The notes beneath the pieces are model-generated. The model did no database searches and was not told where the DNA came from. It was given only the letters and a program-made list of their open reading frames with translations. From the IMG/VR virus record IMGVR_UViG_3300020577_005824: a stretch of DNA of 64,000 nucleotides. One strand, given 5' to 3'. This DNA comes from an uncultured virus (IMG/VR IMGVR_UViG_3300020577_005824). Lineage: Duplodnaviria; Heunggongvirae; Uroviricota; Caudoviricetes. The position numbers and the translations under genes are program-made. Positions 1-64,000 of the stretch are shown in pieces; position 1 is the stretch's first letter, and each line of letters begins with the position of its first letter.

Positions 1-77
1 AACAAAGCACTGCCACTAACATCGGCTATATGCAATGCCTTATTTTGTGCTTCGTATTTAAGTTTTTCTATATCCAT
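1..77 (-). CDS. 5' end of a cassette ORF (MDIEKLKYEAQNKALHIADVSGSAL...), truncated by the window edge
   Basis: ATG at 77 inside attC-like site 1; frame open to position 1; not in the ORF track. Confidence 0.5.
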   Translation of the reverse strand, partial: MDIEKLKYEAQNKALHIADVSGSAL

Positions 78-144
78 AAGTTTCTACTTCGTATTAAGTT
101 TTGTGCGATTTTGTCGGCACTGCACATAGCCGTAGGCGTTATGT
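14..144. mobile_element. attC-like recombination site 1
   Basis: CACTAAC...GTTATGT ends; arms CGGCTATATGCAATGCC / GGCACTGCACATAGCCG are imperfect inverted repeats; internal near-duplication cttcgtatt(t)aagttt. Confidence 0.7.
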
Positions 145-181
145 TCAATTTTATTTTATTAATTTTTAAAAGCCTACGCAC

Positions 182-445
182 CTAAGCGTTATCTGTAGGT
201 ATATTTACCTTATTCTTATATGGGCTTTCAATTTCAAAAACAATTTCTTGCTCATTGTTATCTTCTCTAAAAGCAATTATTTGTATTCCGTATTTTCCAC
301 CACGTTCTCGCATTTCATTTTCTGCAATTTCTTTAGCTATATCAATTCCTAAGCATAAATCAACAATGTAGTTATGTGATTGTTCGCTGCTCCAACGTTT
401 AGCAATTACTATATAACTGCCTTTTTTTCTAAGTTCTTTTTCCAT
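182..445 (-). CDS. hypothetical protein (cassette A)
   Basis: 87-aa ORF between sites 1 and 2. Confidence 0.7.
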   Translation of the reverse strand: MEKELRKKGSYIVIAKRWSSEQSHNYIVDLCLGIDIAKEIAENEMRERGGKYGIQIIAFREDNNEQEIVFEIESPYKNKVNIPTDNA

Positions 446-597
446 TTTTCTAATTCTTTAATTACTTTATACCAAAAATTGCTTTTAATTCCATTCTTTT
501 CTAATTCTGAATAAACTTCTGCCGCTGTAATAAAACACGCTTTTAAATCTCCGTTATGTTTTTGCATTAATTCATATACTTTATTTTTTGCTATCAT
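409..597 (-). CDS. hypothetical protein (cassette A)
   Basis: 62-aa ORF, A-rich leader, overlaps the next gene. Confidence 0.6.
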   Translation of the reverse strand: MIAKNKVYELMQKHNGDLKACFITAAEVYSELEKNGIKSNFWYKVIKELEKWKKNLEKKAVI

Positions 598-656
598 TCT
601 TTCGCTTTTTAAAAATTAATGAAATAAAACTGCCTCACACACTTTCCATCGCACCA

Positions 657-735
657 ACATAACACCAAATTGGCACAAGGCTATTCAATCAACTAACCGC
701 TTAACGCCCTGCTGCCAATTCGGATAACGTTAGGT
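657..735. mobile_element. attC-like recombination site 2
   Basis: ACATAAC...GTTAGGT ends; arms CCAAATTGGCA / TGCCAATTCGG. Confidence 0.7.
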
Positions 736-756
736 GCAAGTGCTACGATACTGCTA

Positions 757-1479
757 CTATTGAACATTTGTAGGAGAAAATTTAAAAAGTTTTTCCACCG
801 CTTTATGTGTAGCTCCATCTCTTTGACTTGCAATATTTGTTTTTACTTCTCCTTCCCATACGCAAATGAAGTCATCAGGTGCATTATACTCGCTTACAAA
901 TACTAAATTCTTTTCACTCATCTTTCTACACCAATCCCAAAATTTAGTGTGGTCAAAAGCACCTGTTTTATATGAAGTAGTGCCTTCGTATGGTGGGTCA
1001 CAATAAATCAAACAATTTTCAAAGTCTGAATACTCATCATAACTTCCGTTGATAAATCTCACGCCTTGTAAGTTTGGGCTTTGCTTTTGTGCATTTCGCT
1101 TGCCATACCCAACAAAAGTTGTTTCATCGCTTCCTTTTTCTCTTGCATATCCGTTATCAAATTTACCACCAAATGAAGCAACAAATCGCAAACAGCTTTT
1201 TATTGGTTCAGGTTCACTTTCTTTCAGTTGTTTATATTCATCTTCGGTTAATTGGTTCGGTAATTTATCAACTAAATCACGTATTGCAATCAAAGCCTCA
1301 ATAGTGTGTGCATTGTAGTCAATTCCAATCCTTTTAAAGTTATTTGGAACTTTATCAATCATATTTGCCCCACCAACAAAAGGCTCTACCCAAGTAGTAA
1401 TCCCCTTTTCATTTGCTCCTTTAACCATAATCGGTAAAACAAATTTTGCTATCCGATTTTTACTTCCCATATATTTCAT
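757..1479 (-). CDS. Dam/D12-class N6-adenine DNA methyltransferase (cassette B)
   Basis: MKYMGSK start, EPFVGG SAM-binding motif, YCDPPY catalytic motif, FVSEY. Confidence 0.92.
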   Translation of the reverse strand: MKYMGSKNRIAKFVLPIMVKGANEKGITTWVEPFVGGANMIDKVPNNFKRIGIDYNAHTIEALIAIRDLVDKLPNQLTEDEYKQLKESEPEPIKSCLRFVASFGGKFDNGYAREKGSDETTFVGYGKRNAQKQSPNLQGVRFINGSYDEYSDFENCLIYCDPPYEGTTSYKTGAFDHTKFWDWCRKMSEKNLVFVSEYNAPDDFICVWEGEVKTNIASQRDGATHKAVEKLFKFSPTNVQ

Positions 1480-1533
1480 ACTTTAAAACTTTTTAAATTT
1501 TCTATTCGTTTTCTGCTAAATAACCGCACCAGC

Positions 1534-1609
1534 AGGTAACAAGGTATATACGCAATTTTTCCACCGCTAAACCCTACGCACAACTGCGTATATACCCGAA
1601 CCGTTATCT
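1534..1609. mobile_element. attC-like recombination site 3
   Basis: AGGTAAC...GTTATCT ends; arms GGTATATACGCA / TGCGTATATACC (12-bp perfect); GTTA overlaps the TAA stop of ORF 1604-1912. Confidence 0.7.
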
Positions 1610-1912
1610 CCCAAAACTATCATTATATATCCAAAGAAAATTCTTCTTACCGAAAAACTCCTTTTTCGTATTCCTTGTTTTTATCAATTTATTCTCTTCT
1701 GTAAGGTTACTCATCGCTCGTCTTATTGATGTTATTGGGACTTCTTTGTAAAGCTTTGAGTATAAATCAAGGACATAAAAAGGAGTCATAGCCACACCTT
1801 GCTTTTCTCTAAAAATAGCGAGTATTTTATCTTCTTGTGTCTTACAAGTTATAGTATGCGCTACCAGCTCATCTCCCGATGAGTTTATGGTATTGTGAAA
1901 ATGTTCTATCAT
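1604..1912 (-). CDS. small phage protein, probable winged-HTH DNA-binding
   Basis: PITSIRRAMSNLTEENKLIK helix-turn-helix-wing pattern. Confidence 0.6.
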   Translation of the reverse strand: MIEHFHNTINSSGDELVAHTITCKTQEDKILAIFREKQGVAMTPFYVLDLYSKLYKEVPITSIRRAMSNLTEENKLIKTRNTKKEFFGKKNFLWIYNDSFGR

Positions 1913-1915
1913 GGC

Positions 1916-2278
1916 TTATTTATTCATAAAGTAAATAAAAAAAGCAACCATTGATGAGTTTATGATAAGCTGCTCAAGCAATATCCATCCTACCATTTTA
2001 GTACGCTTATTATCATAAAAGTAGTTTGTCCACATTCTCAGGCAGCACCACTCTACAGCGTAGTGTATAACAAATGTAGTCAGCCACCACGAATATACAT
2101 TTACATTCCAAGTTTTAAGGGCTACTATTGACGCAAATAGAAATGTGCTTATTGACCATGTTAGAACGTGCACAAAAAGCACTGTGCTGTCTTTATGTTT
2201 ACCCTTCATTATATCTGGGTGTTGAAATAACTGATCAGCAATAAAGTTTAATGCTAGTAATATTAATACGATTTTCAT
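1916..2278 (-). CDS. DUF3307-like multi-TM membrane protein
   Basis: hydrophobic helices with ADQLFQ...K...LFVH...HY...EQ spacing. Confidence 0.6.
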   Translation of the reverse strand: MKIVLILLALNFIADQLFQHPDIMKGKHKDSTVLFVHVLTWSISTFLFASIVALKTWNVNVYSWWLTTFVIHYAVEWCCLRMWTNYFYDNKRTKMVGWILLEQLIINSSMVAFFIYFMNK

Positions 2279-2865
2279 AATGATGATTTTAATAATTTAT
2301 ACTCTTCTTTTAATTTCTCCTCCAGTTCGAATAACTTATCGAACCTTCTGTCTTTTTTAAGCTCACTTCTAGGAACAAAATCCCAAGCGTAATGCGCTTC
2401 ATTTGTAGCTAATTGAATATTTGGTTTGTAAAGTTTAAATAACGGATACTTGTTCAGTGCCTTCGGGAGAACGTGCATGAACTGCGTTGCGGTAAGTTCG
2501 TAGAGCGTAGCTCCGGTGACGAAGCAGGTCCATTCTCTTTCTTCTGCGATTTCTTCGAAGACTTCTTTTTCTCCGGTTGGTGATTTTCTACTTTTATTAA
2601 AGGTAGTATTCCTTGAAAATGAGTTGCTGGATCTGTACGCAGAAACATAATTCTTTCTATCTCCTTGTTTTCCATCTGAATCTTCTTCGTAACGCTCTTC
2701 ATTATCTGTTCCTCGAAGCTCGAATGATGTATTTCCGCTATTCTTTTTAGATTTTTGCTTTTTCTCATAATTACAATATTGGCAAAGTCCGGAGCGAACA
2801 GGAATAATCACTCCTGTTCTTCCGCACTCTTTGTTTACACAATCACCTATAAATGGTTTAAACAT
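2275..2865 (-). CDS. Zn-finger plus HNH/NinG-like nuclease-fold protein
   Basis: N-terminal CxxxxC..CxxC; C-terminal CFVTG...FMHVLPK..YP...NI...H. Confidence 0.55.
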   Translation of the reverse strand: MFKPFIGDCVNKECGRTGVIIPVRSGLCQYCNYEKKQKSKKNSGNTSFELRGTDNEERYEEDSDGKQGDRKNYVSAYRSSNSFSRNTTFNKSRKSPTGEKEVFEEIAEEREWTCFVTGATLYELTATQFMHVLPKALNKYPLFKLYKPNIQLATNEAHYAWDFVPRSELKKDRRFDKLFELEEKLKEEYKLLKSSL

Positions 2866-2909
2866 TACTTCTTTTTAGTAGTTGGTCTTTTGTAGGCTTG
2901 AGAAAATGC

Positions 2910-3170
2910 TTATTTTAACCCTTCCATCCTAGCGTCTGCTATCATGTGAATAAGCGTCTGATGAACACGCATCATATCTCTTAAATTAGCCTCTCCGTTC
3001 ACATCCGTTCCTTTTTCGTAAACAGTAAACGTTAGCTCGGCTAACTTTTTTCCTTTTTCGTCTTTTTTAGTAGCTGCTTTCTTTGCAGCTACTTTCTTCG
3101 CTGGAGATTTTTTAGCAGATTGTTTCTTAACTACTGCTTTCTTTGCTGGTTGTTTTTTTGTTGTTGCCAT
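2910..3170 (-). CDS. Lys/Ala-rich histone-like small protein
   Basis: PAKKAVVKK/SPAKKVAAKKAA repeats. Confidence 0.65.
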   Translation of the reverse strand: MATTKKQPAKKAVVKKQSAKKSPAKKVAAKKAATKKDEKGKKLAELTFTVYEKGTDVNGEANLRDMMRVHQTLIHMIADARMEGLK

Positions 3171-3193
3171 TTTTATTTGTATTGGTTAATTTG

Positions 3194-3268
3194 TGCCTCC
3201 TGCTGGATTCTAACCAGCGACCTTGACATTATGAGTGTCTTGCTCTGAACCGACTGAGCTAAGGAGGC
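3194..3268 (-). tRNA. tRNA with CAT anticodon (Ile2-like or elongator Met)
   Basis: cloverleaf GCCTCCT/AGGAGGC, D-arm GCTC/GAGC, loop CTCATAA, T-stem GCTGG/CCAGC; no encoded CCA. Confidence 0.88.
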
Positions 3269-3278
3269 TACTTTATCT

Positions 3279-3815
3279 CTAAAGCTTTAAATATTTGCAC
3301 TTCTGGTTATACTGAGTTCCTGTTAATGGTGACACATGGAAATTAAGCATCAGTGTATCTCCACTAAATATATTCCCTGAGTTTAATACTATAAGGGATG
3401 AATTATTGAATCCATCAGATATATTGTCTCTATAAACTTTTATGTACGGCTGATTATGATTAGTACTACCATCCTTATATACTGCCGTTTTGGATACCCT
3501 CATTTCCCCAGGCTGAGAACTATAGTTGTTATCGAACTTATACAAAATCCTCTTCTGAGTAGTATCGAATGAGCTTACCCACTGATACGACTTGTAATGC
3601 ATAAAGAACATCAGGTTAGTATCAAGCTCAGTATGAACAGAAGAGTATATCATTCTGTAGTGCCCTGTTCTTGATGTGTCAAAATCTGCATTAAGGGAGT
3701 CTGTCTGGCTCTGAGTCCTCGTGGTCGTCAGTGGAGATTGACTGTTCTTCTTGCATGATGTTAGACTCAATAGCATTGTCGCTAGAATCATTAGTGATAA
3801 TTTTAACTTTTTCAT
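3279..3815 (-). CDS. putative lipoprotein
   Basis: MKK plus hydrophobic stretch plus LTSC lipobox followed by KK. Confidence 0.7.
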   Translation of the reverse strand: MKKLKLSLMILATMLLSLTSCKKNSQSPLTTTRTQSQTDSLNADFDTSRTGHYRMIYSSVHTELDTNLMFFMHYKSYQWVSSFDTTQKRILYKFDNNYSSQPGEMRVSKTAVYKDGSTNHNQPYIKVYRDNISDGFNNSSLIVLNSGNIFSGDTLMLNFHVSPLTGTQYNQKCKYLKL

Positions 3816-4227
3816 CTTCTCTTTGTTGTTTTATTTGGTTAAATACTTCGTCCATAGATCCTCCATTGTATAACTTACATACGGTAAGTAATTCTGTAGT
3901 GTTCTTGGCCTTTAAAAATTCCTCCATCAGCAATCCGAATCCTGTAGCGTAGTTGTCGAAGTTTGCCTTGAATGCGAGTGGCATTTTTCCGATAACCTCT
4001 TCTATCTTTTTGTAAGCATCTCTATTAAATGCCTCCTGTTTGTTTCTGAACACGTTTACCATGTACTCAGCCTTATCGTCAAACTTTCTATTCGTAGCTC
4101 TTACATTCAATGTCTGACCCTTCGTTAACTTAGATTTAACATCACTCATGTAAGATTCTCGTGAAGCATGAATGTTATCTGAGTATTCCTCAATCTCCTC
4201 TCTGAAATACCCTTCTCTGTATCTCAT
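3691..4227 (-). CDS. hypothetical protein (start likely ATG 4227; ORF open to 4404)
   Basis: ORF track; ATG just after the upstream stop. Confidence 0.6.
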   Translation of the reverse strand: MRYREGYFREEIEEYSDNIHASRESYMSDVKSKLTKGQTLNVRATNRKFDDKAEYMVNVFRNKQEAFNRDAYKKIEEVIGKMPLAFKANFDNYATGFGLLMEEFLKAKNTTELLTVCKLYNGGSMDEVFNQIKQQREDEKVKIITNDSSDNAIESNIMQEEQSISTDDHEDSEPDRLP

Positions 4228-4234
4228 GGCAGCA

Positions 4235-4705
4235 TCAAGTAATGCTAAAAATATCACCCTGCGATGACTTGTAAGCGTTGAGTTCCTCTCTTCTTGATGC
4301 GATTTTTCTGAATTGCTCGTCTGTGATTCCTCGCTTTTTGACTCTAACTCTTGGCGGTTCATTTCCTGTTCTAGGCTCTTGTCTTCTGTGTTTACGTGTT
4401 CCATTTAGATTTTTAAGTTTATATTCGTTATACCTTGCTATATAGTCCGGATTATCAACCAGGCGCTTAGCGTTTTTTCTTTTTACGAGCACTAGCTCAT
4501 AGCCTAGAGTGTCTAGTGTGCGCATTAATGACGAGGTGGTAACATCTCTTGTTCCTGTTACCAATCCTGTATAAGTGCGAGTATTCATTCCTGTTATGGC
4601 AGCTACAATAGCCATAGTTACTTGTTCTGTATCACAAGCATACTTTACCTTGTCGGCAAGCTCATTCAACAACTCTTGCTCCTTTTCTGTTCTTGCTCGT
4701 TTCAT
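4235..4705 (-). CDS. XRE/Cro-like HTH regulator
   Basis: VTMAIVAAITGMNTRTYTGLVTG..DVTTSSLMRTLDTLGYEL pattern. Confidence 0.65.
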   Translation of the reverse strand: MKRARTEKEQELLNELADKVKYACDTEQVTMAIVAAITGMNTRTYTGLVTGTRDVTTSSLMRTLDTLGYELVLVKRKNAKRLVDNPDYIARYNEYKLKNLNGTRKHRRQEPRTGNEPPRVRVKKRGITDEQFRKIASRREELNAYKSSQGDIFSIT

Positions 4706-4707
4706 GG

Positions 4708-4962
4708 TTATGGTAACTCTAAGATATAGTTTTTCTTATTACTCTTGAAGGAGTTCTTTACTGTTTGCTCTAAGTTTTCGAGCTGTTCAAGGGATAGGTT
4801 TTTGTATAGTCTAGCTATAACATTAGCCTTTAATTCATCTTGGGTAGAGGTTATTTTAATTCCTAAATAATCCTCAATTACCTCAAAGTCTTCTCTGATT
4901 GTATCGTCATCGTACTGCATCTGTATCTTATTTTTTGTAAATGTATAAAATTTATTTGACAA
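4708..4962 (-). CDS. hypothetical protein (start uncertain, ATG 4920 possible)
   Basis: tightly packed operon ORF. Confidence 0.55.
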   Translation of the reverse strand: MSNKFYTFTKNKIQMQYDDDTIREDFEVIEDYLGIKITSTQDELKANVIARLYKNLSLEQLENLEQTVKNSFKSNKKNYILELP

Positions 4963-4976
4963 AAGCGAAATAATGT

Positions 4977-5336
4977 TTAATTAATATCCCACACTCTACC
5001 TTTATTTTTCAACTCAAATTTATTGGTTAGTTCCTCTGCAAATTCGTATAAACCTCCTGTTCCTTTAGTTGCTTCAATATCGTTTACTTTGTTATGAGCG
5101 TCTTCGGGGTTTTTAGCAATGGCTGAAACTATCTCAAAGTGTGTTTCTTGCCATGAGACAAAACCATTAGGAAACATATCTGTTTCTCTAGTAGACAATT
5201 GTTTTAAAAGGTCTGATTCACTATTTATAGCATCACATAAATCATCATGCTCCAAGAAATTATTGTCTTGCGTTTTTCTAATGACTTCTTTTTTAGAGTT
5301 AGCATTTACTACTCTTGTGCTTATGTATTTTTTCAT
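4977..5336 (-). CDS. hypothetical early protein
   Basis: tightly packed operon ORF. Confidence 0.65.
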   Translation of the reverse strand: MKKYISTRVVNANSKKEVIRKTQDNNFLEHDDLCDAINSESDLLKQLSTRETDMFPNGFVSWQETHFEIVSAIAKNPEDAHNKVNDIEATKGTGGLYEFAEELTNKFELKNKGRVWDIN

Positions 5337-5338
5337 AA

Positions 5339-5719
5339 TTATTTGTTTTGAGATTGAATAAAATTTCCTATTGATTGAGCGTAAATATCCTCCATGAGAT
5401 ACGTTAATTCCTCGTCCTCTTCTTTTGTTAGGTCTCTATCTTCTTTAATTAGCATTAGGTCGAGTGCTCTACAAATGTTATCAGAGGAACTATAGTTAGG
5501 GTAATACTTTTCCACAAAGTCCCATGTAGTTTTTAAAGCTTTGTTATCCTCCTGTTTGTCTTGAATAGCATCCAATAATCCAATTACTCCATCGAGCGCA
5601 CCAACCTGTTCTTTTGTTAAAAATCCAGCATCTAACTCTTTAGTTCCTGATTGATTTTCCATAGCAAGCCCTACTAATTCTAGTTTTTGGTCTGCTAATA
5701 ATTTAAAGTCTATATTCAT
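5339..5719 (-). CDS. hypothetical early protein
   Basis: tightly packed operon ORF. Confidence 0.65.
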   Translation of the reverse strand: MNIDFKLLADQKLELVGLAMENQSGTKELDAGFLTKEQVGALDGVIGLLDAIQDKQEDNKALKTTWDFVEKYYPNYSSSDNICRALDLMLIKEDRDLTKEEDEELTYLMEDIYAQSIGNFIQSQNK

Positions 5720-5928
5720 GGTTTCCTGATTTTTAAGTTTAACTTTTCTGCTGTTTCCTGTAAGTTTTGTAACCCCATGTGTTCCCTAACCTCATTAGCG
5801 AAATTGAGCCATAGGTTTACGTCAACATTTGTTTGCTCCCCGAACCTTTGCTCGAAAATAGCCTTTGCTGCTCTTATATCCTCTCCCATTTGCTGAGATG
5901 GGGATAATTTTATTTCCTGTTCTTGCAT
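5716..5928 (-). CDS. hypothetical early protein
   Basis: ATGA overlap with the next gene. Confidence 0.65.
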   Translation of the reverse strand: MQEQEIKLSPSQQMGEDIRAAKAIFEQRFGEQTNVDVNLWLNFANEVREHMGLQNLQETAEKLNLKIRKP

Positions 5929-5930
5929 AG

Positions 5931-6170
5931 CTAGCCGTATAATGGTTCATAAGATAAAACAATAAAGTCTTGAGCGCCTTTATCAGAGGATAGCACTTCA
6001 ATTTCCTTTTCGTCTCGAAGATAGTAGAATACATTTTGGTCTGCAATATGTTCCTCTTCGGTAGCATTATCCTCGTCGAATGAACCTATTTTGAATATGT
6101 ATCCTGAAATCGGTTCGGGTTCGTCGTTAAATTGTACGGTGGCTATATAGCCGGTTATTGGTTTATTCAT
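5931..6170 (-). CDS. acidic hypothetical early protein
   Basis: tightly packed operon ORF. Confidence 0.65.
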   Translation of the reverse strand: MNKPITGYIATVQFNDEPEPISGYIFKIGSFDEDNATEEEHIADQNVFYYLRDEKEIEVLSSDKGAQDFIVLSYEPLYG

Positions 6171-6181
6171 AGCTTGTTGTA

Positions 6182-6688
6182 TTAAAAATTAGTTAATTCA
6201 GGGAAACATTCATCAGTTGCAAAATCTATGAAGTCCCAATTAATTCCATTATTTGCATCATGGTTATTTTCCATATAACAAGCTACTTCTTTTGCCTGTT
6301 CGGTTGTTAACTCAATATCTCTATCTTTCGCCCTGTAGATTATATCGTCTAATTGCCAAAAACACATAATGTACCCATGCTCTTTTAGAATAGCTTTTGC
6401 GATATCGACTGGGTGCTTTTCCTGTTCAATATCAACAATCTCTCCGTTTTTTACAATATACTGAGCGTCCTCGTCAGTATCCCAAGCAGTCCAATAGATA
6501 GCATCTTCACTGAATGCTTTATTCAAAGACTTGTATCCGTTGTTTTTACACCATGCAATAGCATCTTTTTTGTATTTGAAGTAAAATTGTCCATCATTAG
6601 CTATCCACCCTTCATTCATTCCCTCTCCTGTTACAGAGCATTTACGTGCGAATTTTTCGCCTTCTGTTAAAGTTAATTTATTTGCCAT
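6182..6688 (-). CDS. hypothetical early protein
   Basis: 168-aa ORF in operon. Confidence 0.7.
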   Translation of the reverse strand: MANKLTLTEGEKFARKCSVTGEGMNEGWIANDGQFYFKYKKDAIAWCKNNGYKSLNKAFSEDAIYWTAWDTDEDAQYIVKNGEIVDIEQEKHPVDIAKAILKEHGYIMCFWQLDDIIYRAKDRDIELTTEQAKEVACYMENNHDANNGINWDFIDFATDECFPELTNF

Positions 6689-6700
6689 AATTTCCTGTTA

Positions 6701-6874
6701 TTAGTGGTGGATAATTTCAATTTCTTCTTTACTTGTCATATAGTGAATATCTGAAAGTCTATGCTCTGTATTTTCTATAATCCAATTTTCAACGTCTTCA
6801 CTTTGTTCAATACCATTTGGTAGAGTGTAAAAGTTTACGGTAGCCCCTGAATAGTTTAATATTACTAAATTCAT
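6701..6874 (-). CDS. 57-aa hypothetical protein (MNLVILNYSGATVNFY...EIIHH)
   Basis: read manually; fills the gap in the operon; below the ORF-track cutoff. Confidence 0.6.
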   Translation of the reverse strand: MNLVILNYSGATVNFYTLPNGIEQSEDVENWIIENTEHRLSDIHYMTSKEEIEIIHH

Positions 6875-6918
6875 AATCCTAATTTTAATGTGGTTTTTAT
6901 ATCCTGTTAATTTAGTAG

Positions 6919-7030
6919 TGTTTTATATACCCCAAATGGGCAGGGGGATAACACCAGGTTAAACACTTGCTCGTTATTACAAGATGTTTTATATACCCCA
7001 AATGGGCAGGGGGATAACACCAGGTTAAAC
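6919..7030. repeat. two identical 46-bp direct repeats (6919-6964, 6985-7030) with a 20-bp spacer; CRISPR-repeat-like
   Basis: TGTTTTATATACCCCAAATGGGCAGGGGGATAACACCAGGTTAAAC twice. Confidence 0.9.
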
Positions 7031-7044
7031 CCCCTGAAAAAATG

Positions 7045-8100
7045 TTAATCTATGAATTTTAAAATTTCAGTTATAATTTTATCCAAATTATCAATGCTTT
7101 TTTTGTCTGCATTATGTCTATTTAACTGCTTCCGCGACAAACTCTTTATACTTCCGTTTACTTTATAAAAAGTAGACTTAAAATCGCTTAATTTATCTTT
7201 GTACTCAATCTGCTTTTTTAATATCCAATCGTTTAAATCTCTATATTTAAACTCTTCAGATTGAGTATTTGCATTATATCTTTTTTCTGTTTTTACTTCG
7301 TTTCTAGCTATTAAAATCAATATTTCAACAAGCTTTATATTGTCATAGATATTACACTCAAGCATCTCATATAAATCAAAATTAGACTTGTATATATCAA
7401 GTTCTGAAAGTTTTTTTGTCAACTCCGTTAATACTTCGCTATTATTTGCTATTTCGCGTTTCCTGGTAAGTTCTCTCTGTTCAATAAGTCTCTCATAATC
7501 TACAGTTAATGCAATTTTTTTAATCTCTTCTATATGAGAAATATAAGGCTCTAATGTTTTAATGTAGTTTTTTAGATATTTTATATTTTCAATTTTACTT
7601 TCTCGCTCTAGTGATTTCTTTGCTGTTTCAATATTGTCTTCAACCTCTTTAATTAAAACATCATTATAAACATCTTCAGCACTATTAAATAATTCAGCAT
7701 AATCTTTTGGTTTAAATCGCATTAACGTACTTTTAGGAAGAGTTTTTGAAGTATTATCTATGGGTTTTAACTTCCATTCATACCCATCATTTACTGAGTA
7801 GGTTTTTTTGCTCCAGTCTATATCCATCACCTTTTCAAAACTTTCAATTAAAGCATCAGTATTTTGAATAAGGAATGAGTAAAAACCTCCGTTATCATTT
7901 TTAACGATAACCCTTAATCCTTGCGACTTAATATTTAGGTGTTTAGCTATTTGCTCAGCTAATTCTATAGCAGCCGATTCGCTATAGGTTAAGGTTCCGT
8001 TTGAATGCTTTTCAAAAACTCCTGACAAATTAACCTGGTCTCTAATGCTTTTTAGAGTGCTTAACATGTAGTTATCTAAATTTGTGTATGCTGGTTTCAT
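7045..8100 (-). CDS. 351-aa hypothetical protein, coiled-coil rich
   Basis: long ORF; no recognisable motif. Confidence 0.75.
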   Translation of the reverse strand: MKPAYTNLDNYMLSTLKSIRDQVNLSGVFEKHSNGTLTYSESAAIELAEQIAKHLNIKSQGLRVIVKNDNGGFYSFLIQNTDALIESFEKVMDIDWSKKTYSVNDGYEWKLKPIDNTSKTLPKSTLMRFKPKDYAELFNSAEDVYNDVLIKEVEDNIETAKKSLERESKIENIKYLKNYIKTLEPYISHIEEIKKIALTVDYERLIEQRELTRKREIANNSEVLTELTKKLSELDIYKSNFDLYEMLECNIYDNIKLVEILILIARNEVKTEKRYNANTQSEEFKYRDLNDWILKKQIEYKDKLSDFKSTFYKVNGSIKSLSRKQLNRHNADKKSIDNLDKIITEILKFID

Positions 8101-8179
8101 AATGTGGTTTTTTTATGTGGTGTTTTTATTAATTAAATTTTGATTTTATACTAATTTTGGGGCGGTTAACTTAAAGCTT

Positions 8180-8371
8180 TTAAAATTCTCTAATTAACCC
8201 GTTTATATAAAGTAGATAAGTACCTCCAATAATTAACAGCATGGTAGCAATGGCACAAATTAACTCTATATTAATACGTTTTTTAATTACTGGCTTTTGT
8301 TCCTGTTTGTTTTGTTCATTAATGGCGTTAATCTCATTTTGAACGGCTTTTGAATAGATTGAAGTGTTCAT
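8180..8371 (-). CDS. small single-TM protein
   Basis: C-terminal hydrophobic helix. Confidence 0.6.
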   Translation of the reverse strand: MNTSIYSKAVQNEINAINEQNKQEQKPVIKKRINIELICAIATMLLIIGGTYLLYINGLIREF

Positions 8372-8397
8372 GATTTCTAAATTTTAAGGTGTTATTA

Positions 8398-9288
8398 TTA
8401 TTTTTTGCTTAACTCAAATTTTACATTTTCAGGTAGATAGCCTTTGTATGTTTTAGAAAATTCTAAAACCTCGTTTAATTGCTCGTCTGTTATTTTTGGC
8501 TCGTACCCTTTCCAATTAAAAGAGACCGTTTTTATATGTGAGTAATAGATATAATTATTTAAACCTATCCCACACTCTAAAATAAAAAGTTGTATACTGT
8601 AGTTGTCTTTTGCGTCCTGTAATGCTTTGTTATACTCATCTAAAATTTCGGATTTTACTTTTTGCTTTATAGCCTCGTTTTTTTCGTTTGCTCTTTCCTC
8701 CATTTTTTCGGGGGAAAAATAACCGTTTTTAACTTTTTCTGTTATATCGGTTAAATGGTTTATATCTTTAATGATAGGCTGCATTTTTGTGCTATTATCG
8801 ACAAATTTTTTTCCTGTTAATTTCTCTAGTAATTCGATACCCTCGTTTGCTTCTTTTTTCCATTTGTCAATAATTCCCATGTTAAGCAAATAATAGTTAA
8901 AAAGTTCTTTTTCCTTGCAGTGCTCTTTTAAGTAGCTTGTCTCATCTAAAGAGATACGCAAATAATTTGCTGCCACCTCAACCCCTGTAACAGTCAAATG
9001 ATACCATCCGTTGCTAATTGCATACATAGGGCACCCATTAACGTCTGATAAGTGCAACTTGTCAAATATTGCAAACTCTGGGAACTCTTTGGCTATAGTT
9101 TCGCCACAAGCACCCCCACCAATGCAGTATTTATCGATTTTTGGTTTGCCTGCCTCGTACATCATCGCTGTTATACTAAAATCATTGTGTCCGTTTTTGC
9201 AAGGGTCTGATAATCTTATTTTTATATCATAAGTTACGCCGTTTTTTGTTTTTGTTACATCATATTGTAAATAGTTTATTGTTTCCAT
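8398..9288 (-). CDS. hypothetical early protein
   Basis: 296-aa ORF starting METIN. Confidence 0.75.
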   Translation of the reverse strand: METINYLQYDVTKTKNGVTYDIKIRLSDPCKNGHNDFSITAMMYEAGKPKIDKYCIGGGACGETIAKEFPEFAIFDKLHLSDVNGCPMYAISNGWYHLTVTGVEVAANYLRISLDETSYLKEHCKEKELFNYYLLNMGIIDKWKKEANEGIELLEKLTGKKFVDNSTKMQPIIKDINHLTDITEKVKNGYFSPEKMEERANEKNEAIKQKVKSEILDEYNKALQDAKDNYSIQLFILECGIGLNNYIYYSHIKTVSFNWKGYEPKITDEQLNEVLEFSKTYKGYLPENVKFELSKK

Positions 9289-9312
9289 TTTGTTTTGTTT
9301 TTATTAGTTAAT
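9274..9312. repeat. 39-bp direct repeat, copy 1
   Basis: identical to 9835-9873. Confidence 0.9.
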
Positions 9313-9849
9313 TTCTTGTAATTCTCTTAACTCATCATCATTAAACAAGGTGCAAAGGTCGGTAAACTCTTTTTTTACTGCCTTGTATGTTTTTAAGGCT
9401 TTGCGGCTGTCCTCATCGTATCCGAAATTGACGCAAAAGTCCTCAAGTGTTCCGGGGTCGTATTTAGTAAGGCACGCTAAAACATCATAGTTTGTAGGTG
9501 CTTTTGGTAGCTCTATTTTGTCACAGTTAGCAAACTGCCAGTCACACAAAAATCTAAATTTTGCCACATCAAAACTACCGTCTTTTTTTAAATATTGGCT
9601 TTTATCAAATGTTTTAAATACTTTGCCTGTATTTCTGTTAACTATTTTTACCCCACTATTAATTAGGCTTTGCCCGAAATCTAAACTCATGCCCCTGTTA
9701 CCTCTACTGATATAAACAGAATAAATATCTCTTTTGTCTTTGTCGTCTTCAAAATGATAATCATATTTTTTAAATGTAATTTCTATTTTTGCGCCTGTTT
9801 TAGTTAAAAAGTCATTCGCTTGCTGTTCGTATGTGTTTATTGTTTCCAT
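9304..9849 (-). CDS. hypothetical early protein
   Basis: 181-aa ORF starting METIN, flanked by the 39-bp repeats. Confidence 0.75.
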   Translation of the reverse strand: METINTYEQQANDFLTKTGAKIEITFKKYDYHFEDDKDKRDIYSVYISRGNRGMSLDFGQSLINSGVKIVNRNTGKVFKTFDKSQYLKKDGSFDVAKFRFLCDWQFANCDKIELPKAPTNYDVLACLTKYDPGTLEDFCVNFGYDEDSRKALKTYKAVKKEFTDLCTLFNDDELRELQEIN

Positions 9850-9873
9850 TTTGTTTTGTTTTTATTAGTTAAT
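9835..9873. repeat. 39-bp direct repeat, copy 2
   Basis: identical to 9274-9312. Confidence 0.9.
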
Positions 9874-10033
9874 ATTTATTTTTTATCGATTATTTTATCC
9901 TTTCGGGCGGTTTATTTAATTACTTTAAAATCATTATAAGAAAGAGAGAAAGAGACACGCTCTAAAGCTTTATTAATAGCGTGGTGTTTTGTTTCGGCTC
10001 TGACAATATAGACAAAGCCGTTTAGCTTGTTTT

Positions 10034-10183
10034 TTACTTTGTATTCTTGCATAACTTGTAAACTTTTACAGTGTTATAGTTGTTTATGTACTCTAATTTA
10101 TACCCCTCTTTATTGTGGTATTTTTCAGCATCATTAAAACCCTTAACGGTGTTTAACTCTATTGTTTTTATTAACTTTTGCAT
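10034..10183 (-). CDS. 49-aa hypothetical protein, probable first early gene
   Basis: MQKLIKTIELNTVKGF...KNTK read manually. Confidence 0.45.
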   Translation of the reverse strand: MQKLIKTIELNTVKGFNDAEKYHNKEGYKLEYINNYNTVKVYKLCKNTK

Positions 10184-10617
10184 AATCTTATTTTTTAAAT
10201 TTGGTTAGCTCCTTTGACCTTAATCAAATAGCACGGTTAAACCGTATCAAAGGAGTATAAAGAACGAAGAGCGGAAAGTTTTAAACCTTTCAGGGCGTAA
10301 ATTATCTATTTACGACCCAAACCACCTTTCGGGCGGTTAACTCCAATATTAAAGCTTTATATCTACATAATAGTAAACATAAAGCAAAACGATTAAATTT
10401 ATATTATAATTATAGCGCATCTCATATCATACGCTCAGCCCCTTAACAATTACATAATCTTATTTAAAGGGTCTGTATATATACCAATAAGCTACATATA
10501 TAAGGTAAACAGTATCTAAACTGTACAACGGCTACTATTGTGTGTTGGTTAGTCAATATGTCAAAGAACTAATAAATAAAACCCCTTTTTAAATATCACT
10601 GTTTTAATTATCTGATA

Positions 10618-10625
10618 CAAAGATA
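10618..10625 (-). promoter_or_regulatory. Bacteroidota -7 promoter element for the leftward early operon
   Basis: TATCTTTG on the minus strand (TAnnTTTG consensus). Confidence 0.55.
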
Positions 10626-10723
10626 CGAAATTTTTTTGATATGTAAGTGTATATATGCGCAACTTAGTCGCTTGTTGTCGTTTGTTGTCGGCTAGTTGCT
10701 TAATTACCAAGGCTTTTGGACCT

Positions 10724-10742
10724 ATTTAGAATCAATATAAAT
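10724..10742. promoter_or_regulatory. 19-bp palindromic operator (Fur-box-like)
   Basis: ATTTAGAATCAATATAAAT. Confidence 0.45.
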
Positions 10743-11416
10743 TAGCAATTAGCCGATAATATACAGCAAAATACGGTATTTAAAAGTTCGTTATTTACAA
10801 AAATAAATATCTATTTACTCAGCCAAATAGCCATTTATATACACTTAAGCACGCCTTTACACTGATTTCACTCAATAAAACAATAGTTTCGCCATTTTAC
10901 GCTCGATATTATATATTAATCGCCGTAAAATATTAAAAAATACATTCATAATTAACATTCTGTTAAATGCACTATTTATAATACTAATTGTCGTGCCCTC
11001 CCCTACTCTATCTCTATCAATACACATAACAGGATATAACGTAATAAAAAATATATATAAGGCACGATAAAACAAGCTAAAAGCCAGTAATAGCAAGCGA
11101 ACAAGCATAAAGGAGCCTGAATATAAATAAAGGTATTGAGCTAACGAATCGGTGTTAGTTTGGGCTTTTCTTTTTTGGAGGGGGCAGGGGTTAAATAAGC
11201 GGAACTATACCTGGCACACACCAATATTCCTGATCCGACTCAATCTATACACTATATCGATTTAGATTATTCTAAACAATATAAAGTCTTTAGGGGTTAA
11301 ATTTTGGTTACACATCCATAAAACGTCTCGGGTAACAAGGCCTTGTATATAATACCCGGAGGGGTTAAATTTGGGTAGGGGTACTTAATGAATATATAAA
11401 AAAAGTTTAAGTCCTT

Positions 11417-11435
11417 ATTTAGACTGATTCTAAAT
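11417..11435. promoter_or_regulatory. 19-bp palindromic operator (Fur-box-like)
   Basis: ATTTAGACTGATTCTAAAT, upstream of TACTTTTG at 11471-11478. Confidence 0.55.
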
Positions 11436-11495
11436 TCATATTACAATTAGTTTACTTAACTTTTTATAATTACTTTTGTGTAAAATTAATGTATT

Positions 11496-12215
11496 ATGAA
11501 AAAAGAGAAACAGGAATTGGCTTTACGGATAATGTCTAATGGGAAGTATAGGTTAAATGTAGAATTGGGTATTTTCGAAAGCTTTCGTAAGGGGGATGGT
11601 GTATGGAAGCCTTTGAGTGGTACTATTGTATCATCTGGATATTTGCAGCATAATATTCATCTTGGAAGGGGTAAAAACACGAAGTGTATAGTTTACGCCC
11701 ACATACTTTCGTATTTGGTAACAAATGGTATGTATGACGAAGGTTTAGTTATAAATCATAAGGATTTGAATAGGTTAAACAATAAGCCTTCTAATTTAGA
11801 GGCTATATCTACATCTGATAACGTTAATCATTCTTATGAGAACAATGTTATTTTTAAAGAGGGTGTTTCTCATGTGTCTAAAATTAGATATGAGGAGATT
11901 TGCAAGATAAAAGCTTTGATGGATGAACATCCTAATTGGAATAAATCTAAAATCGCCAGAGAACTTGGCTTGAATAGAATCCCTGTTACTAGAATTATCA
12001 ATAAGATAAATAATGGCGAGGAATTGAAGTTTGGATCTCCAGGAAAAGTGGCAAGTCCAAATGCTAAAAAAAGAATTATAAACGAAGAAAATTGGACAAG
12101 CAATGAACACAAAAAAGAAATCAGCAAAGAATGGACAAGCGAAGACTCTGGAGAACATCCAATGGTACATGAAAGTAGTGGTTCGGCAACAGAAGAACAA
12201 AGAAGCCTTCAGTAA
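11496..12215 (+). CDS. HNH homing endonuclease with C-terminal HTH
   Basis: SGY...AHILSY...VINHKDLNRLNNKPSNLE...N..H; KSKIARELGLNR. Confidence 0.85.
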   Translation: MKKEKQELALRIMSNGKYRLNVELGIFESFRKGDGVWKPLSGTIVSSGYLQHNIHLGRGKNTKCIVYAHILSYLVTNGMYDEGLVINHKDLNRLNNKPSNLEAISTSDNVNHSYENNVIFKEGVSHVSKIRYEEICKIKALMDEHPNWNKSKIARELGLNRIPVTRIINKINNGEELKFGSPGKVASPNAKKRIINEENWTSNEHKKEISKEWTSEDSGEHPMVHESSGSATEEQRSLQ

Positions 12216-12254
12216 AAGTTACTTTGGGAGTGAATACGTAAATAAAGAAGAATT

Positions 12255-12575
12255 ATGATAACAGTAATGTGCATCGACGATAAGAATCGTCCAAAAGAAA
12301 TTCCTCCTCATAAATGGGTAGAGGCTGGAAAATGGTACACTATAATCCACGTAAGCAAACATACTCTGCAGGGAGGGATAAAAGGAGTTACGCTATCGGA
12401 AATATGTTTAGATGAATCCTGCGCTCCGTATGAAGCTTTTAGATTGGATAGATTTGGGTTTTTGCCAGAGGATATCAGAAGATTCTGGGAATTTGCAGTG
12501 GCTTGTACTGGATTAGAAGAGGTAAACGTAAAAGAACTTTTGGAAGATCGGGTGGTGGAATTAGTGAACGAATAA
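12255..12575 (+). CDS. hypothetical protein
   Basis: 106-aa ORF (VMCIDD...YT...RF). Confidence 0.7.
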   Translation: MITVMCIDDKNRPKEIPPHKWVEAGKWYTIIHVSKHTLQGGIKGVTLSEICLDESCAPYEAFRLDRFGFLPEDIRRFWEFAVACTGLEEVNVKELLEDRVVELVNE

Positions 12576-12834
12576 TTCCCTTCATTATAAAGCTTTTTGC
12601 GTTTCTCTGGTTTTTGGTATTTTGATGGATATAAGCATGTTCTTTCTACCGTTTTTGCTTCTTTGCAAAAGTCACATAAGTCAAATTCTGCTGATGCTGA
12701 CATAATATTTATTTTTTAAAAAGCAATCCATTGAAATCCGTCCTTATAAAGTCATATAGCCCATTCTACGTCTTTATATCGGGATTTCTGATGTTTCAAC
12801 TATGGGTGTAGCTGATGGATTGTCTTTTGATTAA

Positions 12835-13731
12835 TTACTTGTTTGATTTTTTTAAAATTGGAGTCAACTCATCAAAGTTTACGTGGTCTATACCGTATTC
12901 TCCTGTCTCTATTAAGGATTTAGCCTTCGTTTGAGCGTCCTTATCATCTTCAGCGATGATATTTTCTAACACTAACTGCTGGGCTTCACCCAATTCACGA
13001 GTGTAAACAACTGTATAGTTATTAAATCCTTTTGGCGGATTTACAATTTCATCGATAGGATAAACCGGAGTCTCCTCAACTACTGGAGACTCATTTCCTG
13101 GACCTTGAGAAACCTCTTCTTCTTCGATTACAGCTTCTTCAATGAAGTTCTTAGACTTTTCTTCCATTACCTTTATTTTCTTCGCGTAGAAGTACGCAAA
13201 TGCGATTCTATGGCATGGGATACATAATTCCTCAGATGATATCGTATTATCTTCATTTTTATGCTGCAGAATCCAAATTGAAGGGTCCCAAGAATTATCA
13301 TTAAATACATCTTGAACAGGACGATGCAGTGTGTAGTTGTCGTTATATTTAGATTGATATATGCGGATTGGAGAATCGTGAATTGTTTCTGGCTTATGAA
13401 TAAGCTCGAATCCAAATTGCTCAGGGATAAATGGATCCTCATCTAAAAGCTCTAGTATTTGATTTTCAGCTACCTTTAAGGCTTCTTGAAAGTCAAACGC
13501 TCGGTCCATCAAGAAGTCAATCATCAACTGCTTATTCTCAATAGCGCCTTCTGAGTCTATGTGGATGTTTTTAAATGCCGGATATTTCTCTGGATCGATG
13601 AATACTCCTATTTTACCCTCTTCATTTTGCTGAAATGTTACTCTATTCGAGAATATCGCCATACTCTCTACTATATCGTAAGGGTAACGTGTTTTTGTTG
13701 TGCTGTAGCCTGGTTTCCAATCTGCTGTCAT
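12835..13731 (-). CDS. acidic hypothetical protein (start likely ATG 13731)
   Basis: long ORF; ATG follows the upstream stop. Confidence 0.7.
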   Translation of the reverse strand: MTADWKPGYSTTKTRYPYDIVESMAIFSNRVTFQQNEEGKIGVFIDPEKYPAFKNIHIDSEGAIENKQLMIDFLMDRAFDFQEALKVAENQILELLDEDPFIPEQFGFELIHKPETIHDSPIRIYQSKYNDNYTLHRPVQDVFNDNSWDPSIWILQHKNEDNTISSEELCIPCHRIAFAYFYAKKIKVMEEKSKNFIEEAVIEEEEVSQGPGNESPVVEETPVYPIDEIVNPPKGFNNYTVVYTRELGEAQQLVLENIIAEDDKDAQTKAKSLIETGEYGIDHVNFDELTPILKKSNK

Positions 13732-13742
13732 ATATTTTATTT

Positions 13743-14177
13743 TTAAATAGTATCTTGTTTTAATACCGGTTTTGATATTTCTGTTTTTAGCTTTTCGATA
13801 GTATTTCTCTGCTCGTGATATTGTATAAACATCCAACAAGAAACTACTAAGAATGTAAGAAATCCTACTTTCATAAAGAATAACGCATGCTCACATCTAC
13901 TAAGATCTGTTTCTGTTATTTTAAGCAGCTCTTTTGTTTTATCGTTAGCGCTTGTAAGGAAATTATAATTTTCAACTCTTCCCGCGGGTCGATTTAGGGT
14001 TGAGTATATTCTTCCATCAGAAGAAGCACATGTGAATCCGGTTACTTCTCCGTGACCATTGATATATAGATCTATGGATGGTGACTCAAATTTAGATTTT
14101 AGGTAAAACAACAAATCATCCTTATCTGTATATGTAGCTAGGATGTATTTTGGGTCGAATAATGTTTCTGTTTTCAT
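13743..14177 (-). CDS. membrane-anchored hypothetical protein
   Basis: one TM segment plus coiled coil. Confidence 0.65.
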   Translation of the reverse strand: MKTETLFDPKYILATYTDKDDLLFYLKSKFESPSIDLYINGHGEVTGFTCASSDGRIYSTLNRPAGRVENYNFLTSANDKTKELLKITETDLSRCEHALFFMKVGFLTFLVVSCWMFIQYHEQRNTIEKLKTEISKPVLKQDTI

Positions 14178-14198
14178 AATCTGATTTCTTAGTTTTTA

Positions 14199-14255
14199 AA
14201 AAAGTACCCTTGAAGGAATTTTTTTCTGGCAAGAAAGTTATCAAGGGTACTTTTT
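14199..14255 (-). terminator. long hairpin / probable terminator
   Basis: 15-bp perfect inverted repeat AAAAAGTACCCTTGA / TCAAGGGTACTTTTT. Confidence 0.55.
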
Positions 14256-14299
14256 AAGTTAGCTCCATCCCCATTTTTCAATGAGAAAGAGAAACGTCT

Positions 14300-14566
14300 T
14301 TAGATAGTTGCCGCTACTAATGTTTCGAATGCTGTAAAATCTGTGTTACGCTGAGACTGAGAATCCCAGTAGATTTTAGCTACCTTAGTTTGAGAATTTG
14401 GGTAAACGTAGCTTACTTGGATACCGTAACGAGCTGTTGAAGCTGGTTGGTTAGGTAATGCAGGTAAATCGATTTTAGCGATATCTACAATGTGGTCCGC
14501 TCCAACTACTGCCGTAGGGGTTAAAGAGCTTGAGAATTTTACTAATGGTTTTGCTAATGCTGACAT
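14300..14566 (-). CDS. 88-aa protein with its own promoter, possibly a virion component
   Basis: TATATTTG at 14603-14610 (minus); codon style resembles the capsid gene by eye. Confidence 0.7.
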   Translation of the reverse strand: MSALAKPLVKFSSSLTPTAVVGADHIVDIAKIDLPALPNQPASTARYGIQVSYVYPNSQTKVAKIYWDSQSQRNTDFTAFETLVAATI

Positions 14567-14645
14567 GATTATATGTTTTAAATTGTTTTATAATTTGAAA
14601 TACAAATATAATCGTAATTTTTTAATTGTCAATATATGGATAGAA

Positions 14646-14664
14646 ATTTAGAATTTGTCTAAAT
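14646..14664. promoter_or_regulatory. 19-bp palindromic operator (Fur-box-like)
   Basis: ATTTAGAATTTGTCTAAAT just upstream of the 88-aa gene promoter. Confidence 0.55.
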
Positions 14665-14699
14665 AAAAAACCTCCAGATTTTACTTGGAGGTTTTTTAT
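14663..14699. terminator. intrinsic terminator
   Basis: AAAAAACCTCCA / TGGAGGTTTTTT. Confidence 0.7.
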
Positions 14700-14719
14700 C
14701 TAACTATAAACTTTTAAAT

Positions 14720-15103
14720 CTAACATCGAATATTTAAGCCAAATCGCCAAAACGCATTATTATTAGGTAAATCGTAGTTTTTCGGGATATTCAGAATGTA
14801 TATTGTACTGTGGACGACTCTACTATCATTGAGAATCAATTTATCCGGAACTAAAAATACATTTACAAAATTCACTTTTTCATCTAAAGCTCTGATACTA
14901 GTAGCCATAAAATAAATACTATCTGGCGACAGATATTTATTGCTTTCAAAAGTTACTACATCATTACTTACTACTTCGATTTTCGAAACGCAGCTCTTTT
15001 CGACGGCAAAAGTTTTACTTTTGTGCGTGATACTCGCATACGCTACGTTTGTTGTAACCGTCACTAGACAGGACAACAAAGCGATTGACATGATTTTTTT
15101 CAT
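14720..15103 (-). CDS. secreted protein with signal peptide
   Basis: MKKIMSIALLSCLV...AYA; TAACTTTG 6 nt upstream of the ATG. Confidence 0.6.
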   Translation of the reverse strand: MKKIMSIALLSCLVTVTTNVAYASITHKSKTFAVEKSCVSKIEVVSNDVVTFESNKYLSPDSIYFMATSIRALDEKVNFVNVFLVPDKLILNDSRVVHSTIYILNIPKNYDLPNNNAFWRFGLNIRC

Positions 15104-15275
15104 AGGATCCAAAGTTAATAATATTTTTTTAAATAAAAATTTGGAAGTATCAGAAAAATTTGTTTATCTTTGGTCTTTTATTATGCGCTTTAAATTAAAT
15201 AAAAATACTGGAGAAATCCATAAATGAATCCTCAATCTTGTTTAAGCGCATAGGTTGAGGATTTTTTTATATATT

Positions 15276-15551
15276 ATGATTATATTAAAACCACTTAAAA
15301 ATAAACTAGAAGATAGAGCTACTGTTCTTCGCGTTTACCGATCAATTTCAACTGAATTTAATTTGACTGTAGAAGAATGGGGCAAATTGAATGCTGAGAT
15401 AAATAAAATGTATTCTAGTTTAGGAGGCCCTGAATTATCATTTGTTAAGCAGAAATCAGTTTTTGGAGGTAAGTATAAAAAAAAGATTGTATGCTATCCT
15501 GCTGAGTTTGTCCCAGTAATTGTTAATATTATTAAAAAACGTATTAAATAA
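15276..15551 (+). CDS. hypothetical basic protein
   Basis: ORF with ATG 15276; TTTG/TATCTTTG promoter at 15140-15172. Confidence 0.55.
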   Translation: MIILKPLKNKLEDRATVLRVYRSISTEFNLTVEEWGKLNAEINKMYSSLGGPELSFVKQKSVFGGKYKKKIVCYPAEFVPVIVNIIKKRIK

Positions 15552-15563
15552 TAAAAACTTCTA

Positions 15564-15844
15564 TCTGGAGGCAGAAATCGCAATAGCGGATAGATTTTAA
15601 GTCGTTACTATGGGTTTACTACACAGCGACAACGGTGGCATTAAAGGAAAGAGCCGTAGGATAGTAGGGGCAGCTCACACACTGCTGATAGTTGGTTCCG
15701 AGTTTATCTAATGTTGAGTTTAGATAAATAACGCGATAGGGGGTGGCTCCGTCAAGGTAGTAGCTTTTTCTTTCGTTGTGCATGACCCTCCACAAGCTTT
15801 AAACAGCATGTGGCTAAGGTGGGTTATGCATGAACATCTCCAGA
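15564..15844 (+). ncRNA. candidate structured non-coding RNA (strand inferred from context)
   Basis: ORF-free, GC-enriched; closing helix TCTGGAG/CTCCAGA plus several internal stems. Confidence 0.45.
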
Positions 15845-15929
15845 AGGTTCACCGTAAGGTAATAATCAATAAAGTAACTTATTTACTCATAAACTTAAAA
15901 ATGTTTAATTTTTTTATATCTTTGTCGTT

Positions 15930-16208
15930 ATGAGTTCAGAATCAGAAAAACACAAACTAAACTTCCTAGCCATAGCCTCCGGTTGGAAGAACTATATCTT
16001 CAAATCTCCAACAATCGAAGAACTTGCCAAAACAAGAGCTAAAATATGCGCTGAATGTCCTCACTTTGATCCAAATAAACCATTTAAGAAAATAATGCCA
16101 GATAAATCAATAACGAAAATTGAAGGAGCTGGATGTGGAATATGCGGATGTCCACTTTCTGCAAAACTAAGACAAGTACTTGAAAATTGCCCAGACAAAA
16201 GATGGTAG
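15930..16208 (+). CDS. small Cys-rich Zn-binding protein
   Basis: CAECP...CGICGCP...CP..RW; TATCTTTG 5 nt upstream of the ATG. Confidence 0.75.
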   Translation: MSSESEKHKLNFLAIASGWKNYIFKSPTIEELAKTRAKICAECPHFDPNKPFKKIMPDKSITKIEGAGCGICGCPLSAKLRQVLENCPDKRW

Positions 16209-19200
16209 ACAATAACGAAAATACAGGGCCTGTTAGCAAAAACCTACGGTCTGCAATAGTACGAGAAAATCACCTCGACTTTCTACACAATCTACACTTA
16301 CAAGGAATATCTGTAGGTATCGAAAATGTTAATAAGCTAAAAGAAAATGGATACATAAAGGAAGAAGTTAAGCAAATAACTCCTCCTGTATTCACGGACA
16401 ATATTAATCCATTTCACCTAGAAAATAACACAGAAGAGCAAAAAAAGGTAGATGCTAACATCGATATCGTAATAGAATCATCTCCAGAGGTAACGCAAAA
16501 AGCTTTCGAGATATTAACAGACATTGAACTAGAACATAGACGTAAAAGCCACGACCATATATTCGAAGGACGAGATACTGAAATAAACTCAGATGAATGG
16601 AAACCTAAAAGTACCATAGACCACGAACAAGATTTCATAGATTGGATAAACTCCATAAACCAACTAGGATTTCAAAATAAAGTACGATACAAGAAATTCT
16701 CCCTATACTGCCAACAAGCATATACGTGGCTGCAAGATAAAAAATCACACTCCGACTTCCTGGACGAAGATGAACTCATAGACTACGAAGATGAAGAAAT
16801 ACGCAGGTGCAACGAAAACTCACTATACCTTCTAAACAAATACGTTTGGTATAAAGAAGGTAACGTAGAAGAAGGAAAGGTTAAGTATATAGCAGCGCCA
16901 GCACATGAAGTACTCTGTTATATGAATGACTGCGGATATTCTATTGGATTAGCTAAAGGTCGTCAGATGGCAGCAACAACAACCATCATGTCACTGAATA
17001 TGAAAGATGTTATATTCAAGAAAAATCACTTTATGAAATTCGTTACCGAAGATGACGTAAAAGCTAAAGAGATATTCGAAGATAAGCTGAAATTCGCATT
17101 CTCAGAGATGCAATGGTGGTTAAAACCTAACGTAATTAATGAACGAGATAACCTATTTGCAACTGGTACAAAACCAGAAAAAGGTACTAAGGAAGGAGCC
17201 GGAGCAAGGATACTTGTAGTAGTACCAAAAAGAACAGCTATTGCAGGTGGTGCACCTCAGAAGGTAATGATTGACGAAGCTGGGAATATTCCGGTTCTAG
17301 GAGAAATGCTTAATAACATACGCCCTACCATGTTATTCGCTGATCCTAAGACAAGGAAAATCATTGTTAAACGTATTTTATGGTTTTGGGGTTGCGTATG
17401 TGCCGGAACAAAAGTGTGGACAAATGATGGCAGGTTAATAAATATAGAAGATTTAAAACAAGAAGAAGGTATCATTGGTTTTGATAAAGAAAAAGGATTG
17501 GCATCAAAAGAAAAAATTACATACTGGCAACCTCCATTTGAAAAACCATGCTATAGAATAACTACAAATAAAGGATCTAAATTAGAATGTAGTGATAATC
17601 ATCCAATATTAGCAAGGGTAAAAAAAGAAGATGGATATTTTAAGAAAAATGATTTCGTAGAAGCTAAAGACATAAAGGTTGGAGACCATCTTTCTATAAT
17701 CGATAGTGTTGAAATTTATGGAGAAAATAAAATGTGGGAACCAAGAGTTGTTGGATGGTTAATAGGAGATGGAACTTACGGAATAGATCACTCTCCAAGA
17801 ATGGCTAATTGCGACGACGAAATAAATGAATATCTGGAGAAAAATTTAGACGCAAGAGTATTATTATCAAGACTTACAATTGACGGAAGAACATATAAAG
17901 AAATAAGACTTAAAGGTGTTTGCGGAGAATTAAGAAAGTTAGGAATATACGGACAAACAAAACTAAAAAAGACGCTTCCTATAAATTCTCATTCTTATAC
18001 AAAAAGTGATATATGCGAACTTCTTGGAGGCATATTTGATACAGATGGATGCGTTCACTATAAAGAAAAAAGTACAAAACAAATAGACTTAACATCAAGC
18101 TCTGAAGCATTATTGACAGAGATTAAATTATTACTTATAAAACTTGGAATACACTGCAATATATCAAGAATAAAAGCCAATACATTAACAAACAAAAGAG
18201 ATAAAAACGATTGGTTTGTTTTATATATAGCAGATTCAAGAAGTATAAATAAATTTTACGAAAACATATCTTTTAAAATAAAATACAAGCAAGAAAGACT
18301 TGAAAGTATAGTAGAATCAATAAAATTAAGAAGAAGAAAAGTAGTTAAAGGAAGCGAAGGACTTAGATTTGAAACTGTAGTAAACGTAGAATATATTGGC
18401 ATAAAACCAGTATATAATTTAACAGCAGGTACCACTCACACATATATTGCAAACGGAATTGTAACTCACAATACCGGAGGACAGATGGAAAAAGGAGGTA
18501 AGTCATTCGAAGTAGAACTACTATCTCTATTCAAGCAATGGAACGAAGGAAACTACGGATCAGGAATAATACCTATATTCTTCAACTGGACATGCAGACC
18601 ATACGCTACTCAAGCAGATTACGACAGAGAAAGATTAATAGCGTACTCTAAATTAAATCAAGATGAAATAGAAGGACAAAAGGCAGTTACTGAGTTTCAC
18701 CAAACGTGGCCAAACAGCCTTTCAGATGTATTCATGGGGTCATCAAAAACGCTCGTGTCATCAGAATACATAGATAAAGCTTTACAGAGAATACAAAAGG
18801 CAAAAAAAGAACATAACTACCAACTTCACCAATCTGGATTTTTTGAGCCTATATTTGACTTTAATACTCCTACAGCAGAAGGTGCACACCAACCATATAA
18901 AATAATAGGAGCTAACTTCATACCTACATCAGACATCGACTCGCGCGCATCAACGACAATATTCATGCAGCCAGATAAAACGTGGCAAAATAGATACTTC
19001 AAAGGAACTGACCCTATCGATACAGACACCGGTTTATCAAACTTCGCATCTACAGTTTGGGATAAATGGTTTAAAACGCCAGTGGCAATTATGAACTGGC
19101 GTACACGAGACTATAAAGACGCTTTCATGCAATCTTTATTACTAAATCTATATTATGACACCTCAAAAGAACAAGAAGGAGTCTGGGAGCTTGTAGAGAG

Positions 19201-19669
19201 TAACAGAGGTACTTCATATACTCAGTATGTGGAAAATGCAGGATATGGTAAAAAATTCGTGTTAAACTACCAACTTCCACACGCTATACAAAACAGAACT
19301 ACAATAAATGAAGGTGTGGGGATAGATAATAAAGGAGTGAGAAATACCATGATCATAAACCATCTTCATAGTATGCTATCAGCATACGGAGATAAGATTT
19401 ATCTTGATATTATATTTGAGCAACTTAAAACTTTTGTTTGTAATGTTTCGGATAAAGGAAAAGAAATGTGGGGGCCAATGAACAAAAAGTATTTTAAAGA
19501 TGATACTTTATTCTCAACGGTTTTTTCATATATTTGTGCTGAACTATGTTTTTACGACACCGAACCAATTAATACTTTGAAGAAATCAAATGGATTCAGA
19601 ATAGAATACAAAATAGACTACGACAAGGATTATAGGCTAGTAAGAAGACCAATAAAAGTAGCTAACTGA
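16202..19669 (+). CDS. terL: terminase large subunit, intein-containing
   Basis: Walker A-like KGRQMAATT, Walker B VMIDEAG, G|TGG coupling motif, RNase H-like GTDPID...ESN...DD; lies before the portal. Confidence 0.9.
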   Translation: MVDNNENTGPVSKNLRSAIVRENHLDFLHNLHLQGISVGIENVNKLKENGYIKEEVKQITPPVFTDNINPFHLENNTEEQKKVDANIDIVIESSPEVTQKAFEILTDIELEHRRKSHDHIFEGRDTEINSDEWKPKSTIDHEQDFIDWINSINQLGFQNKVRYKKFSLYCQQAYTWLQDKKSHSDFLDEDELIDYEDEEIRRCNENSLYLLNKYVWYKEGNVEEGKVKYIAAPAHEVLCYMNDCGYSIGLAKGRQMAATTTIMSLNMKDVIFKKNHFMKFVTEDDVKAKEIFEDKLKFAFSEMQWWLKPNVINERDNLFATGTKPEKGTKEGAGARILVVVPKRTAIAGGAPQKVMIDEAGNIPVLGEMLNNIRPTMLFADPKTRKIIVKRILWFWGCVCAGTKVWTNDGRLINIEDLKQEEGIIGFDKEKGLASKEKITYWQPPFEKPCYRITTNKGSKLECSDNHPILARVKKEDGYFKKNDFVEAKDIKVGDHLSIIDSVEIYGENKMWEPRVVGWLIGDGTYGIDHSPRMANCDDEINEYLEKNLDARVLLSRLTIDGRTYKEIRLKGVCGELRKLGIYGQTKLKKTLPINSHSYTKSDICELLGGIFDTDGCVHYKEKSTKQIDLTSSSEALLTEIKLLLIKLGIHCNISRIKANTLTNKRDKNDWFVLYIADSRSINKFYENISFKIKYKQERLESIVESIKLRRRKVVKGSEGLRFETVVNVEYIGIKPVYNLTAGTTHTYIANGIVTHNTGGQMEKGGKSFEVELLSLFKQWNEGNYGSGIIPIFFNWTCRPYATQADYDRERLIAYSKLNQDEIEGQKAVTEFHQTWPNSLSDVFMGSSKTLVSSEYIDKALQRIQKAKKEHNYQLHQSGFFEPIFDFNTPTAEGAHQPYKIIGANFIPTSDIDSRASTTIFMQPDKTWQNRYFKGTDPIDTDTGLSNFASTVWDKWFKTPVAIMNWRTRDYKDAFMQSLLLNLYYDTSKEQEGVWELVESNRGTSYTQYVENAGYGKKFVLNYQLPHAIQNRTTINEGVGIDNKGVRNTMIINHLHSMLSAYGDKIYLDIIFEQLKTFVCNVSDKGKEMWGPMNKKYFKDDTLFSTVFSYICAELCFYDTEPINTLKKSNGFRIEYKIDYDKDYRLVRRPIKVAN
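17393..18472 (+). mobile_element. 360-aa intein with LAGLIDADG homing endonuclease
   Basis: C1 CVCAGTKV, block B SDNHPI, VVGWLIGDG and LLGGIFDTDG, VYNL...NGIVTHN|T. Confidence 0.93.
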
Positions 19670-20289
19670 TGCAAGAAAAACAAGAAGATAAAATATTACT
19701 TTACGGTCCAAAAACAGGTAAATCTTTACTTAGACTATATCCTGAACTAGCGGAAGAAAAAGTATTCAAGGACTTGTCTGCAGAAGACCTTAACTTCGCT
19801 TGGTATTGCGGAAATCCATCTTCTCCAATAGAAGAAGACACAGACGACTATATTAGGTTCAGAATGGCTGCTGGTGTTTGCATATTAAGCGCGGAAGAAA
19901 AGAAAAAACAATACGCCTCCGGAGCAATTCCAGATAACGTAAAAGCGGCAATCAATAAAATGAAGCTATACTCTCCTGACGCTAGGGCGCTAGCCAAGAA
20001 GATGACACAAAAAGCATTCCATACATACCAAAGATTATTAGATGTAGATGTAGATAAAGACTTTCTAGTAACAAGAAAAATAGGAAGAGGAGAAGATGCA
20101 GAAACAATTACTGAAATTGATTGGACTGGCAAAAAAAGTCATGCAGATACAGTTACTAAAATTTTATCAGAATTAGATAATTTAGTTAATAAAATGGAAC
20201 AAGGATACGGAATTACAGTAGATAAAAAAGGAAAAGATGAAAGCAAGATCAGAGGTATAGAAAGATTTCATAACACTAAAAAAGATTAA
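19669..20289 (+). CDS. hypothetical protein between terminase and portal
   Basis: translationally coupled ORF. Confidence 0.75.
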   Translation: MQEKQEDKILLYGPKTGKSLLRLYPELAEEKVFKDLSAEDLNFAWYCGNPSSPIEEDTDDYIRFRMAAGVCILSAEEKKKQYASGAIPDNVKAAINKMKLYSPDARALAKKMTQKAFHTYQRLLDVDVDKDFLVTRKIGRGEDAETITEIDWTGKKSHADTVTKILSELDNLVNKMEQGYGITVDKKGKDESKIRGIERFHNTKKD

Positions 20290-20292
20290 CAA

Positions 20293-22581
20293 ATGTTTTT
20301 TTTAATAGCAAACGGACAAGACAGACCAAGCATCCTTGATAAAAATAAAGATCAGGATTATCACGCTAAATACGCAAGATACTGCCTTGGTCAATCAAAC
20401 AATCAATATCAAAATGATTTTTTGTCCAACATACAATTAAACAAAAACTTCTACAAAGGAGACCAATGGATAGACACAGAGGATTTAGAGATATTCCTAA
20501 AAGACGAATCTAACCAAGACCGTAACCGTATTAAGGTTATTCATAACGTAATACGTCCAATGATTGAACAATACAGAGGAAATGCTATACGAATGAAGAT
20601 AAACTTCAGAGCAAAAAGCATTTCTCCTCAAGCAATCAATAGGCGTGAAACAAAACTCGCAGAAATGCAGTTTTATAGCAAAATAGCTAATACTCCAGGA
20701 AACCCATTCGCGGATGACCTAAAAGCAAACAAAGCTATCGGTGACAATGCAGCAGAAACATCATCTATATTTAGCAACTTATACATAGATAAATTCGTTG
20801 AAAAAATAAATTATCTATGTGAATATGTTTCAGAAAGAAATACATTCGAAGACAAACAAGTAAGACTAGCTGAAGAACTTGCTCTTAGTGGTCTTGCTGT
20901 AATGAAAACATTCGAGTATGCGGGACACCAAGAATTTAAAATTCAGCCATCAGATAACTTCTTCTTCGACAGAAGCGCAAAAGAATACGATTTATCAGAT
21001 GCTGGATTCATGGGTGACTTAACATACATGGAGCCATCAGAGATTTTTGAGCAATTTCAAGATATAGATGATGCATCGAGAACAGCGATAGAAAATTACT
21101 CTAAGCAATACCGAAAAATGGCAGTTGACTCATACGCAAACTCATCAGCTACAAAAAATACAATCGGCATGCAAAACTACTCCGGAAAAGTTCCAGTATA
21201 TACAGTATATTGGAAAGATGGAGAGTCGCATGAATACGGATATGTTAAAGACCAATTCGGATATCCATACTTCGCAAAAATAAACTACATTTTTGATGGA
21301 GACACAGAACCTAGATATACCGATAAAGACTTAATAAAAGTAAATACCGCAAGAGCTAAAAAATTACTTGGAGACAATCTTAAAACAAGAAACTACATTG
21401 ATGTTATCAGAATGACGACAATGATACCAAGAGAAGTACTTGCACTAGGAGCTAGAGACCTTGGTACAGACAATAAAAACAGCATGAAGGATGTTATGCT
21501 TGATTGGGGTATTGCTCCATATCAAGAAACTGAAAACATCGAATATCATACAGCTAAATTCCCATACAAATGCTACTGCTGGGGATATATCGATGGAGAA
21601 ATATTATCTCCGGTAGATGATGCTATTAATCCTCAACGCTTAGTGAATAGAATTTTATCGGTAGCAGAAAATCAAATATCAAACTCTCGTGGTTCAGGAA
21701 CCGTAATTGACAAAACAATGGTTCAAGACCAAAGTGAGGTGTTACGAAGAATGAATCGCTCTGAGCCAGTAATGATTGACGCTAGAGGTCGAGGAATACA
21801 AAACGCTATAGGCTCTTACGATACTACGATAAAAGCAGGGACGATGGGTATGTTTCAGATTATAGAAACATTAAAGAAGTTCACTCAAGATACATCCGGA
21901 ATAAACGAAGCTATCAAAGGTGAATCTACAGGATCAGACCAGCTTGTAGGGGTTACTGAATTAATGATACAAAGAGGTTCATTAATGCAAGAACCATTCT
22001 ATAATGCTATAACAATGATTTTCAAACAAGCTTTCCAATCAATTTGTACGGTAGGAAAACGTATATACGCTGACAATGAAAGAAATCTAAGTATTGCTGT
22101 TGGAGATGAGGGAATGGAGATGTTGACGATTACAAAAGACATGAAGCTAGAAGACTTCAGAATATTTGTTAAGCGTCAAAATGATGTAGAGATACTTATT
22201 AATGCAGGAAATCAAATGCTGATGCAGTTTTATCAATTACAGTTAATCGATAAAAAACGATTCTCTAACTTATGGGGAAGATCTACTCCTGACGAGATAT
22301 CTATGGCACTAAGAGCATCTGCTAAAGAAGAGGAGGAAATGCAACGAATGAACGAGAAAGCAGCAGCTCAACAAGCTGAAGAAATTAAAGCGCAAGCTGG
22401 ACAAGAGCAAGTTGCTCAACAAGACCAAGAACACGAAATGCAAGCAAGAGCAGATATTCAAAATCTAACAAATCAAAAAGCAGAAATGCATAAAGAAGCT
22501 GTTAAGGGACTAACAAAAATAGCTAGCGAAAATCCGGTTGCTCAAAACATGTTAATTAACAACGCGCAAAAAAATATGTAA
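20293..22581 (+). CDS. portal protein (P22/crAss-like)
   Basis: size, synteny, FYKGDQW, N.IRPMIEQ, Q-rich C-terminal coil. Confidence 0.85.
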   Translation: MFFLIANGQDRPSILDKNKDQDYHAKYARYCLGQSNNQYQNDFLSNIQLNKNFYKGDQWIDTEDLEIFLKDESNQDRNRIKVIHNVIRPMIEQYRGNAIRMKINFRAKSISPQAINRRETKLAEMQFYSKIANTPGNPFADDLKANKAIGDNAAETSSIFSNLYIDKFVEKINYLCEYVSERNTFEDKQVRLAEELALSGLAVMKTFEYAGHQEFKIQPSDNFFFDRSAKEYDLSDAGFMGDLTYMEPSEIFEQFQDIDDASRTAIENYSKQYRKMAVDSYANSSATKNTIGMQNYSGKVPVYTVYWKDGESHEYGYVKDQFGYPYFAKINYIFDGDTEPRYTDKDLIKVNTARAKKLLGDNLKTRNYIDVIRMTTMIPREVLALGARDLGTDNKNSMKDVMLDWGIAPYQETENIEYHTAKFPYKCYCWGYIDGEILSPVDDAINPQRLVNRILSVAENQISNSRGSGTVIDKTMVQDQSEVLRRMNRSEPVMIDARGRGIQNAIGSYDTTIKAGTMGMFQIIETLKKFTQDTSGINEAIKGESTGSDQLVGVTELMIQRGSLMQEPFYNAITMIFKQAFQSICTVGKRIYADNERNLSIAVGDEGMEMLTITKDMKLEDFRIFVKRQNDVEILINAGNQMLMQFYQLQLIDKKRFSNLWGRSTPDEISMALRASAKEEEEMQRMNEKAAAQQAEEIKAQAGQEQVAQQDQEHEMQARADIQNLTNQKAEMHKEAVKGLTKIASENPVAQNMLINNAQKNM

Positions 22582-22586
22582 AAAAA

Positions 22587-22650
22587 TTTGGAAGTTGTCT
22601 AAAAACAATTTAGATTTGCTTTATTATTTTTATTTAGACTAATTAAAAAT
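22587..22650 (+). promoter_or_regulatory. capsid operon promoter plus palindromic operator
   Basis: TTTG-N20-TAGATTTG, then ATTTAGACTAATTAAAAAT at 22632-22650. Confidence 0.55.
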
Positions 22651-22666
22651 AACAAAAATATACATA

Positions 22667-23860
22667 ATGGAGTCAGGAACAGAAACAGAAAAAGGAGCTG
22701 AAAACACAGAAGTTAATGAGCAAGAACAAGGTGGTGAACCATCTGAGATAGTAGGAGCATTAGGAGCGTTAAGCTCTTTTATAAATCCTAAAACTGCAGA
22801 AGAAATTCAAAACCTTAACAAAAAACCGGAAACACCAGCAACTAAAACTGATGATAAAAAAACCGGTGATGAAGGTGGCAAAAAAACAGAAGGAAAAGAA
22901 TCAACTGAAAAAAAACCAGAAGACAAAAATCCTGTAGTAAATGAACCAAAAAGTGTTTTAGGTTTAAACGTAAAAAAACAACAAAAAGCATCAGAAGCTT
23001 TAACAATTGAAAATCCTGAACAGATTTTAGATGTTGTAGAAAAAGACTTCGGGCAAAAATATAAAGGTATCGATGAGTTACCAAAGTTCTTTGAAAGTGC
23101 AAAAAAATGGAGAAACGATTCTCAAAACTATGAAAAAACGAAAGTCGAATACGACAACATCGTTAATATTTTAGAGAATACTCCTTCTGATATTTTAGAA
23201 GCAATTCAAAAATATCATAAAGGAGAAGATTATATGAAGGCCTTTGAAAATAGACCGGCATTTAATTTTGATCTTCCAGTAGATAAACAAAATATTGAAG
23301 AGTTGGTTAAACACTACTATCCAAACGAGTTCGCAGATGAGGACTTTAAGGAAGGTAACGAAACACCGGCACTAAAAATAGCAAAACAAGCATCCGTTGA
23401 TAAGTACAATTATACTAAATTGACTCGTGATAATGAACGTGCTACGAGAGAATCGAATGCTACTAAGCAATTAGAAAGCATAAAATCCTCAGTGAATGGT
23501 TCCGTTAATTATCTAAAACAATCCTTCCCTGATGCGGATCAAGATGTTATATCTGACATCTCGAAAACGTTAGAAGGTGGGATTCAAAAGGTAGCAGAGT
23601 TACTTTACAATAATGATGGAACAGCTAAGCCAGAAGCAGCAGAAATGCTGATGATGTTAAAGCATGGGAAGTCAGAAATATCAAGAATGATGCAAATTTC
23701 AGCAAATCAAGCAGAATCTCGTGCAAACGAAGAAATTGTTTCAAGAGGAGCTGATACAAAGAAACCAGTGAAAGCTGGGGCGATACCAGATAAGATTTCA
23801 GAAGGAGCGATGGAGCAAATAAAAGCTTTATCAACATTTAGACAAAAACAAACCTTTTAA
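22667..23860 (+). CDS. probable capsid scaffolding protein
   Basis: acidic disordered N-terminus, helical; between portal and capsid gene. Confidence 0.65.
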   Translation: MESGTETEKGAENTEVNEQEQGGEPSEIVGALGALSSFINPKTAEEIQNLNKKPETPATKTDDKKTGDEGGKKTEGKESTEKKPEDKNPVVNEPKSVLGLNVKKQQKASEALTIENPEQILDVVEKDFGQKYKGIDELPKFFESAKKWRNDSQNYEKTKVEYDNIVNILENTPSDILEAIQKYHKGEDYMKAFENRPAFNFDLPVDKQNIEELVKHYYPNEFADEDFKEGNETPALKIAKQASVDKYNYTKLTRDNERATRESNATKQLESIKSSVNGSVNYLKQSFPDADQDVISDISKTLEGGIQKVAELLYNNDGTAKPEAAEMLMMLKHGKSEISRMMQISANQAESRANEEIVSRGADTKKPVKAGAIPDKISEGAMEQIKALSTFRQKQTF

Positions 23861-23880
23861 TTAAAAAATCTTAAATAATT

Positions 23881-25155
23881 ATGTCACAACAAGCGTATCA
23901 ACCAGGTCTAGGTAACTTACCATTCGGTAATACCCCATTGAACCCTCAAGGTTCTAACTATGCTGCTAACTCAGGTTACACAACAGCAGAAACAATTTTA
24001 ATCGAAAAAGCTGTCAGAGAGGCCATCTTTGACGCTGCTCCTGAGCAGTATAAAGCTTTACGTTTAGTATTCGAAAAAGATTTCGTAGAATACAACAACG
24101 ATGAATTTGAATATTTAGAAAAAACTTTCGGGCGTTCAGCGTTAGAATGTAATGCGGTTGTAGCAGCAGTTCCAGCAGTAGCAGGCTCTGCAGTACAACA
24201 AGTAATTGCTTTCCAAGCAACATCTATTCCTCATGTAACCCTTGATTTAATCTTGGTGTATCCTGATGGAACAAAAGGTATTGTGAAATCAATTGCCGGT
24301 AATAACATTACTGTAGAATCTCAAACAAGTGTTGGTTTACCAGCAACAGCAGTAGGTGATATTTTCGCGATTCAATCAACTATCATCGCTGATGGTATGA
24401 ATAGCTTCTCTAACTACGAGAGAATGCAAACAATAACTCGTTACAACTACATTCAGTTCTTCTTACGAGCTGCTCGTTGGGCACGTATCGAGCGTCAGAA
24501 ACATATCAACTCAGGTAGAACAAACTACATGGAGCTTGACCAAAAAGAAAAAATGGATCAATTAAGAACTGATTTATTCGTTTCTTTCTTCAACGGTACT
24601 CGTGGTGAGTTCGCATTAGCGAATGGTCAACCAGCTAAATCAATGGGTGGCATCTTCCCTACAATGCAAGCTGCAGGGTCAATGTTCGGTACTCCTACAT
24701 TAGCAGGTTTACGCTCTCAATTCGAAACGTTAGCATTCAAAACTAACTATAAGAAAGAGGGTGGTGTTCGTATGATTTACGGTACAGATGAAATATTGTA
24801 CGCGTTATCATCTATATTCAAAGACCCAGGAACTCGTTATACTCCAAATGATCGTATCGCAGATATGAACTTAACAGAGTATAAAATCGGTAACATGCGT
24901 TTCGTTCCAGTAACTTGCGAGTTATTCAAAGAACCAGCTTGTTTCCCTAAAGAGTGGTCTCGTCGTTTATTAGTTTTAGACCAAGAAACAATTTCTCCAG
25001 TGAAAATGAAAGGAATTGAGTCTATGAACTCTGGAGCTACTTTAGATAAAGGACCTAACGGAACTCGCGAAGCATTCAAAGATTGGTATGTTGAAGCTAA
25101 CTTATCGTTACAATTCAACAACCCATTAGGATCTTTCTACTTAGACGTAGTATAG
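23881..25155 (+). CDS. major capsid protein (HK97 fold)
   Basis: 424 aa, synteny, YNYIQFF and MGGI motifs, strong codon bias, followed by a terminator. Confidence 0.85.
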   Translation: MSQQAYQPGLGNLPFGNTPLNPQGSNYAANSGYTTAETILIEKAVREAIFDAAPEQYKALRLVFEKDFVEYNNDEFEYLEKTFGRSALECNAVVAAVPAVAGSAVQQVIAFQATSIPHVTLDLILVYPDGTKGIVKSIAGNNITVESQTSVGLPATAVGDIFAIQSTIIADGMNSFSNYERMQTITRYNYIQFFLRAARWARIERQKHINSGRTNYMELDQKEKMDQLRTDLFVSFFNGTRGEFALANGQPAKSMGGIFPTMQAAGSMFGTPTLAGLRSQFETLAFKTNYKKEGGVRMIYGTDEILYALSSIFKDPGTRYTPNDRIADMNLTEYKIGNMRFVPVTCELFKEPACFPKEWSRRLLVLDQETISPVKMKGIESMNSGATLDKGPNGTREAFKDWYVEANLSLQFNNPLGSFYLDVV

Positions 25156-25166
25156 TGAATTAACTT

Positions 25167-25203
25167 AAAAAGAGGCAGGAACAAAGCCTGCCTCTTTTTT
25201 TTT
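25167..25203 (+). terminator. intrinsic terminator after the capsid gene
   Basis: AGAGGCAGG/CCTGCCTCT plus T-run. Confidence 0.85.
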
Positions 25204-25233
25204 ATTATAAAACCAAAAAAAAAGAAACAGATT

Positions 25234-26013
25234 ATGGCTCTGACAGAAGGAACAGAAAACAACAGAAACGAAAATCCAGATAAATTATCTCAATTAGAAG
25301 AACTGGTTAGAACTTTGCAAAAGCAGGTTTTAGACAATCAAAAAAATAACGGAAATCAACCTCAAGCGCAACAAGGAAATGTTGGGGGATTAAGTACAGA
25401 ACAGTTTCAAGTGTTCATGGATGCCGTTACCAATGTTAAAAAGAAAGATTTAGACTTCGAAGAAGGTGTTGATGAATCTCAAATTCCTATAGAAGACTTT
25501 GTTGAAGACGGTGTTCAGTTTTTCGTTCCAGCAACCGGATACGTTATGTCTTGTGATAGACGTAAGGGTAAAATAGTTAAGTTGCCATGGGGTAAGAAAA
25601 CGATTTTCTTCGAACATGAAGGAACAAGAAAAAGAGGGCAAGGTAAGTTCCAAGAGCTTTCAACAATCTCAAAATATACAAGTAATAGTGCAAAAGAAAT
25701 TGAGTGGATTAGAAATCATTCAATGTATGGTGTTTTGATATACGAAAATACTAATAATGCCATGAATGCCGATATGCTTAAAATTCAAAAATTAAGTAGG
25801 GTTATTAGCACATTAAGATCAGTTGAGCATATTGATTTATTAAAAATGTGTAAAAGTTATAATGTTCCTCAAAGTAATGATGCTAACGTTATGAGATATC
25901 AAATTGCACACGAAATGGTAAACAGAGAGCTTGAGGCAGAAGGATTAAGGACAAGTACTATGCTACAAATTTCAGCAAAAGAATCGCTCTTATCAGAAGC
26001 AAAAAATAAATAA
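25234..26013 (+). CDS. hypothetical morphogenesis protein
   Basis: 259-aa ORF after the capsid gene. Confidence 0.75.
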   Translation: MALTEGTENNRNENPDKLSQLEELVRTLQKQVLDNQKNNGNQPQAQQGNVGGLSTEQFQVFMDAVTNVKKKDLDFEEGVDESQIPIEDFVEDGVQFFVPATGYVMSCDRRKGKIVKLPWGKKTIFFEHEGTRKRGQGKFQELSTISKYTSNSAKEIEWIRNHSMYGVLIYENTNNAMNADMLKIQKLSRVISTLRSVEHIDLLKMCKSYNVPQSNDANVMRYQIAHEMVNRELEAEGLRTSTMLQISAKESLLSEAKNK

Positions 26014-26014
26014 T

Positions 26015-26046
26015 AAAAAAACCATCTTTTATAGATGGTTTTTTTT
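26015..26046 (+). terminator. intrinsic terminator
   Basis: AAACCATCT/AGATGGTTT plus T-run. Confidence 0.75.
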
Positions 26047-26060
26047 ATTATATTTGTATC

Positions 26061-26825
26061 ATGCCCATTCAGGTACAAAAAATACACGATGCAATGTTAG
26101 CTAAGCTAGACGCTGAAGGCAGCGATAGATACACATTTGCACAAGATACAAAGTTCGCGATAACAAGCGCTTTAGAAATTTTAATATCAATTTTTAATAG
26201 CGCTTTTGGTCAAAATAAATTAAGTCCAGAGTGTTTGAGGGAAATTACTAAAGTAAAAATTTGGCAACTTAATAATTACTCAAGATTCACTTACAATAAA
26301 TCAGATACTGGACATTCTCTTTGGACAGTTGTTGGAATATATCCAAAACCGATAACGAACAGAGGGGTGTCATCATCTCCAGTACCAGATAAATCAATGT
26401 CTAAATACAGATCTGATTTATCATTTATATCATCAGATAAATCATGCAAACGTTTAAGTTTAGAAGAATGGAATACAAATTCTAAAAACGTTTTCATGCC
26501 AGGAAACGAGATACTTAAAGGTGAACTTGTCGAGTATGCGTATCTTGATTTTGCGGATTACACATCTACATCTTATGTAGGAAATGCTGATAAGCAGGAG
26601 ATTCAAATAAGACCAAGCATACCAAATGAATTAGTTGCATTAGCGTATTTAAAGTATCCTAATACAATCAATTCTCTTAATGATAATATTGAGTTTCCTG
26701 AAAGCTTATCTACAATGATTACAGATATTGCATTGCATAATTTAGCGTATAAACAAGGTGACAATACTACGTTATATACAGTTAGCGACAGATCTATTTC
26801 ACAATTAGTAGGATTAATGAAATGA
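26061..26825 (+). CDS. head-tail adaptor / ring-like protein
   Basis: synteny; C-terminal YLKYP...EFPE..I.DIA pattern. Confidence 0.6.
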   Translation: MPIQVQKIHDAMLAKLDAEGSDRYTFAQDTKFAITSALEILISIFNSAFGQNKLSPECLREITKVKIWQLNNYSRFTYNKSDTGHSLWTVVGIYPKPITNRGVSSSPVPDKSMSKYRSDLSFISSDKSCKRLSLEEWNTNSKNVFMPGNEILKGELVEYAYLDFADYTSTSYVGNADKQEIQIRPSIPNELVALAYLKYPNTINSLNDNIEFPESLSTMITDIALHNLAYKQGDNTTLYTVSDRSISQLVGLMK

Positions 26826-27535
26826 CAGATACACCAAGAATTATAGCGGATGAATGTTTGCTATCCATAAAACAAACATTTGATGATAGGCAGGTAAGTC
26901 AAGCTCAAGTTATTTATTGGGTAATACTTGTTGGTAATCAATTATTAGGGCAGCATAATCAAAAAAGAGATTCTGGCGCGTTTTTAGCTACTTATACAGG
27001 TATTCCAGTCCAAAAGTCATCCATATCTACAAATCCAAATATTGTTAAAGGAAGGAAGTATATAGAGCTTCCTGCTGGTATTTTTGATTTTGATAAAGAT
27101 GGTGGAGTTGAGTATATCGCATATTATAATCCTGATGAAAAATGCGATCCTGAATTTAGACATAAAACAATTCAAAGAACAAATCCTACAGAAGTACAAT
27201 GGCTAATGCTTCGAAAAGAAACAAAGCCTTCCCCTAAAAATCCATATTGGTATAGAACTGGCGAAATAATTTATTTGCTAGGAATAGAAGATGTTCCAGT
27301 TAAAGAAATTGAAATGGGAATATACCAAACAATAGACCCTTTAACTAAAATTGATATCGATAAACCATTTCCTTTCCCTCAAGAATTATTGCATGTTTTA
27401 AAACGTCAGGTTATCGATTTAGCTAGATTTAGCTTCTTGTTCCCATCAGACAGACAGAATGATGGAGATGATTCTGAACCTACTAAAAATGTTCCAAAAA
27501 TAACAAGTGTAAATGACCAAAATAACACTCAGTAA
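26822..27535 (+). CDS. tail ring / tubular-like protein
   Basis: synteny; IELP...FPFP pattern. Confidence 0.55.
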   Translation: MTDTPRIIADECLLSIKQTFDDRQVSQAQVIYWVILVGNQLLGQHNQKRDSGAFLATYTGIPVQKSSISTNPNIVKGRKYIELPAGIFDFDKDGGVEYIAYYNPDEKCDPEFRHKTIQRTNPTEVQWLMLRKETKPSPKNPYWYRTGEIIYLLGIEDVPVKEIEMGIYQTIDPLTKIDIDKPFPFPQELLHVLKRQVIDLARFSFLFPSDRQNDGDDSEPTKNVPKITSVNDQNNTQ

Positions 27536-27537
27536 TA

Positions 27538-28347
27538 ATGAATACAGGTAATTACATAACTCCGGAAACCATATTGTTTAATGCTTCAGTAAACTCTGGC
27601 GACATGGGATACAAGTCATTTCCAAAAGGTTTTTACATGACTCTAATTCAAGATGCATTTGAGGAGTTAAACATGACTTCATTCTTTGCTGAGGAAAGAG
27701 CAGACTTTGATTTTCCTATGGATAATCTTACTCTTCCATTACCAAAAGGATGCATAAATGTAATGAACATCTATGTGTATTCAGGAAGTGAATGTAATCC
27801 TAATAATAGCAGGAAAATTTGGTGGAAACGAAATTACTATACAAAAGGAGGTCCAGGATATATTGCTAACGACAAAGGTAGAAACATGATGGATCCGTTC
27901 TTGGAAAATCATTTTACCGTAAGTAATACAGATAAATCATTGATTAGATACGATGCTGCAGATAGTGTAAATCAAACGCTATACTACAATATTCAAATGG
28001 GAAACATAATGTTTAGTTCATCGTGTCGCTCCGCAGGAAATAAAATACATATTCATTATAGAGGAATTGGTGGAGATGTAACAGAATCTCCAATTATCCC
28101 AAGATATTACAAACAAGCTATAGAGGATTTTGTAACAGAAGGTGTTTTAAGAGCTAGAATGGCAAACGAGCCTTCTAATATAAAATTCCTTCAACCTTTA
28201 TGGATGATGTATAATTCTAAATTAGATAAAAATGGCATGAACGGATCTTGGTTTAATGCTATACAAATGGTAAGAGATATGAACACTTCTCAATCTGCTG
28301 AATTAGCTGAATATTTATCTAAAATGGCAAGTTCAAGAGGTCTTTAA
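27538..28347 (+). CDS. tail ring / tubular-like protein
   Basis: synteny; LPLP...IHYRG...PIIP..YKQAI pattern. Confidence 0.55.
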   Translation: MNTGNYITPETILFNASVNSGDMGYKSFPKGFYMTLIQDAFEELNMTSFFAEERADFDFPMDNLTLPLPKGCINVMNIYVYSGSECNPNNSRKIWWKRNYYTKGGPGYIANDKGRNMMDPFLENHFTVSNTDKSLIRYDAADSVNQTLYYNIQMGNIMFSSSCRSAGNKIHIHYRGIGGDVTESPIIPRYYKQAIEDFVTEGVLRARMANEPSNIKFLQPLWMMYNSKLDKNGMNGSWFNAIQMVRDMNTSQSAELAEYLSKMASSRGL

Positions 28348-28357
28348 AAAATAATCT

Positions 28358-31300
28358 ATGAATCAGGAAAATCAACCATACCATTCTTCTTCTTATTATA
28401 AAGGGGCAAACGTAGATACAGAGCCTGAATTATCATTTTCTAAACCATCTACCGGAATATATTTTGATGGAAGAAATTGCAGACCAACATCTGTTGATGG
28501 AGAAGACGGAGCATTGTCTAAAATAAAAGGGCACGTTGTACTTTATCCAGATAATGTTGGAACAACAGGATACAAATGTTTAGCTGCTTTTTCTGTTAAT
28601 GGAAATAAGGTAGATTTATGGGGATCTTCTAATCCAGGATTCCCTGGAATAATGAGAATAAACGGAATAGTTGTTTTAAGTTCAGTATTATTTGAATTAA
28701 GAGCAGACCGTCCTATACAATTTGATAAAAATGAAGATTTTCAAATGGGTGAATTTTTCATTACAGACAACAGAGTTCCTCCATTTGAATTTAGCGTTAA
28801 GGATTTATTAGACTCAGTTACACTTGATCCAAATAAATATTTCTCAAACTTTAACCCTTTACTGTACCAGATAAATTTACAATCTCCTCTTGATATACCT
28901 GTATTTATAGAAACAATAAATGTAGGTGGCGGTGGAGGATTACCAGTTGGTCAATATCAATATCAAATTAGATATGCGTCTGCCGAAGGAGACAGAACTG
29001 GCTGGTCTCATCCAACACCACTTATACCTATAGGAGAAGCGCTTTCAAGTTCTAGTAGAGAATATCCTTGGATAAAAACTTATGGAGGTCCACCTGCTCC
29101 AAGCTCAGTAACTTCATTTGCTCCAAAATTAAGATTCAGAGTAACTAATTTATATAACTATGATTACATTGAAGTAAAGAGAATACCTTATAATTCTGGC
29201 GCAGGAATAGAATTTACTCCGAACGGAATAATTGTAGCCAAAATAGATGTTTCTCCTGGAGAAATAAGCGTAAGAGAATATATAGACCCATCAGAGGCAA
29301 ACGTAAACATACCACTTTCTGCAGAAGATGAAACAAGAGAGCTTGTAGAGGTTGAAACAGCAAAATCATTAAGATATTTCGACAGAAGGCTTATTTTAAT
29401 GAATGTGAAATTAGCCTCAAAAGAAGCTCAGCTTACATTTAAAGAAATTAATGGAAAACAAGGTTTCCCTGTAATAGATAAACTATATAAAGCAGGATAT
29501 AAAGACCCATGGAATCATGTTTATAAAAGATCTGCTTTCCGTGGTGAAAAATACGGAATAGGAACAGCTTTATATGATGGAGTTGGAACAAAAGGATTCA
29601 CTACACCAATACCGCAACTAAAAGATTATAAATTCCCCGACAGAAGGGATCCTATATCTTCAGACACGGCAAACTATTCATTTGGAGGAACACCAAAAGC
29701 TGCTGACACAAGCGCATCTAATGCTGTAAGTCAAACACATGAGGTATTTGACTTGGGAGACCCTGTTTATAAATCAAATGAATGCGACTTCAAAAATATT
29801 GTTCATCCAGGAAGAGTTTTAGGTTTAACAGGAACAAGAGGTAAGTCAAAGGTAAAAAAGGATTGTGATGAAACCGATGCTGAAATAGAAAACCACGGAG
29901 CTGACGTTAGTTTAGCATCTTTGGTTTCAGTATCTTATCAACCATATACGCCTGTAAGACAGGGAGACCCAGATGTGTCTGGCCATAATTATGTTTCTAC
30001 AATAAAAGTTGGTGTAAACAATGTTACAGCAGACCCTGTAACTGGAGGCGCTCTAACAGGAGACGACTATAATTTCAGACCGTCAGGATTTTCTCCAGAC
30101 TATTACGCTCAGGGATTAATGATAGCTGGAATACAAAATTTCCCTAAGTGGGCAAAAGCATTTTCTATAGTGAGAACAAATGCTGCAAAAAGAGTATTGT
30201 GTCAAGGTTTAGCATATTACTCATTAACAAAAGGGAAGTTTAAACTACTTACAGATCAATCTCTAGGAGGAAAAGAAATGAATAAATTCAACTTTTTTTC
30301 TCCTGATATAGAGAACGGAATAGTTTCTAGTGATACAGTAAACGATATAATTGATAATCCTCAAAATTATAAACTTGAATTTGTTTCTCCGTTAGGGTTT
30401 TTCTCTGAATTTTATTCAGCAGAAGATAATTTAACTGTTCCAGGAAGAGATAGAGATAGATGTATTGACATGATATCTTATGTTAGATTGTTAAGAGACT
30501 TAGCATCTGACCCAAACAATCAAATAAATCCAACTGAAGACTCTGGAATGGGTGTTCCTGGTGGTGATGGATACAATTACGTGGCTTACGATAAATACAG
30601 AAATACAGGCCAAAACCCAAACACTTTTGGAGGAGATTCTAATAAGGGACATCGATTAATTGATATTGCTCAAGTAAAAAGAAAAGCGGAAGGAAGAGGT
30701 ACTTTTATAGAAATAGAAACTGTAGATAATGTTTACGGAAAAGCATCTGTTGGAGGAAACTCTGAATCTAATTTTGAAGACCAAGGATTAAAAGATTGGA
30801 CTGAGCCAATCTACATTGTTAATATTGTTAGAGATGGGGCCGAGATAAGAGACCAGAATATTCAAAAATATAAACAAACTAATCATTACCAAAAACTAGA
30901 ATCTATCATAGGTCGCTCTAAAGGTGTCCTAGGAGAGAAATTTCAGTTAGTAGATGAGAGGTGGGAGGACTGCATACCGGCACCACTATCTTCTAACTAC
31001 GGAGCCTCTACTGATAGATATATATATGTTAAAAAGCCGGATGGAACGGTACAGAAATGGCTAAATGTAACATATAAAACAAACACCCAAATAAACGCTA
31101 TACTTGCAGATATAGCAGCTTACGGATCATACGGTTCTGGAGTTTATGGAGTTTACAAACATAATAATATTAATTCTGAAGGTAGATTTTTTGAGATATT
31201 ATTTAATGTAACAGGGTCTGTCCCTGTAGCGGATTCATTAATAATAGTTAAATATGATGATGCTGCTCCTATAAGAGTTTTTGGATTCGATACATTTGTT

Positions 31301-32854
31301 GGCGAAACTATATTTGCTCCAATAGATAGACAGTCTTCAGCAAAAGATAATGCTGCGGAAACTCAATTTGCATTTGGTATAGGGTTGCCTTTTAAGAATT
31401 TTAAAATAAACGCTAGACATTACACGATAAGAAAAGCTGGAGCATCTATCAATGCTATTCAAGATGCTGTTTGGTTTAAACTAGGATTCATAAGACAATT
31501 ATGTGTTATGTTTACCGTTGAGTCAAGAGCAGCTTGTCATTTAGCATACAATTCAAATTATCCAAATCAGTTCTTCCCAATGACAAACTATGTAATGAGG
31601 CCTAATCGTTGGGATATAGATAAGAATATTGTAGATAACCATTTATATCAAGATTACGAAGACGACTATGGTTCAGACGAAAAATCTCAATGGAAGTGGG
31701 GAGGATTTAGATTTCTGCCTCAAATAAACCCTGATTACTCAGTTGAGCCACGTATAGAGTTTTTCTCTAAGCCTGAATTTGGATTTATAGAAAAAACAGA
31801 GTTCAGGACTAGAACAATGTGGTCATTGCCAAGAGCTATAAATATACAAGATTCTCCAGGACTAAAAACATTTCCAGCAAACAATTCTTATGATATAGAA
31901 GATGATCAAGGGGAAATAAAATATGCTTACGACTGCATAAGCGATAGAGGCGAAAATCTATACGCTGTATGTGACAGAGGTATATGCCTGTTATTAACAA
32001 AGAAATCAATTTTATCAGATCTTAATGGTGGAAATGTAGGATACATGGCAGCAGATTCATTTGTCGCCCAACACTTATGGCTAAGTAAAACTATAGGGTC
32101 AAATGATGAGTTTTGGAGAGGTATAGCAGAAGGTTCAGTTCCTGAAGGAGAAGACTCTATATCAAGAAAAGAAGCATTATTTATTCCTAATAAAGAATCA
32201 GTATTCATGCTTTCCGGAAATTCAATATTAGACATAGGTAGATTAGATTATTATTCAAAAATTTACAATCAAGGCTTATCTAATATTTATCCAGGATTTA
32301 ACACGGATATGTGCGCTGTATATGATAACAAGTATCAGGAGTACATGTTGTTTATCAGAGGAAGTGTTGATAACATGTTCGTATTTAGCATGAAGAGGAT
32401 GTCTTGGGTTGGAACATACGATTTCAATTTCGATAAATTATATTCTGATGGAACCAGAACTTTTGGAGCTAAAAATTTTGAAATTCACGAGTTACATAAA
32501 GGATATCTTATTAATGGAAACCCTATAATTTATGAGGTTATACAAGGGGTTTCTCCTAATCAAGAATGGGGTAAAGAGTTTATCAGAATAAGAATAAACT
32601 CTGAACAAAAACCTACAAGAATAGAATTTTTCAAAAAAGATGGGATTGTTCTTTGCTCTGTTGACTCAACTAAAGGAATACTTTATGTTAAAGATTATAA
32701 TGGATGGGAAGCTTTTATACCAAGAACTGATTTCTCAATAGATAATAATCGCCCAAGATTACAAGATAGGTTGTTGTTTTTCAAAATTATTCATAACTTA
32801 GCATCAGAATTTTCATTGATAAATTCTGCTGTTCAGTTTAAACTTTTAAAATAA
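28358..32854 (+). CDS. tail stabilization / muzzle-like protein (1498 aa)
   Basis: KGANVD..P start, YQYQIRY...T.WS, RGEKY motifs; synteny with crAss-like podoviral tails. Confidence 0.65.
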   Translation: MNQENQPYHSSSYYKGANVDTEPELSFSKPSTGIYFDGRNCRPTSVDGEDGALSKIKGHVVLYPDNVGTTGYKCLAAFSVNGNKVDLWGSSNPGFPGIMRINGIVVLSSVLFELRADRPIQFDKNEDFQMGEFFITDNRVPPFEFSVKDLLDSVTLDPNKYFSNFNPLLYQINLQSPLDIPVFIETINVGGGGGLPVGQYQYQIRYASAEGDRTGWSHPTPLIPIGEALSSSSREYPWIKTYGGPPAPSSVTSFAPKLRFRVTNLYNYDYIEVKRIPYNSGAGIEFTPNGIIVAKIDVSPGEISVREYIDPSEANVNIPLSAEDETRELVEVETAKSLRYFDRRLILMNVKLASKEAQLTFKEINGKQGFPVIDKLYKAGYKDPWNHVYKRSAFRGEKYGIGTALYDGVGTKGFTTPIPQLKDYKFPDRRDPISSDTANYSFGGTPKAADTSASNAVSQTHEVFDLGDPVYKSNECDFKNIVHPGRVLGLTGTRGKSKVKKDCDETDAEIENHGADVSLASLVSVSYQPYTPVRQGDPDVSGHNYVSTIKVGVNNVTADPVTGGALTGDDYNFRPSGFSPDYYAQGLMIAGIQNFPKWAKAFSIVRTNAAKRVLCQGLAYYSLTKGKFKLLTDQSLGGKEMNKFNFFSPDIENGIVSSDTVNDIIDNPQNYKLEFVSPLGFFSEFYSAEDNLTVPGRDRDRCIDMISYVRLLRDLASDPNNQINPTEDSGMGVPGGDGYNYVAYDKYRNTGQNPNTFGGDSNKGHRLIDIAQVKRKAEGRGTFIEIETVDNVYGKASVGGNSESNFEDQGLKDWTEPIYIVNIVRDGAEIRDQNIQKYKQTNHYQKLESIIGRSKGVLGEKFQLVDERWEDCIPAPLSSNYGASTDRYIYVKKPDGTVQKWLNVTYKTNTQINAILADIAAYGSYGSGVYGVYKHNNINSEGRFFEILFNVTGSVPVADSLIIVKYDDAAPIRVFGFDTFVGETIFAPIDRQSSAKDNAAETQFAFGIGLPFKNFKINARHYTIRKAGASINAIQDAVWFKLGFIRQLCVMFTVESRAACHLAYNSNYPNQFFPMTNYVMRPNRWDIDKNIVDNHLYQDYEDDYGSDEKSQWKWGGFRFLPQINPDYSVEPRIEFFSKPEFGFIEKTEFRTRTMWSLPRAINIQDSPGLKTFPANNSYDIEDDQGEIKYAYDCISDRGENLYAVCDRGICLLLTKKSILSDLNGGNVGYMAADSFVAQHLWLSKTIGSNDEFWRGIAEGSVPEGEDSISRKEALFIPNKESVFMLSGNSILDIGRLDYYSKIYNQGLSNIYPGFNTDMCAVYDNKYQEYMLFIRGSVDNMFVFSMKRMSWVGTYDFNFDKLYSDGTRTFGAKNFEIHELHKGYLINGNPIIYEVIQGVSPNQEWGKEFIRIRINSEQKPTRIEFFKKDGIVLCSVDSTKGILYVKDYNGWEAFIPRTDFSIDNNRPRLQDRLLFFKIIHNLASEFSLINSAVQFKLLK

Positions 32855-32859
32855 TTGCT

Positions 32860-33771
32860 ATGAGTGGAATGCCATGGATGCAAATGGTTCAAGCAGGAGC
32901 CAATTCGGATGTAGGAAATACAGTAGGTGGGTCTGGTCAAGGTGGTGGAGAAAGAAAGAAAGGTGCCGGTTTCTTTGATTCTATAATGGGTAGAGCTAAG
33001 AGCGATAGCTCAAAAGCTACTAGCGGAGCCATGGGTTTAGGAATGGGTTTAATTCAATCCATTCAAGCAAAAAAATTAAAAGATAGAGCAAACTCTGCAT
33101 TTCCTGACTTAGTGGATCCTAGTCAAGCAGCATTCTTAGCAGAACTTGGGCAGAAAAGAAAATCTTTAGATACAGGTTCTGCATTTGCTACAGGCATGCA
33201 AAATATTGATGCTTCACAAGCTGGAACAAATAACGCTATAGTTCAATCGTCTGGAGGAGATGCTGGAGCAACAATGCAGGCTTTATTGCAAGCTCAAAGA
33301 GTAGCTGGAGATTCTAAAAATTCTGTAATTGCACAAGGTCAAAGTCAACAATTAGCATACACTCAAATGTATCAAGGTATGCTTGATCAAATAGCAGCAC
33401 GTAAACTTCAGTTGCAAATGCAGAGAAGTCAACAAGCTCAAGCCGAGTGGGCAGCTAAACAAAAGTCTGCTTCTCAGAATCTGATGACTGGAATAGCTGG
33501 TTTCTCAGGGGCAGGAAGCCCTGGTATGTCAGGATCAAAAGCAGGAGATTCTACAGGTACTCAACAATCATCAACAGCATCTCCAATAAATAACGGAGCA
33601 TTTGGAACAAATTGGTCAACTATGTTTGGTAAAAAAGAAACCCCTACACCTGAGTCTGCAGGAATATCTAACCCATCTACAATGATGAATGGAAAGGCTG
33701 ATGCCGCTCCAATGGTTTCCGGAAACAATTTACTTGGCAATGGATTATCTGAATTAACACTGAAGAAATAA
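32860..33771 (+). CDS. internal virion / ejection protein
   Basis: G/A/Q/S-rich; follows the muzzle-like gene. Confidence 0.6.
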   Translation: MSGMPWMQMVQAGANSDVGNTVGGSGQGGGERKKGAGFFDSIMGRAKSDSSKATSGAMGLGMGLIQSIQAKKLKDRANSAFPDLVDPSQAAFLAELGQKRKSLDTGSAFATGMQNIDASQAGTNNAIVQSSGGDAGATMQALLQAQRVAGDSKNSVIAQGQSQQLAYTQMYQGMLDQIAARKLQLQMQRSQQAQAEWAAKQKSASQNLMTGIAGFSGAGSPGMSGSKAGDSTGTQQSSTASPINNGAFGTNWSTMFGKKETPTPESAGISNPSTMMNGKADAAPMVSGNNLLGNGLSELTLKK

Positions 33772-33773
33772 AT

Positions 33774-35432
33774 ATGCCTGTAGATACATCTATATTCAGT
33801 AATATAAAAGGAGCACCAACTCCTACGTTAAATGTTGAGGATATAAAAAATTCTCCTTCTTATGCATTAAGTCCTGCTGAACAAGAAATGTTTAAGCAAC
33901 AACAATCTTCCATTCCTACATCTACAGGAGCATTAAATCCTACTGATTATTACCCAACACTTCACAGTCCTATTAATGTAGGTAATTATTCAGGTAGCGT
34001 AATAGGATCAACGACTTTATTTGCTCCGGAAGGCGCATTAGTTCCTATTGGAATGATGGACGCTAGAGACGCAGCAATACAAAAAGCAGCACTTCAAAAA
34101 GCAAAAGATGTTCAAGATTTTCAGGCTAATTTAAAAGCTAATGCTCCAACATCTAAACTTACAGGAATAAACGAAGACTTAACAAATTCTTATTTCAATC
34201 ACATAGAGTCATCTTGGAATAAAGCCTTAAAAGATAATGGCGGTGATCCAAATAAGGCTACTTTTGCACTAAAAAACAACCTTGATTTTCAAAGGAAATT
34301 AAAGTCTTACCACGATTTAAAATCTACTGGAGATGCTGTTATTAATAAAATAGCGGATGTTCAAGATAGAATGGCTAAAGGTGAAGTTGTTTCTCCTGAG
34401 CTAGCTTACTATATGAAAAAGGTTCAAGAATCAATGAATCCAGACAGCCCTGAATTTAAAAATCTTAGTGAAAATATATTTAAAATGGATGCTGAGCAGG
34501 AGCTTGGATCAACAATAAATAAATTAGCTAAGGATATTGTTATGCAGCAGGACGCGTCTGCCGGCATAGATGTCAATGATCCTGAATATATAAAAGAACA
34601 TGAATCTACTACAAAATATTTTTTACCAGAACATAAACAATATTTAAAAGACGCATTGAAGGCAATATATCCTAACAGCTCGCTTTACTCTCCCGAAAAG
34701 CTAGATAAGGCTGTTGAAGATTTTACATCAGCTATAGTTAAAACAAGTAAGGTCTCGGCTAGTCAGAAACGCGCTCCAGGAGCAGGAGAAGTAGAAGACT
34801 TAAATGTGGCTGATATTTCAAATGAAAAAGGCTCTTTATTGGGAACAGTTGTTCCTGACACAGAAGGAGGCACTAAAAAACAAGAGCCGAGAGAAGGCAA
34901 CTTCACTCAGCTTGACGGATTAACATTTAAACGTCCTGTAGATGTAGTTATTCCTGCAGGTGCTGATGTTACAGATATGACAACAGGTAAAAAACGAACA
35001 GACAAAGCTGTTAGAAATGCTACCATAGGAGGTATATATAACGCTTACACATATAAGGGACAAATAGTAGATGATGAATTTATGAAAGACCCTAAAAAGG
35101 CCAAATTAGCAAAAGTTGTTCCTATGGTAACGGCTATTTTCAAAGAGAAAGATGAAGAAGGTAAAGATATTGAAACTACAGGACACGTTCCTTTAGAGCA
35201 AGTTAAGAACTCGTTAAAAGGAAAACGTAACCAAAACGATAAGGTTATAGAGGAATACTTTAATAGAGCTAAAGAAAAAACTGATAAAATACAAAAAACA
35301 GGAAATGCTACTATAACAGAAACTCAGTCAAAGGGAGGAATGTATAGCATACAAGGTAAAACATACTCGTTATCTGATTTGAATAAAATGGGATATACTG
35401 AAGAACAAGTAGCACCATATAAAATGAAATAA
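33774..35432 (+). CDS. internal virion / ejection protein
   Basis: 552-aa helical ORF in the cargo block. Confidence 0.55.
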   Translation: MPVDTSIFSNIKGAPTPTLNVEDIKNSPSYALSPAEQEMFKQQQSSIPTSTGALNPTDYYPTLHSPINVGNYSGSVIGSTTLFAPEGALVPIGMMDARDAAIQKAALQKAKDVQDFQANLKANAPTSKLTGINEDLTNSYFNHIESSWNKALKDNGGDPNKATFALKNNLDFQRKLKSYHDLKSTGDAVINKIADVQDRMAKGEVVSPELAYYMKKVQESMNPDSPEFKNLSENIFKMDAEQELGSTINKLAKDIVMQQDASAGIDVNDPEYIKEHESTTKYFLPEHKQYLKDALKAIYPNSSLYSPEKLDKAVEDFTSAIVKTSKVSASQKRAPGAGEVEDLNVADISNEKGSLLGTVVPDTEGGTKKQEPREGNFTQLDGLTFKRPVDVVIPAGADVTDMTTGKKRTDKAVRNATIGGIYNAYTYKGQIVDDEFMKDPKKAKLAKVVPMVTAIFKEKDEEGKDIETTGHVPLEQVKNSLKGKRNQNDKVIEEYFNRAKEKTDKIQKTGNATITETQSKGGMYSIQGKTYSLSDLNKMGYTEEQVAPYKMK

Positions 35433-38400
35433 TGGAAGAGTCAACAGGAACAGATCCTTTAGGGATATTAAAAAAAGCGCCTAGTAAAGAATCACAAGGC
35501 AGTGATCCTCTAGGTATTCTTAAAAAAAAAAGTCCAGAACCTACATTTCACAATCAGTTTCGGAAGGTGGTACATCAGGATTAACAGCTACTCCTTCGGT
35601 ATCATCAAACACTCCAACTGAGACATATCAAGTTAAGCCGGGTTCTAATTTTAATCCATTTACTCAGACTCCTAATGAAGTTAAGGGTCAAACTGCTCTT
35701 GGAAACAAATTGCCTATCTCTACAGATTTAAAATCCATTGGAACATCTTTGGGAGGAAAATCTATTGTTTCAGATTCAAACATATCAAGAAATCAAATTA
35801 AATCTCAATATGATTCTGAAACTAAATCAATGGTTGACTTATACGATAAGTACAAGAACACCAGAGCTTCAGAACAAGCATCTTTAGGGAAAGAACCGTT
35901 TGCTCTTGATGACAATAAAAACACTATAGATTTTTATATGTCTCACATAAAGCAAACTAATCCTGAAGAGTATAATTACATGATTCAAAAGCAAGAATCA
36001 TTATCAAAAGATAAAAAAGCACATGAATTAGCTGGTCAAACAGAAGATGTTCAGGAGGACGACTTAATGATTCAAAAATCACATGCAGATCTTCTTCAAA
36101 AAGCTTTAGCGCTTAAAACACGAGTGATGTCAGGGAAGTATGACTTGGCATCAAATGCTATTAAAGATAATTATGGAGATGTCATAAAAAACTTAAATGA
36201 ATCAACTACAAAAGCACAAGATGCTGCTACTAAAATACAAGGAATTGATGACTTCTTGAAAAATAATTATAAGTTTGATGAAAATGGTCAAATAATGACT
36301 ACTCCTGCTAATAAAAAGGAAGTAGAAGATTTATTGAATAAAAGAAATGAATTTATAAGTGAGCATAATCTGCAGTCTGAGAACATAAAAAATATTCAAG
36401 GAAATGAAGATTTTAACAATGCTTTATCATTACTTGATGAGACCCAGAAAACATACGATTCTTTAGAAAAAACATATACAGATATTAAGAATAAAAATCC
36501 AGACGCATTTAAAGGATTGCCTGAATACAGAAAGCAATTACTTAACGAGCAGAGAAAGCAATTTTCTAAAGATTTAAAAGAAGCTGCTACTGGAGGAACA
36601 TTAGCGATACCTGAAAGTATTGGGAGGGGAGTTACTGGAATAATATCATCATTATCATTTATGCCAAAATCATTATCTCCTAATAGCGACTACGGATGGA
36701 CAGATAAACTTTATGATGTAGTTAAGTCAAACGTAGATGATTTTGATGCTGAAAACAATCCATTGCCTACTGGATATGATAAGCCAGTGTACGAAAATGG
36801 AGAATGGAATTTAAAATATCTTCCAGGAAAAATAGCAGGAACACTTACAGAAATGGCTCCTATAATTGCAATTACAGCAGCTACAGAAGGCGCTACTGCA
36901 GGAATGTTGGCAAGGGCTGGTGCTTCTGGAGAACTTGGTACATCTCTTGGTTCTTTTGCCGGAGAATATGTAGCGGTTGCAAATGATTTTTATGATGAAG
37001 CTAAAGCGTCCGGCATGAGCGAAAAAGAAGCCATGTCTTTTTCAAGAAGTGCTGCTACAACACAAGCTGTATTAGGTACACTTTCTCCTGATATAAAATT
37101 AGCGAGAAGAAACGCTTTTAAGGAAGGACTGGAAGAATATACTAAACAAATAGCAAAGGGAGTATCTGTTAAAGATGCTGTAAAAGAATCAGCTAAAGGA
37201 TTCGCTGAAAAACTAATTAAAGAGGTTCCTCAAGAGAATTTGCAGACATGGGCTGAGATACAAGATAAAAATGATATGTATGAGAAAATGGGTCTTAATG
37301 AAAAGATTCAAAATTCAGTTAAAAAAGATTTAATTGAAACAACTATACTTTCATCTTTGGTGACTCTTGGGCTAGGAGCAAATGGAGTATCTACTCCTTC
37401 AAGAATGCAGAAAGAATCATTATTTATGGCTGCTAGTCAGCCGGAAGAAATAATGAAGGCTGCTCAAAATATGCTTGTCGCAGATAAAATATCCCAACAA
37501 GAGTTTAACGATATTACCATGAAGGTAGCAAAGGCAAACTTCGCGCTTTCTAAAATGGACAAATCTTTGTCTGCTGAGCAAAAATCGAAAGCACTTATTC
37601 CATTAATGGAAAAACTTGACCTTAAAGAAGAAGCTGCTAAACTTGATGATTCTCAAAAGGAATTACTTGATGAGAAAATTGCTAAAAAAGACGCTGAGAT
37701 AAAAGGAATCGTTTCTTCTCCAAGCGATGAAGAAATAGAAAATGCAAACGAAGCTGAGGCATTCTTTAACCGTATTAAAGAGCAGCACACGAAAGATAAT
37801 GCCGCTAAAGTAGAAATACCTGCCTCTGAAAATAAAATGCAGAAGGAGGGTTTATTTGAGGTTGATGACAGCCAAAAATCTCAACCTATAGAACTTTCTA
37901 CTCAACCTGAAAACGCTATAGATAAACCTGGAGATATTGTAGAAGAATCTACTAATAACACTAAGGACACAGAGGCTAAGATAGCTGAGATTGAAAAAGC
38001 TATAAAGGATAATAAGCTTAATTTCTTTAATGAGAAAATTGACAATAATACTTATTGGAAAAATCAAGACGCTCTTGAAAGAGATTTAGCTAATCTTCAA
38101 AATCCAGCTGCTCATAAAGCAGAAACTTTAACTACCGAAGAAGTTGCAACTAAAGAAACTCCGACTATTGAAGACGTTAAGCCATTAGAACCTGAAGTTA
38201 AGACTGAAGAAGTTGTTGCACCTGTTGCTGAAAAAACAACACCAAAAGAAACTTCCGCTAAAAAAGAAACCCCTTCTCAAAAAACAGCTACTCAGATATC
38301 TGCAGAGCAAAATATGATTGATGAAGAAGATGTCTTGGAAGATGAAATTCCTTCATCTATAAAAAATGCTAAAACAGAGGAAGATAAAGCAAAAGCTGAA

Positions 38401-39819
38401 AGCATAAGAAAATCTACGTCTACCAAAATGACGTTGGATAAGGAGGCGTTCAAGCTTATAAATGAAGAAACATATAAAGGAAAATCAAAGACTGAATTGA
38501 AAGATTTAGTTGAGAAGAAATACATCGGAACGCTTGAACGAGCTTATAAAAATAAAGTTGACGGAATAATCTCAGGCCCAGAATATACTAAGTACAGAAA
38601 CGAACTTAACGATATCGTAACCGGTAAATTATCTGAATACAGTGAAAAGAAAGTAAAAGGTGGTGGAACAGAAGGAGAAAGTCTTCGTAAGGGAGAATTA
38701 AAGGCTCAGGTGTCTGCTCTTGGTGAAAAAGTAAAAGAAAAATTACTTGGGCAAGGATTTAAAAACGTAGCATTATCATCTGCCATACCAATCAATCCAA
38801 AGATGATTGAAGACCTAGTAAATCTTACAGTTAAAGGCGTACACTTAGGAATCGACCTTGGATACGGTGTTAGAGAGGCTACCGACAGAGCCTTAAAAGC
38901 AATCAAAGCTCACCCTAAATACAAACAAGTTATTAACAGCGGAATGTTAGAAAAAGATTTTGCTAAATCTGTGAATGCTGAATTTTCAAAAGCTAAATCT
39001 ACCTACACTCCGCCAGTTGTTGTTGAAGAAAAAACACCTGAAAAGTCAGTAGAATCAACTAGTTCTGAAAAAAATACTGAATCTACAAGCGATTCATTGG
39101 TGTCGGAAAACAAAACTACCGAAAACACTGAAGTAAAAACACCTTCTGGAAATTCAGATAACTCAGAACTTGAAAGTGGTAAAGTAGGGACAAGGAAGAT
39201 TACAGAAAGACTTGAGGATAACAAAAAGTATGAGTCTATTTTGAATGCAATGTCAGAAGATGATAAAACATATAAAAAGATAACTTTAGAAAATGTAGCT
39301 AATTATGTTTCTGATAAGATAAAGGAATTTGAGTCAGCTAATAAATTTGATGATCTTGTAAATGACTTAATGAATGGTAATGTTAGTCAGTTTCCGGAAA
39401 TAACACTTCCTTATTTTTATTTTAAGATAGCTGATAAATTAAACTCTGCGGCCGAATTAGAGCAAAATGAATTTGTTAAAAGTCAGTTGCTAGATAAGGC
39501 GGCTGAACTATTAGCTAATCAGGGCAAAAAAGGAACTACTACAGGTCAGACAATGGCAGTCTTCTCAATGATTGCACAGGAAATGCCAACGTCAAGAGCT
39601 GGATTAAAATCATTTATAGGAAAGCAAATGAATAATGTGTCAGAGGCATCGATGTCTGAAAAAAATAAAGCGGAAAGGGATGCGGCTATAAAAGAATTGG
39701 TAGATTTGCAAGTAAAAGAAAAACTATCTGAGATTGCAGAAGGGACAAAAAGTAAGGAACAGGTGTCTAAAATAAAAACAAAACTATCTAGCCTTAAAAT
39801 AGATTTAAAAGATTGCTAA
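35432..39819 (+). CDS. large internal virion / ejection protein, probably via a -1 frameshift at A10 (35522-35531)
   Basis: ATG 35432 ORF stops after 50 aa; -1 frame open from 35524 to 39819; the track start at 35710 is TTG. Confidence 0.6.
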
Positions 39820-39820
39820 T

Positions 39821-42505
39821 ATGGGACCATGTAACATAAAATCAAGCGCTGAGGCTTGGAATTTCGGTGTAGATACATTCGAGAATGCTTTTTTGTCTAG
39901 CGGTAAAATGACAGAATCTCTTAATTATGCTATATCTGAAACACAAAAGAAATATCCTGAATTAAACTTTGATGTAAAGTCTTTCTCTGATCCAATTATA
40001 GAGGCAATGAAGGAGACTGGAGATATACCTAAGAATTATTATTACGGAGAAAAACAAACTGTCACTCAAAAAAAAATAGAATCTATTGCTTCAAAAATGG
40101 AAGGGTTAGATTCATCAGGAAAACAGAAATTCGCTAAACAGATATTCACAGAAGCTTTATCAAAAGGATACATTACAGAAGATGCCGTTAAAACAGCATA
40201 CGCTTCAGCGATGGGATTACCTACAATTACTCCAAAAGTAGAAGAATCTATAAACAAAATGGCTGATGCGAATAAAAAAGTTGATGACATAGAAGAGGAA
40301 AAGGTAAATAAAATAAAAGAGCTTCAGTCTTTAAAATCAGCCGACAAATTAAGCGAAGAAGAAAATATTAGAATTGACGAAGAGCTTAAAGATATTTATT
40401 CTCGTCAACAACAAGCTAAAGAAAATGCTCGTGTTGTAGCTAATGAATTAGCTCAGCAAATGGAACCATTATCATTTTGGGAACAAAGAATGTTTGCTCG
40501 AGCAAACATGAATTTAATGGGAATAAAAACCCTTATCAAAAACTTAACTGGAGGTATTGCTGATACCATGCTTAGGCAAATGGGTAATGTAGTAGGGTCA
40601 ACTATATCAACGGTCACGAGTGGAATTATGCGCAAAAATAATCCTTTACCATTTGGTAAACGAGCACTCGGAGGAATAGAATCAAGAAAAAAGATTTTAA
40701 AAAACGTATCCACTGCAATAAAAACAGGAGATACTACATACGATAAAAAATTACCTTCTTATAACCACATGAGCGTAGTTACAAAATTACGACAGGCTAC
40801 AGATGCAGCAGGAATTAATAAGATAAAATTATACGCCTCTGCTTTACTTAGGGTGTCTCCGGATGCTGTAGGTAGAACATTAGCTGCAACCGATCAGATA
40901 TTTAATTCGTCTGTTTACGAAGGTGAGCTTGCGAGTATAGCTGAATCAAAAGGATTGAAAGGAGCTGAAAAGACTGCATTCATAATTGATCCGGACGCTA
41001 AATCAAAAGAGTATGCTCAAAGAAAAGCAGACGAAGCTACATTCAAAGATAATAACTTTTTGTCTGAATCGTTTAGCTTCCTGAAGACTGACCCTATGAA
41101 GTTGTACGAGATACTTAGAAACAAGGTTAAGGATGACGGAACAAGAAGAATGTCTGATTTTCAAGCAAGAATGTTATCAAGCTTTACGCATGCATTAAGT
41201 GTAATAATTGTTCCATTCGTAAAAACACCAATAAACATTATGCGTCAATCAGTGAAGTATATTCTTCCAGAGGTTGAGTTGGCTAAAGATTTAATGGCTT
41301 CTAAAAACGAAACAGACCCAAATATGCGACAAAGAATAATATATGACGCTGTTGGTAAAGTTACTGTAGGAATAATGCTTAGAAACATAGCAATGAACAT
41401 GATTTCTCAGGGACTAATAACTGCAGGATTTAAAGACGACGATCCTGAATCTAAAGATACAATCGAATCAGTTAAACATGGCCCAAATAGAATAAATGCA
41501 TCAGCATTAATGAGGGCACTTGCATTTCAGGGCGTATATTCTAAAAAGAACGATACATGGGTTGAGTTAAGTGCTTTAGGAGTGCCTGGAATCGTATTCG
41601 GAACATACGCTCATTACATGTCAACAATGTCTGAAGAGGAAAAGAATGACGCTAAAATACCTAGCATTGGAGGAGAAGCAGAGTTATTCTTGTCTGAGTT
41701 TCAATCAGCATTAGATAACACATTCCTTTCTGGTACAAACCAAGCATTTGAAGCCATAAACGACAAAACAGGAAATAAGGGTCAGAAATTTAGCATAAAC
41801 GCATTAATGGTGATGATGGCAGGATTTGTTCCAGCTACAGCTCAAACTTTATCAACACAGTCTGACTCAAAAGTTAAGAAACAATTTGATCCAGACAAAG
41901 AATTTACCGAAAACTTATACTCTGCATTTGGATATAAATTTTTAGCTCAGTCAGAAGACTTGAAAAACAAGTATTTTAACTTGGCTTCTGAATCAAAATA
42001 TGGACCAAAGAAAAAAGATTATCTATACTTTGACAACTACTTAGGAAGAGTGCTTGAAGCGAACATAGATGTGTTTAAACCTGAGAAGGTAAACGAAGAT
42101 TCTCCGGAAAACAGATTGCTTATTGAAATGAGTAAAGCCGATGCTAACAATAAAGGCAAATTATTCCCTCCTGCAGTTGGAGAAAAGCAGTCATTTAAGG
42201 CTAAGATAGGTGGAAAAACACAATCTTTTAGCGTTCAGCTTACTGACGAACAGCATGAATACTTAATGCAACAAGCAGGAAAGTATAGATTAATGCAAGC
42301 GACTCCATATATCATGTCTGAGGACTTTAAATCTCAAAGCTTTGAAGTGAAGACGAAATTTTTGCAAGAAGGTCCTTATAAGGAAGGGTTAGAAATGGCT
42401 AAAAAAGATTTATTAGCAAACTTTCCAGAGGTTAAAACTCAACGCATCGAAGATAACTCAAAGGAGTCTAAGGATGAGATTAAAAAATTGAAGAAAAAAT
42501 ACTAG
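39821..42505 (+). CDS. large internal virion / ejection protein
   Basis: 894 aa; PFVKTPINI motif and hydrophobic segments typical of podoviral ejection proteins. Confidence 0.6.
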   Translation: MGPCNIKSSAEAWNFGVDTFENAFLSSGKMTESLNYAISETQKKYPELNFDVKSFSDPIIEAMKETGDIPKNYYYGEKQTVTQKKIESIASKMEGLDSSGKQKFAKQIFTEALSKGYITEDAVKTAYASAMGLPTITPKVEESINKMADANKKVDDIEEEKVNKIKELQSLKSADKLSEEENIRIDEELKDIYSRQQQAKENARVVANELAQQMEPLSFWEQRMFARANMNLMGIKTLIKNLTGGIADTMLRQMGNVVGSTISTVTSGIMRKNNPLPFGKRALGGIESRKKILKNVSTAIKTGDTTYDKKLPSYNHMSVVTKLRQATDAAGINKIKLYASALLRVSPDAVGRTLAATDQIFNSSVYEGELASIAESKGLKGAEKTAFIIDPDAKSKEYAQRKADEATFKDNNFLSESFSFLKTDPMKLYEILRNKVKDDGTRRMSDFQARMLSSFTHALSVIIVPFVKTPINIMRQSVKYILPEVELAKDLMASKNETDPNMRQRIIYDAVGKVTVGIMLRNIAMNMISQGLITAGFKDDDPESKDTIESVKHGPNRINASALMRALAFQGVYSKKNDTWVELSALGVPGIVFGTYAHYMSTMSEEEKNDAKIPSIGGEAELFLSEFQSALDNTFLSGTNQAFEAINDKTGNKGQKFSINALMVMMAGFVPATAQTLSTQSDSKVKKQFDPDKEFTENLYSAFGYKFLAQSEDLKNKYFNLASESKYGPKKKDYLYFDNYLGRVLEANIDVFKPEKVNEDSPENRLLIEMSKADANNKGKLFPPAVGEKQSFKAKIGGKTQSFSVQLTDEQHEYLMQQAGKYRLMQATPYIMSEDFKSQSFEVKTKFLQEGPYKEGLEMAKKDLLANFPEVKTQRIEDNSKESKDEIKKLKKKY

Positions 42506-42534
42506 AATAAATAAAAATTAATTACATTTGTCTT

Positions 42535-43092
42535 ATGAGTTTACGTTTATCAATATCCGCTACAGAACAAAAAAAATCATTGATAATTAATGATTGCACT
42601 GGTAAATACTCGTCTAATAATCAAGGTGGATTTGGAATACCAAATCCTAAAGTTTCTGAAATAGAAACATCCAAATTAGAAATAACAATTCCTTCAGGAG
42701 AAACTAAAACAATAACAATAAACGTTGGAGATTTTCCTAACGAAAAAGGCATTGGATACGAAATTATTCCTTATATGCTAGGAATGCAAGAGTTAGAAAG
42801 CGGTGAGTACAAAATAAAATTAGAGATATCAGGAACAGAGAAATCAGGAAAGCCATTTATAAAATCAGCATTAACTAGAGTATTTTTAACAAATACTGTT
42901 TCTTGTTGCGTTGACAAGCTTATATCTAAAAATATAGGTACTGAAAACGAAGAAAAGAAAAAAGAAATGGCTGAACTAAACAACTTGATTAATTCAATGA
43001 ATGAAAGCATACGTTGCGGAAGATACTCTACTACAAATAAAATAATAGGATATCTTAAAGAAAAGTGCAATTGTTGTAACTGTAAAAACTAA
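42535..43092 (+). CDS. Cys-rich structural protein
   Basis: CC and CNCCNC; TACATTTG 4 nt upstream of the ATG. Confidence 0.65.
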   Translation: MSLRLSISATEQKKSLIINDCTGKYSSNNQGGFGIPNPKVSEIETSKLEITIPSGETKTITINVGDFPNEKGIGYEIIPYMLGMQELESGEYKIKLEISGTEKSGKPFIKSALTRVFLTNTVSCCVDKLISKNIGTENEEKKKEMAELNNLINSMNESIRCGRYSTTNKIIGYLKEKCNCCNCKN

Positions 43093-43097
43093 TAAAT

Positions 43098-43565
43098 ATG
43101 TGTAAGAACGGATGCTGCAAGACTAAGTGCTGCATAAAAACTGTAAGTAAAACAGGACCAAGAGGACCTAAAGGAGCAACTGGAAAAACCGGTGCTACTG
43201 GACCAATTGGTCCTGGTGTAACAAGCTTTACTGCTATACCAGAAACAGCATATTCCACTGTTACAGATTTTCAATCACCTGCAGTTATAGAAGCTGGAGA
43301 TTACATCGTACAACTTGAATTAAATGCTGAGAAAGTAGGCGTTTCTGATATGTCATTTTATTCTGATTTAATAAAAAATGGGATAACTGAAACTCTTAAT
43401 GTTAATTATCATCACTTAAATAGAACTTCTGGAGTGAATTGTACGCACACTCATACAGCAAAAATAACATTGGCTATTGGTGATGTTGCTGGATACAAAT
43501 TAAGCATGAGTTCATCGGCTAAAATATTAAATGGCTCTATTGTATTATCTAAAATATCTAACTAA
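43098..43565 (+). CDS. collagen-like fibre protein
   Basis: Cys-rich N-terminus, GPRGPKGATGKTGATGPIGP, beta-rich C-terminus. Confidence 0.7.
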   Translation: MCKNGCCKTKCCIKTVSKTGPRGPKGATGKTGATGPIGPGVTSFTAIPETAYSTVTDFQSPAVIEAGDYIVQLELNAEKVGVSDMSFYSDLIKNGITETLNVNYHHLNRTSGVNCTHTHTAKITLAIGDVAGYKLSMSSSAKILNGSIVLSKISN

Positions 43566-43567
43566 TT

Positions 43568-44446
43568 ATGGGAAATTCATGTTGTGAAGAATCAAAATTA
43601 ATAGAACTAGAAAATAAAATAGCTGAACTGCAAGATTCAGTAGACACGCTTACAAATGCCGTAAAGGTATTTATGTGCGGAAATCCTATTTTATTAATAA
43701 CAAAAGAGAACGATATAAATCAGTTCGATGATAATGGATTAGGTTTTGGGTGTTGGGATGGATGGGCTATTTGTGATGGGAAAACACACATAAATCCATT
43801 TACAAAAAAACCATTTGCTACAGATAATTTCACGGATAGATTCATTGTTCAGGCAAAAGGACAATATGAAGTAGGTGATACTGGAGGATTAGACGAAGTA
43901 ATTTTAACTGTAAGTCAATTAGCTACTCATAATCACGGAGTAACAGACCCTGGTCATACTCACAACATATCAGACCCAGGACATTTACATGCTATAGACG
44001 ATGCAGGACACGTTCATCAAGCTGTAGCAGACCCTCATCATCACGAGGCTACATTGGCAATGGGACCACATGCTCATGGATACGTTGATCAATATCAGGA
44101 TGATGCAACTATTGGATTTATTACTGCTGGACCATTAGGAACCGTAGGATACCTTAACTCTAGTACACCTGGAGAAGTTACTATCGCCAGCGCATCAGAG
44201 ACACATGAAAACCTAGTTACTGATAACGGAAACGGAGGAAGTGCTACTGGATACACTGATAATGCTACACAACAAATAACTATAGACAATGCTGCTACCG
44301 GAATAGAAATAGTCAATGCATTGACAGGTATAACACAAACAGAATCATCTAACTCTAGTATTATAGTAAATAATGAAGGCGATAATGAGGCTCACGAAAA
44401 TAGACCTCCTTATTTTGCAGCTATTTATGTTGTAAAAATGTGGTAA
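43568..44446 (+). CDS. tail fibre protein with collar-like domain and HxH repeats
   Basis: GWAICDG, DRFIV, TGG...V.LT..QLATHNH, six HxH motifs, HENRPPY. Confidence 0.8.
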   Translation: MGNSCCEESKLIELENKIAELQDSVDTLTNAVKVFMCGNPILLITKENDINQFDDNGLGFGCWDGWAICDGKTHINPFTKKPFATDNFTDRFIVQAKGQYEVGDTGGLDEVILTVSQLATHNHGVTDPGHTHNISDPGHLHAIDDAGHVHQAVADPHHHEATLAMGPHAHGYVDQYQDDATIGFITAGPLGTVGYLNSSTPGEVTIASASETHENLVTDNGNGGSATGYTDNATQQITIDNAATGIEIVNALTGITQTESSNSSIIVNNEGDNEAHENRPPYFAAIYVVKMW

Positions 44447-44826
44447 TGAAAGATAATTGCTTGAAAGACATAATATGCGAAGCTAAATGTTGTGCGGTAG
44501 ATTACGCTGACGGAATTGTTGATGCATTGACATTCGAAAGAAGCGATAATAAAACTTCAGATTATAATATGTTAATGATGTATATTGATGTTCTTGAAAG
44601 AAATTATCCAGAGTATGTGTATGTTAAAGAAAAAATAGCATTAGTTCCCCAAAAAATAGATTTTTCTTCTTTGAATAAAGAAAATAATGTATTACATTTG
44701 GAGGTAAAAGAAGAGGTAGTTTGTAAGAAGGTTAAAATAGAGCCATGCCTCACAGATTCAGACTTAGATAAGATTATAGAACAGGTAAAAATATTCTGTT
44801 CTCAATGTGATTGCAACTGTAATTAA
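44440..44826 (+). CDS. Cys-rich hypothetical protein
   Basis: CEAKCC, CSQCDCNCN. Confidence 0.65.
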   Translation: MVMKDNCLKDIICEAKCCAVDYADGIVDALTFERSDNKTSDYNMLMMYIDVLERNYPEYVYVKEKIALVPQKIDFSSLNKENNVLHLEVKEEVVCKKVKIEPCLTDSDLDKIIEQVKIFCSQCDCNCN

Positions 44827-44837
44827 AACTATATATC

Positions 44838-45182
44838 ATGGCTACTGGAGGTAATACGTCAACTTATAACGATAATCAAGTTTACGCTAAATATTTACAA
44901 AAAAAATGCATAGAAGAGTCTACGGAGTGCTCTGATTGCAATGAAAATTCAAAATGTGATGACGAGTGTTCTTGTTGTCCTCCGGGTTTAGTTGCTGTTT
45001 ATGATGACAAAGGAAATCATAACGGATGCTTAACTCCTAATGACGCAGAAACATACCATGCAAGCACATTTACGTGTCAGGATGGATATGTTAAGCTTTA
45101 TAAGGCAGGAACACCGTCAGAATTTTTAGGATGTGTTTCAGAAGACACATTTGCAGATCTTTACACAACTGTTAACCCTTAA
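44838..45182 (+). CDS. Cys-rich hypothetical protein
   Basis: CSDC, CSCCPPG, two GC motifs. Confidence 0.65.
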   Translation: MATGGNTSTYNDNQVYAKYLQKKCIEESTECSDCNENSKCDDECSCCPPGLVAVYDDKGNHNGCLTPNDAETYHASTFTCQDGYVKLYKAGTPSEFLGCVSEDTFADLYTTVNP

Positions 45183-45193
45183 TAAATAATAAA

Positions 45194-45802
45194 ATGGGAG
45201 AAATTTTAGTATCATCAGAAGCAGCAATGCTTACGTCTTTGCCAAGCGCAGGACAAGTTAAAATGTTTATCAATACTGATAAAAACAATATTTTATATTA
45301 TGTAGATAGTGACGGAAACTTCTTTGTTTACAACGCGAACAATACATCTGAGCTAGAAGAATGCTGCTCTTGCATTATTGCTAAACAGTGGATGGACAGA
45401 ATCACTTGTGCTATGAAATCAGGAATGATTACAGCAACTGAATTTGGAACATTCGTAAATACAGGATTGACAGTAGTGGCTACAGGATCAATAGATCCTG
45501 ATACTGGAGTAAAAACATGCAGAGTAGACATTGGTCCAAAAACAAATGCTGCTGTTGAGTCAGTAACTATTAGTGGAGAAACAGAAAGAGCGTTAGTGGT
45601 TGGAAATACGTTACAGTTATCTGCTGCTATTCTTCCATCAACTGCCCCTCAAGGAGTTATATGGATATCAAGTAATCCTTTAAAAGCAGTTGTTTCTCAA
45701 AGCGGATTAGTTGTAGCGCTATCTACAGGAAGTGTAGTGATATATGCTTATTCCGCATCAGACGGAACTAAATTTGACGTTGTAATGTTAACGATTTCTT
45801 AA
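45194..45802 (+). CDS. Ig-like (Big_2) domain structural protein
   Basis: LVVGNTLQLSA..P.....V.W.SSNP..A.V...GLV.A...G. Confidence 0.8.
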   Translation: MGEILVSSEAAMLTSLPSAGQVKMFINTDKNNILYYVDSDGNFFVYNANNTSELEECCSCIIAKQWMDRITCAMKSGMITATEFGTFVNTGLTVVATGSIDPDTGVKTCRVDIGPKTNAAVESVTISGETERALVVGNTLQLSAAILPSTAPQGVIWISSNPLKAVVSQSGLVVALSTGSVVIYAYSASDGTKFDVVMLTIS

Positions 45803-45811
45803 AAATAGTTT

Positions 45812-46153
45812 ATGGCCGGAAAAGAAGGCGGACTATCAGCAAGCTTTTATATGCAAATTGCGTTACTTGCATCTATAGTAACATGTTCTATTGTTGGTTT
45901 CACGTATCTTGGAACGCTTATCGAAAACAAGATTGATAACAAAATAGCCCCTATAGTTAAGAAATTAAATGAACTGGAGTCAAAGGAGGAGGAAAATGCT
46001 AAGTGGATTGCAGAGAACTCAAAAGCAATAGACAATGTTACTGTTAGTGTAAACAGATTCATTGAATACTATAACAGAAAACACAACACTGAATTTTTAA
46101 GACCATCAGACATAACAACCGAATCAATTAGAGAATATAAAAGACACAGATAA
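45812..46153 (+). CDS. TM plus coiled-coil protein (holin/antiholin-like)
   Basis: N-terminal TM; precedes the lysin candidate. Confidence 0.5.
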   Translation: MAGKEGGLSASFYMQIALLASIVTCSIVGFTYLGTLIENKIDNKIAPIVKKLNELESKEEENAKWIAENSKAIDNVTVSVNRFIEYYNRKHNTEFLRPSDITTESIREYKRHR

Positions 46154-46785
46154 TGGAAATAACAATTCAGAAAATAAAAGACGTTTTATTCAAAAAAGGA
46201 TATAAGTGGATTGAAGAAAAACCACAAATTATTGGAATTAGAACCAATATTCAAGTTCCTGACGTTTTTAATGATATTATTTGCGTAGTTTATAAAGACA
46301 AACTTTTTGTTACAACCTGTACAACAGAGCCAGGAACCACATACCAAAAGAAACCATTGAACCCAAAAGGTTGCTGGGTGATGATGCCTAATCAAATGAT
46401 TGATGCTTACTCTCTAGGATATCATCAAGGGAAAGAAGACCACAGAGCTTTAAGAAGCACAGGTAAAATATTTGGATTACGAGAGAACGACAAAGATGGA
46501 ATCATACTTAATGATAAAGATGCCGTTTCTTCATGGGCTGACGGAACTACTATAGGAGCAAACATTCATGGCGCTAATAAAATGGGTGTAACTAAAACTG
46601 TAGGCCGTTGGTCAGCAGGATGTCAAGTCTTAGATCACTGGTCTAAAAAAGAAGAAATGATTGACATATTTGTTAATTTTGAGAAAACAAATAAATCGCT
46701 GTGGAAAAAAAATACAGAGTGGGTATTTGGTAAATCAGGAGTTTCATATACATACACATTATTAACCGAAAAAGATTTTCAGTAA
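46153..46785 (+). CDS. putative endolysin with YkuD/L,D-peptidase-like His-Cys motif
   Basis: GANIHGA...WSAGCQV; flanked by holin- and spanin-like genes. Confidence 0.6.
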   Translation: MEITIQKIKDVLFKKGYKWIEEKPQIIGIRTNIQVPDVFNDIICVVYKDKLFVTTCTTEPGTTYQKKPLNPKGCWVMMPNQMIDAYSLGYHQGKEDHRALRSTGKIFGLRENDKDGIILNDKDAVSSWADGTTIGANIHGANKMGVTKTVGRWSAGCQVLDHWSKKEEMIDIFVNFEKTNKSLWKKNTEWVFGKSGVSYTYTLLTEKDFQ

Positions 46786-47051
46786 TGAGCGACAAAAAAT
46801 ACATCACGCCATCAAATATATGGCATAGACTAATGGCTGAAGGCCCAACTTTCTTTAAGAAACTCAAAAGAATATTATTGGCCGTTGGAGCATTAGGCGC
46901 AGCTGTTATCGCAGCTCAATCCCAATACCCAGAACAATTATCATTCTTGCCATCTCAATTAGGTGGATACATGATAACTATCGGTCTTGCCGGAACATTT
47001 ATCGCGTCATTAACAGTTAATGATCCAAATAGCAATCCAAAAGTAGATTAA
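46785..47051 (+). CDS. putative holin
   Basis: 88 aa with two TM helices; PTFFKKLK. Confidence 0.7.
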   Translation: MSDKKYITPSNIWHRLMAEGPTFFKKLKRILLAVGALGAAVIAAQSQYPEQLSFLPSQLGGYMITIGLAGTFIASLTVNDPNSNPKVD

Positions 47052-47659
47052 TGAATAATAAATATCTATACCTGATAATTGTCATTCTTTTAGGATGCTT
47101 CTTGCTTCAATTTGGCTGCGAGAAAGATGCTCCTGAAGTAAAAACTGATTATTCTCATATTTATAAAAAAATTGAGAGTGATAGTTTGAAGATGGTAGAT
47201 TTTATGGGAAAGGCGTATCAGGACAGTTTACTTAAAATTGAATTTAAACGAAAAACGGACAGCATAACAAAAGTTGCAAATAGATTTATTAAACTATACT
47301 CAAATGCCTCAAAAATAGTATATACACAAATATCTGAAGGTGTATGCGATACTAACTCGGTAAAAATACTTGCTCACTATTGCGACAGCTCAATAGTGGC
47401 GCTTAAAGCTGAGTCTGCTCAAAAAGATACAACTATAAAGCGTCAGGATGATGAAAACTTGAATCTTAGGGATGCGTTAAAGTCATCTAACGACATGAAT
47501 GAAGCAACTAGACAAATATTAAAAGGCCAGGCTGACAACAACAAAGCTTTGAAGAAAGAATTAGAGACAGTAAAACGTAAAAATAAAATAAAAACAACAT
47601 TATTAATTATAGGTGATGTATTGAAAGATGCTTTACTTATATTTGCATTAAAAAAATAA
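47051..47659 (+). CDS. putative spanin
   Basis: N-terminal TM/lipobox (QFGC), long coiled coil, hydrophobic C-terminus. Confidence 0.55.
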   Translation: MNNKYLYLIIVILLGCFLLQFGCEKDAPEVKTDYSHIYKKIESDSLKMVDFMGKAYQDSLLKIEFKRKTDSITKVANRFIKLYSNASKIVYTQISEGVCDTNSVKILAHYCDSSIVALKAESAQKDTTIKRQDDENLNLRDALKSSNDMNEATRQILKGQADNNKALKKELETVKRKNKIKTTLLIIGDVLKDALLIFALKK

Positions 47660-47663
47660 AACC

Positions 47664-49403
47664 ATGAGTCAATTAATCAATATCACGATAACAAATAGAG
47701 GCCCATTATTAGAGGCGTTAAAAACACCTACATCTTATGGATTTGATGTCGAGGACATTGTTTCACCTATTACATTTAGTGCCATTAAGAGCAAGGCTTT
47801 TTTCGTAGCAAGAACAAATAAAGGTGGAATTAACGACGATAGAAATGGATCAAAAATAAATTATGAGTCATCTGAAACTCTATCGAATATAGCTGCGAAG
47901 TCGTCTTTATTGTTACTCTTGAATGTTGTTTCAAGAAGAGGGGTTGACAAAAATAACGAAGAGTATGTTTTCGTTTCAAGTAAAATAACCGAGAGTCTTG
48001 TTCCAGTTACAGGAATAGGCACAAAGTTCTACTACATTGAAGATGGGGATAATCTTCCTGTGGAATACATAGTGTCTCAAACTGTAGCTCAAATTATATC
48101 TCAATCTTCATCCGGATCGTTCATCGTTCAAGACGATGGAGTAAATATGGCTCAAGAACCAAAACTGAATTTTGTTGGATATACGGTAGAGGATAATCCA
48201 GCAAATCAGTCAACTGACATTGTTGCCGTGAAATCAATAGAGTACGCAGACTTAGAAAATTTAAGATCTGCTGGACAGTTGCCTTTAGGAGCAAAATATC
48301 TAATAACAGACAGAGGAGATGCTGGAATCATAGTAGATGTATCAGCTCCAAACATAATATCTTTACACGCAAAAGGTTTATTTTTAAATCCAGATTTTCA
48401 AGATGTAGGAGATTATTCAGGATTATTAATCCCTAAAGGAAATAATAAGGGAGTTTGGTTTTTAGCAGGTCAATCGGGAGTAGGAGCATTTGCTAATGAC
48501 GATATTGTATTTTGGAATGGAATAATGTATCAAGTTACAGATGATTCTCAATTTGATACAAATTCTCCTGACATAAATACTGACGCATATTCTCCATTGT
48601 CTAAATCAGTTACTAATGGTTATATATTAGAGCCTGATACTATAATGTATAATTTTAACAATGATGTAATATTAAGTAGAAAAGACAAACGAGGTAATAT
48701 TGTTGAAAATGAGTATGCTGTTAATTTATTTCAATGGGGTAATGATTATGTCACTTACAATGAGGTTAATTCTAGTTTTTATTTTAATTGTATTAATGCT
48801 AGACATAGTGGCATTTCATCTAATATATTTATCAGAGGAATTATAGTATTAAAAATTTGTGATAGTATTAAAACTTGTGTTTTTTTAAATGCTAATTTAG
48901 TTATAAATGGTGTAGGGGTAATAAAAGAGATTACTTTTGATATTGTTGAAAACATAATCATAAGTAATAATAGCATCAATATAATTGGAGGACAAGTAAA
49001 TAGAGAATATTCTTCTTTATTAATAAATGATAATGCTACAGGAAGTCTTGGAGAAGCATTAGAATTAGATTTGAATGACCCAACTATTTTTAGTGGTACT
49101 ATATTAACTATACCTACAGAGTATTCTTTAGCTGGTTTTTTCAAATTAAAAAATTCAGGTGGTTCTACTATAACAAAAATAATTAATTTAACAACTCTTT
49201 TTAAAAACGTAAGATTTATAGTAGAAGATGGAGATAATCAAATTTTTTCTCATACAGGAATCGCTTCTGCTGCCGCTAACGATTTAGTTTCTGATGGAGC
49301 TGCTAATAATACTATAGTTGGCAGAACTAATGGTGGAGATTTTATTGAATATCAAAAAATAGGAAACCTTAATGTAAGAACAAATATTGTTAAATTAGCA
49401 TAA
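47664..49403 (+). CDS. tail fibre/spike-like protein
   Basis: 579 aa, beta/Asn-Ile-rich; GAKYLITD and RKDKRGN motifs. Confidence 0.6.
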   Translation: MSQLINITITNRGPLLEALKTPTSYGFDVEDIVSPITFSAIKSKAFFVARTNKGGINDDRNGSKINYESSETLSNIAAKSSLLLLLNVVSRRGVDKNNEEYVFVSSKITESLVPVTGIGTKFYYIEDGDNLPVEYIVSQTVAQIISQSSSGSFIVQDDGVNMAQEPKLNFVGYTVEDNPANQSTDIVAVKSIEYADLENLRSAGQLPLGAKYLITDRGDAGIIVDVSAPNIISLHAKGLFLNPDFQDVGDYSGLLIPKGNNKGVWFLAGQSGVGAFANDDIVFWNGIMYQVTDDSQFDTNSPDINTDAYSPLSKSVTNGYILEPDTIMYNFNNDVILSRKDKRGNIVENEYAVNLFQWGNDYVTYNEVNSSFYFNCINARHSGISSNIFIRGIIVLKICDSIKTCVFLNANLVINGVGVIKEITFDIVENIIISNNSINIIGGQVNREYSSLLINDNATGSLGEALELDLNDPTIFSGTILTIPTEYSLAGFFKLKNSGGSTITKIINLTTLFKNVRFIVEDGDNQIFSHTGIASAAANDLVSDGAANNTIVGRTNGGDFIEYQKIGNLNVRTNIVKLA

Positions 49404-50569
49404 TGCCAATAACCCTTAATGAAATAACTCAATATTTAGAAAATCACAGTGTAACAAATTACGCTACGCTTCCTGCTGCTAATACAGTAACTAATCAATT
49501 ATGGTATTGTATTAATGAACAAGGTAGTAGATGGTTATTTAATTATAAAAGTGCTGGATGGTATTTTTCTGATGGTGTTAATTGGACACATCAAGAAAGT
49601 GTATTTGAAGCTTCTTTATCAGAAGTTGATGCAGGTATTTTAACTGATAAATTTGTATCTCCTAATACATTAGCTAATTCTACATGGGCGTTTACTGTAG
49701 CTAAAGTATTAACAACTGTTTTAAATGGATTAAGTTTAGCTTCTGGAGGAGTTATAGCATCTAGTGATACAATACTACAAGCTTTTGGTAAGCTTCAGTA
49801 TCAAATAACAAATTTATCAAATACTTATTTAGTTAGAGCTAATAATTTATCAGATTTATCGAGTGCTCAATCAGCAAGAACTAATTTAGGTTTAGAAACT
49901 GCTGCAAATGGCGGCAATGCTGATTATAATATAGGTGTTGAAAAACTTGCTTATACTGGAACTGCATTTACAGCAGCTAGAATATGGACATTACCTGATT
50001 CTAGTTCATTAAATGCTTGGGATGAAAAAGTTGTTGCTGATTTACTCCAAACCGTTACTTCTACAAATACTTTAACTATTGCTGTTCAAAGTGGAAAGAA
50101 ATTAAACGGAGTAACTAACGGAACTGAAGTTATGCAATCTGCTGGAGGATGGAGAAGATTTGCTCCTGATGGAAGTGGTGGTTGGACTTTTGATGCAGGT
50201 ATAGTTCGTCAAACTAAAACACAAACATTAACTAATAAAAGAATAACTTCAAGAGTAACAACTATAACAAGTAGTGCAACTCCTACAATAAACACAGACG
50301 ATTGTGATGCTGTTGATATAACTGCCTTAGCTGCTGCAATCACATCAATGACAACTAATTTAAGTGGAACTCCTACTAATTTTCAAAAATTAATAATTAG
50401 AATTAAAGATAATGGAACTGCTAGAGCAATTACATGGGGAGCAAGTTTCGCAAGTAAAGGAGCTAATTTACCAACAACTACCGTAATTAGTAAATTAACA
50501 AGTATTGGTTTAATATATAATACAACTAGTTCATTATGGGAGTGTGTAGCTGTAGCACAAGAAGCATAA
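49403..50569 (+). CDS. tail fibre protein
   Basis: DTILQAFGKLQ, NNLSDL..AQSARTNLGL, QTLTNK fibre repeats. Confidence 0.75.
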   Translation: MPITLNEITQYLENHSVTNYATLPAANTVTNQLWYCINEQGSRWLFNYKSAGWYFSDGVNWTHQESVFEASLSEVDAGILTDKFVSPNTLANSTWAFTVAKVLTTVLNGLSLASGGVIASSDTILQAFGKLQYQITNLSNTYLVRANNLSDLSSAQSARTNLGLETAANGGNADYNIGVEKLAYTGTAFTAARIWTLPDSSSLNAWDEKVVADLLQTVTSTNTLTIAVQSGKKLNGVTNGTEVMQSAGGWRRFAPDGSGGWTFDAGIVRQTKTQTLTNKRITSRVTTITSSATPTINTDDCDAVDITALAAAITSMTTNLSGTPTNFQKLIIRIKDNGTARAITWGASFASKGANLPTTTVISKLTSIGLIYNTTSSLWECVAVAQEA

Positions 50570-50584
50570 TATAAAAATACAAAA

Positions 50585-51394
50585 ATGGATTATTTAATAG
50601 TTGCAGGTGGAGGTGGAGGAGGAGGAGGAGTTGGTGGTGGTGGAGGTGGTGGTGGACTTCTTTCAGGAACACTTTCATCAATATATCCAGGTACATATCC
50701 TATAGTAGTAGGTTCTGGAGGTTCTGGTGGTGTAAATTTAAATAGAGGTTCAAGTGGTAGTGATTCTTCTTTTAATGGCTTAACTGCTATTGGAGGTGGA
50801 GGAGGTGCTAGTGGTGGAGGTGGTAGTGCAAATAATCCTGCATATAATGGTTTATCAGGCGGTAGTGGTGGAGGTGGAGCTAGACTCCAAACAGCAGGAA
50901 CAGGAACACCTCTTCAAGGAAATAACGGAGGTAGTGGTTCAAATGCTGGAAATCTTAGTGGTGGTGGCGGTGGTGGTGCTGGAGCAGTGGGTTCAAATGG
51001 AAATTCATCTGTTGGTGGTAATGGTGGAGTCGGTTTGTCTAATTCTATATCAGGTTCATCAGTTTTTTATGCTGGCGGAGGTGGTGGGGCTGTATTTGTC
51101 GGAAACTCTAACGGTTCTGGAGGAAATGGTGGTGGAGGAGCTGGAGGTAATGCAACTACACGACCAGGAACAAATGGTACTGCTAATACAGGAGGTGGAG
51201 GTGGAGGTGGAGCATCAAATACTTCAAATGGTGGTAATGGAGGAAGCGGTATTGTAATCATATCATATACAACAGGTTCATTAAATGCAACAGGAGGAAC
51301 AATTACATATAGTGGCGGTAATACAATACACACATTTACTTCAAATGGTAATTTTACAGTTGTAGATAATTCAAGTTTTTTCTTACTATTTTAA
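50585..51394 (+). CDS. glycine-rich domain tail-associated protein
   Basis: YLIVAGGGGGG...NTGGGGGG...GGSGIVII, IHTFTS.G.F. Confidence 0.8.
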   Translation: MDYLIVAGGGGGGGGVGGGGGGGGLLSGTLSSIYPGTYPIVVGSGGSGGVNLNRGSSGSDSSFNGLTAIGGGGGASGGGGSANNPAYNGLSGGSGGGGARLQTAGTGTPLQGNNGGSGSNAGNLSGGGGGGAGAVGSNGNSSVGGNGGVGLSNSISGSSVFYAGGGGGAVFVGNSNGSGGNGGGGAGGNATTRPGTNGTANTGGGGGGGASNTSNGGNGGSGIVIISYTTGSLNATGGTITYSGGNTIHTFTSNGNFTVVDNSSFFLLF

Positions 51395-51405
51395 TATATA
51401 TAAAT

Positions 51406-51801
51406 ATGACAACAATAAATAATAACTGGATAACACTTTCTGAATTAAGAAATGGAGTTCAAGTACAAAGAAAATTTGCAGGATTAGATACTAAAATATC
51501 TTTAGAAAACAATGTTGAAAAATGTTTTGTTAAATACTATGAACGTGAATTATATCCTAATGGGGAAGTTATTAAAACAGAAGAGAAATATTATTCTTTA
51601 GAAGATTTAGCTTTACAAGATGTAGGTGATGCTCAATACATGGCTGAGCTTCCAGTTTTGAGTGGTTTTATAAACAATTTAGGTTATCCTGGGATTATTA
51701 ATCCAGCAAGAGAAACATTGGAAAATGTGGTAATATTACCTATTAACGTTGAAAATGGTTACCCGTTAAGAAGAGATACAAGAGAAATAGTTAATAAATA
51801 A
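51406..51801 (+). CDS. hypothetical protein (possible fibre chaperone)
   Basis: ORF after the fibre genes. Confidence 0.6.
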   Translation: MTTINNNWITLSELRNGVQVQRKFAGLDTKISLENNVEKCFVKYYERELYPNGEVIKTEEKYYSLEDLALQDVGDAQYMAELPVLSGFINNLGYPGIINPARETLENVVILPINVENGYPLRRDTREIVNK

Positions 51802-51818
51802 TTTTTTAATTTACAAAA

Positions 51819-52202
51819 ATGATAAATATTTTATTGTTATTGATAGCGTGGTTATTAAAGTTAGTGTTATTTCCTTTCGGTGTGGCGCTAACTTTAATTT
51901 TATTGATATTTCAACCTTTTACATTTTTTAAAAATATTTTTGCATGGGTTAGACAAATAGCTGTATCAATTGATAAATTAGGAAATGTTGTTTTACAATA
52001 TCCTTTAAATAAATGGTTTATAACTGAGAGTGGTTATAAATTTGGGAATTATGAAAACACAATAAGTTATGTTTTGGGGTATAATAAAATAAATGGAGGG
52101 TTAAAGTATCCTGGCATTTTATTATGTGCCATTTTAAATATGTTAGATAAAAACCATGTTGAAAATGCAGTTGCAATAAAAAAAGATGAGTTAAATAAAT
52201 AA
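51819..52202 (+). CDS. phage membrane protein
   Basis: TM helices; AVSIDKLGNV...FG...TIS.VLG...LD.NH. Confidence 0.65.
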   Translation: MINILLLLIAWLLKLVLFPFGVALTLILLIFQPFTFFKNIFAWVRQIAVSIDKLGNVVLQYPLNKWFITESGYKFGNYENTISYVLGYNKINGGLKYPGILLCAILNMLDKNHVENAVAIKKDELNK

Positions 52203-52232
52203 TTATTATATTTACAACAAAATTCATACAAT

Positions 52233-52763
52233 ATGAAAAAGTGTCAAATAGTATTAGGAGCTACAGGACTTGAGATTACTGCTCACCCCACAACGTCAAA
52301 CCCTACTGAGATATTAGCTAAAACAGAAATAAACGAAGTTGTACCGGTTGCATTTCAGAAAAAACCAGTTACAGGATATGTTAGTCACGCTACTCCTTCG
52401 GGAGCAATGACTCTTGGAGAAACTGTAACAGGAGGCACTTCTGGAGCTACTGCTACATTAGCTCAGTTTGTAGGCACTGGACAGTGGTATTTAACAAATG
52501 TGGTAGGTACGTTTGTATCAGGAGAAACCCTTACCGGTGGAACATCTACAAAAACAGCAGTTATTTCAACAGCATTGATTCCATATTCTACAAATGAAGA
52601 ATGGCAGTATCCATATAAAACAATGACTGTAATTTGCATTAAAATGGCAAACGGAACTAAGTTTGACGTAGAGTTACAAAGTGTAACAAATCAAGCTACT
52701 TGGAATCTAGGAACATTAGCAGCGCTAAACAATGCCGTAGCCGCAATAAATGCTTGGTTGTAA
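52233..52763 (+). CDS. structural protein with GET.TGGTS repeats
   Basis: LGETVTGGTSGA and SGETLTGGTS. Confidence 0.65.
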   Translation: MKKCQIVLGATGLEITAHPTTSNPTEILAKTEINEVVPVAFQKKPVTGYVSHATPSGAMTLGETVTGGTSGATATLAQFVGTGQWYLTNVVGTFVSGETLTGGTSTKTAVISTALIPYSTNEEWQYPYKTMTVICIKMANGTKFDVELQSVTNQATWNLGTLAALNNAVAAINAWL

Positions 52764-52797
52764 AATATAAGATTATAATAATTTAAAAATTATAAAA

Positions 52798-53034
52798 ATG
52801 GCAGCAGAAACTAAGAAAATATCGGACGTATCAATGAGTCCAGCTAAAAACGGAATCATCATATCTTATTGCGAGAAGACAGAAAAGTCTGGCGGTAAAG
52901 GAACTTACGATAACTGCAACTATACATATCCTAAAGAGGTATTTGACTTCGATGCTGATGAAAACAAAGAAGATAAGTTCAACGAAGCTTTCGATAGATT
53001 CAAAGAGCTTTGGAAGCAGGCTCATAACTTTTAA
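52798..53034 (+). CDS. hypothetical protein
   Basis: last gene of the rightward block. Confidence 0.65.
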   Translation: MAAETKKISDVSMSPAKNGIIISYCEKTEKSGGKGTYDNCNYTYPKEVFDFDADENKEDKFNEAFDRFKELWKQAHNF

Positions 53035-53045
53035 AAGTTAATTAC

Positions 53046-53087
53046 AACAAAAAAAACCTTAACTAATAAGTTAAGGTTTTTTTTGTT
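53046..53087. terminator. bidirectional terminator between convergent modules
   Basis: AAAAAAAACCTTAACT/AGTTAAGGTTTTTTTT. Confidence 0.85.
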
Positions 53088-53526
53088 ACATTTTAAAGTC
53101 AGGTATAGAATTTGGATCTATAGTTGATTTATTAGTAGAAATAGGCTTAAACACTAGAGGTACTTCCACCAATTCTGGATTTGCAATATCCTTCGATTGC
53201 TTTTCCATCTCTTTATAAACATCGCAAACCTTTGAATTATCGACTGGTAGATTTTTTTTTTCGGCTGAAGAACTACCTCCAACCTCTCTTGACAAATACT
53301 CTGCCTTAAACTTAAAAGGTATATCATACATTCCTATAAGTGAAATGAGGTCTGTCAAAGAAGCTTTATATCCAACTACACTATTCTTATCTAGCTTTTC
53401 TCCAGATACAGTTATTTTAGCTTCATTTGGATCTATATCACACGCTTTTTTACAAAGAGCTACAAACATAGCATCGGTATCGCTATCAGCGAAACTATCT
53501 ATTTCCAAAAATTTAATTTCTGACAT
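53086..53526 (-). CDS. hypothetical protein
   Basis: 146-aa ORF with an internal A10 run. Confidence 0.65.
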   Translation of the reverse strand: MSEIKFLEIDSFADSDTDAMFVALCKKACDIDPNEAKITVSGEKLDKNSVVGYKASLTDLISLIGMYDIPFKFKAEYLSREVGGSSSAEKKNLPVDNSKVCDVYKEMEKQSKDIANPELVEVPLVFKPISTNKSTIDPNSIPDFKM

Positions 53527-53576
53527 AATATAAATATTAAAAAAGGCCAGTAAATTAAAATACTGGCCAATATAGA

Positions 53577-54281
53577 TTAGAATGGTAGATCTTCATCTTG
53601 TTGAGCAAAAGGATTAGTTCCAGGAGATACACCTGGCATCTGACCACCGCCTTGCTGATTATTTACAAATGTATTAGATTGCTGTTGTTGGTTAAAAACC
53701 GGTGCCGCTTGATTGTTTTGAGCGGATTGACCTTGACTGAAAGGATTAGCAGAATTTTGTTGATTAACTGCAGGTGCTGAGTTATTTTGAACTGGAGCAT
53801 TACCAAAAGGATTTTGGGCTTGTTGCTGAACTTTAGGTTGTGCTACCTGAGTATTTTGTTGTTGAAACGGTTGAGATTGAGCAGAAACGCCCATTAGCTG
53901 ATGTAACGGAATAGCACCCTCGTCGATAAATGTAGCCCAATCATTATAAGTATTTAGCTTACCTTGAACTTTACCTTTGAACTGAATCATAATAAAGTTT
54001 CCTAATGAAATTGCTCTCAATTTCTCTTCTAATACTTTCCCTCCAGATACATCGATGCATTGCCCTAAAGACCCATCTTGATTTACCATTTGGATTTCAG
54101 CTACATAGAATGTAGTCCCTGGATTCTTGCCATGTAATTCAGTGAATTTCTTAAAATACCCTTCTATCTGTGTAGGATATTGAGTATTTCCGATGTTTTT
54201 TTGAGGCTCCCATCTTTGGTTATCACTACCTGATTGACCTACTTCTGCGTAATTACGCCCTGTTTTCTGATTCTGATTCAT
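53577..54281 (-). CDS. ssDNA-binding protein-like
   Basis: OB-like N-terminal domain, Q/N-rich linker, DEDLPF C-terminus. Confidence 0.7.
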   Translation of the reverse strand: MNQNQKTGRNYAEVGQSGSDNQRWEPQKNIGNTQYPTQIEGYFKKFTELHGKNPGTTFYVAEIQMVNQDGSLGQCIDVSGGKVLEEKLRAISLGNFIMIQFKGKVQGKLNTYNDWATFIDEGAIPLHQLMGVSAQSQPFQQQNTQVAQPKVQQQAQNPFGNAPVQNNSAPAVNQQNSANPFSQGQSAQNNQAAPVFNQQQQSNTFVNNQQGGGQMPGVSPGTNPFAQQDEDLPF

Positions 54282-54537
54282 GTTGTTTTGGTTTTAAATT
54301 GTTTTTTTGATTTTCATTTAATTTACGACGAGGCTTCACTCTAATCTCAGCTCTTATGCCGTATATAAGCTCTGAGAGGCATTTTAATTCTTTTTCCTTA
54401 AAAGATGCAATATCTCTTTTTATCCTGCGTGACGCTTGATCATTATCCATAATCTCTAGCTTTGCACAATCTGCAGACATAGCTACTAATGCATTTACCG
54501 CATTATTCAGTACCGGTAATATCTCTCTTTTTATCAT
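54253..54537 (-). CDS. hypothetical protein
   Basis: operon ORF. Confidence 0.6.
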   Translation of the reverse strand: MIKREILPVLNNAVNALVAMSADCAKLEIMDNDQASRRIKRDIASFKEKELKCLSELIYGIRAEIRVKPRRKLNENQKNNLKPKQHESESENRA

Positions 54538-54853
54538 ACTCTAATTTAAACTTTTTCTTATTTTCATACTTCTCTCCCAACTCATCACTAACTGTAGCTC
54601 CAACGTACTTAGCATCGATTACAAACTGAAACCTTACGCTTATACCTAATATTGACAACACCTCCTCAAATTGACTTTCAGTTATATCTGCTTTAGAAAC
54701 ACCTTGAACATTCATGTAACTAGACATAAAATATTGGTACTCTAACCCAACCTCAGAACAAATGTATGACAATGGTATATTAAATTCCTTTGACCTACTT
54801 ACAATAAGCCTCTTTAATTCAGCGCTACCAAGATATACATCCATTAGTGTCAT
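54503..54853 (-). CDS. HTH-like hypothetical protein
   Basis: IPLSYICSEVGL...LGI pattern. Confidence 0.55.
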   Translation of the reverse strand: MTLMDVYLGSAELKRLIVSRSKEFNIPLSYICSEVGLEYQYFMSSYMNVQGVSKADITESQFEEVLSILGISVRFQFVIDAKYVGATVSDELGEKYENKKKFKLEYDKKRDITGTE

Positions 54854-55149
54854 TCTATCTTTCTAACAACTACTTTAGTACCTATTCTATCCCTGAAGCT
54901 TGAAAAAGACTCCTCGATAATCATAGAGTGCGACTTATTCAAAGCATCTTCTTCCTCATTAGGCTTTTCATCAGGCATCAATATAAGTATCGTCATTTCA
55001 CCCTTAATAGCCCTGTCTTTTGGTCCTTTGTGCCATCCGCGAAATGTTTTTATGATAGAAATATCAACACACTCTCGCTCTGTAGCTACGTTTTCCTTCG
55101 TAACCTTGTTGCTAAGAACTCTGTCAACTTCAATAAATTCTTTTTGCAT
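54850..55149 (-). CDS. hypothetical protein
   Basis: ATG 55149 downstream of TATGTTTG (55165-55172). Confidence 0.6.
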   Translation of the reverse strand: MQKEFIEVDRVLSNKVTKENVATERECVDISIIKTFRGWHKGPKDRAIKGEMTILILMPDEKPNEEEDALNKSHSMIIEESFSSFRDRIGTKVVVRKIE

Positions 55150-55212
55150 AAACGCTTGTTTTGACAAACATAAGAAGTTTATTTGATATTATCAAAGAAA
55201 AAGTTAAAAAAA

Positions 55213-55752
55213 TTATGATAAATATTCGTCGATTATCTTAATAGCCTCTTCAGCTCCTACGGCAAAAACTGCCTTATACCCCTGCTCTTCCAATCTTTTC
55301 AATATGGCATATTGTTCCTGAACATGCTCATTGGAGGATAAACTACCATCTTTAAGGTATGGTGATTTACCATCTCGTTTTAGCTCTATGAAAAGACCGT
55401 TATACCCTAATTTATCAATGTATTTATCCATCATTGGCTTAGCGATAAATAAGTCAGGTAATCCGCGAGAAGATCGCAATCTTGCATTCATACCTCCAAT
55501 ATGCTTTCCTAGGTTCATTCCTGACGCAAGGTCACATTGAAATATAACATCTGGGTAGTTATCTTTTAAATGCTTGCATACCGATACCTGAATGTTAGCC
55601 TCTTTTATCTTAGTATTTTTCTTGAACGTCTTTTTAAACTCCTCTGGAGTAAAAAGATTAGCTTCTGATGTTGATTTTTTAGCCACGGTTATTATTTCTT
55701 TTGTTAGGGTTAAACTCATAATTCTGAGGTGGAGTTTCTTCATAATGAACAT
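55213..55752 (-). CDS. VRR-NUC / PD-(D/E)xK nuclease (start uncertain)
   Basis: EANIQ...GLPDLFI...LFIELK...Q...L...GYKA. Confidence 0.85.
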   Translation of the reverse strand: MFIMKKLHLRIMSLTLTKEIITVAKKSTSEANLFTPEEFKKTFKKNTKIKEANIQVSVCKHLKDNYPDVIFQCDLASGMNLGKHIGGMNARLRSSRGLPDLFIAKPMMDKYIDKLGYNGLFIELKRDGKSPYLKDGSLSSNEHVQEQYAILKRLEEQGYKAVFAVGAEEAIKIIDEYLS

Positions 55753-57715
55753 GCAGATTATTGTCTATATTCAATATGTAAGACTCGACGCCTGTCTCAG
55801 TTCTCTTGTCGGTAAGACGAAGGTAAAGTTTACCTTTCATAAACTCTACTTCATCAGGATTATCAATAGACTGACTATTCGGATCTATAATCTTTGATGT
55901 AGAGAAATACCCATCTGCATTTGCTGTTGTTTTAATACCGCCACGAACCTTCTTGCCTGTATCCCTCAATACAGCATTTCCAGCATCTCCCGACATGTGT
56001 AGTAATCCAAATACTACGCAGTTTGTTTGCTTCGCTATCTCCTTACATACTCCTGAGTTGTAAATGGTAGCCTGAATTTCATCTTTACCAGCAGCGTCCA
56101 TCTGAGTAATACCATCAACAACAATAAGCTTTATTTCCTTACCTGTAGTAGCGTATATATGTTGTATTGTAGCATACACATTCTTTTGATTGAATCCGTT
56201 GCCGTTAACAACGAATATGTTTCGTTTAGTGTAAACCTCTATCTTCTCAATAAACTCAGCAACATTACCCTCGTTTAGCTCTTTTCTGTAAAGCATGTCT
56301 CTCATGTTAACACCTAAAGTCATTTGGGCTAATCTTCCATATAGCTGAAATCTACTCATCTCTCCATTCAGATACAATGTAGGTATGCCGTCCATGGCAT
56401 TTCTAAAAGCAGTATACTGAACAAGTATGGATTTATATGTTCCACCTAATCCTATCCACTCATAAAAAGAACCAGGAAGAGCACCTCCAAACATATCTCT
56501 GTCTACAGGAGGAATATATGTTCTTATCATTCCCTTTGTCATATCCATCTTCACAAGCTCCTTGACCATATCCTCTGCAGTTTCATAAGATAACGAATCC
56601 TTAGCTGCGGCCGAAGCGATATTGTTTTGAAGTGTAGATACTGCATAATTCATCATATCTACAAGAGAAGCCCTTTTGTAATCTATGTAACCCATCTTGT
56701 CATAAAAGTTACCTATCTTACCTACAACATCCATAATCTCGCCTATCTGCAGCTTATATGTGTAAAGCATGGCTGTAATACGCATAATATCATTAGCAGC
56801 TACATCAGTAGTGTAATTCGCTATATATGGAGGAGCTACGAATGATGAGTTATTGTCTATATCTCTAACCTTCACGGAGCCGTGTTCGTGCTGATTATGG
56901 AAGAATGCTGAACGTACAGACTGATGCCACTTGCTGTCTGGAGTAGTATATCGGCTGTCAATCATTCTGATAACATCGTCAGGACTAGCTCCACATCTAT
57001 TCATAGCACATGCAAGTGCGTGTATGTAAACATTCTTTTGTCCATCTACATATTCTTTATTTCTTTCTACCCACTTTACGCAAGTATCGAATATAGCATC
57101 TAGGTTATTAGTAGCCTCATGCTCTCCGGCAGAAGTATGTACGTGGCCTGTAACTACAGTGTTATACTTTTCTACATTCACCTCAAATGGTGCGGCATCC
57201 TTTATAATACATTCAGGGTCATAAGAAACATAACAAAGACGACACACATCTTTTCCAGAAGGGTCTACATTTACAAAGTAGTTATTTTCTACATATTCCT
57301 GAAGATGTAAGAATGACGCTCTGTGGTTATTCGGGTCGGTAACATTAGTTTGAAAAACTATCTTTATACCATTGTTGCTAGGAGATATAAATACACAGCA
57401 TACATGAGGGTCTTTGGATAATTGCTGCTTCAAAAGCTTTATCTTTTCAGTATCTATTTTATCAACATCTATAACAGTAAGCGAAGAATACGTTTCTACA
57501 GAATTAATTGACCTAGTACCTTCTTTGAAAGTTCCTGACCATGTAACAGCAGGAAGGAGTTTTTTCTTTTCCTTATATTCCTTCTCATCTGTTATGTTAC
57601 GAAGCAAGGCTATTTGGTTAGCCCACTCTCCTGACAATATACCTACAGCTACATCGTGAGCATTGACGTTCTGAATATCCTTCGAAAAGGTATTTGGATA
57701 AAATGATATTAGCAT
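55679..57715 (-). CDS. primase-helicase (VirE-N/BT4734-like primase plus RecA/DnaB-like ATPase)
   Basis: KKLLPAVTWSG, IDVD, SPSNNGIK, DVCRLCYVSYD; GLGGTYKS Walker A, LIVVDG Walker B. Confidence 0.82.
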   Translation of the reverse strand: MLISFYPNTFSKDIQNVNAHDVAVGILSGEWANQIALLRNITDEKEYKEKKKLLPAVTWSGTFKEGTRSINSVETYSSLTVIDVDKIDTEKIKLLKQQLSKDPHVCCVFISPSNNGIKIVFQTNVTDPNNHRASFLHLQEYVENNYFVNVDPSGKDVCRLCYVSYDPECIIKDAAPFEVNVEKYNTVVTGHVHTSAGEHEATNNLDAIFDTCVKWVERNKEYVDGQKNVYIHALACAMNRCGASPDDVIRMIDSRYTTPDSKWHQSVRSAFFHNQHEHGSVKVRDIDNNSSFVAPPYIANYTTDVAANDIMRITAMLYTYKLQIGEIMDVVGKIGNFYDKMGYIDYKRASLVDMMNYAVSTLQNNIASAAAKDSLSYETAEDMVKELVKMDMTKGMIRTYIPPVDRDMFGGALPGSFYEWIGLGGTYKSILVQYTAFRNAMDGIPTLYLNGEMSRFQLYGRLAQMTLGVNMRDMLYRKELNEGNVAEFIEKIEVYTKRNIFVVNGNGFNQKNVYATIQHIYATTGKEIKLIVVDGITQMDAAGKDEIQATIYNSGVCKEIAKQTNCVVFGLLHMSGDAGNAVLRDTGKKVRGGIKTTANADGYFSTSKIIDPNSQSIDNPDEVEFMKGKLYLRLTDKRTETGVESYILNIDNNLHVHYEETPPQNYEFNPNKRNNNRG

Positions 57716-57725
57716 AAATTGAAAA

Positions 57726-58871
57726 TTAAGGTTTAGCGTACTCTGCAATTAAGAAACAGAAGATGTTCTCCTCCTCAGTATTTACCTTCGGAATAATAAA
57801 AGACGGTCTGTTTTTCTCAGATGAGTAATGTAACACGAACTCAATAGACTCCATGCTATTCAATACTTTTATCAAGTGATTATGAGCAAAGTATTTAGTA
57901 ATAGGTGTCTTTGTAATATTCTCCATAGTGATGATCTCCTCACCGTCTTTCTTAGTCAATGTATCTGAAGATGTAAGTATGAGATTATTATCTTCACCGC
58001 AAGAAAAAAATACTTGCTTGACATCACTATCAGAAGCATAAAGCTGTAGTCTCTTGACTGCAGAATTACATTCTATAGCGTTTATTATGTACTTGTTTTC
58101 TGGACGCTTAGAGAACAATGATTCGCTATTTGGAAACTTTACATTTGCCAATGTCGTTACCACCTCAAACATCTCCGAAGAATCACTCCCTGTATAGAAA
58201 ATAGCATGTTTACCGTTATGAGAAACGCCTATCTCTCCTTTGTCTCCAAGTAATTTCAATAAACAACTAGCAGCGTCAGTTGTAATATTTATCTTTTCCC
58301 ATTTATTAATTGAAATAGGAGGAACTGCAGCACGGCACATTAACTCATTAGTTAATCCAGTGAATACCATTTTATTGTCTATCTCAGCAATGTTAATGGC
58401 TACCATATTGGCATTCTTGTTATCGTCATCTACAAAGTTATAAGCATATTTCAATCCTAACTTTAAATAGAATTGTCCTATGTTTATAGAATTTGTCATT
58501 TCCTCAATGGAAATTCGCGGAAAAGACTCAGGGAAACAATCCATGCCAATGTTATACTTGGACTTACCGCATTTAAGCTCTATAGAATCCTCTTTCTTCT
58601 GAGTAATTGTAATTTGATTGTCACTGAATAACTTCACTGTTTTAAGTAATAGTTGAGCAGCTACACAAATAGCGAATGATGCATTTGCCTTTACTTGGCA
58701 GTCTGTTCTTAGCTGAGTGCCACTGTTGCACGCTATGATATCCATGCTATCGGAAGAGATGTTTAGCATGAAATTATCCATTGCTGGGATAATTGATTTT
58801 GCTGGCACAAACTTAATGGCCTTTTCTAATTTGAAGAGTAAGAGTTCTCTATCTATAACTACCTTATTCAT
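57726..58871 (-). CDS. dnaN: DNA polymerase III beta sliding clamp
   Basis: 381 aa; N-terminus resembles DnaN (K.IIP.M.N..L); FP motifs at domain linkers. Confidence 0.8.
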   Translation of the reverse strand: MNKVVIDRELLLFKLEKAIKFVPAKSIIPAMDNFMLNISSDSMDIIACNSGTQLRTDCQVKANASFAICVAAQLLLKTVKLFSDNQITITQKKEDSIELKCGKSKYNIGMDCFPESFPRISIEEMTNSINIGQFYLKLGLKYAYNFVDDDNKNANMVAINIAEIDNKMVFTGLTNELMCRAAVPPISINKWEKINITTDAASCLLKLLGDKGEIGVSHNGKHAIFYTGSDSSEMFEVVTTLANVKFPNSESLFSKRPENKYIINAIECNSAVKRLQLYASDSDVKQVFFSCGEDNNLILTSSDTLTKKDGEEIITMENITKTPITKYFAHNHLIKVLNSMESIEFVLHYSSEKNRPSFIIPKVNTEEENIFCFLIAEYAKP

Positions 58872-58883
58872 AATCTGATTTCT

Positions 58884-59285
58884 TTATTCCTTTTTTAAAA
58901 ATGTTAATATAGGGTCTTTTTGGCAAATATAAAGAGTCTTTTCATTTATTCCTTTCGTGATAACATAATCATAATAAGTTTTCCATGATTCGTAATCTTC
59001 ATCTTTATCAACATAGACCTCAAAGTGTGTTTTGTTAGTAGCTTCTTTTGTTGCTGGCATCCAAGGCATTCTTGGCCACATCCACTTTCCCTTCGTTAAT
59101 CTACTATTTACAGATATAGCTCCTCTGAATATATGATTTACACCTATTGGTTCCATAAAGTAAAGAATCCTACCTAAAACAATGGCGTTTGATCTATTCT
59201 TTTCGGTTACTAATGTAAAGTCATTGATAGCGCCTTTCTTTAGTTGCCATGGCGCCACACCGTAATTACTAGATTGCTTTGCCAT
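58884..59285 (-). CDS. hypothetical protein
   Basis: operon ORF. Confidence 0.65.
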   Translation of the reverse strand: MAKQSSNYGVAPWQLKKGAINDFTLVTEKNRSNAIVLGRILYFMEPIGVNHIFRGAISVNSRLTKGKWMWPRMPWMPATKEATNKTHFEVYVDKDEDYESWKTYYDYVITKGINEKTLYICQKDPILTFLKKE

Positions 59286-59286
59286 G

Positions 59287-61290
59287 TTATATAAAATCTG
59301 GAGGTGTAGGAAGGATTGATTCAGGAATTACTGGCGCTTCATTAATTTGATAAGCTATACCATCATTACGAAACTTATTCTTTTCAATATGATCCCAAGA
59401 TTTAATTACAACTTCACTGTCTACAACTCCTTTATTTTCTGACGGAATGAATTGAGATTTGTTGTCTTCTATTCCTTTGATGAGTTGCTGCATTTGATCG
59501 AATGTTGGCTCGATAGTTTGCTTGGAATCGAAAATAATGTTTTCGTTACAACTATCCTTATTTTCTTCAAACATTGGTCCCGAATCCACCACTTTATCTT
59601 GTTGTGCCGGTACACTAACTTCTCCAGGAAGTGATATATTATTGTCAATAGGTAACTCATTTTTATTTAATAATTGCTTGATTAATATTTCCTCTATTTT
59701 CTCCATCTCAAGAACCTCCTTTCCATCCATAAGCTGATTTATATCTTTCTCCTTATGAACCAAAAGGTTATATAAATTCTCGTCAATGCTATCTTTTGCG
59801 AATGTATAATGAATGCGTAGATGCTGATTTTTTTTCTCAGGGTGCTTACATCTAAATTGCGCCTGACGAAGCTCTCTAGGAGTAAATGGAAAGTTTATGT
59901 GGAACACATCACTCGCTATAGATAAATCTAACGCTTCGCCTGCAGCAAGATAATTCCCTAAGAACACTTGCTTGTCAGGATTATCCCAAAACTCACGCTT
60001 AAATCTATCTCTGTCATAAGAGTTAGTGGTTCCATCTACCTTTAAGCATCTATCTCCAAAATACTCTTCAAGTATCTTAAACGGCTCCTTGTAAGAACCA
60101 AATACAACAACCTTTCCTTTTTCCTCGATAATATCTTCGATAGCCTGAATCATTCCCTTCATCTTAGCCTTACAAGTGATGATATTTATTGAGTGAACGT
60201 GACCACGTAAAGCAGCCATATTCTTTTCCTTGGCCATCTCCTCGATAATAGAATTATACTCATCACGGTAATCGTCAAAATCAAAAGTGTACCTTGATAC
60301 TACATCCTCCGGCATATCGAAGCAATCATCCATTTTCTTCACAAGCATAAAATTTAGCATCTTGTTTTTAAGATCCTGAATGTTCTTGGCACCAGTAACT
60401 TTCTCGCCACCACGAGAGGCGGTCTTGATAGTGTACTCATCAGTAAATTTCTTATAAGATTCACCTAGTGGGTGATTGGCTATTTTGAAGTAATTGAATA
60501 AATCGTTAAAACGATTAGGGATTGGAGTTCCTGATAATAATGTAATCTTAGCATTAGGATATGCTCCAGTAATCTCATTTATGACCTTTGAGCGATCAGA
60601 AAATCTATTTTTGATACGATGACACTCATCGATGATAAAGTGTCCTATATCGTCAGATAAAAGATAGTCCTTAAACTTAGCCAGTATATCAAAATTTATG
60701 ATAACGAACCTCTCCTGCAAAGCTTTGAATGATTTAGACTTCGAGCTATCAAGCATGGTGAAGTATAACTCATTGAATCCCCAAGGAGCATTAGTTAAAT
60801 CTCTAAACCATCCCCACTTCGCGATAGCAGGACATATAATCACTGTTCTTCTGATATTCAATATTCTAGTCAATGAAGCGGAGGTTATAGATTTACCTAG
60901 TCTCATCTCAAATGCCAGGAAGTTAACACGATGCATTAATCCGAATCCTATACCCTCTTTCTGATGAGCGTATAATTTAACAAAATACGGTAGCTTATCA
61001 GACATGAGTTGAATAGCTGAGTTTTCGTAAAAAGAATATGCTTCCTCTAAAGATTCATAGAATTTATTTCTTCTGTTTTCCTCGCTTATAGCCTCGGAAA
61101 AGTTCTTGAAAGATATTCTTATGAACTCAAACATCGCCTGCTTCCAAGTTCTAGGTATAGCTGCTGTTATAACTCCTGAGTCAATATCTATGTCAAATCC
61201 ATAACATTTAGCTAATACTATCTCTGTAGGATGCCATAACTTTTTCTCGAATCGTACGTGAGTGTTACTTATTAGTTGAATGTCTTTCAT
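59287..61290 (-). CDS. SNF2-family helicase
   Basis: EMRLGKS, IIDECH, LSGTP, AGEALDL, QA..R. Confidence 0.88.
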   Translation of the reverse strand: MKDIQLISNTHVRFEKKLWHPTEIVLAKCYGFDIDIDSGVITAAIPRTWKQAMFEFIRISFKNFSEAISEENRRNKFYESLEEAYSFYENSAIQLMSDKLPYFVKLYAHQKEGIGFGLMHRVNFLAFEMRLGKSITSASLTRILNIRRTVIICPAIAKWGWFRDLTNAPWGFNELYFTMLDSSKSKSFKALQERFVIINFDILAKFKDYLLSDDIGHFIIDECHRIKNRFSDRSKVINEITGAYPNAKITLLSGTPIPNRFNDLFNYFKIANHPLGESYKKFTDEYTIKTASRGGEKVTGAKNIQDLKNKMLNFMLVKKMDDCFDMPEDVVSRYTFDFDDYRDEYNSIIEEMAKEKNMAALRGHVHSINIITCKAKMKGMIQAIEDIIEEKGKVVVFGSYKEPFKILEEYFGDRCLKVDGTTNSYDRDRFKREFWDNPDKQVFLGNYLAAGEALDLSIASDVFHINFPFTPRELRQAQFRCKHPEKKNQHLRIHYTFAKDSIDENLYNLLVHKEKDINQLMDGKEVLEMEKIEEILIKQLLNKNELPIDNNISLPGEVSVPAQQDKVVDSGPMFEENKDSCNENIIFDSKQTIEPTFDQMQQLIKGIEDNKSQFIPSENKGVVDSEVVIKSWDHIEKNKFRNDGIAYQINEAPVIPESILPTPPDFI

Positions 61291-61487
61291 ACTGATTTTT
61301 TTAATAAAATTGAATAAGTTGTAATGATTTCATTGACACCTTCTTTTTTATCGAATGCAATTACGCTGCTTGTGGTCATAGGGGACATTGGAATGTAATC
61401 TCTTTTGTTACACATTATATCCATAGTTTCCTCAAATGCGCGCTTACTTGTTTCTGACACGACTTTAAATTCAATTTGAATAGCCAT
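61287..61487 (-). CDS. small hypothetical protein
   Basis: coupled ORF. Confidence 0.6.
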   Translation of the reverse strand: MAIQIEFKVVSETSKRAFEETMDIMCNKRDYIPMSPMTTSSVIAFDKKEGVNEIITTYSILLKKSV

Positions 61488-62926
61488 TACTTCAACACCT
61501 CCTCTGTAAACTTAACTTCTAATTCCTCACCTTCAAATTTCACAAATTCACAGACCGCCATATATCCACGAGCCTCAATCTTCTCAATTATAGCATGTAA
61601 GTGTTTCTTATCAAATACATTGGCATCGTGTAAGAATATAATTTTTAATGTTGGATTTAACGACATAGCTACCTCTACGCCAACATCCCATAAACGAGCA
61701 GTGTTTATCTGTCCGTCTTCTAATGGCAATCCATCTAAGTAAAGATTATCATCATCAAAGCTTAATCCCTGAATAGGAAGCTGAGAGTTTTTGATTATGT
61801 TATCTCTATCTGACTCAAGCTTGTTGATAGCGGCATTTTTAGCAACTACAGCCTCTCGGCACTTCAATAACTCTCGCTGATGCTCTGCAAGCTTAGAGAT
61901 ATTATTACACTTCTCATTGTGAGCAATAGCATCATTTATCTGATGACTTACCTCATCTACCGAAGGGCGATGATTAGAAGCTAACCACTGCTCGCCTTTG
62001 ACTATATTTTCCTTAGCCGTAGCAACCTCTTGTTTAATGGTAGCTACAGCATTATCGCACTCCGCTACTGCATTAGCTTGAATACCTTGTTGACGCTTAA
62101 TTTCCTCATTAAGACGAAATATCTCAGCAGAAGCAGCGCTTATCTTAACATTTGCAGATTCTCTGAAGGTATTGATTCTCATCTCTGCATTATCTACGGT
62201 TGCCTTAAATCCAACAACCTTATTGTTAATATCATCCCATTGTGATTGCGCTGCTCCAATAGAAGACATTGCCGTTTGCATTGCCGTAATATCAATCTTC
62301 GTGGAATACTTATCCACCTCCTCAGCAGAAAGTCCATGGTTGGAAAGTATAGCATCTAACTCCTCGGCTCTATCACTATTCTTTTTCTTTTCTGCCTTCT
62401 CAAGCTTTATGTTTGCAGATACCACATCTATCTCCTGACCTTTACCAGTAAGAGCCTTGATAGTTTTTAGCTTATTCTCAGGTTTATCATTCAGCCATTG
62501 AGTAACATCAAAAGATACGTTTCCTATGATTGACTTAATAAGCGTAGCTGGAGATTTTAATACCTCTCCAAGCTCATTCTTAATAACCAATCTACCCTTG
62601 CTATCTTTTTTTGTGAAGTATAAGTCCATGACGTACTCCTTATGAACTCCATCTATAGTTCCGGCTATAGTATGTGAAATCATTGCTCTTTCCTCACCTG
62701 CTTTGATAGGTTTTGTAGGTAACATCTTTGTGTTCATTGGAGACATCATAGCTTGAATAAGCGCTGATTTACCTGAGCCATTTGGACCTATAAACATTAA
62801 CGAACGCCCTCCAATGTCTACTACTACATTTTGGAGGTTTTTGAAGTTTTCAACTACTAACTTTACGGATTTTAATCCTTCTGGTAATTGTGTTTCTGAA
62901 TCTGTTGCTGTCGTCTTTTTTGCCAT
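61487..62926 (-). CDS. Rad50/SbcC-like AAA ATPase with coiled coil
   Basis: ENFK, GPNGSGKS, central coiled coil, IIFLHD..VFD. Confidence 0.82.
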   Translation of the reverse strand: MAKKTTATDSETQLPEGLKSVKLVVENFKNLQNVVVDIGGRSLMFIGPNGSGKSALIQAMMSPMNTKMLPTKPIKAGEERAMISHTIAGTIDGVHKEYVMDLYFTKKDSKGRLVIKNELGEVLKSPATLIKSIIGNVSFDVTQWLNDKPENKLKTIKALTGKGQEIDVVSANIKLEKAEKKKNSDRAEELDAILSNHGLSAEEVDKYSTKIDITAMQTAMSSIGAAQSQWDDINNKVVGFKATVDNAEMRINTFRESANVKISAASAEIFRLNEEIKRQQGIQANAVAECDNAVATIKQEVATAKENIVKGEQWLASNHRPSVDEVSHQINDAIAHNEKCNNISKLAEHQRELLKCREAVVAKNAAINKLESDRDNIIKNSQLPIQGLSFDDDNLYLDGLPLEDGQINTARLWDVGVEVAMSLNPTLKIIFLHDANVFDKKHLHAIIEKIEARGYMAVCEFVKFEGEELEVKFTEEVLK

Positions 62927-62940
62927 TGTTTTTAATTTTA

Positions 62941-63993
62941 TTAATCTTTATAACTTTCTAATTTAGCTAATTCCTTTTTCCTCTGCTCGCAAAACTGAGC
63001 TACCTGGCAGTATTCTTCACATTTCCTGCTTGATCCTGCTCTTACCTCAATCCACAATTTACCTTTACCACCAATAATCTCGTATGAGTTCTTATTCTCG
63101 ATGATAAACGTATCCGCAGCAGTCTTGCTATCAAATACTCTAACTGCTCTTTTTACAGTTCCCTGCTTCACGGCAAATGAATCTGATGTAGCCCATCTCT
63201 CTTCACCGGTACACTCAGGAACATCTCCATTTTCAGCACGAGTGTGTAAATCCATTCTGTGAAGAATGTACTTAAATACATCTTCACGAGGATAAAGCTT
63301 TACGTTGATTTCCTTAACTTGACGATCTGGATAATCCTTATTTCTTACAAATCCGTATCTATTCCAATCTCTGAATAACGCTACGATCTTAATTGCTGTA
63401 ACGTTAAAGCCATGCTGCTCTTTTAACATGTAAGCATAGATATTAGTCTGGCGCTCCCACTTAACATTGGCTCCTGGAGCAGTGTATTGAAATGTAGAAC
63501 AGAATTTATAATCATACAAGATACCAGTTTCCTTATCATACAAGTCAAAAGTACCTGAAAGCACCTTATCACCAACCTGCAATTGCATGGTTATCTCATA
63601 TACATATCTATCCCCAATTTCAGGGAAGAAAATAGGGATAAGACTAAATATCCAATTTGCTCCATTGCGGAGCTTATCTGCAGCCTCCTTATTAGATGTC
63701 GACATCTTATCAGCTTCCTGCATGATAGTCTCTGCAGTAGTAATGAATGCGCGCTTGCGCTCCGACTTAATATTTGCTCGCTCAAGGATATGGTGTAATG
63801 CCGTACCCATAAGAGCATAAAGTCCATCAACCACATCTTCCTCATAGGTATGCTTTTTCTTCAATAAGCGAATCTGCGGAGCGTCTATCAGCGTGGTAAC
63901 GGATATGTCACCGGCAAGCTTATGTGTATCGTACTTTATAGCATCGTATAAGGTAGTTGGTAGACCAAACTTGTTAGTAAGTATTCTTGGCAT
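62941..63993 (-). CDS. PD-(D/E)xK Cas4/RecB-like exonuclease
   Basis: GTALH..LE, SGTFDL, DYK, QTNIY, C-terminal C..YC....FC. Confidence 0.82.
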   Translation of the reverse strand: MPRILTNKFGLPTTLYDAIKYDTHKLAGDISVTTLIDAPQIRLLKKKHTYEEDVVDGLYALMGTALHHILERANIKSERKRAFITTAETIMQEADKMSTSNKEAADKLRNGANWIFSLIPIFFPEIGDRYVYEITMQLQVGDKVLSGTFDLYDKETGILYDYKFCSTFQYTAPGANVKWERQTNIYAYMLKEQHGFNVTAIKIVALFRDWNRYGFVRNKDYPDRQVKEINVKLYPREDVFKYILHRMDLHTRAENGDVPECTGEERWATSDSFAVKQGTVKRAVRVFDSKTAADTFIIENKNSYEIIGGKGKLWIEVRAGSSRKCEEYCQVAQFCEQRKKELAKLESYKD

Positions 63994-64000
63994 TTTTAGA

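What the first reader, a model, noticed from the sequence alone, without database searches (positions are those of the whole stretch)
1..144. attC-like site supplies the start codon and N-terminal peptide of the next cassette gene
Seen: on the minus strand an ATG at 77 lies in the loop of site 1. It reads MDIEKLKYEAQNKALHIADVSGSAL through the arm and across the core (GAT GTT AGT = DVS). Inference: recombination at the core would swap N-termini and translation starts, so the site may act as a portable expression module that fuses to the incoming cassette ORF.
Basis: partly seen in the sequence, partly recalled or inferred. Interest (0 to 1): 0.75.

Follow-up and report, generated by a model that had tools for sequence, protein, structure and literature searches.

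The report
Phage recombination hairpin starts methylase gene
In this phage an integron-like DNA hairpin contains an ATG and 19 codons that read in frame into a DNA-methylase-type gene start and likely serve as that gene's translation start; related phages show such hairpins usually staying with their gene but sometimes sitting on unrelated genes, so the element likely works both as a gene-shuffling site and as a swappable protein start.

Summary
A 123-bp hairpin (18-140, minus strand) carries an ATG at 77 that reads MDIEKLKYEAQNKALHIAD|VSGSAL through the GTT core to the contig edge. All 48 other copies of the edge 21-mer continue as a beta-class DNA methyltransferase, and near-identical sites head complete 258-268 aa methylases. 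In-site ATGs of this family have the Bacteroidota initiation signature. The site belongs to a phage-borne integron-like array beside a short tyrosine recombinase lacking the IntI-specific insertion. The routine junction is the far core (138-140), so site and gene normally stay together as an inverted cassette: copies of one site share their upstream neighbour in 4 of 727 pairs and their downstream gene in 608. The near core is a second, slower junction: 21 leader families sit on shared gene bodies, with identity switching at GTT, and this leader also heads unrelated genes. All three frames occur. Recombination and translation were not shown experimentally. The scan has reported this theme before on other DNA (at least 8 notes). 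My 10 paper searches found only a hairpin of this family listed as a phage attC.

The parts
18..140 (-). Site 1: 123-bp asymmetric attC-like hairpin (AAC, 5-nt spacer, arm, 76-nt loop, arm, 2-nt spacer, GTT), long 'type A' family
   Evidence: 17 members of this family among the fetched loci
138..140 (-). Far core (AAC on the gene strand); inferred routine crossover, where the cassette meets its changing upstream neighbour
   Evidence: conservation among copies starts at T-AAC; far flank shared in 4 of 727 same-site pairs
116..132 (-). Far arm of the hairpin
   Evidence: pairs with 23-39
75..97 (-). ATG (77-75) and A-rich initiation region without a Shine-Dalgarno motif (A at -6, -11, -12; not at -3 or -13)
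   Evidence: Bacteroidota rule from PMC6847099 passages
21..77 (-). Leader of 19 codons, MDIEKLKYEAQNKALHIAD; the last six codons run through the near arm (39-23)
   Evidence: low model confidence for residues 1-20 in a relative; pN/pS about 0.8, no stops
18..20 (-). Near core GTT (Val codon); second, slower junction at which leaders and gene bodies are exchanged
1..20 (-). Start of the gene body (VSGSAL...), cut by the contig end. Bases 1-21 equal contig 67651-67671, the start of an N6/N4 methyltransferase body (ORF at contig 66930-67745, beyond the window) next to a tyrosine recombinase (contig 66033-66866)
   Evidence: 48 of 48 other copies of the 21-mer continue as this methylase start
182..597 (-). 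Two small ORFs (62 aa at 409-597, 87 aa at 182-445) forming the body of the neighbouring cassette; no family hits
661..731 (-). Short hairpin site of the same polarity (spacers 5/1)
   Evidence: (z -3.85)
757..1479 (-). Dam-like (D12 class) adenine methyltransferase cassette with its own ATG downstream of its site
1538..1605 (-). Short hairpin site at the outer edge of the array; its TAA is the stop codon of the 102-aa ORF 1604-1912

Best explanation
Bases 18-140 are an attC-like hairpin whose loop holds an in-frame ATG and 19 codons that likely start a beta-class DNA methyltransferase gene, and hairpin plus gene most likely form one inverted cassette of a phage integron-like array shuffled by the neighbouring short tyrosine recombinase. 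Step 1 (shown by comparison): copies of a site almost always differ beyond the far AAC core, so the routine crossover is inferred there and the site travels with the gene it starts. Step 2 (inferred): because the gene points away from its own site, the A-rich loop lies at the 5' end of the mRNA segment and has been taken over as the initiation region. The gene body has no usable start of its own. Step 3 (junction shown, enzyme inferred): less often the near GTT core is the junction, which replaces the site, start signal and leader in front of an unchanged body. The likeliest cause is recombination of the other hairpin strand. Only swaps that keep the frame would survive in front of start-less bodies. 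The leader peptide itself looks dispensable, so a swap would mainly change how strongly the gene is translated, not what the protein does.
For: Gene continuation: 48 of 48 other hits of the edge 21-mer continue as VSGSALFNADC. Closest site copies (138 of 141 nt) head a complete 264-aa ORF (L220) or a cut one (L224). 37 of 50 methylase loci examined (of 54 found) have an ATG-started leader joined in frame at the core, 1 is cut and 12 are distant homologues without it. Start use: read-through ATGs have A at -11/-12/-13 in 0.70/0.78/0.71 of 63 cases, like this genome's ORF starts (0.69/0.75/0.59, n=59) and unlike controls (0.31-0.36). The next Met lies after predicted strand 23-27 and the nearly invariant D29, a stretch that aligns with CcrM and M.MboIIA. 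Read-through is seen in 62 of 154 unique site-gene pairs versus 30.6 +/- 4.0 after random re-pairing (maximum 46 in 5000). Far-core junction: same-site pairs share the far flank in 4 of 727 and the gene-side flank in 608 of 727; without methylase-found loci, 2 and 205 of 284. Per family, the share of pairs with the same partner is 0.01 (far) versus 0.37 (gene side), over 34 site families. The gene strand folds more stably in 141 of 154 sites. In bacterial integrase loci genes mostly lie the other way round (26 of 38 sites, versus 18 of 222 in phage-like loci). Near-core junction: 21 leader families; three body starts each carry 7 families and this leader sits on 5 body starts. Identity jumps from about 0.2-0.5 to 1.0 at the core. 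Leader type is random on a quick tree of 50 methylase bodies (22 changes; shuffled mean 21.8). Circular-cassette footprint: a gene start matches its own gene end better than the preceding one in 81 versus 7 of 100 adjacent pairs.
Against: No recombination or translation was observed directly. The ORF is cut at 25 codons in this assembly, and the laid contigs do not bridge the gap. Site 1's own context lacks A at -3 and -13, and A at -3 is only 0.44 among read-through starts versus 0.69 for genome ORF starts. An in-frame TTG lies 15 nt after the core in the commonest allele. The first ~100 nt of the methylase are highly conserved among bodies, so homologous recombination there could explain most of the shuffling on the tree. 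The tree is the quick version with long-branch warnings. Loci fetched by gene-body search inflate gene-side linkage. The recombinase lacks the IntI insertion thought necessary for hairpin recombination. A hairpin of this family was the one site of six that class 1 IntI did not recombine (PMC9892861).
Confidence: 0.65

Rival explanations
1. The start-codon role and the far-core shuffling are right, but leaders change without any recombinase action at the near core. They are fixed when a cassette is first made, or are exchanged by homologous or microhomology recombination in the conserved bases next to GTT.
For: The first ~100 nt after the core are nearly the same across very different methylase bodies. 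Leaders A and B share about 16 nt of arm just before the core. Many sites are followed by similar 8-12 nt after GTT.
Against: Leaders with unrelated arms meet one body at exactly GTT (identity 0.19-0.23 at -3/-2, 1.0 from -1; 26 pairs). One leader meets unrelated bodies with identity collapsing 4-5 nt after the G. Reciprocal combinations exist: B and MIDRITEQ-type leaders both sit on VSGSALF and VMCRAV bodies, and B and MLKLP-type leaders both sit on VSGSALF and VVCSTF bodies.
Confidence: 0.2
2. One reading: the near core is the main crossover, the site belongs to the upstream cassette, and it donates its start and leader to whatever cassette follows.
For: Leader and body combine freely at GTT. 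Core complementarity fits either polarity.
Against: No site family of 34 keeps a single far flank, and only 2 of 21 gene-end families keep a single site. Real pairs are frame-matched twice as often as random pairs, and all three frames are used. Next to the integrase the array ends in a bare AAC half-core, which fits far-core insertion.
Confidence: 0.06
3. The open frame through the arm is incidental, and the methylase starts at the TTG 15 nt after the core or at the internal Met.
For: The leader evolves near neutrally (pN/pS 0.82 and 0.99 on 11 and 20 variants) and is predicted with low confidence. An ATG open to the core is common in such loops (118 of 154 phage sites, 19 of 36 bacterial sites).
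Against: The TTG is TTA or absent in other alleles that keep the leader. There are no stops in 30 distinct leaders, and the ATG-to-core distance is always a multiple of three (57, 60, 72, 75) while the distance upstream of the ATG varies. The initiation signature marks read-through ATGs and not the others. The internal Met loses D29.
Confidence: 0.06
4. The contig edge is an assembly artefact, and in this genome the frame does not continue into a gene.
For: Both contig ends lie in sequence shared by many phages in the same samples, and the contig is not closed.
Against: 48 of 48 other copies continue as a methylase start. A protein in the same 90% cluster as this genome's methylase begins with almost this leader (P0014).
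Confidence: 0.03

Closest known systems
Integrons (IntI, attI, attC cassettes)
   Same: Tyrosine recombinase beside an array of hairpin-bounded cassettes; invariant AAC/GTT core; circular-cassette complementarity; one strand folds better. PMC5027507 (passages) places cleavage in the 5'-AAC-3' of the recombining strand and shows rarer recombination of the other strand at the other core.
   Different: Recombinase is 277 aa, below the TIGR02249 cut-off (183 versus 265 bits) and about 43 aa shorter than IntI4 where the IntI insertion lies. Spacers are asymmetric (5-6 versus 1-3 nt). Phage genes point away from their own site and towards the integrase, and many start inside the site.
Phage-borne CALINs, especially Polaribacter phage P12002L (PMC9892861; parts 2-4 of 7 and supplement file 1 part 1 of 2 read)
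   Same: P12002L_attC1 has the same 5/2 spacer shape and the same far-arm start as sites related to site 1. The cassettes there also carry DNA methyltransferases.
   Different: Treated there as ordinary attC sites without an integrase. In the parts read there is no cognate short recombinase, no inverted-cassette model and no in-site start codon. attC1 was the one site of six that IntI1 did not recombine with attI1.
ORF-11, ORF-17 and ORF-18 of attI1; fused cassettes such as gcuF1-blaOXA-28 (review PMC8876359, passages)
   Same: A recombination site supplies translation signals to cassettes that lack them, and the reading crosses the crossover core.
   Different: Those ORFs lie in the single attI site and act mostly by translational coupling on the first cassette. 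Here each long attC-like site carries its own start and a leader fused in frame to the body.
Synthetic attC sites embedded in protein linkers (PMC7439510, passages)
   Same: One sequence is both a hairpin recombination site and protein-coding; proposed there for module shuffling.
   Different: Those are engineered. This would be a natural case, limited to N-terminal leaders.
Beta-class DNA methyltransferases (M.MboIIA, CcrM, M.RsrI)
   Same: Fold and motif order of the gene body.
   Different: The N-terminal 14-25 residues come from the hairpin and vary between near-identical bodies.

Membership tests
Integron (IntI/attI/attC) | Tyrosine recombinase gene next to the array | tested here: met
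   Contig 66033-66866, PF00589 + PF13495, catalytic motifs visible. 30 of 31 sites in viral integrase loci have the same polarity as here.
Integron (IntI/attI/attC) | Integrase passes the IntI family model | tested here: not met
   TIGR02249 183.4 bits, cut-off 265; best model is NF040815 at 225.7 (cut-off 220).
Integron (IntI/attI/attC) | IntI-specific insertion (I2 region) in the catalytic domain | tested here: not met
   32 residues between the two aligned blocks versus 75 in IntI4 (2a3v). I2 is described in PMC4792948; PMC8138268 says the insertion is not fully conserved in its integron-like subgroup.
Integron (IntI/attI/attC) | Cassette sites are imperfect hairpins with an AAC/GTT core | tested here: met
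   5 sites in the contig; 322 in fetched loci.
Integron (IntI/attI/attC) | Canonical attC geometry (near-equal spacers on both sides, extrahelical bases) | tested here: not met
   Spacer lengths differ by 2-4 nt in 300 of 322 sites. The aadA7 and PH101 sites look near-equal (compared by eye). Extrahelical bases were not scored.
Integron (IntI/attI/attC) | Footprint of circular cassettes (own ends complementary) | tested here: met
   5.6 versus 3.3 of 8 nt; 81 versus 7 of 100 adjacent pairs.
Integron (IntI/attI/attC) | attI site beside the integrase gene | tested here: inconclusive
   A bare AAC half-core followed by about 50 AT-rich bases precedes the integrase start in this genome and most of 11 viral loci inspected by eye; function untested.
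Integron (IntI/attI/attC) | Cassette gene reads towards its own attC | tested here: not met
   Phage-like loci: 190 of 222 sites have the gene reading away from the short-spacer core. Bacterial loci mostly show the canonical direction (26 of 38).
Integron (IntI/attI/attC) | Single-strand hairpin recombination by the cognate integrase | not testable with these tools
   Only indirect: one strand folds better in 141 of 154 phage and 32 of 36 bacterial sites.
Beta-class N6/N4 DNA methyltransferase (gene body) | PF01555 above cut-off; catalytic motif N-terminal and SAM-binding motif C-terminal; matching fold | tested here: met
   Tested on the copy at contig 66930-67745 and on P0014, not on the cut ORF itself: 108.6 bits versus 26.7; alignments; Foldseek to 1g60 E 5e-18.
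ORF-11-type translational coupling in attI1 | Short ORF ends at a stop in or near the core, followed by re-initiation | tested here: not met
   The frame stays open through the core into the body. One fetched type B case does stop after six codons (L127).

The most novel reading that the evidence does not exclude
A phage-borne, I2-less integron-like recombinase uses both cores of an asymmetric hairpin: the far core to move whole cassettes, and the near core to exchange initiation regions and N-terminal leaders between unrelated genes. This would be a natural, site-specific protein-start shuffling device that retunes methylase expression. The 21-bp overlap at this contig's start would then be a snapshot of two such forms in one population.
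Probability: 0.4. Interest if true: 0.85.

Novelty: new variant of a known kind. Interest (0 to 1): 0.7.

Why it matters
Integron cassettes are normally promoterless genes that end at their attC site, and the IntI insertion is thought to be needed to recombine hairpins. Here a widespread system in phages and Bacteroidota genomes has the cassette logic with a shorter recombinase and a different site shape. In the phages the genes are inverted, so the recombination site doubles as ribosome entry point and protein N-terminus. If the recombinase acts at both cores, it gives a directly testable natural case of site-specific fusion of protein starts, and a living model for the proposed Xer-to-IntI transition. 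It may also bear on how cassettes acquire their sites, which I recall as an open question. It would explain the odd variable N-termini on many phage methylases. The same sites lie beside resistance genes in bacterial loci, so the system may matter for gene flow in a phylum where standard tools report few integrons (PMC9024848 passages).

Tried and rejected
Closing the contig: no terminal repeat, and the last bases match nowhere else. Laid contigs of X1, X2, X4 and X5 do not bridge position 1, and X1 shows no listed join across the gap; X1 may be the source sample. Whether site 1 heads a second methylase copy in the gap or the copy at 67650 in another form stays open: 0 of 36 methylase loci and 3 of 95 records hold two such starts, which leans to two forms but does not decide. 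Rfam: no match in the contig's far end, and 3 sub-threshold matches in two other loci. blastn of window 1-200 against annotated phages: no match. Generic repeat finder and RYYYAAC count: uninformative (127 versus 135 expected). Sigma-70 and TANNTTTG promoter scans gave nothing usable. Folding z-score of site 1 alone is not significant. pN/pS of leaders shows no selection on the peptide. The third filter row ('excluding VSGSALF-type') was mis-indexed and is not used. The careful tree did not finish, so only the quick tree is cited. The site detector missed some real sites (for example L321, and P12002L_attC1), so 'no site' rows are not absences. Fixed-frame fusion device: rejected, all three frames occur. 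Paper searches found no description of this system or of starts inside such sites. The library lacks most subscription papers, bioRxiv supplements were not available, and the GenBank annotation file of PMC9892861 was not seen.

Full report
1. Observation. The minus strand from 77 to 3 reads MDIEKLKYEAQNKALHIADVSGSAL with no stop. The ATG lies in the 76-nt loop of a hairpin: AAC at 140-138, 5-nt spacer, arm 132-116, loop, arm 39-23, 2-nt spacer, GTT at 20-18. Site 1 alone folds no better than shuffles (z -1.37). A detector for core plus asymmetric stem finds 5 such sites in the contig (18-140, 661-731, 1538-1605, 67668-67790, 68082-68167) against 0-1 in each of 20 shuffles.

2. Setting. The window is the first 64 kb of a single 68,372-bp contig with portal, capsid-like and intein-bearing genes, so it is a phage. 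A Bacteroidota host is inferred from the best genome hits of its recombinase and from its start-codon contexts. The contig is not closed, but bases 1-21 equal 67651-67671 exactly. That stretch is the core and first codons of an N6/N4 methyltransferase body (66930-67745, minus), which there carries another hairpin and another leader, MNIAQKIIEAHKLKFGSLPPLQQCS. Directly downstream lies a 277-aa tyrosine recombinase (66033-66866). The sites at both contig ends most likely form one array, broken in sequence that many phages share.

3. Does the ORF continue? Not visible in this assembly. Elsewhere, 48 of 48 hits of the exact edge 21-mer (locus records, some duplicated) continue as VSGSALFNADC. The closest copies of window 1-141 (138 of 141 nt) head a complete 264-aa ORF (L220) or one cut by the locus end (L224). 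Most complete relatives are 230-268 aa, one stops at 120 aa and one unrelated body gives 72 aa. Of 54 methylase loci found I examined 50: 37 have an ATG-started leader in frame at the core, 1 is cut and 12 are distant homologues without it. Loose ends in X2, X4 and X5 also run into methylase-like codons. Whether site 1 heads a second copy in the gap or the 67650 copy in another form of the array is open.

4. Is the loop ATG the start? Indirect evidence says yes. Among 154 unique phage-like site-gene pairs, 62 read from an in-site ATG at least 45 codons past the core (59 of 101 long sites, 3 of 53 short). Random re-pairing gives 30.6 +/- 4.0. These ATGs have A at -11/-12/-13 in 0.70/0.78/0.71 of 63 cases and an SD-like motif in 1, like the genome's own ORF starts and unlike other in-site ATGs or internal Met codons (0.31-0.36). 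This matches the Bacteroidota rule in PMC6847099 (abstract and passages). A at -3 is weaker (0.44 versus 0.69), and site 1 has A at -6, -11 and -12 only. In a model of P0014, a relative with almost this leader, residues 1-20 have pLDDT 56-65 and residues 21-40 have 90-95. The first internal Met follows strand 23-27 and the nearly invariant D29, and that stretch aligns with CcrM and M.MboIIA. An in-frame TTG at +15 exists in the commonest allele but is TTA or absent in others. Leaders have no stops and a fixed multiple-of-three distance to the core, but pN/pS near 1 on few variants: the frame appears to be kept, the peptide sequence not.

5. Which core is the crossover? The sites are polar: spacers differ by 2-4 nt in 300 of 322. 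In phage-like loci the gene reads away from the short-spacer core in 190 of 222 sites. In bacterial integrase loci it mostly lies the other way (26 of 38), ending at its site as in ordinary integrons. Copies of one site family share the far flank in 4 of 727 pairs and the gene-side flank in 608; leaving out methylase-found loci gives 2 and 205 of 284. Weighted by family on the larger set, the share of pairs with the same partner is 0.01 for site-to-far and 0.37 for site-to-gene (34 families), and 0.12 for gene-end-to-site and 0.45 for gene-start-to-site (21 and 18 families). Conservation among copies begins at T-AAC of the far core. The gene strand folds better in 141 of 154 sites, and the array ends beside the integrase in a bare AAC half-core. 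All of this fits cleavage in the 5'-AAC-3' of the gene strand at the far core, the counterpart of the attC bottom strand (PMC5027507 passages). Site 1 and its methylase are thus one inverted cassette.

6. The near core is also a junction. Fourteen members fetched from the 73-member 90% cluster of this genome's methylase carry four different leaders: 11 of the type at 67745, and one each of three others, including one nearly identical to site 1's. Across fetched loci there are 21 leader families. The VSGSALF, VSGCSS and VMCRAV body starts each carry 7, and site 1's leader family sits on 5 body starts, two of them with no likeness to the others past the core (a 210-aa and a 53-aa ORF). Homologues of the 210-aa body without a detected site start with their own Met (18 of 19 loci examined). 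For one body with different leaders, identity is 0.19-0.48 at -3/-2 and 1.0 from the core on (376 and 26 pairs). For one leader with different bodies it falls 4-5 nt after the G (35 and 108 pairs). Leader type is unrelated to a quick tree of 50 bodies (22 changes, shuffled mean 21.8), though homologous recombination in the conserved first 100 nt can produce that part. All three frames are used across the family (29/18/16), so there is no universal register; matching appears to be by selection. The simplest cause of near-core exchange is occasional recombination of the other strand, which is known at low rates for IntI1. An enzyme without the IntI insertion might be less selective (inference). 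Cassette birth or microhomology recombination remain possible.

7. Comparison with what is known. It works like an integron but fails membership on the IntI model (183 versus 265 bits), the I2-region insertion (32 versus 75 residues against IntI4), spacer geometry and gene direction. PMC9892861 (parts 2-4 of 7 and supplement 1 part 1 of 2) lists a hairpin of this shape in Polaribacter phage P12002L as attC1, in a cluster with methylase genes; it was the only one of six sites that IntI1 did not recombine. My detector finds further sites of this polarity in P12002L and in Polaribacter phage Leef_1, which has a related integrase. Translation help from recombination sites is known for ORF-11/17/18 of attI1 (PMC8876359 passages), and protein-coding attC sites have been engineered (PMC7439510 passages). 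Ten searches returned no paper on this system, within the limits of the library. PMC9024848, PMC4792948 and PMC8138268 were read as passages only; all other titles were seen only as search listings.

8. Earlier notes of this scan. The array and in-site starts were noted before in this and other genomes. They are unchecked AI notes and are not counted as support; one gave the lead to PMC9892861.

9. Verdict. A real feature and a new variant of the integron kind. Sequence-level facts are shown. Translation from the loop ATG is strongly inferred, the far-core crossover is strongly inferred, and recombinase-driven leader swapping at the near core is plausible but unproven. Interest 0.7.

Noticed in passing
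L295:2833-4923; L247:5966-6736: In bacterial integrase loci the same hairpins lie beside resistance genes: a Lnu(H)-like nucleotidyltransferase (below cut-off) between a site and the integrase or another site, and Tet(X) next to a site, with a CatB gene nearby.
   Followed up: partly
window 146-171 and 607-632: Inverted repeats flank the 62-aa and 87-aa ORFs, and one X4 contig joins 181 to 606. An ORF-less hairpin cassette may exist into which the two ORFs were inserted.
   Followed up: no
window 775-793 and 1485-1503: An inverted repeat brackets the Dam-like methylase ORF, one copy inside its 3' end; these stretches are high-depth in other metagenomes.
   Followed up: no
window 104 and 1521 (run X1): One contig joins site 1's loop sequence directly to the start of the cassette at 1521-1540, so loop sequences also occur as 5' leaders outside complete hairpins.
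   Followed up: no
L001:3368-3420 (contig 66867-66919): attI-like stretch: the last cassette ends in AAC about 50 AT-rich bases before the integrase start; similar in most of 11 viral loci.
   Followed up: partly
L306 (P12002L) and L305 (Leef_1): Cultured Polaribacter phages carry sites of this polarity, one with read-through in Leef_1 and one before a Mom-like gene in P12002L; they are possible experimental systems.
   Followed up: partly
L088, L089: Site-1-like methylase cassettes occur on contigs in genomes labelled Saccharimonadales and Mollicutes; possibly mis-binned phage contigs.
   Followed up: no
L012:4603-5377: A type B methylase cassette is split into two overlapping ORFs.
   Followed up: no
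window 16202-19669: The 1155-aa ORF upstream of the portal gene carries an intein with a LAGLIDADG domain.
   Followed up: no
window 6919-7030; 9274-9312 and 9835-9873: Exact 46-nt direct repeat at 66-nt spacing, and an exact 39-nt repeat at two gene starts.
   Followed up: no
L001:4718-4873 (contig 68217-68372): The other contig end cuts a third methyltransferase cassette (phrog_799), so at least four methylase genes or gene parts lie in this array.
   Followed up: partly
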